NCBI GenBank assembly: GCA_038247415.1
Contig: JBBRUX010000058.1
Location: 1-20,837, forward strand
DNA: 20,837 nt
Direction: 5' to 3'
DNA from: Chitinivibrionales bacterium
GTDB taxonomy: Bacteria; Fibrobacterota; Chitinivibrionia; Chitinivibrionales; WJKA01
Below, in pieces: positions 1-20,837 of the stretch. The notes beneath the pieces were generated by a model. That model ran no database searches and had not been told where the DNA came from. It saw nothing but the letters and a program-made list of their open reading frames with translations. The position numbers were made by a program, and so were the translations under genes. Positions within the stretch are counted from its first letter, which is position 1. The number at the start of each line of letters is the position of its first letter.

Positions 1-2033
1 GGGGGCTTAAGCGTATCTTCCGATGCTTGTGGCTTTTTTTGCTCAGGAAGACTTTGAACCGCAGTATCGGGAAGCTTCACACCGAGAGAGTCATTCTTGT
101 GAGTTCGCGGCGCAGAAGTATCGGGTAAGGTGATTAAAGGCAGTGCAGAACCAGTATCCGACTTCACGCTATCGACTTTTTGTGGATCCCCAACAGTGCC
201 CGCTGGCAGCAGTTGTTTGGAGAGCGGACTAGGAGAATGCACTCCACGTGGCACAGATGGTACTGGTGCCTCCCGTACTTTGCGCGCATCATCAATTTTC
301 TTTTGCGCTTTACGCACACGAAGAGTATCGGCAACAGTTAGAATTCTGCCTCGTGCTTCACCAATGCAATATTCCGATGAAGGGAACGTATCGCACAACT
401 CTTCGTATTGACGAAGGGCAGATTTGTTTTTTTCTAGGATAAAGTCGTTGGTCCACGCGGCACAAAAAAGCGCCTTTGCCCCAAATGATGTATGCGTAAA
501 CCGGCGATACACATCGTAATACCCGGCTGCAGCCGAATCGATACGTGCAGAATCTTTAGAAAAGAGGGCTGTTTCTGCCACGAGGAATGCTGCGAATGCA
601 GAATCTTCCGCAGTCATAACCGTAACAGGTAGTTCGCGCAATTTTTGAGATTGTTTCACATATTCACTTGCTGGATACCGTTTTGCAAGAGAACCAAAAA
701 TCGAATCTGCAAGCACGCTATCTTTACGAACAACAAATGCTATATACCCCGCGGCATACAGCGCCTTTGCAGCGGAATCCCCTTTTATAAGGGTATCTGT
801 TGCCATTCGCATAAAATAGGTGTATGCCGAATCTGGTTCCGATAATGACAACCAGAATAATTCGCCGATCCGGTACATGCGCATTCCTGTGGTATCTTTT
901 GGGGCAATTGGCTTAACCGCCTTTTTAAGCGTATCTGCGCCGGTGATAGAATAGCCAATATCTGCAATGGCTTTACTCCGTTCAAGTGCAAGCGCCGCAA
1001 GGGTCTTATCTCGCAGCAGCGAGGCAGCCTTGGAATAGCATTCTCCGGCTTTAGAAAAGTTGTGTCGTTCTTGGTATATTTCTCCCAACGCAAACCAGAC
1101 CTGACCACATCGCGGATGTGCTGGGTACACTTTGATATCGTGCTCAAATACTATGATTGCAGAATCGATTCGATCGAGCTTGCGCAGCGCTGCCCCACGA
1201 AAGTAAAGGATCTCGCCCGTATGGGAGAGCATCGATTTTTCGCGTAGCATCTTTTTTGATTTCTGCAAAGCATCACGATACTCTTTGTTTGCAATACTTG
1301 CAACAAGATATACGGTATCAAGCTCAAAAACCAGTGCACTAAAATTTAAATTACGAGGGGCTTTAGCAACTGCGTCTTTTGCTAACCCGTAGGACGACAT
1401 TGACAAATGCATTTTTCCTATTTGGAGCGAAAGAAACATGCGCCGTTCATCTTCCCGCGCTAAGTCGAGAGCCTTGGTCAGCACCGAGAGCGCCATTGCC
1501 GAAGATCCTCGTTTACGAGCAATATCAGCCAACAAGAGCGACACATCCTGATTCTTATTTATTTCTGGATACTTGGCAAGAATGTGCGCACAAGCCGCCT
1601 CAGCCGAAGTAAGATTATCATCCTTAACAAGTGAGCGTGCATAAAACAAATAGGCCGCAGGTACCAGACGGCTTTTGGGGAATTCGTCGATGAGCTGACG
1701 GAAACGTCGCGTTGCTCGGGTATATTCACCTTTATAAAAGAGTGATTTACCAATCAGAAAAACTGCTTTATCATGCCACTTTTTATCTTTTGGAAAGTTT
1801 TGAATGACCTTGATTGATTTTGAAATTGCGGTATCGTATCCGGTAACAATAGTAGCAGGAATTGTTGTAAGCGTATCGGGACTTTTTCGAATAAGCGTTT
1901 GGTGTTCTTGATACGCACTATCAAACGCAGTTTGACCATTATAATATGTATTAAAATAGGCACACCCAAAAAGGATACCAGTCAAACAAACCATGAGCAC
2001 TAATCGCACAAGGTGTTTGGAGGACACTATCAT
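1..2033 (-). CDS. Tetratricopeptide-repeat lipoprotein, PorW/SprE-like (3' end runs off the window)
   Basis: Manually translated open minus-strand frame from ATG 2033 (GAGGGAG Shine-Dalgarno upstream) to position 1 with no stop, >676 aa; absent from the ORF track. N-terminus MIVSSKHLVRLVLMVCLTGILFG-C (lipobox), then AYFNTYYNG and KWHDKAVFLIGKSLFYKGEY, many TPR-like helices with FP/YP-x-S turns, and a Pro/Ser-rich tail. Confidence 0.88.
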   Translation of the reverse strand, partial: MIVSSKHLVRLVLMVCLTGILFGCAYFNTYYNGQTAFDSAYQEHQTLIRKSPDTLTTIPATIVTGYDTAISKSIKVIQNFPKDKKWHDKAVFLIGKSLFYKGEYTRATRRFRQLIDEFPKSRLVPAAYLFYARSLVKDDNLTSAEAACAHILAKYPEINKNQDVSLLLADIARKRGSSAMALSVLTKALDLAREDERRMFLSLQIGKMHLSMSSYGLAKDAVAKAPRNLNFSALVFELDTVYLVASIANKEYRDALQKSKKMLREKSMLSHTGEILYFRGAALRKLDRIDSAIIVFEHDIKVYPAHPRCGQVWFALGEIYQERHNFSKAGECYSKAASLLRDKTLAALALERSKAIADIGYSITGADTLKKAVKPIAPKDTTGMRMYRIGELFWLSLSEPDSAYTYFMRMATDTLIKGDSAAKALYAAGYIAFVVRKDSVLADSIFGSLAKRYPASEYVKQSQKLRELPVTVMTAEDSAFAAFLVAETALFSKDSARIDSAAAGYYDVYRRFTHTSFGAKALFCAAWTNDFILEKNKSALRQYEELCDTFPSSEYCIGEARGRILTVADTLRVRKAQKKIDDARKVREAPVPSVPRGVHSPSPLSKQLLPAGTVGDPQKVDSVKSDTGSALPLITLPDTSAPRTHKNDSLGVKLPDTAVQSLPEQKKPQASEDTLKP

Positions 2034-2110
2034 AAAAGGAATCTCCCTCGCCGGCTGAACAGGCATCCTCAAGGTAAGAATGCTCCACATTAAGATTCTT
2101 GCTCGTTACC

Positions 2111-2181
2111 AAAATAATTCAATGGTGCCCCAAAGTACCCACAATGGCATTTCCCTTTCTTGGTTCATCATGAATTATTTT
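2111..2181. promoter_or_regulatory. 11-bp perfect inverted repeat in a divergent promoter region
   Basis: AAAATAATTCA (2111-2121) and TGAATTATTTT (2171-2181) lie between the divergent TPR and porin genes. Confidence 0.4.
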
Positions 2182-2203
2182 CTTGGCATTCTCAACATAC
2201 TTT

Positions 2204-4204
2204 ATGTGCGGTAATTATTACCAAGGATTGTTCTTGACTCTTTTTACTTCAATTTTTCAGAAACAATGCGTTTTGAGTTTTCTTTTATTGCAGGTGCTTG
2301 CTTGTGCAGCTCTTGCGATGCCATCTTTTCCTATCCAACAACCAGACACCACAATTGCGCAACGAGATTCCCTGCGCATCGATTCCCTTAAGAATAGCAT
2401 TATTTTTGATTCAATACAAAAGATTCAAACCAAGTATGTTCAGATAATAGAAAATCCTACTTCGCAAGAGCAGCAGCGCCCGGGAAGTAATGCAACACTC
2501 CCTGCCCTTTTTGCGGTAAACGGAACCGGCACTGCCGAACTTTTAGCCTCCGATCCTTCATTTATTGCTGTACCGTATGCATTCTCGACACGCCTCACGC
2601 GCGCATTGCTCTTTGGATATACTACCCCACTTTGGGAGCTCAGTAGTAATAATGGTTCACGCGGATTACCGTTTGATCAGGTTCATGGAACCAATGATCT
2701 GGGCATGCGGTCATTGTCTTCAACGCAATTATCTCTTGACAAAGGACTTGTGTATTCTCGTTACGACACACTTGTAACTTTGCCAGCAATGAATATTTAT
2801 TGGGAAACAGGCCCTTTTAGTGCCAATATCCTGAGCATCGATTTTGCACGACCAATTACCAATGTGGCCCTGCTCAAAGTATACTCCGATTATCGCTCCA
2901 TTACCAAAACGTCATTTGACCACAACAATGGCAATATTGCATCGTTTTATCAAGGCATGTCAAATGATACGAGTTATGTCATGAATAATGGCTATAACCC
3001 CTTTACACTTGAGCAACGTACGGGGATTGACTGCTCGATACATCGTAACAATCTATCCCTTCTGCTTCATTACCAGTATAGCGATAATAAGAATGATATA
3101 GTGCGTGCAGATTCTGGTAATGCAGAAAACCTGATCTTTTCCCGACTTGTTCTCTTTGAAAACCAAGCATCGGCGGGGCTTCTTAAAAAAGGTACACTAC
3201 TTAATCTTGAGGCGGGATTTTCATTTGACAATACCGTTTCAAAAATCGCAGCCCAAACAGCCTATCTCTCCGCAACAAAACCTACTCTTGGTTCACAGGG
3301 CTCCACCATCACCGGATATTTACGTCCCTATCGGGAATTTGGGTCCGATACCATCGGGCTTGCTCTTAAAGGCACACGAACCGAATATACCACCTATGCA
3401 GCGCACGACCGCACTCAATCGATGCTTACGACAACATGCGAATACGCAAAACACATGGCTCTTTTTGGCCCCTTGCTTGGCAAACTCAATGCATCGGCAG
3501 GTGCAACATATGCAGAGGCGGATACCTTCCGGAGTGTAAAACCATACCTCTTTGTTAACGCTGGAATTGCTACGCCGCACCACGACATCTCGCTTTTTGG
3601 GATACTTGCGTCTTTTGCTCCCAACCAGAACTACGATTCTTCGGAAACCATACCAGAGCCATTAGCCCGCCAGTATGTTTTTTCGGGAGTGCGGTACCTT
3701 CTTACCATGCCGTCTTGGTCGATAACATCCGCATACACCTGGCTCACCGATTCCGATTCTGAAAACATAAAAAACTTTTGGCCTTCGGGGATTGTTCCCT
3801 ATCATAACCCACATGGAGTTTTGTCGATTGCTCCCAAATCACCTGCGTGGTATGGATTCTCACTACGAGGATCTTTTTCCTTGGCAGACCAAAAACCCTA
3901 TTTAAAAGCGCTCTCAACACTCTCCTATCGCACCACACTCTTTGAGGGGCGACAAAAAATTGCATCCGATCTTTCTCTTGTATATTGGTCTACCCGCACA
4001 AGCGACCCTGTGGGAAACCCCGCGATGCGTCGCTACTGGGAACATGAAATTTTCGACCTATCGATTTCTGTTTCAATGCAAATCAGGGCATTTCGCTTAT
4101 TTTACAAAACGGAAAATATTCTCAATCGTAAATTTGCCTATGTTCCCGGATATATCATGCCCGGATTAGTTTTTAGATGGGGTTTTGCCTGGTTTATTCT
4201 CTAA
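2204..4204 (+). CDS. Putative outer-membrane porin / beta-barrel (Porin_10-like)
   Basis: Long ORF with a signal-peptide-like segment (..LLLQVLACAALA), amphipathic beta-strands, and C-terminus FRLFYKTENILNRKFAYVPGYIMPGLVFRWGFAWFIL resembling FCB-group 'putative porin' ends. Start uncertain (TTG 2183, ATG 2204 or later). Confidence 0.7.
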   Translation: MCGNYYQGLFLTLFTSIFQKQCVLSFLLLQVLACAALAMPSFPIQQPDTTIAQRDSLRIDSLKNSIIFDSIQKIQTKYVQIIENPTSQEQQRPGSNATLPALFAVNGTGTAELLASDPSFIAVPYAFSTRLTRALLFGYTTPLWELSSNNGSRGLPFDQVHGTNDLGMRSLSSTQLSLDKGLVYSRYDTLVTLPAMNIYWETGPFSANILSIDFARPITNVALLKVYSDYRSITKTSFDHNNGNIASFYQGMSNDTSYVMNNGYNPFTLEQRTGIDCSIHRNNLSLLLHYQYSDNKNDIVRADSGNAENLIFSRLVLFENQASAGLLKKGTLLNLEAGFSFDNTVSKIAAQTAYLSATKPTLGSQGSTITGYLRPYREFGSDTIGLALKGTRTEYTTYAAHDRTQSMLTTTCEYAKHMALFGPLLGKLNASAGATYAEADTFRSVKPYLFVNAGIATPHHDISLFGILASFAPNQNYDSSETIPEPLARQYVFSGVRYLLTMPSWSITSAYTWLTDSDSENIKNFWPSGIVPYHNPHGVLSIAPKSPAWYGFSLRGSFSLADQKPYLKALSTLSYRTTLFEGRQKIASDLSLVYWSTRTSDPVGNPAMRRYWEHEIFDLSISVSMQIRAFRLFYKTENILNRKFAYVPGYIMPGLVFRWGFAWFIL

Positions 4205-6218
4205 TCAAAATTTTGAATCTTTTTTTCTCACCCGCATATTCAATAATCATCCAATAGATTCCTGGCACCATCCTTGTGCCATCGGATGCAAGACATTGCC
4301 ATGAAGCCTGTTTGGGAGCTGCCCCTTCAGAGAGAATTTCGCTATACGACCAGATAAGCGCCCCTACTGCACTTCTTACACTTACCTGCATGCGCTGTGA
4401 ATAGCTCAGTGGATTATCGGATTCCGCAATAAATGAAAAGTACACCCGCGGGTTTAAACTCCGGTACGATATGACATTGGGATAAACACGAAGGCTACCA
4501 ATACCGTGCGCATGCGTAAGTGAATCTCTTACTATAACTGGTTTTCGAAAACTATCAATGGTCACCACGATACGCTGTGGGACCGAGGTAAAGATTACTC
4601 GTGCCGTGATATCGGTTGATACACTTTTAACAATGAGCGTTTCTGGAACCTCTTTTTCGTCAACCGCAATACGACAATATCCCAAAGAATCGGTGCGAAC
4701 CTCCAGAAGCTTGCCCCCTCGCTCAAAACGAGCAGATTGTAGTGGTAACCCATCAATACTTTTCACATAAACATCAACCGCCCCAGCAGCAAGCATTCTT
4801 TGCTCTTTCCGCATTACACAGGCAAGATACGCGTTAGGAACCCCAAAACCATAGATGCTATCGCGCTGTGATTGTTTACAGGCAACCGTACTAGACTGGT
4901 AAAGATAATCGCGTATCGTTGACGGGCTATCGGTAGGATGTGCCTGCATGATAAGCCCTACAATCCCAGAAACAAGCGGAGTGGAAAACGACGTTCCTGA
5001 ATTGTTTGTATATCCTGCTCCCTCTGCTACTACCGAAACAGTTGCGCCAGGCGCGCACACATCTGGCTTTATACGACCATCAAAGGTTGGCCCTTGGCTA
5101 GAAAAACCGCTGACTAACCCCCACCTGTCAACAGATCCAACAGACACAACGCCATCCACATCGGCTGGTGTGCTGATTGACCCTCGTCCACGTGAGCCAT
5201 CGTTACCCATAGCATTGACAATAACGATTCCCCTTTCGACCATCGCTTTTGCCGCCGCAGCAATAATGGTAGTTTTACCATCAAGTGCATTGTAGGTATA
5301 ATCGCTATCATTGTCGGTAAAATCGAAGCGATACCCGAGCGAACTCGAAACGATATCTACTCCCAGAGAATCGGCCCACACAAGCGCCGACACCCAATTT
5401 TCTTCTTCAGAATGATGTTCCGAAGTATCATTTTCTGTTCGCGCACACGCAAAAGTGCCTTTATATACTACTCCAATCTGATTCCCCAGCTGATAACCCG
5501 CAACGAGCGACAATACCTGTGTCCCATGAATATCAAACGCAGCTGTTGAATTTATTTTTATCGTACCCTCCACAAAATCATGCTGCGCACGAAACCGATT
5601 ATCTCTTCTGAGTAGATCAAACGTCGGGTGGGTCAGTCGAACGCCATTATCAAAAAGACCAACAAAAATCCCATCCCCAGGGTCTTGTCCCAAAGATTTT
5701 ATAAACTGATGGGCAGCGGGAATTTCAAGCATTTGCATCATCGATGCATTTGCCCCATAGTCGGCATACATCTGGGTTGATGTTTTATTCATCGATGCAA
5801 TAACGGGCGTTTTTAGAGAACGATTTCTCACAGGAATAAGCGCAGAAACTGCAGGATTTTCGGCAAGGGTTAAAAGCATTCGAGGAGTTACCCGTGCACT
5901 GAGTGCACCAATCAAATCGCAACGCGTAAAGGTACGTGCACCAAGACGATTAACGCTTTCTAAATCTCTTTGCCTAATTTTAGGATGGGCTGTCAGAGCT
6001 CGTTTATGCACAATCCCAAAAGCTCTTTGGTTCTCGAGAGAATACACCGTGTCGCTTTTTTTAAAAACGATCCAAACACAACAGAGGGAATCGGTAGCCA
6101 TCTGCTTTTTTAGCGTAGCATTGAGCGGTACACCACACGCAAAAAATATTAATCCCGACACAAGAATAACACCAAAGGCACAACAAATTCTGGTTTTGGC
6201 AGCAGAAACAGGGCGCAT
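4194..6218 (-). CDS. S8 family (subtilisin-like) serine peptidase with C-terminal T9SS/FlgD-type Ig domain
   Basis: Catalytic motifs GLFDNG (Asp), HGTQVLS (His), AMGNDG (oxyanion Asn) and SGTSFSTP (Ser); N-terminal signal and propeptide; C-terminal LRVYPN...PGIYWMII...KRFKILIRE. Alternative GTG start at 6245. Confidence 0.92.
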   Translation of the reverse strand: MRPVSAAKTRICCAFGVILVSGLIFFACGVPLNATLKKQMATDSLCCVWIVFKKSDTVYSLENQRAFGIVHKRALTAHPKIRQRDLESVNRLGARTFTRCDLIGALSARVTPRMLLTLAENPAVSALIPVRNRSLKTPVIASMNKTSTQMYADYGANASMMQMLEIPAAHQFIKSLGQDPGDGIFVGLFDNGVRLTHPTFDLLRRDNRFRAQHDFVEGTIKINSTAAFDIHGTQVLSLVAGYQLGNQIGVVYKGTFACARTENDTSEHHSEEENWVSALVWADSLGVDIVSSSLGYRFDFTDNDSDYTYNALDGKTTIIAAAAKAMVERGIVIVNAMGNDGSRGRGSISTPADVDGVVSVGSVDRWGLVSGFSSQGPTFDGRIKPDVCAPGATVSVVAEGAGYTNNSGTSFSTPLVSGIVGLIMQAHPTDSPSTIRDYLYQSSTVACKQSQRDSIYGFGVPNAYLACVMRKEQRMLAAGAVDVYVKSIDGLPLQSARFERGGKLLEVRTDSLGYCRIAVDEKEVPETLIVKSVSTDITARVIFTSVPQRIVVTIDSFRKPVIVRDSLTHAHGIGSLRVYPNVISYRSLNPRVYFSFIAESDNPLSYSQRMQVSVRSAVGALIWSYSEILSEGAAPKQASWQCLASDGTRMVPGIYWMIIEYAGEKKRFKILIRE

Positions 6219-6258
6219 TGTATTCACACAAAATTCCTTTCGCACTGCTGGATCTTAC

Positions 6259-6295
6259 AGAAACAACAAAGGGCGCACCACGGTGCGCCCTTTGT
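6259..6295 (-). terminator. Rho-independent terminator after the OmpA pair
   Basis: Perfect inverted repeat ACAAAGGGCGCACC / GGTGCGCCCTTTGT (6266-6295), ending in UUUGUUGUUUC on the minus strand, about 27 nt after the stop at 6322. Confidence 0.85.
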
Positions 6296-6321
6296 ATGTT
6301 CTAAAACAGCGAGGCTATCAC

Positions 6322-8223
6322 TTATTTAAGGCGTACAGCCTCTAGCCGCCTGTTAAGCGCTCTGCCTGTTGCAGTGCGATTATCGGCAACCGGTGTTGAG
6401 GAGCCAAACCCAACTGCACGCAAACGAGACGAATCTATACCTTTACTAATAAGATATTGCTTAACAGCCTCGGCTCGTAGTTGCGTGAGTTCGAGATTTA
6501 CAGAAGGTTTGCCAATATTATCGGAAAAGGCCCGAATTTCTATTTCAATATCAGGAAAATTGCGCATCTCACTGAGTAATGGGTCGAGTGCTTGCGACGC
6601 ATCTGAAACAAGCGTTGCGAATCCTAGCTTAAAACTGACGCCCGTTAAGGTTTGATTTTTTGGCCAGGTCGACTCTTTCTTCTTTTGTATCACCACAGGC
6701 GCAGGCGGTACTGGGAGCGGAATGGTATCGGGACACCCATCGTCATCTTTATAGGTATTAAAGTTTTCTGGGACATTAGGGCATTTGTCGCGTAGGTCTG
6801 GCAAACCGTCATGATCATTATCAGGATCGGGACACCCATTTGCATCTTCATACCCATCAAAATCTTCGGGTTCATTAGGGCATCGATCTACCGAATCGGC
6901 GAGCCCATCTTTGTCATTGTCTAAATCCGGACACCCATCATTGTCTTCAAAGCCATCAAAATCTTCGGGAGCGGTAGAACATTTATCGAGCGAATCTGGA
7001 ATTCCATCTCTATCGTTGTCGAAGTCGGGGCACCCATCCTTATCGTCAAATCCGTCAAAATCTTCGGGCAACGTCGAACACTTGTCAAGAGAGTCGGGTA
7101 TACCATCTTTATCATTGTCATAGTCGGGGCACCCATCGGAATCTTCAAAGCCATCAATATCCTCGGCTACTTTGGGGCATTTGTCAATATCATTTTTAAT
7201 GCCATCACGATCATCGTCCTGGCTTGTTAAAAAACCATTCCAACTGATATTGAATTGCACACCAAACGGAGGAACCATTCCGGTTGTATATGTTTTCTTA
7301 GAATCGGATCGATCGGTACCACTCACTCGGTAATTTACATTATCAGACAAGCCAAGATCGGCCGCAATAGACACTACAACCCCTGCAGGCGAGGTTATTT
7401 TAAGACCGGGGGTTATCCACATCATCTCTTTACGGATTTCTTGTATATCAGAAAGAACGGTCTCTCCACGAAGCTCCGAAGCCACGTCAACAAAGATCGT
7501 AACAATCTCGGATGGGCTATATTCCAGGGCAGCATTTACTAGTCCAGTAATTGCTTTCTGACTATTAGGAATTGCTGCACCTGCATTGATATCTAAAGTA
7601 AACGGGGCCTTCTTATTGAGATATCCAAAGTCAAAACTCCACAGCATGAGGCCCTTAACCACAAAACCATTGGCAGTAAAAATATCGCCGCGGGTATACG
7701 ACGCATTGCCACCATTTAATTGATAATAATAGCCGTGTCGAGGATAAATTCCTCTTCCCTGCATTCCCGACAATCCTGCCGAAACGCCAACCAAATAAGA
7801 TTGATAAAATAAACGCGGTTTATCGGGAGCTGGATACAAAATTTTAAGGGATACATCGAGGTCTCCAATACCAAAATCAGATGCCCCATATTCAGTCCCA
7901 TCCCAATAAAAAGGAAGCGCTGCAGCAAAATCAATAAACGAACCAAGACCAAGCGCCAGAAACAAGTTTGATGAGAGCATCTTGCTTGTTTCGATGGCAT
8001 CGGTAGGTTTATCGGCATTTGCAGTCCATGTCAGGAAATTTTTACTTTGCGCATAATTTACACCTGCGCCAACATTGAGCTTAGCACCCCCAAAAGTCTT
8101 GGCAGACATAGTACGAATAAGGCCAAGCTGACCATTGGAATTAATGTTTGCATAACTGCTTGCGCAAACCAGTATTGCAACAAGCCACATTCGTATACTT
8201 TGATAAAACCCTTTATGCAGCAC
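6322..8223 (-). CDS. OmpA-family outer-membrane protein (beta-barrel + TSP type-3 repeats + OmpA C-terminal domain), paralogue 2
   Basis: Signal peptide ..LVCASSYA, barrel-like N-domain, five DxDxDGxxDxxDxC units, OmpA_C motif EIRAFSDNIG..NLELTQLRAEAV..GRALNRR. GTG at 8223 lies 6 nt after AAGGAG, a better spacing than the track's TTG at 8229. Confidence 0.92.
   Translation of the reverse strand: MLHKGFYQSIRMWLVAILVCASSYANINSNGQLGLIRTMSAKTFGGAKLNVGAGVNYAQSKNFLTWTANADKPTDAIETSKMLSSNLFLALGLGSFIDFAAALPFYWDGTEYGASDFGIGDLDVSLKILYPAPDKPRLFYQSYLVGVSAGLSGMQGRGIYPRHGYYYQLNGGNASYTRGDIFTANGFVVKGLMLWSFDFGYLNKKAPFTLDINAGAAIPNSQKAITGLVNAALEYSPSEIVTIFVDVASELRGETVLSDIQEIRKEMMWITPGLKITSPAGVVVSIAADLGLSDNVNYRVSGTDRSDSKKTYTTGMVPPFGVQFNISWNGFLTSQDDDRDGIKNDIDKCPKVAEDIDGFEDSDGCPDYDNDKDGIPDSLDKCSTLPEDFDGFDDKDGCPDFDNDRDGIPDSLDKCSTAPEDFDGFEDNDGCPDLDNDKDGLADSVDRCPNEPEDFDGYEDANGCPDPDNDHDGLPDLRDKCPNVPENFNTYKDDDGCPDTIPLPVPPAPVVIQKKKESTWPKNQTLTGVSFKLGFATLVSDASQALDPLLSEMRNFPDIEIEIRAFSDNIGKPSVNLELTQLRAEAVKQYLISKGIDSSRLRAVGFGSSTPVADNRTATGRALNRRLEAVRLK
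6724..7218 (-). repeat. Five 99-bp (33-aa) thrombospondin type-3 Ca-binding repeats
   Basis: Units such as DNDKDGIPDSLDKCSTLPEDFDGFDDKDGCPDF; exact 99-bp period. Confidence 0.92.
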
Positions 8224-8308
8224 GCACAACTCCTTGGGAGGATTATTAATCAGTTACATACTCAGACGAATATATAAACTAACCCAATACACTATATATA
8301 CGCTAAAC

Positions 8309-10219
8309 TCAGTCTGTCCTATGCAATTCAACCCGCCGGTTGAGCGCTCTGCCTTCAGCAGTTTTATTATCTGCAATAGGATCGTCTTTGCCAAAACCTT
8401 TAGAGGTAAGTCGCGATCCATCGACAGCCTTATTAATAAGATATTGGCGAACCGATTCTGCGCGAGCAGCCGAGAGATCTTTATTCTTTTGAGCGCTCCC
8501 GACATTATCGGTATGCCCGCGAATCTCTATCTTTACCTCAGGCCACTCCTTGAGTGATTCAAAAACCTGATCGAGAATCGAATACGAATCGCCCGTTAAA
8601 ATAGCGCTGCCAAAGTTAAAGTTGACACCACGTAATACAACGCGTCCACGTTGGATTTCCTTAGCCTTGGGCTTAGCAGGCTCTGGCGGTACAACCTTAG
8701 CAGGTTCCGGAGGTGGCGGACAACCATTATACGCGGCTACACCTTTTTCATTAGGACACTTATCAAGAGAATCGAGAATACCGTCGGCGTCGTTATCCAG
8801 ATCGGGGCAACCATCAGCATCATCAAAGCCATCCCTATCCTCAGGAATAGATATGCATTTATCAACCGAATCTGGTACACCATCATTATCGTTGTCAAAA
8901 TCAGGGCAACCATCATTATCTACAAAACCATCAAGATCCTCTGGCTCATTGGGACATTTATCAAGCGAATCGGGAATTCCGTCTTTGTCATTATCGTAAT
9001 CGGGGCATCCATCAGCATCTTGATACCCATCCCGGTCTTCTACCTTAGTTGGACACTTATCAACCGAGTCGGCAATACCATCATTATCATTATCGAAATC
9101 GGGGCATCCATCGTCATCCTGAAAACCATCGATATCTTCGGGATCCTTAGGGCACCTGTCAACATTATCCTTAATGCCATCATGGTCGATATCCTGAGCA
9201 ATTAAAAAACCATTCCAACCAATAGATCCAGTAAGCCTCCAGCGAGGATCGATCTTGGTTGTTATAACATGGCGATCATATACGTATTTCAGATAGCTCG
9301 TGTCCGATACCAGGCTCACATCCATGCCAAGCGTTATAGAAAATCCACCCTTGGTATGAAAATTGACACCGGGAGACAATCTAAGCGGATCATCGCCAAG
9401 CTTAAACCCGTTCTTAACATTTGCGACTCGTGTTTCGCCCGAAAATTCTGTAAAAAGCACCATGAAATCCACGGGGCGATATTCGAATGCAAGATTAAGC
9501 AAAAACAAATTATCCAATTGTGCCTGTGTCACAAAATGGATACCAAAGTTTACATGTAATAAAAGGGGGCTTATATTATTAAGCTTGTTCAAATCGAGCG
9601 TCCACAGCATTTTCATATCGAGTTCGGGAGCTTTTGATGTATAAAAGCCAATAAGCGTATCTGCCAGTACCGAATCATTACTTCGATTTTTTAGGTAGTA
9701 GGTATGCTTTGGAAAGAAAGGGCCTTTCTCGGCGCCTGTTGGCAGCGTGAGTGCTCCGTACAGCGCCATTTCAAAAACCTGCTTGTGAGGATACGGGGGA
9801 TACTGAAATTTTCCACTGACCTCAATATCACCAAAGCCGCCACGCAAACCACCAAAATCCACAGATTTCAAGCTATCTGCGTGATTCTCTAAAACATGAT
9901 CCCAATACATGGGAAGCATCACGGCGAAATCGAGGAAATCGGTAAGCCCATACCCAAGACTTGGCATCGCGGTGTAGAGACTCAGATTAGGATTATAGAG
10001 CGAATCTTTATCGAAGGAAACAAGATACTTGGGATCGGCAGAAAAACTTCCACAGCCATTAACAGCGAGCTTTCCCATACCAAGCGTCTTAGCCGATTGA
10101 AGATAAAACAATCCTTCCTGCCCATTGCGATTGATGATTGACGTTTCACCAGCGATTGCTACAAAAGCCGTTGCCAGCACACATGCAGCACTAGCAACGA
10201 AACGTTTGACCGTGTTCAT
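8309..10219 (-). CDS. OmpA-family outer-membrane protein (beta-barrel + TSP type-3 repeats + OmpA C-terminal domain), paralogue 1
   Basis: ATG 10219 preceded by GAGGA; signal peptide MNTVKRFVASAACVLATAFVAIA; TSP3 repeats; canonical EIRGHTDNVG..NKDLSAARAESV..GRALNRRVE. Confidence 0.93.
   Translation of the reverse strand: MNTVKRFVASAACVLATAFVAIAGETSIINRNGQEGLFYLQSAKTLGMGKLAVNGCGSFSADPKYLVSFDKDSLYNPNLSLYTAMPSLGYGLTDFLDFAVMLPMYWDHVLENHADSLKSVDFGGLRGGFGDIEVSGKFQYPPYPHKQVFEMALYGALTLPTGAEKGPFFPKHTYYLKNRSNDSVLADTLIGFYTSKAPELDMKMLWTLDLNKLNNISPLLLHVNFGIHFVTQAQLDNLFLLNLAFEYRPVDFMVLFTEFSGETRVANVKNGFKLGDDPLRLSPGVNFHTKGGFSITLGMDVSLVSDTSYLKYVYDRHVITTKIDPRWRLTGSIGWNGFLIAQDIDHDGIKDNVDRCPKDPEDIDGFQDDDGCPDFDNDNDGIADSVDKCPTKVEDRDGYQDADGCPDYDNDKDGIPDSLDKCPNEPEDLDGFVDNDGCPDFDNDNDGVPDSVDKCISIPEDRDGFDDADGCPDLDNDADGILDSLDKCPNEKGVAAYNGCPPPPEPAKVVPPEPAKPKAKEIQRGRVVLRGVNFNFGSAILTGDSYSILDQVFESLKEWPEVKIEIRGHTDNVGSAQKNKDLSAARAESVRQYLINKAVDGSRLTSKGFGKDDPIADNKTAEGRALNRRVELHRTD
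8717..9193 (-). repeat. Four full 99-bp plus one shorter TSP type-3 repeats
   Basis: DNDxDGxxDSxDKCPxxxEDxDGxxDxDGCPD units, followed by a Pro-rich linker containing PPEPAK twice. Confidence 0.92.
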
Positions 10220-10517
10220 ACGTGTCCTCTGAAGGTGTGAATTCATGTCAAGATTTATAAAGAGACATGAATTAGCTATCATGGATATTTTTGCGAGCAA
10301 TTCAACCGATTAACCTAGAGCGCCCACAATAGGATATATTCTTTAAAGAACAAAATAATCATTGAGGGGAGTTTTGCGCAATTGCAGTTTAATCTCTTGT
10401 TCACTCCTTGCATAAAACACGCCCCAAAAGCTTGTTAGCCGATAGGCCATTTGTTAGTTTAATTAATGTAAGGTCAGTAGGTTAGACATCTTTAATTTTT
10501 TAATTGGAGGTTCTGTA

Positions 10518-11753
10518 ATGTTTAAGCATACCAAAAAATCGATTATTGCAATTGGACTCGTGGCGATGGCAGTCTCTGCGCAAAACCAGAATGCGCGTGT
10601 CAAAGGCTTGGGTGGCTCCGATGTTGTTACTGATATTTCTCGTATTGCGACGTATAATCCTGTCTATGTCAATGATTACAAGAATCAGATTCAGGCAACA
10701 TGGGATGCCCCTATTATCGGGACGAAATCGCTTGGCGATGTTGTAACGGTTGGTGCGGTTCTCAACAATGGGTTGATATTAAGTAGTTTTTATACTGATG
10801 CAGCACCACTTCCCCGTATTGGTGCAGCAACTGCTCCGCAGTATAGCCCCCATGTGATTGTTGGCCTTGATTTTGCCCCTGTCAAGATTGGTATCGAAGG
10901 CTTTCTCGAATGGGCCTGGCAGACAGATCACACAGAATCCAATCCCACGGGGACTGCACTTACCGCTACAAACAATTCATCGAGGATCTCTCACCCCGGA
11001 TTTGCCATTGGAGCTGAGTTTGGGGCAGATATGCTCTCAATCGCACTGGTTGGTGGAATTGGCTTTCCTACAATTAAGGGATCTAACGAAGTAACAGCTC
11101 CTGATGGTGCCAAAACACTCTCAACTACTCAAAGTGAATCAGGACTTTCTGCCAAGGCTGGTGGAGAATTTGGCATACCTGTAAATGCTGCAAAGTTCAC
11201 CTTTGGAGCCCAATGGAGCTTAGTGAATTATCAATTCTCTGCGACTACTGCTGGAACGACAACTAATACTAATAAAACAACTATCAATACCGTATCACCC
11301 TACATTGCAGTCCAAACAGAAATACTTGACAAAGTATTACTAATAGCTCAAGAAAAAACGGATATTGCGATGAGCAAAGTTGAACCTGTTCACACACAAG
11401 GAAATCGCTACAACTTAAATACGGATATCCTTTCCACAATTTCCTCGGGTCTTGAAAAGCAATTTGCATCAGTTTGGATTTTTGATTCTGTTGGCACACG
11501 GGGTGGCTTGTCGTGGTCTTTTGCGACTGGTTTTTCCCATAATGTTGATGAAGGCACAACCGTTGCTAATAGTATTAATAATACTGATGCAAAAGACCCC
11601 GTCGTTTTTGGCCCAGCCGTTCCCTACATCGGTTTGGGCGCCACACGTGGTGCTGTCACCGCCGATCTTTACTTGAATCCTACAGGTTGGAATAATACCG
11701 GTCTTATCGCCGGCCCTCCTGTAGCTAAGTTCACCCTGTCTCTTAAGTTCTAA
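10518..11753 (+). CDS. Outer-membrane beta-barrel protein, possibly a major porin-like OMP
   Basis: Strong SD (TGGAGG), cleavable signal ..AMAVSA, N-terminal ARVKGLGG..D....YNPVYVNDY, alternating beta-strands with Thr/Asn-rich loops, terminal Phe (KFTLSLKF, a BAM-type signal). Confidence 0.8.
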   Translation: MFKHTKKSIIAIGLVAMAVSAQNQNARVKGLGGSDVVTDISRIATYNPVYVNDYKNQIQATWDAPIIGTKSLGDVVTVGAVLNNGLILSSFYTDAAPLPRIGAATAPQYSPHVIVGLDFAPVKIGIEGFLEWAWQTDHTESNPTGTALTATNNSSRISHPGFAIGAEFGADMLSIALVGGIGFPTIKGSNEVTAPDGAKTLSTTQSESGLSAKAGGEFGIPVNAAKFTFGAQWSLVNYQFSATTAGTTTNTNKTTINTVSPYIAVQTEILDKVLLIAQEKTDIAMSKVEPVHTQGNRYNLNTDILSTISSGLEKQFASVWIFDSVGTRGGLSWSFATGFSHNVDEGTTVANSINNTDAKDPVVFGPAVPYIGLGATRGAVTADLYLNPTGWNNTGLIAGPPVAKFTLSLKF

Positions 11754-11777
11754 TGTTTTAAAGCATCACATCTCTTT

Positions 11778-11829
11778 AAAAAAAGCCTCTCCTAATCCCT
11801 GCTGTCAAACACACCAGGGCTAGGAGAGG
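11778..11829. terminator. Long stem-loop between the OMP gene and the bioH-like gene
   Basis: CCTCTCCTA (11786-11794) pairs with TAGGAGAGG (11821-11829), inner CCCTG pairs with CAGGG. The A7 run at 11778-11784 gives a U-tract only on the minus strand. Confidence 0.6.
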
Positions 11830-11881
11830 ATCCCTTAATCTCATTCTCACTAAACCTCTTTTTCCCCCAGACCCTTTTCAA

Positions 11882-12607
11882 ATGCATCAACCAGCTCAAA
11901 ACCCTGCAGACAAAAGCACTCCAGAAATACCCGTTATTGTATTTGGCGGTTTTGGTTTTTCTCCCGATATCCTAAAACCTCTTTTTCCGAACACTGCCAT
12001 CTTTGTTGACAGTAACGAACTCATGCCTTCGCTCTTTGATGGCACCACTTTAAAAAAAAATTGGGTTCAAACGGTCGTTGACAAGCTCCCTTCTACCCAT
12101 ACCAATAAACCGTGTTTATGTGCCGGATGGTCACTCGGAAGTCTTATTGCGTTAGGGTTACTTGAGCACAAACTATTCTCACATGCAATACTCCTTGGCC
12201 CAACGCTCTCATTTTGCGCCACCGATAGATTTCCCTACGCAACCCCACAAGCAGCGCTGATCTCGATGCGACGTCAGTTTAAAAAAAATCCCCAAGAAGT
12301 TCTTAAAAACTTTCGGGCAACATGTGGTTTAACAGGAGAGGCATTTATAAGCAGCGCTTCGCACGAAGCACTTCTTGCAGGACTTCTCTTTCTGGAACAC
12401 TGTGCTTTTGAGCCTAAAAAACGAGCGTTACATCAAGCACTCTGTATCGCTGGAAAAAACGACCTCATCATCCCTTATGCTGCAAGCAGTGCTACAGCCC
12501 AGGCACTTGGGGCAGAATATCACGAAATGAACGGCTCTCATGTATTTTTTCTGCACAATCATTCTTCCTGTAAAAACATCATATCAAATTTTATAGAAGC
12601 ACTTTAA
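11882..12607 (+). CDS. bioH: Alpha/beta hydrolase, BioH-like pimeloyl-ACP methyl ester carboxylesterase
   Basis: GWSLG nucleophile elbow, IAGKNDLIIP (Asp), GSHVFF (His); ends 3 nt upstream of bioB. Confidence 0.72.
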   Translation: MHQPAQNPADKSTPEIPVIVFGGFGFSPDILKPLFPNTAIFVDSNELMPSLFDGTTLKKNWVQTVVDKLPSTHTNKPCLCAGWSLGSLIALGLLEHKLFSHAILLGPTLSFCATDRFPYATPQAALISMRRQFKKNPQEVLKNFRATCGLTGEAFISSASHEALLAGLLFLEHCAFEPKKRALHQALCIAGKNDLIIPYAASSATAQALGAEYHEMNGSHVFFLHNHSSCKNIISNFIEAL

Positions 12608-12610
12608 ATT

Positions 12611-13588
12611 ATGGAACTTTTTTCTCAAGCTCATACACTGTATACAAAAGCGCTTTCAAATGCCATTTCTAGCGATGACCTTGATTGCGTTATACGGTGG
12701 CCAAAAGAGAGCCTCTCGGTTCTTTTTTCGGCAACCGATCAGGTTAGAACGCACTTTTTCTGCGGGACTGTTGAACCTTGTTCGCTCATGAATATCAAAG
12801 CGGGCGGCTGCTTTGAAGATTGTGCCTTCTGCGCTCAATCTGCCCATAATCATGCAGAAGTTACTATTAAAGAATTGGCTTCGGAAGATGATATTGTAAA
12901 GCAATGCCTACAAGCAACACAGCACGGCCTTTCTTTTTGCGTTGTGTCGAGCGGAAGAAAACTTCCCACATCCGAAATTGAGAAAGTTGCCCGTGCGCTC
13001 AAACGTACTGGCGTACCCACTCACGCTTCGCTCGGTATTTTAACCGACGAAGAATTTAAGATGCTCAAAGATGCAGGCGTTGTGTGCTATAACCACAATA
13101 TCGAATCGAGCGAAGCATTTTATCCACGCATTGTGGGCACGCATGTTTGGGCCGACCGAATCGCAACGGTGAAGCGAGCCCGCGCAGCAGGGCTTTCTGT
13201 CTGTTGCGGCGGAATATTTGGCATGGGAGAAACCTGGGAAGATCGCAAATCCATGTGTCTTGCTTTACGAGAAGTGGACGTTCACACCATACCTCTCAAT
13301 TTCCTCAATGCCATTAAAGGCACGCGGTTATCAGCCCCGCAAGAAGATCCTCTTGACTTCCTAAAAATTGTCGCGCTTTTTAGACTGGCTCACCCAAAAG
13401 CCGTTATCAAGGTTTGTGGGGGTAGAGAACTCAATCTCAAAACGCTCCAACCGCTTATATTTTACGCAGGTGCTAATGGGTATGTATCGGGAAATTATCT
13501 TACCACAAGCGGGGCCGGCGTTGCAGAAGATGATGCTATGATTGCCGCGCTGGGGTTAACAAAGGACAATTCTTTAAGCCATAGGTAA
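12611..13588 (+). CDS. bioB: Biotin synthase (radical SAM)
   Basis: GGCFEDCAFCAQS (CxxxCxxC), YNHNIES, VCCGGIFGMGE, IPLNFL, GNYLTTSG. Confidence 0.96.
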   Translation: MELFSQAHTLYTKALSNAISSDDLDCVIRWPKESLSVLFSATDQVRTHFFCGTVEPCSLMNIKAGGCFEDCAFCAQSAHNHAEVTIKELASEDDIVKQCLQATQHGLSFCVVSSGRKLPTSEIEKVARALKRTGVPTHASLGILTDEEFKMLKDAGVVCYNHNIESSEAFYPRIVGTHVWADRIATVKRARAAGLSVCCGGIFGMGETWEDRKSMCLALREVDVHTIPLNFLNAIKGTRLSAPQEDPLDFLKIVALFRLAHPKAVIKVCGGRELNLKTLQPLIFYAGANGYVSGNYLTTSGAGVAEDDAMIAALGLTKDNSLSHR

Positions 13589-13672
13589 GCGCGTAACACT
13601 ATCTTTTGGCGATTCTGGGTTTTAAATACAGGAGACTATTGGTGATGAACATAAAATCTGCCTCAGTTGTAT

Positions 13673-15964
13673 TTATTGTATAGTAAAACACCCGTTCATG
13701 ATATCCTGAATACATTCCCCGCCCTTGCTTGACCAAAAAAAATCTGCAGCTTTAATCAGACACTTACTTGAATGCGTTGAAACGACTGTTGTAGCGCTCT
13801 TTAGGGTATCTGGAATAACATACGTTATCCCCGAAACCCAGTCGCTATCAACGATCGATTGATTGTAAACAAAGGAAATAGGGGTAAGAGGAAAATAATT
13901 TGACCCGCTATCCACCGACACAGAACATGCCACGGCTTGAACATCAAATGTCGCAAGAGCCTTTACTTTCCACGTAACATTGAGTGTATCACCAATTGTG
14001 TATATTTGGGCAGGACGAGGAGATACTAATGCCAAAGGCTTTAGACTATCTTGCGAGACAATAGCAAAAGGAGGTGAAATCTCGAAAATGCTTTTTTGCA
14101 CATAGTCAACTAATTTTATTTGACATTGAGAAGAAATAGTCGAATTTCCCGCAATGGTTGTGGGGATATAATAGCGATAGTTACCCCATGTTGGATACCC
14201 TCTTGAAACATTTCCAATAATATCTGAGTAGGTCTGTCCTCCATTTACAGAAATAGAAATCCCGATATTGCCTGATTCTCTTTTACCAACAAGATTGGTA
14301 TGCCATAGTATTGGGATCGACATGCCTGGTGTATAAACGGCTCCATTTAGAGGAGATTCGATCACAATCGGCTTATAGCTTGTCGTATCACACACCTGAC
14401 TATCGAGAGACCTGGGTTGCACACCAAGCGCCCAAATTGACATAACGGTCTCGAGAGTGCACAGCTTGTTCGCCTGGAGTTTAAGCATATAGAGATTGCG
14501 AAGATTCACAATTTCCGGAGGAAGTGCGGTGAGAAGGTTGGAATTAACCGAGAGGTCGATAAGCCCGGTAATTTTGCCAATTGATGCCGGCAACGAGGCT
14601 AACTTGCATCCGGTTGCGATAAGATATTTGAGTTCAGCAAGATTACCAAGAGTCGCAGGAAGCGTGATAACACTCAGATTATGCGCAATTGAAAGGTATT
14701 GGAGTTTAGTACACAACGTCAATGAGTCGGGCAGCGCCACGATGTTGTTACCATCACAAAAGAGTTTCTCTAAATTAGGGCATAACCCAAGCGACCCAGG
14801 CAATTCAAGAAGTCGATTATTATTTACACCAAGGTAGGTCAGTTTTTTGCATTTTCCCAGCGATGCGGGAATTTTAGTAAGATTATTATTAGCCAGTTCC
14901 AGTTCATTTAAATTGACAAGTTTACCAATTTCCTGAGGAAGGCTATCAAGAAAATTATTGGCGCATCGCAGGGAAACAAGCGTTGTACACTTGACTATCG
15001 AATGCGAAAGTACTGCTATTCTATTATCTGAGATATCAAGCGAAGTCAGAAGAGGCAGATCAAAAAGGGTACTAGGTAAGCTATCTATTACATTGATGCT
15101 CAAATCTAGAGACCTAATTCCTGCAAGAGAACCAATTTCCCGAGGAATAATTTTTAGATTTTTATTTGAAAGAGCCAATTCCGAAATTCTAAAATCCTCT
15201 GAGATTTTGACCAAACCCATAACTGACAAAGAAATGTGATTGGTGTCAAGGATATGTCGGACGATAAGAGAATCGGCTTGAAATTGAGACGATGCTTTGG
15301 CTTTTTCTATATCGATAAGCGAGCTGATGGTTACGGTAGTGACACTGTCGGGAAACACAGCAACATTTGAGCGGGTCAATTCTACAAACCGGCTATCTGA
15401 AGGGATCAGATCCAACTCATAGTTTCCCGAAGCAAGGTCAGTAAATAAATAAGCTCCTGTAGAATCTGCCTTAACATCAGCAAGAGGAAAACCATAAAAT
15501 CTCAGTATAATTGTCACATTCGGACTGCCCACTTCAACATATTCCAAGATCGATCCCTTGATACTTCCAGCCGGCTGTAATTTACAGGTGCCAAAATTGA
15601 TGGTGTCGTGTGGTTGATCAAAATTGGGTGTAAATACTCCAGAGAAACGGATCGTTGACAAAGAATTTGACACGATCTTAATAAGTCCGCCGGTAGTCTT
15701 AAGACTCGTATCGGTAAAAAAGTATTGACCTGAGCTATCAGTAGTATCTACAACAATCAAACTCGACGTGTCGTTTATCCCTTTTTTAATCACATATACA
15801 ATCGCACCTTGCGCCGGCTTGCCGTCTGGAAGTTTTGCCATGCCGGTGTACGATTCGGTCTCAGATCCCCCCACAAGGTTAGTGTTTGGGGGATTATTGA
15901 CACAAGACAAAATCCCTGCAATACCAACCGCACACAATACCATCCATACAGCACGTTGTTTCAT
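13673..15964 (-). CDS. Lipoprotein with carboxypeptidase-regulatory-like domains, leucine-rich repeats and two C-terminal Ig-like domains
   Basis: Real start most likely ATG 15964, 4 nt after the upstream stop (the track's 16174 start overlaps TIGR02147). Lipobox GILS-C, linker VGGSETE, G.....DGKPAQGAIV..TTDSSGQY beta-sandwich motif, LRRs, duplicated SPxxxxxYTxG..I/VxW domain. 763 aa. Confidence 0.9.
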   Translation of the reverse strand: MKQRAVWMVLCAVGIAGILSCVNNPPNTNLVGGSETESYTGMAKLPDGKPAQGAIVYVIKKGINDTSSLIVVDTTDSSGQYFFTDTSLKTTGGLIKIVSNSLSTIRFSGVFTPNFDQPHDTINFGTCKLQPAGSIKGSILEYVEVGSPNVTIILRFYGFPLADVKADSTGAYLFTDLASGNYELDLIPSDSRFVELTRSNVAVFPDSVTTVTISSLIDIEKAKASSQFQADSLIVRHILDTNHISLSVMGLVKISEDFRISELALSNKNLKIIPREIGSLAGIRSLDLSINVIDSLPSTLFDLPLLTSLDISDNRIAVLSHSIVKCTTLVSLRCANNFLDSLPQEIGKLVNLNELELANNNLTKIPASLGKCKKLTYLGVNNNRLLELPGSLGLCPNLEKLFCDGNNIVALPDSLTLCTKLQYLSIAHNLSVITLPATLGNLAELKYLIATGCKLASLPASIGKITGLIDLSVNSNLLTALPPEIVNLRNLYMLKLQANKLCTLETVMSIWALGVQPRSLDSQVCDTTSYKPIVIESPLNGAVYTPGMSIPILWHTNLVGKRESGNIGISISVNGGQTYSDIIGNVSRGYPTWGNYRYYIPTTIAGNSTISSQCQIKLVDYVQKSIFEISPPFAIVSQDSLKPLALVSPRPAQIYTIGDTLNVTWKVKALATFDVQAVACSVSVDSGSNYFPLTPISFVYNQSIVDSDWVSGITYVIPDTLKSATTVVSTHSSKCLIKAADFFWSSKGGECIQDIMNGCFTIQ
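14453..15190 (-). repeat. About 11 leucine-rich repeats of mostly 23 aa
   Basis: Consensus LxxLxLxxNxLxxLPxxIGxLxx, e.g. LNELELANNNLTKIPASLGKCKK and LIDLSVNSNLLTALPPEIVNLRN. Confidence 0.9.
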
Positions 15965-15968
15965 AGTG

Positions 15969-16796
15969 TTAGCTCTCTTGGTCGATATGTTTGGATAAAG
16001 GGAACACATGAAAATTAAATTGATACACTCGCCCACCGGCTTCATTTGATTTTGCCATTTCAAGAACTTTACGTCTAAATGCCCGCAGCTCCTCGATAAT
16101 CGTTTCGTAGTGCTTTTCTGAAACAGAGAGCGAAAGCGTCGAAAAGTTCCGTTCTGGCCGCGGCACCGCATCAAGAGCGGCTCGCGCGCGCGTCATCATT
16201 TCGGCCTGAAAACCATCAACCACTACAGCCGTTGCAGAATTCCCTGTTGTAATAAGAGCCTCGGTGGCTTTATAGGTTCCATCTTCTAATTGCGCTACAA
16301 GCCCAAGCCGTACTAAGAGCTCCACAGCATACTTTGCATCAACCACTTTTATTGGAGGTGTTAATGATCCTGCCAGTGCAGTATAATCGCCTTTGAATGT
16401 TTGCAACTGCAAAACCTCACGAATTGCCGTATAATACCATTTTGCATAGAATTCGTATTGGTCAGAAGAAACCTTGCGAATAGCCCCCGATTTATAGGTC
16501 AGCAATTTTCCATAAAAATACGTTCTCTCCTCAAGCGTTTTCGCCTGATTGTAGGTGACAAGCATCTCGAAGTACTCGGTAGCCTTTTTGGACAAGTGGC
16601 AGCATGATGCAAACTTGAGCGCTAACAGAGGAGAAATATGCCGTGTTTTATTGAGCACGCGCGTAAGCGTTGCGGGATTTACATCCAGCATGCGAGCCCA
16701 TGAACGAAGTGAGTATGTTGCATTTTTGGCCTGCCGCAGTGCAAAATCATCTGCCAAAAAATCACGGTAATCTTCGTACTCGAATATTGGTTTCAT
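15969..16796 (-). CDS. TIGR02147 family protein (N-terminal HTH + DUF4423), putative transcriptional regulator
   Basis: MKPIFEYEDYRDFL..YSLRSWARMLDVNPATLTRVLNKTRHIS (HTH), YEFYAKWYYTAIRE, RNFSTLSLSVS, VYQFNFHVFPLS; 275 aa, typical for the family. Confidence 0.93.
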   Translation of the reverse strand: MKPIFEYEDYRDFLADDFALRQAKNATYSLRSWARMLDVNPATLTRVLNKTRHISPLLALKFASCCHLSKKATEYFEMLVTYNQAKTLEERTYFYGKLLTYKSGAIRKVSSDQYEFYAKWYYTAIREVLQLQTFKGDYTALAGSLTPPIKVVDAKYAVELLVRLGLVAQLEDGTYKATEALITTGNSATAVVVDGFQAEMMTRARAALDAVPRPERNFSTLSLSVSEKHYETIIEELRAFRRKVLEMAKSNEAGGRVYQFNFHVFPLSKHIDQES

Positions 16797-16854
16797 ACAT
16801 GCTTCATTTGTTAAAGAGGATCTTATTTAAATTACTTTATTTTCTCATACATCG

Positions 16855-17022
16855 AAAACCACCCTGCAAGGAATCGACCAAATTCCTTGCCGAATGATTT
16901 TTATGAAAATCATCGACTACTCTCAAGTACCTGCCCGTCACCGGGAAGTACCTATCCATAAGGCGCAAGCTGCCTCTAGCTTAGATTCCGATTCTAATCC
17001 ACAGCATCCGCTGAGTTGCTTT
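16855..17022 (-). ncRNA. Candidate structured cis-regulatory RNA in the 5' leader of the TIGR02147 gene (family not recognised)
   Basis: Six consecutive hairpins plus a possible closing stem; the G-U pairs and a GUGA tetraloop work on the minus strand, downstream of a sigma70 promoter. Confidence 0.45.
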
Positions 17023-17075
17023 TGCTCAATGTATATCAAACTCTTTTAGGTTTTGGATATCCTACAAAAACCCTC

Positions 17076-17104
17076 ATTATAATAGAATACCCAAATCCCG
17101 GCAA
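17076..17104 (-). promoter_or_regulatory. Sigma70-type promoter for the TIGR02147-LRR operon
   Basis: Minus strand TTGCCG (17104-17099), 17-nt spacer, TATAAT (17081-17076); predicted TSS near 17069. Confidence 0.75.
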
Positions 17105-17129
17105 AAGATCAATGATTTAGGCTATTATC

Positions 17130-17148
17130 TGTTGCCAGTCTGGCAACA
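17130..17148. promoter_or_regulatory. Perfect palindrome, putative transcription-factor operator
   Basis: TGTTGCCAG-T-CTGGCAACA; half-site GGCAACACT recurs at 17240-17248. Confidence 0.65.
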
Positions 17149-17487
17149 CTATCTAGAAATATTTTTATTTTTTTGTATTATTTTTCAATAAGTTACAATT
17201 AATTTCTATATTAATTTGAGGATAAACAAGCATTTTTTAGGCAACACTTTGGATATCTAAAAAAAGCATTTGAATCTGTGTCACAAAGTTGGCTTTATGC
17301 ATAAAAATCGGATATATTATAGGAATAGCTTGTATGCAAGGGCTGTAATGATTCTTTGCCTGAGTGTATTTTATTGTCATAACGCTGAAATCGGTGCATT
17401 ATTAATAAGGATCAAGTCATTTCTTAGTTTTGCTTGTTTTGTTTCTCTATAACCGCTTAAATACCTTGCAACAGATGAGACTTACGC

Positions 17488-19320
17488 ATGGATAACACCA
17501 CTCCTGATCAAAACAATCCCGAAAAGCCAACTCCTCCACAAAGACCCTCGCGTGGAAACATGCTCCCTGAAACAAGCGTCTTTAAGGGCCGGCCGGTTCA
17601 ATCCTCCACAAACCAAAGTGGCGAAGCACCTGTAAACCCCGCTGCCAAGGTATTTCGTATTGGCGCCGGCGTGGTTAAATCGCTCATTGCACAGGGTGCT
17701 TATTCCAAGGTTTATAAAACCTGGTGCGAAAACATCGAAGAATTCCGCGTTGTAAAGATATTGCTGAATACCGATCAAGGAGATATCAAGCGACGATTTG
17801 AAGTTGAAGGAAAACTTTCGGCAAAACTGCGTCACCCCAATATCATTACCATTCATGGTCTGGGGGAATACAACAAATACCCGTACATCGAAATGGAATA
17901 CATCGATGGAGGGTCGATATCTCAAATCATTACGCATCTTGGACGCATACCGGATGATATTTGCTGTTCGGTTGGCATGGGCGTTGCGCGGGCTTTATCC
18001 TACGCACACACCCGTGAAATTTCTATGTTGGGCAATACCTATCAGGGGTTTATCCATCGCGATCTTAAGCCCGCCAACGTTATGATTAGTAAAGATGGTC
18101 ATGTTAAGCTTTTAGATTTTGGAATCGCACGGCCCGCTTCTGCCAGTTTGCACAATACGATGGCCGATGGAAATGTTATTGGGACTATGCAATACTTTTC
18201 ACCCGAACAGCTCGATGGCCTAGACCTGGATCATCGCACCGATATTTATTCGTTTGGCGCCGTCCTTTACGAAATGATGACCGGTGCAAAAACGTTTCCG
18301 CAAACCACCATGACGACGCTCGTTCGCATGAAATCGATGAATACGTTTCGATCGTTCACCGATTTCGATTTTCCTATTTCTCCTTTTTTGCAGCCTATTG
18401 TAGAAAAATGCCTCGAATTTGACCGGGACAAACGGTACTCTACGGCAGCCGATCTTCTTAAAGATTTACAAAATGCCCAACGTCAAATCAACTCAGAAGA
18501 TCCCGATCTTCTTCTCAAGCAATTCATGTCTTCTCCACGCAACTATGCAGCCAAGCGTCAAACGGTAACCATTCCAGCAATTCCTCCTCCTCCGCAAGAA
18601 ACCGTAGCACTACCTCAATCTATGCCCAATGCCGCACCGCTAGAGCCAGACGTTACACCCTCAAAAAAACAAGTACCAATTATGCTTATTGGGATTATTG
18701 CAGCTGCAGTGCTTTTAGGGGTCTTTGCAACACTGCTCTTTACAGGAGCGTTTCGACAAAAGCCTAAACTAACCGCAGCTGCTGCAGCACCCGTAATTGA
18801 CGAGTACAAGAAAACTCTCCAAGCAGCTAAAGATGCCGTTAAAGACCATTATTACACGCAAGCGATTTCAATCTTTGAAACACTGCGGGCCTCAGACCCA
18901 AGCGATACGATTGTTCGACTTCATCTTATCGATTGCTATGTGGCAACACGCCAAATCGAAAATGCTCAAGAGCTTATTGACATAGCTCCCATTAACGATG
19001 CTGTTTACTATCTGTTAAGTGGGTATCTGGCCCATAAACGGGGAGAAACATCACGCGGAATTCAACTTCTCGATTCGGCCCAATACTTGCCAAGTCTTAT
19101 TCGGCCTCAAGCAGATGTGCTGCAAGATGCAGCCTATTTTTCGGCAATGATCCTTGATTCGTCATACCGGGTTAATCCATCGCCAGAAAATTACAAACGA
19201 GATTTAACTTCTTGGGAAAATGTCAAACAGGCCTATAGTACCAAACAACATCACTCCCGTTTTGCGTATGCAGATAAACGACTTACAGAATTACTCGATG
19301 TAACACCGGCGCGTTTTTGA
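17488..19320 (+). CDS. Membrane-anchored Hanks-type Ser/Thr protein kinase with extracytoplasmic TPR-like domain
   Basis: IAQGAYSKVY, VVKIL, HPNII, HRDLKPAN, DFG, GTMQYFSPEQ, DIYSFG; Pro-rich linker; TM helix IMLIGIIAAAVLLGVFATLLF; helical TPR-like C-terminus. Confidence 0.95.
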   Translation: MDNTTPDQNNPEKPTPPQRPSRGNMLPETSVFKGRPVQSSTNQSGEAPVNPAAKVFRIGAGVVKSLIAQGAYSKVYKTWCENIEEFRVVKILLNTDQGDIKRRFEVEGKLSAKLRHPNIITIHGLGEYNKYPYIEMEYIDGGSISQIITHLGRIPDDICCSVGMGVARALSYAHTREISMLGNTYQGFIHRDLKPANVMISKDGHVKLLDFGIARPASASLHNTMADGNVIGTMQYFSPEQLDGLDLDHRTDIYSFGAVLYEMMTGAKTFPQTTMTTLVRMKSMNTFRSFTDFDFPISPFLQPIVEKCLEFDRDKRYSTAADLLKDLQNAQRQINSEDPDLLLKQFMSSPRNYAAKRQTVTIPAIPPPPQETVALPQSMPNAAPLEPDVTPSKKQVPIMLIGIIAAAVLLGVFATLLFTGAFRQKPKLTAAAAAPVIDEYKKTLQAAKDAVKDHYYTQAISIFETLRASDPSDTIVRLHLIDCYVATRQIENAQELIDIAPINDAVYYLLSGYLAHKRGETSRGIQLLDSAQYLPSLIRPQADVLQDAAYFSAMILDSSYRVNPSPENYKRDLTSWENVKQAYSTKQHHSRFAYADKRLTELLDVTPARF

Positions 19321-19350
19321 GTTAAACTCCGGTTTTCATTTAAATTAATC

Positions 19351-20387
19351 TCACGCTACAGCTTCTGTCAAACATTGTATTTCTTGCCATTCCGGTCTTT
19401 CCTCCTTTTCAAAAAGCTTGTTAGCTGTGCATAGGTTCTCCTGCAACCGTATTTTCCAGGCTTTTGCAAGACGTTCTTTGCGTAAAGCAAGTATTGCCTT
19501 GTCTTCGCCGCAATGCCGTTGTACAGGCGTTACATAACCGAGTCTCCCATGAAGTCGAACGTTGTTGTAAAAATTGAAATAAGCCGTGAAATAGACGAGC
19601 GCTTCAACATCATCGGTAAATGCCTCCGGATACTCCACAAAGCCCTTGGTGGTGGCGAACAATGACTCCACAAATGGATTATCATTGGGTGTACGAGGAC
19701 GGGCAAACTTCTGAGTAATTCCCCTATCTTTTACGAATCTTTTAAATGATTTTGCCTTCATCTGGGTTCCACGATCATTAAACAAAATCAACATTTTTGT
19801 TTGCTCTTCAGTTAAACCCTCATTGTCAACTCCTTCCGCAATCAGTTCTTTTCCTTCGGCATTTACAATGCCCCAACTTATCCGAAAAGCCACAACCTTC
19901 CGAGAATACTCATCCAGCACCATCGCTGAGACGGAACAGTAAGCTCCGGACGATCCGGTTTACGACTATTTCCATTGCGATGACTTCGGCCACTGCGGTC
20001 GGTGGTCAAACCTTGATCGCGCATAACCCGGTACACTGTTGAGGCGCTTACCGCAATACTACCGGCATCCACGCCCCTGGCTGTCAGAACACGATGCGAA
20101 TCATCAACATACTGCTCGTCTTTGGATAGTGTGACAATGGCCACGTGTTCCTCTGGCAGCAGTGCATGAGGGGGCATGAATCGGCCCCGACTTGGTATCC
20201 GCAAGCCCCGGCCGTGCAAACCACTCACGAACACGGCGCGGATCAATGTGCAGCAGCGCACATGTCCGATCTCGGGTAATACCGTTTTGTTTACTTTCTA
20301 CAATTGTTTCAATAATCGCAGTTTTTGTTTCCGTGGATACTCGTTCGCCTCGAATAGGGCCAATTATTCCCCATTCACTTTTTTTTT
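19351..20387 (-). pseudogene. IS3-family OrfB (DDE/rve transposase), frameshifted and internally deleted
   Basis: The -1 frame after the A9 run reads KKSEWGIIGPIRGERVSTETK..GPIHAP; frameshift in the G5 run 20170-20174; then HALLPEE..SASTVYRVMR..PELTVPSQRWCW; break near 19915; then DEYSRKVVA..NDRGTQMKA..NDNPFVESLFATTK. Confidence 0.88.
20352..20387 (-). other. Programmed -1 ribosomal frameshift signal
   Basis: CTT AAA AAA AAA GTG (A9, 20387-20379) followed by hairpin GAAUGGGG-loop-CCCUAUUC; OrfB is in the -1 frame. Confidence 0.7.
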
Positions 20388-20648
20388 AAGCACCATGAAG
20401 TCGACAGTCAGAGCTGCTAGCGTCTTCTCTTGAATCGTAAACTCCCGTTTCAATGTTTCATGCTGTTCTAACGGAATTTCCATCTGCCGCTTTTTTCCTG
20501 GGCGCATTTGTCCCAGAGCCTTGATACTTGCTTCTTTAGAAATATCTTCGTACCGTTTAAGATCGTTCTGGTAAAGTCCTTCCCGACGCAAAATCTCTCC
20601 ACGCTTTCCCGGATTGTTCTTGACCTCTTGAAGGACTTGATACTGCAA
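20364..20648 (-). pseudogene. IS3-family OrfA, apparently 5'-truncated
   Basis: YQVLQEV..GEILRREGLY..coiled coil..LKKK. The coding sequence abuts the inverted repeat with no SD or usual N-terminus. Confidence 0.7.
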
Positions 20649-20748
20649 ATTAGTTTAATTGAACCGGGAAACCGGAGCGGAACTCAGAAACGGGGGGATA
20701 AATACATCTGTTTTGCTATTTCCTTTCCGTTTGTTGTATTTTTATTGC

Positions 20749-20837
20749 ATGGTCAAAATTCACGATACTTGGTATAAAACGCTCTTCAGCAATCCTTCGG
20801 TTGTCGAAGACTTACTCACCTCGTTTGTAGAAGAACA
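20749..20837 (+). CDS. Rpn family recombination-promoting nuclease / YhgA-like putative transposase (5' fragment, runs off the window)
   Basis: Manual translation MVKIHDTWYKTLFSNPSVVEDLLTSFVEE matches the HDxxYKxLFSxPxxVxDLL N-terminus of the Transposase_31/Rpn family; only 29 codons visible. Confidence 0.8.
   Translation, partial: MVKIHDTWYKTLFSNPSVVEDLLTSFVEE

Follow-up and report, generated by a model that had tools for sequence, protein, structure and literature searches.

A structured block upstream of a TIGR02147 gene in a Chitinivibrionales bacterium: a possible leader with an attenuator-like 3' end

The 691-nt gap that separates two divergent genes in a Chitinivibrionales genome harbours a block (16855-17069, minus strand) whose 3' half is predicted to fold into two strong, strand-specific hairpins, one of which resembles a terminator and competes with a further hairpin immediately upstream. 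Our preferred reading, which we put forward tentatively and with less than even confidence, is that the block may be a lineage-specific 5' leader that carries an attenuator of the terminator/antiterminator type, with an account in which the structure has no dedicated function being nearly as likely. As it stands, this is one unconserved locus in an uncultured organism, with a structure that falls within the normal range of its genome; the element would be an unconserved case of a well-known kind, a leader with an attenuator-like 3' end. Were the attenuator reading true, one paralogue of TIGR02147/DUF4423, a large and uncharacterised family of regulator-like proteins, would gain additional RNA-level control over its partner surface-protein gene, offering a first handle on the regulation of TIGR02147 cassettes.

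Genomic setting of the block

The window, by which we mean the whole 20,837-nt stretch of DNA analysed here, is contig C58 of a 3.84-Mb host genome in 99 contigs with a GC content of 43.7%. Near-identical DNA was seen only in sediment metagenome runs (four runs, all DNA, from one study), the contigs of which carry no variant inside 16855-17069, with X4 covering only 16609-16956. As originally described, the block is GC-richer (0.43-0.46) than its AT-rich flanks (0.18-0.34), and its composition is close to the genome average of 0.437.

The gene downstream of the block had been assigned to TIGR02147, and this identity is well supported by the family score (Table 1). DUF4423 is mentioned once in PMC12546842. 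The LRR gene, the proposed second member of a two-gene operon, begins with an ATG located 4 nt past the TIGR02147 stop codon, and the N-terminus of the encoded LRR protein (MKQRAVWMVLCAVGIAGILSC) resembles a lipoprotein signal. The host genome possesses 13 full-length TIGR02147 paralogues, of which the gene in the window is one, and a same-strand gene lies directly 3' of each of the 13. It had also been suggested that the structured RNA is bound by the TIGR02147 protein itself. This idea found no support, the sole recognisable feature of the protein being a weak XRE/HigA-type HTH, which is a DNA-binding fold. The HTH points to DNA instead, perhaps to the palindromes described below.

Table 1 Features of the block and its surroundings, in coordinates of the window.
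Feature	Position	Strand	Details
LRR lipoprotein gene, downstream of TIGR02147	13673-15964	-	
TIGR02147 / DUF4423 gene, 275 aa	15969-16796	-	238 bits (cut-off 50), E 1.1e-70
Putative 5' untranslated leader of the TIGR02147 / LRR-lipoprotein operon, 273 nt	16797-17069	-	from promoter position and start codon
190-nt domain	16846-17035	-	closed by 10-bp helix UAUACAUUGA (17035-17026) / UCGAUGUAUG (16855-16846), P 0.96
Terminator-like long hairpin	16856-16900	-	9 + 10 pairs, 1x1 internal loop, 5-nt loop, then UUUU, then CGAUGUAU
Alternative hairpin GUCGAUGAUUUU-CAU-AAAAAUCAUUCGGC	16889-16917	-	-9.0 kcal/mol, z -4.35
GUGA-capped hairpin, about 11-12 pairs, one bulged C	16925-16953	-	-15.2 kcal/mol, z -4.16
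Imperfect inverted repeat TTTGGGTATTCTAT / GTAGGATATCCAAA around the -10 hexamer	17050-17093	none	
Sigma-70-type promoter-like site TTGCCG-17-TATAAT	17076-17104	-	10/12, top of scan list
Perfect 9-1-9 palindrome TGTTGCCAG-A-CTGGCAACA	17129-17147	none	25 nt upstream of the -35 hexamer
Candidate promoter of Ser/Thr kinase gene, TTGGCT-18-TATATT then AT as in genome consensus	17289-17318	+	
Ser/Thr kinase gene, divergent	17488-19320	+	

Two strong hairpins and a competing hairpin in the 3' half

The original prediction listed a series of stems on the minus strand, all of which could be located there, but only some of which beat chance. Those in the 3' half fared best. The GUGA-capped hairpin (16953-16925), the arms of which form the direct repeat AGGUACUU, is robust: 0 of 200 shuffles folded as well, and its pairs have probabilities of 0.94-1.0. 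The last of the listed stems, GCAAGGAAU(U)/(G)AUUCCUUGC or GCAAGGAAUU/GAUUCCUUGC, was recovered with a pair probability of 0.99 and makes up the upper part of a longer, terminator-like hairpin (16900-16856), in which a lower stem formed by GGGUGGUUU and AAAUCAUUC (16900-16892; P 0.74) extends the last stem. This 45-nt hairpin has a predicted energy of -21.1 kcal/mol (z -6.15; 0/200 shuffles as good). Its tail, UUUUCGAU, contains five U in eight residues, and its last stem pairs are G-U/A-U; a simple terminator scan did not flag it.

The claim that G-U pairs favour the minus strand holds for these two strong hairpins, which are more stable on this strand because of such pairs: the GUGA hairpin reaches -15.2 kcal/mol against -8.5 kcal/mol (z -1.81) for the same region of the plus strand, and the long hairpin -21.1 against -11.9 kcal/mol. 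It does not extend to the 16855-17069 block as a whole.

The stem proposed at 16917-16889 can also form, but with a qualification: it is stable in isolation (z -4.35), yet competes with the long hairpin in the full fold. The two overlap over 16900-16889 and are mutually exclusive in the prediction. Prefix folds have the 16917-16889 hairpin form first, with the long hairpin becoming the minimum once GGGUGGUUU has been made. The state that combines 16917-16889 with the short stem has an energy of -19.8 kcal/mol, as compared with -24.1 kcal/mol for the state containing the long hairpin, so that the two lie approximately 4 kcal/mol apart.

A chance-level 5' half and the overall fold

The 5' half of the block is a different matter. 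Of its three short stems, UUAGA/UCUAA (-0.6 kcal/mol; 23/200 shuffles as good) and AGGC/GCCU (-3.8 kcal/mol; 49/200) are at the level of chance and CAGC-GGAU-GCUG is marginal (-3.5 kcal/mol; 6/200), in line with the suspicion voiced at the outset that these first three stems may be chance. Taken together, the 5' half (17025-16956) folds no better than its shuffles (z +0.63; 147/200 as good). With the three 5' stems at this level and a diffuse ensemble (frequency of the minimum free energy structure, 0.0004-0.002), the multi-way junction and riboswitch-like architecture once proposed for the block is not supported. The helix that had been thought to close the junction (17022-17013/16864-16855) can indeed be drawn with 9 of 10 pairs, but the ensemble pairs 16864-16856 with 16900-16892 (P 0.74). 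Closure in the ensemble comes instead from 17035-17026 with 16855-16846, a repeat that matches at 8 of 10 positions at the DNA level and that delimits a 190-nt domain.

This domain has a predicted energy of -67.1 kcal/mol (z -4.74; 0/200 shuffles as good), a figure to be read with the fact that its bounds were chosen after the fold was seen; on the plus strand it reaches z -3.73. The 273-nt leader folds at -72.8 kcal/mol (z -2.35 against shuffles). In the centroid structures of the domain and leader, only the closing helix and two hairpins remain. The start codon is not sequestered in the predicted leader fold, and no Shine-Dalgarno sequence is evident there by inspection.

These data bear on whether the block could be a metabolite-binding riboswitch, with the 190-nt domain as the aptamer and the 3' hairpin as the expression platform. 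The z-score of the domain, -4.74, and the combination of a GNRA-capped helix with a terminator-like 3' hairpin are compatible with this, and such a riboswitch would be new, as no known family matches. At the same time, conservation across a wide range of species is the norm for a riboswitch class, and the 296 phylum genomes and the pattern scans yielded none; the region of the supposed junction does not rise above chance, and the ensemble is diffuse; and the downstream genes code for a regulator-like protein and an LRR lipoprotein, rather than for metabolic or transport functions. On these counts, we regard a riboswitch as very unlikely.

Strength of the structure relative to native intergenic DNA

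When compared with dinucleotide shuffles, the 16855-17069 block folds better than chance on the minus strand (z -2.64), but the plus strand is just as strong (z -2.80). Dinucleotide shuffles are a lenient null, and here the z-scores obtained with them overstated the signal, a bias that was corrected by the use of a native background consisting of 534 regions of the host genome that are free of ORFs and span 215 nt or more. The practical value of the locus lies mainly in this cautionary lesson. Among 3798 intergenic tiles of 215 nt, 7.0% had a lower raw energy than the block and 14.5% were as good once composition had been corrected for (residual z -0.98). The best local structure of 150-200 nt in the candidate region has an RNALfold z of -4.48. 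With each background region free to pick its own bounds, values this low or lower were reached in 83 of 1066 region-strands (7.8%), in 66 of 533 regions when either strand was counted, in 26 of 210 size-matched region-strands (12.4%; regions of 500-900 nt), and in 16 of the 158 regions classed as divergent. This ORF-based classing is rough: a spurious antisense ORF led it to misplace the region of the candidate itself. The predicted structure is in the top tenth, with 8-14% of the genome's intergenic segments as strong, and is no outlier.

The block may have no dedicated function, representing neutral structure in a long spacer or UTR, possibly a decayed insertion relic bounded by the 10-bp repeat, a reading which we hold to be quite possible, if again short of an even chance. 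It is favoured by a fold that is unexceptional against native DNA (14.5% of tiles; 7.8%; 12.4%; 16/158), by the chance-level 5' half, by the absence of conservation in anything searched, by the paralogues doing without such a leader, and by a genome-average GC content between AT-rich flanks, as expected for inserted DNA. It sits less easily with the two strong hairpins, both of which require G-U pairs available solely on the strand that the promoter would transcribe. The relic variant is further weakened by the searches described next, in which neither another copy or relative of an inserted element nor a coding-sequence remnant was found, and no target-site duplication was visible at the repeat ends.

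Searches for known families, copies and relatives

The original prediction had been unable to match the block to a known riboswitch, and Rfam bears this out: none of the 4227 families of Rfam 15 reached its gathering threshold anywhere in the window on either strand. In E-value mode, the 16700-17500 region gave four matches of 13.7-17.7 bits, as compared with thresholds of 43-230, all with E >= 5.3. Neither tRNA nor tmRNA genes were found, the element contains no tandem repeats, and repeats within the window were limited to short chance pairs. A match to a MITE had been named as an outcome that would count against the prediction. No further copies were found: the element is single-copy in the genome, where its best other match spans 25 nt (E 0.0085). 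Inspection of the ends of the 10-bp repeat revealed no target-site duplication or flanking direct repeat.

BLAST searches of 61 genomes (the host and 60 relatives) recovered no homologue, with matches only in the AT-rich flank, outside the element; the same was true of homologues in 296 genomes of the phylum, with matches across both BLAST sets being 18-54 nt long. Five inspected matches from the 296-genome search were unrelated, mostly coding sequence. We also searched the 81 genomes of the order with a single-sequence covariance model that describes the 190-nt domain by 65 pairs; apart from the element itself, it picked up just one match, of 13.9 bits (E 0.57). Exact-pattern scans for either hairpin in a collection of species-representative genomes gave 0 hits, as did a scan of viral contigs for the first hairpin, and plasmid and phage collections held no match to the element. 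A pseudogene or small-protein reading was also considered and rejected: frames of 43 aa and 51 aa in the region had no homologues (lengths of 23-90 aa were searched), and six-frame peptides of the region matched nothing in the rest of the genome at E < 0.28.

The flanking genes were used as a second route to related loci. In the order, the best match to the TIGR02147 protein shares 43% identity with it, as compared with 40% for a paralogue in the host genome; for the Ser/Thr kinase, the corresponding values are 47% and 48%. JGI metagenomes yielded two loci at 33% identity to the TIGR02147 protein. These TIGR02147 and kinase searches revealed no orthologous locus or syntenic upstream region, and since the two genes have no orthologues, there is no syntenic upstream region for a comparison of covariation.

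Promoter-like sites, palindromes and the paralogues

Promoters in this genome are sigma-70-like: TTGAC is followed, approximately 17 nt further on, by a -10 of the form [GC]TATATTAT, a motif that is present in 111 copies in the genome, many of them preceding genes. The TTGCCG-17-TATAAT site on which the original prediction relied is present at 17104-17076 on the minus strand, matches at 10 of 12 positions and is the best in the intergenic region. It overlaps GGTATTCTAT, which is similar to the -10 motif G[GC]TATATTAT of the genome, and its TATAAT is palindromic and common to a plus-strand site at 17054-17083. The density of sites this good is 0.29 per kb-strand in ORF-free DNA and 0.16 elsewhere, a 1.8-fold difference, and eleven of them are found in the first 20 kb of the window; as evidence alone, the site is weak.

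A comparison with the paralogues adds to this. In 10-11 of the 13 TIGR02147 genes the -10 motif lies 4-133 nt before the start codon, and in about five of them (C7, C13, C19 and both C14 copies, as read from the sequences) it lies 4-7 nt before the ATG, implying leaderless or near-leaderless mRNAs. The gene in the window departs from this pattern, in that the one motif-like sequence it has, GGTATTCTATTATAAT, is found roughly 280 nt upstream, inside the promoter-like site. Because the motifs of the paralogues lie 4-133 nt from the start and the best promoter here about 280 nt upstream, a leader of around 273 nt is plausible, in agreement with the length of about 270 nt first proposed, and it is likewise plausible that transcription would start near 17069-17077, making the block a long leader that belongs to this paralogue alone. 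Nothing comparable, and no shared leader, was seen among the 12 others.

Closer to the TIGR02147 start, a weak ATGAGA-17-TAAGAT site (8/12), picked by eye, lies 23 nt before the ATG and below the threshold of the promoter scan. With this site in mind, the block could be a small RNA gene in its own right, some 215-225 nt long, transcribed from the 17104-17076 promoter, ended around 16856 by the hairpin and its U tract, and acting in trans, with TIGR02147 transcribed from its own weak proximal promoter. The spacing of roughly 215 nt between the promoter-like site and the terminator-like hairpin fits such a gene, as do the GC-richer block amid AT-rich surroundings and the short leader that the proximal 8/12 site would yield, like those of the paralogues. 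We nevertheless consider a small RNA unlikely, given that the proximal site is weak and below the scan threshold and that no conservation, second copy or target was identified.

The region also contains symmetric DNA elements. A perfect palindrome (17147-17129) lies upstream of the promoter-like site and is, on sequence grounds, a candidate operator for a dimeric HTH protein. The genome holds 76 TGTTG-N7-13-CAACA sites, the two most perfect of which are this one and one that lies 73 nt upstream of the paralogue C14:56848. This placing of a palindrome upstream of the promoter, as in C14:56848, was counted in favour of an attenuator. In addition, the repeat around the -10 hexamer gives rise to a local structure (17116-17034) with an RNALfold z of -4.76.

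The palindrome and this repeat make the region rich in operator-like symmetry, which raises the question of whether the inverted repeats of the block are DNA-level protein sites or, alternatively, whether the RNA is a CsrA-binding leader or sponge that acts through GGA motifs. CsrA is encoded in the host genome, and the 215 nt contain six GGA motifs, two of them in the loops of small hairpins. Set against this, six or more GGA motifs are found in 5.3% of the 3798 intergenic tiles, so that there is no enrichment, and the small hairpins that present GGA are at chance level; as for DNA sites, the two strong hairpins depend on G-U pairs, and in DNA such pairs are mismatches. Either form of this explanation strikes us as highly improbable.

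A model for attenuation in the leader

How the attenuator that we tentatively prefer might operate can be outlined as follows. A leader of approximately 273 nt (17069-16797, minus strand), belonging to the TIGR02147 and LRR lipoprotein operon, would be made from the 17104-17076 promoter. Its functional core would be the two strand-specific hairpins of the 3' half, with no multi-way junction. The long hairpin with its UUUU (16900-16856) would act as an intrinsic terminator, while the hairpin at 16917-16889, formed early, would hold the 5' strand of the terminator's lower stem as a candidate antiterminator. In that state only a short upper stem would be left over, with the U tract 7 nt away, and read-through would follow. 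If the early hairpin were disfavoured, the full terminator could form and transcription would stop some 60 nt short of the start codon. A protein, a small molecule or the speed of the polymerase might be the trigger, and the GUGA hairpin might cause pausing, lend stability or be bound by a protein. What we compute here are sequence features and energies; from them we infer transcription from the promoter, termination, the switch and any signal.

A number of observations were weighed for and against this scheme. Since the region is bounded by divergent genes, no flanking gene needs a terminator at 16900-16856, which was counted for the attenuator, as were the position of the best promoter far upstream, the hairpins that beat shuffles and are far more stable on the minus strand, the narrow energy gap between the competing states and the poor U tail of a clear terminator elsewhere in the window. 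Counted against it were a U tract only four residues long in a hairpin that the simple scan passed over, the lack of homologues in the searches, the commonness of such structure in the genome, promoter-like sites that are just 1.8-fold enriched, the sharing of the TATAAT with a plus-strand site, and the absence of a comparable leader in any paralogue. Of the ideas in the original prediction, an attenuator or small RNA is retained in part, with the 3' hairpin and the competing upstream hairpin fitting an attenuator or the 3' end of a small RNA, but the riboswitch-like element is not.

A bolder version, in which a lineage-specific, signal-responsive orphan riboswitch or protein-controlled attenuator came to lie, by insertion, between the promoter and a TIGR02147 cassette gene of a kind that normally has no leader, seems to us improbable. 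If it were true, one of 13 paralogues, together with its LRR lipoprotein partner, would have come under an additional level of control in this uncultured sediment bacterium.

Likeness to known systems

The element can be set beside several classes of known sequence. Like MITEs and REP-like elements, it is hairpin-rich, about 190 nt long, has 10-bp imperfect inverted repeats at its ends and a GC content unlike that of its flanks; unlike them, it is single-copy, absent from the 296 phylum genomes and from plasmid and phage collections, and has no visible target-site duplication. With orphan intergenic small RNAs it shares a promoter-like site and a terminator-like hairpin some 215 nt apart in a GC-richer island, but it differs in having no conservation or predicted target and in lying directly upstream, on the same strand, of a gene that otherwise has no good promoter. 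Riboswitches and the cis-regulatory families of Rfam are similar in having a long structured leader, a possible expression platform and a GNRA-capped helix, whereas the element has no conservation, a junction at chance level and no Rfam match.

A further comparison is with Rho-independent attenuators such as the amino-acid, pyr and bgl-type leaders. As in these systems, the element lies between a promoter-like site and a start codon, a stem-loop predicted to be stable leads into a short U tract approximately 60 nt before the start, and a mutually exclusive upstream hairpin is predicted to use the 5' strand of the terminator's lower stem. Unlike them, it has no leader peptide with regulatory codons, no T-box, no known aptamer and no repeated protein-binding motif; it represents a single locus without relatives, termination is predicted, and the U tract has four residues. 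A clear terminator elsewhere in the window (6295-6266) likewise has a poor U tail.

Organization and promoters of the TIGR02147 family

In the genome of this Chitinivibrionales bacterium, each of the 13 TIGR02147 paralogues is overlapped or adjoined on its 3' side by a same-strand gene of 231-833 aa, an arrangement in which the TIGR02147 gene and its variable partner form a two-gene cassette. The partner in the window encodes an LRR protein (13673-15964, minus strand) with a lipoprotein-like signal, MKQRAVWMVLCAVGIAGILSC.

The -10 consensus of the same genome was found to be [GC]TATATTAT, which occurs in 111 copies, with TTGAC ~17 nt 5' of the motif. Since just 4-7 nt separate the end of this motif from the ATG in about five of the 13 paralogues, leaderless mRNAs are suggested for the TIGR02147 family.

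Candidate operators and local RNA structure

Two perfect palindromes, one in the window and one on contig C14, proved to be the most perfect among the genome's 76 TGTTG-N7-13-CAACA sites. Each is followed ~50-57 nt downstream by a -10-like motif, and the pair are candidate paralogue-specific operators. Closer to the gene, the imperfect inverted repeat of the window may represent an operator overlapping the promoter; a local structure at this repeat (17116-17034) gave an RNALfold z of -4.76. A local structure stronger than the hairpin-bearing leader region of the window was identified upstream of the paralogue at C21:31419 (C21:31205-31363, plus strand; RNALfold z -6.35), and is AU-rich and unrelated to that leader in sequence.

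The window's intergenic region also holds two copies each of GATATCCAAA and AGTGTTGCC on the minus strand (17240-17262, 17048-17065 / 17142-17150), which stand side by side at ~17259-17242 and apart near the promoter and near the palindrome. A further GATATCCAAAG copy was noted at 7620-7631 (plus strand).

Features of the window and of TIGR02147 paralogues elsewhere in the genome (contig:position)
Feature	Position	Strand	Remarks
Perfect palindrome TGTTGCCAG-A-CTGGCAACA	17129-17147		Upstream of the window's TIGR02147 gene
Perfect palindrome TGTTGACTGGCCAGTCAACA	C14:56755-56774		Upstream of another TIGR02147 paralogue
Imperfect inverted repeat TTTGGGTATTCTAT / GTAGGATATCCAAA	17050-17093		-10 hexamer between its arms
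TIGR02147 paralogue upstream sites (examples)	C7:60897, C13:35343, C19:9590, C14:56827, C14:73320		-10 motif survey
190-aa frame	19351-19923	minus	Matches IS3-family transposase model only over positions 237-368 of 369
Tandem paralogous OmpA-domain proteins (n=2)	6322-8229 and 8309-10300	minus	Thrombospondin type 3 repeats in both

Sequence variants and other genes

Among near-identical contigs from sediment metagenome runs, a contig from run X4, whose depth is low (3.5), has C>A at 16794 (plus strand). With this base the TIGR02147 gene starts with ATT instead of ATG; the difference may be an error. A second variant, 17289 T>A (run X3), falls on the first base of the candidate -35 of the divergent Ser/Thr kinase gene.

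Just past the kinase gene, the 190-aa frame is a truncated IS remnant, its match to the transposase model being confined to the model's C-terminal third. Both OmpA-domain genes contain 99-nt periodic DNA repeats (6682-7179 and 8756-9154).
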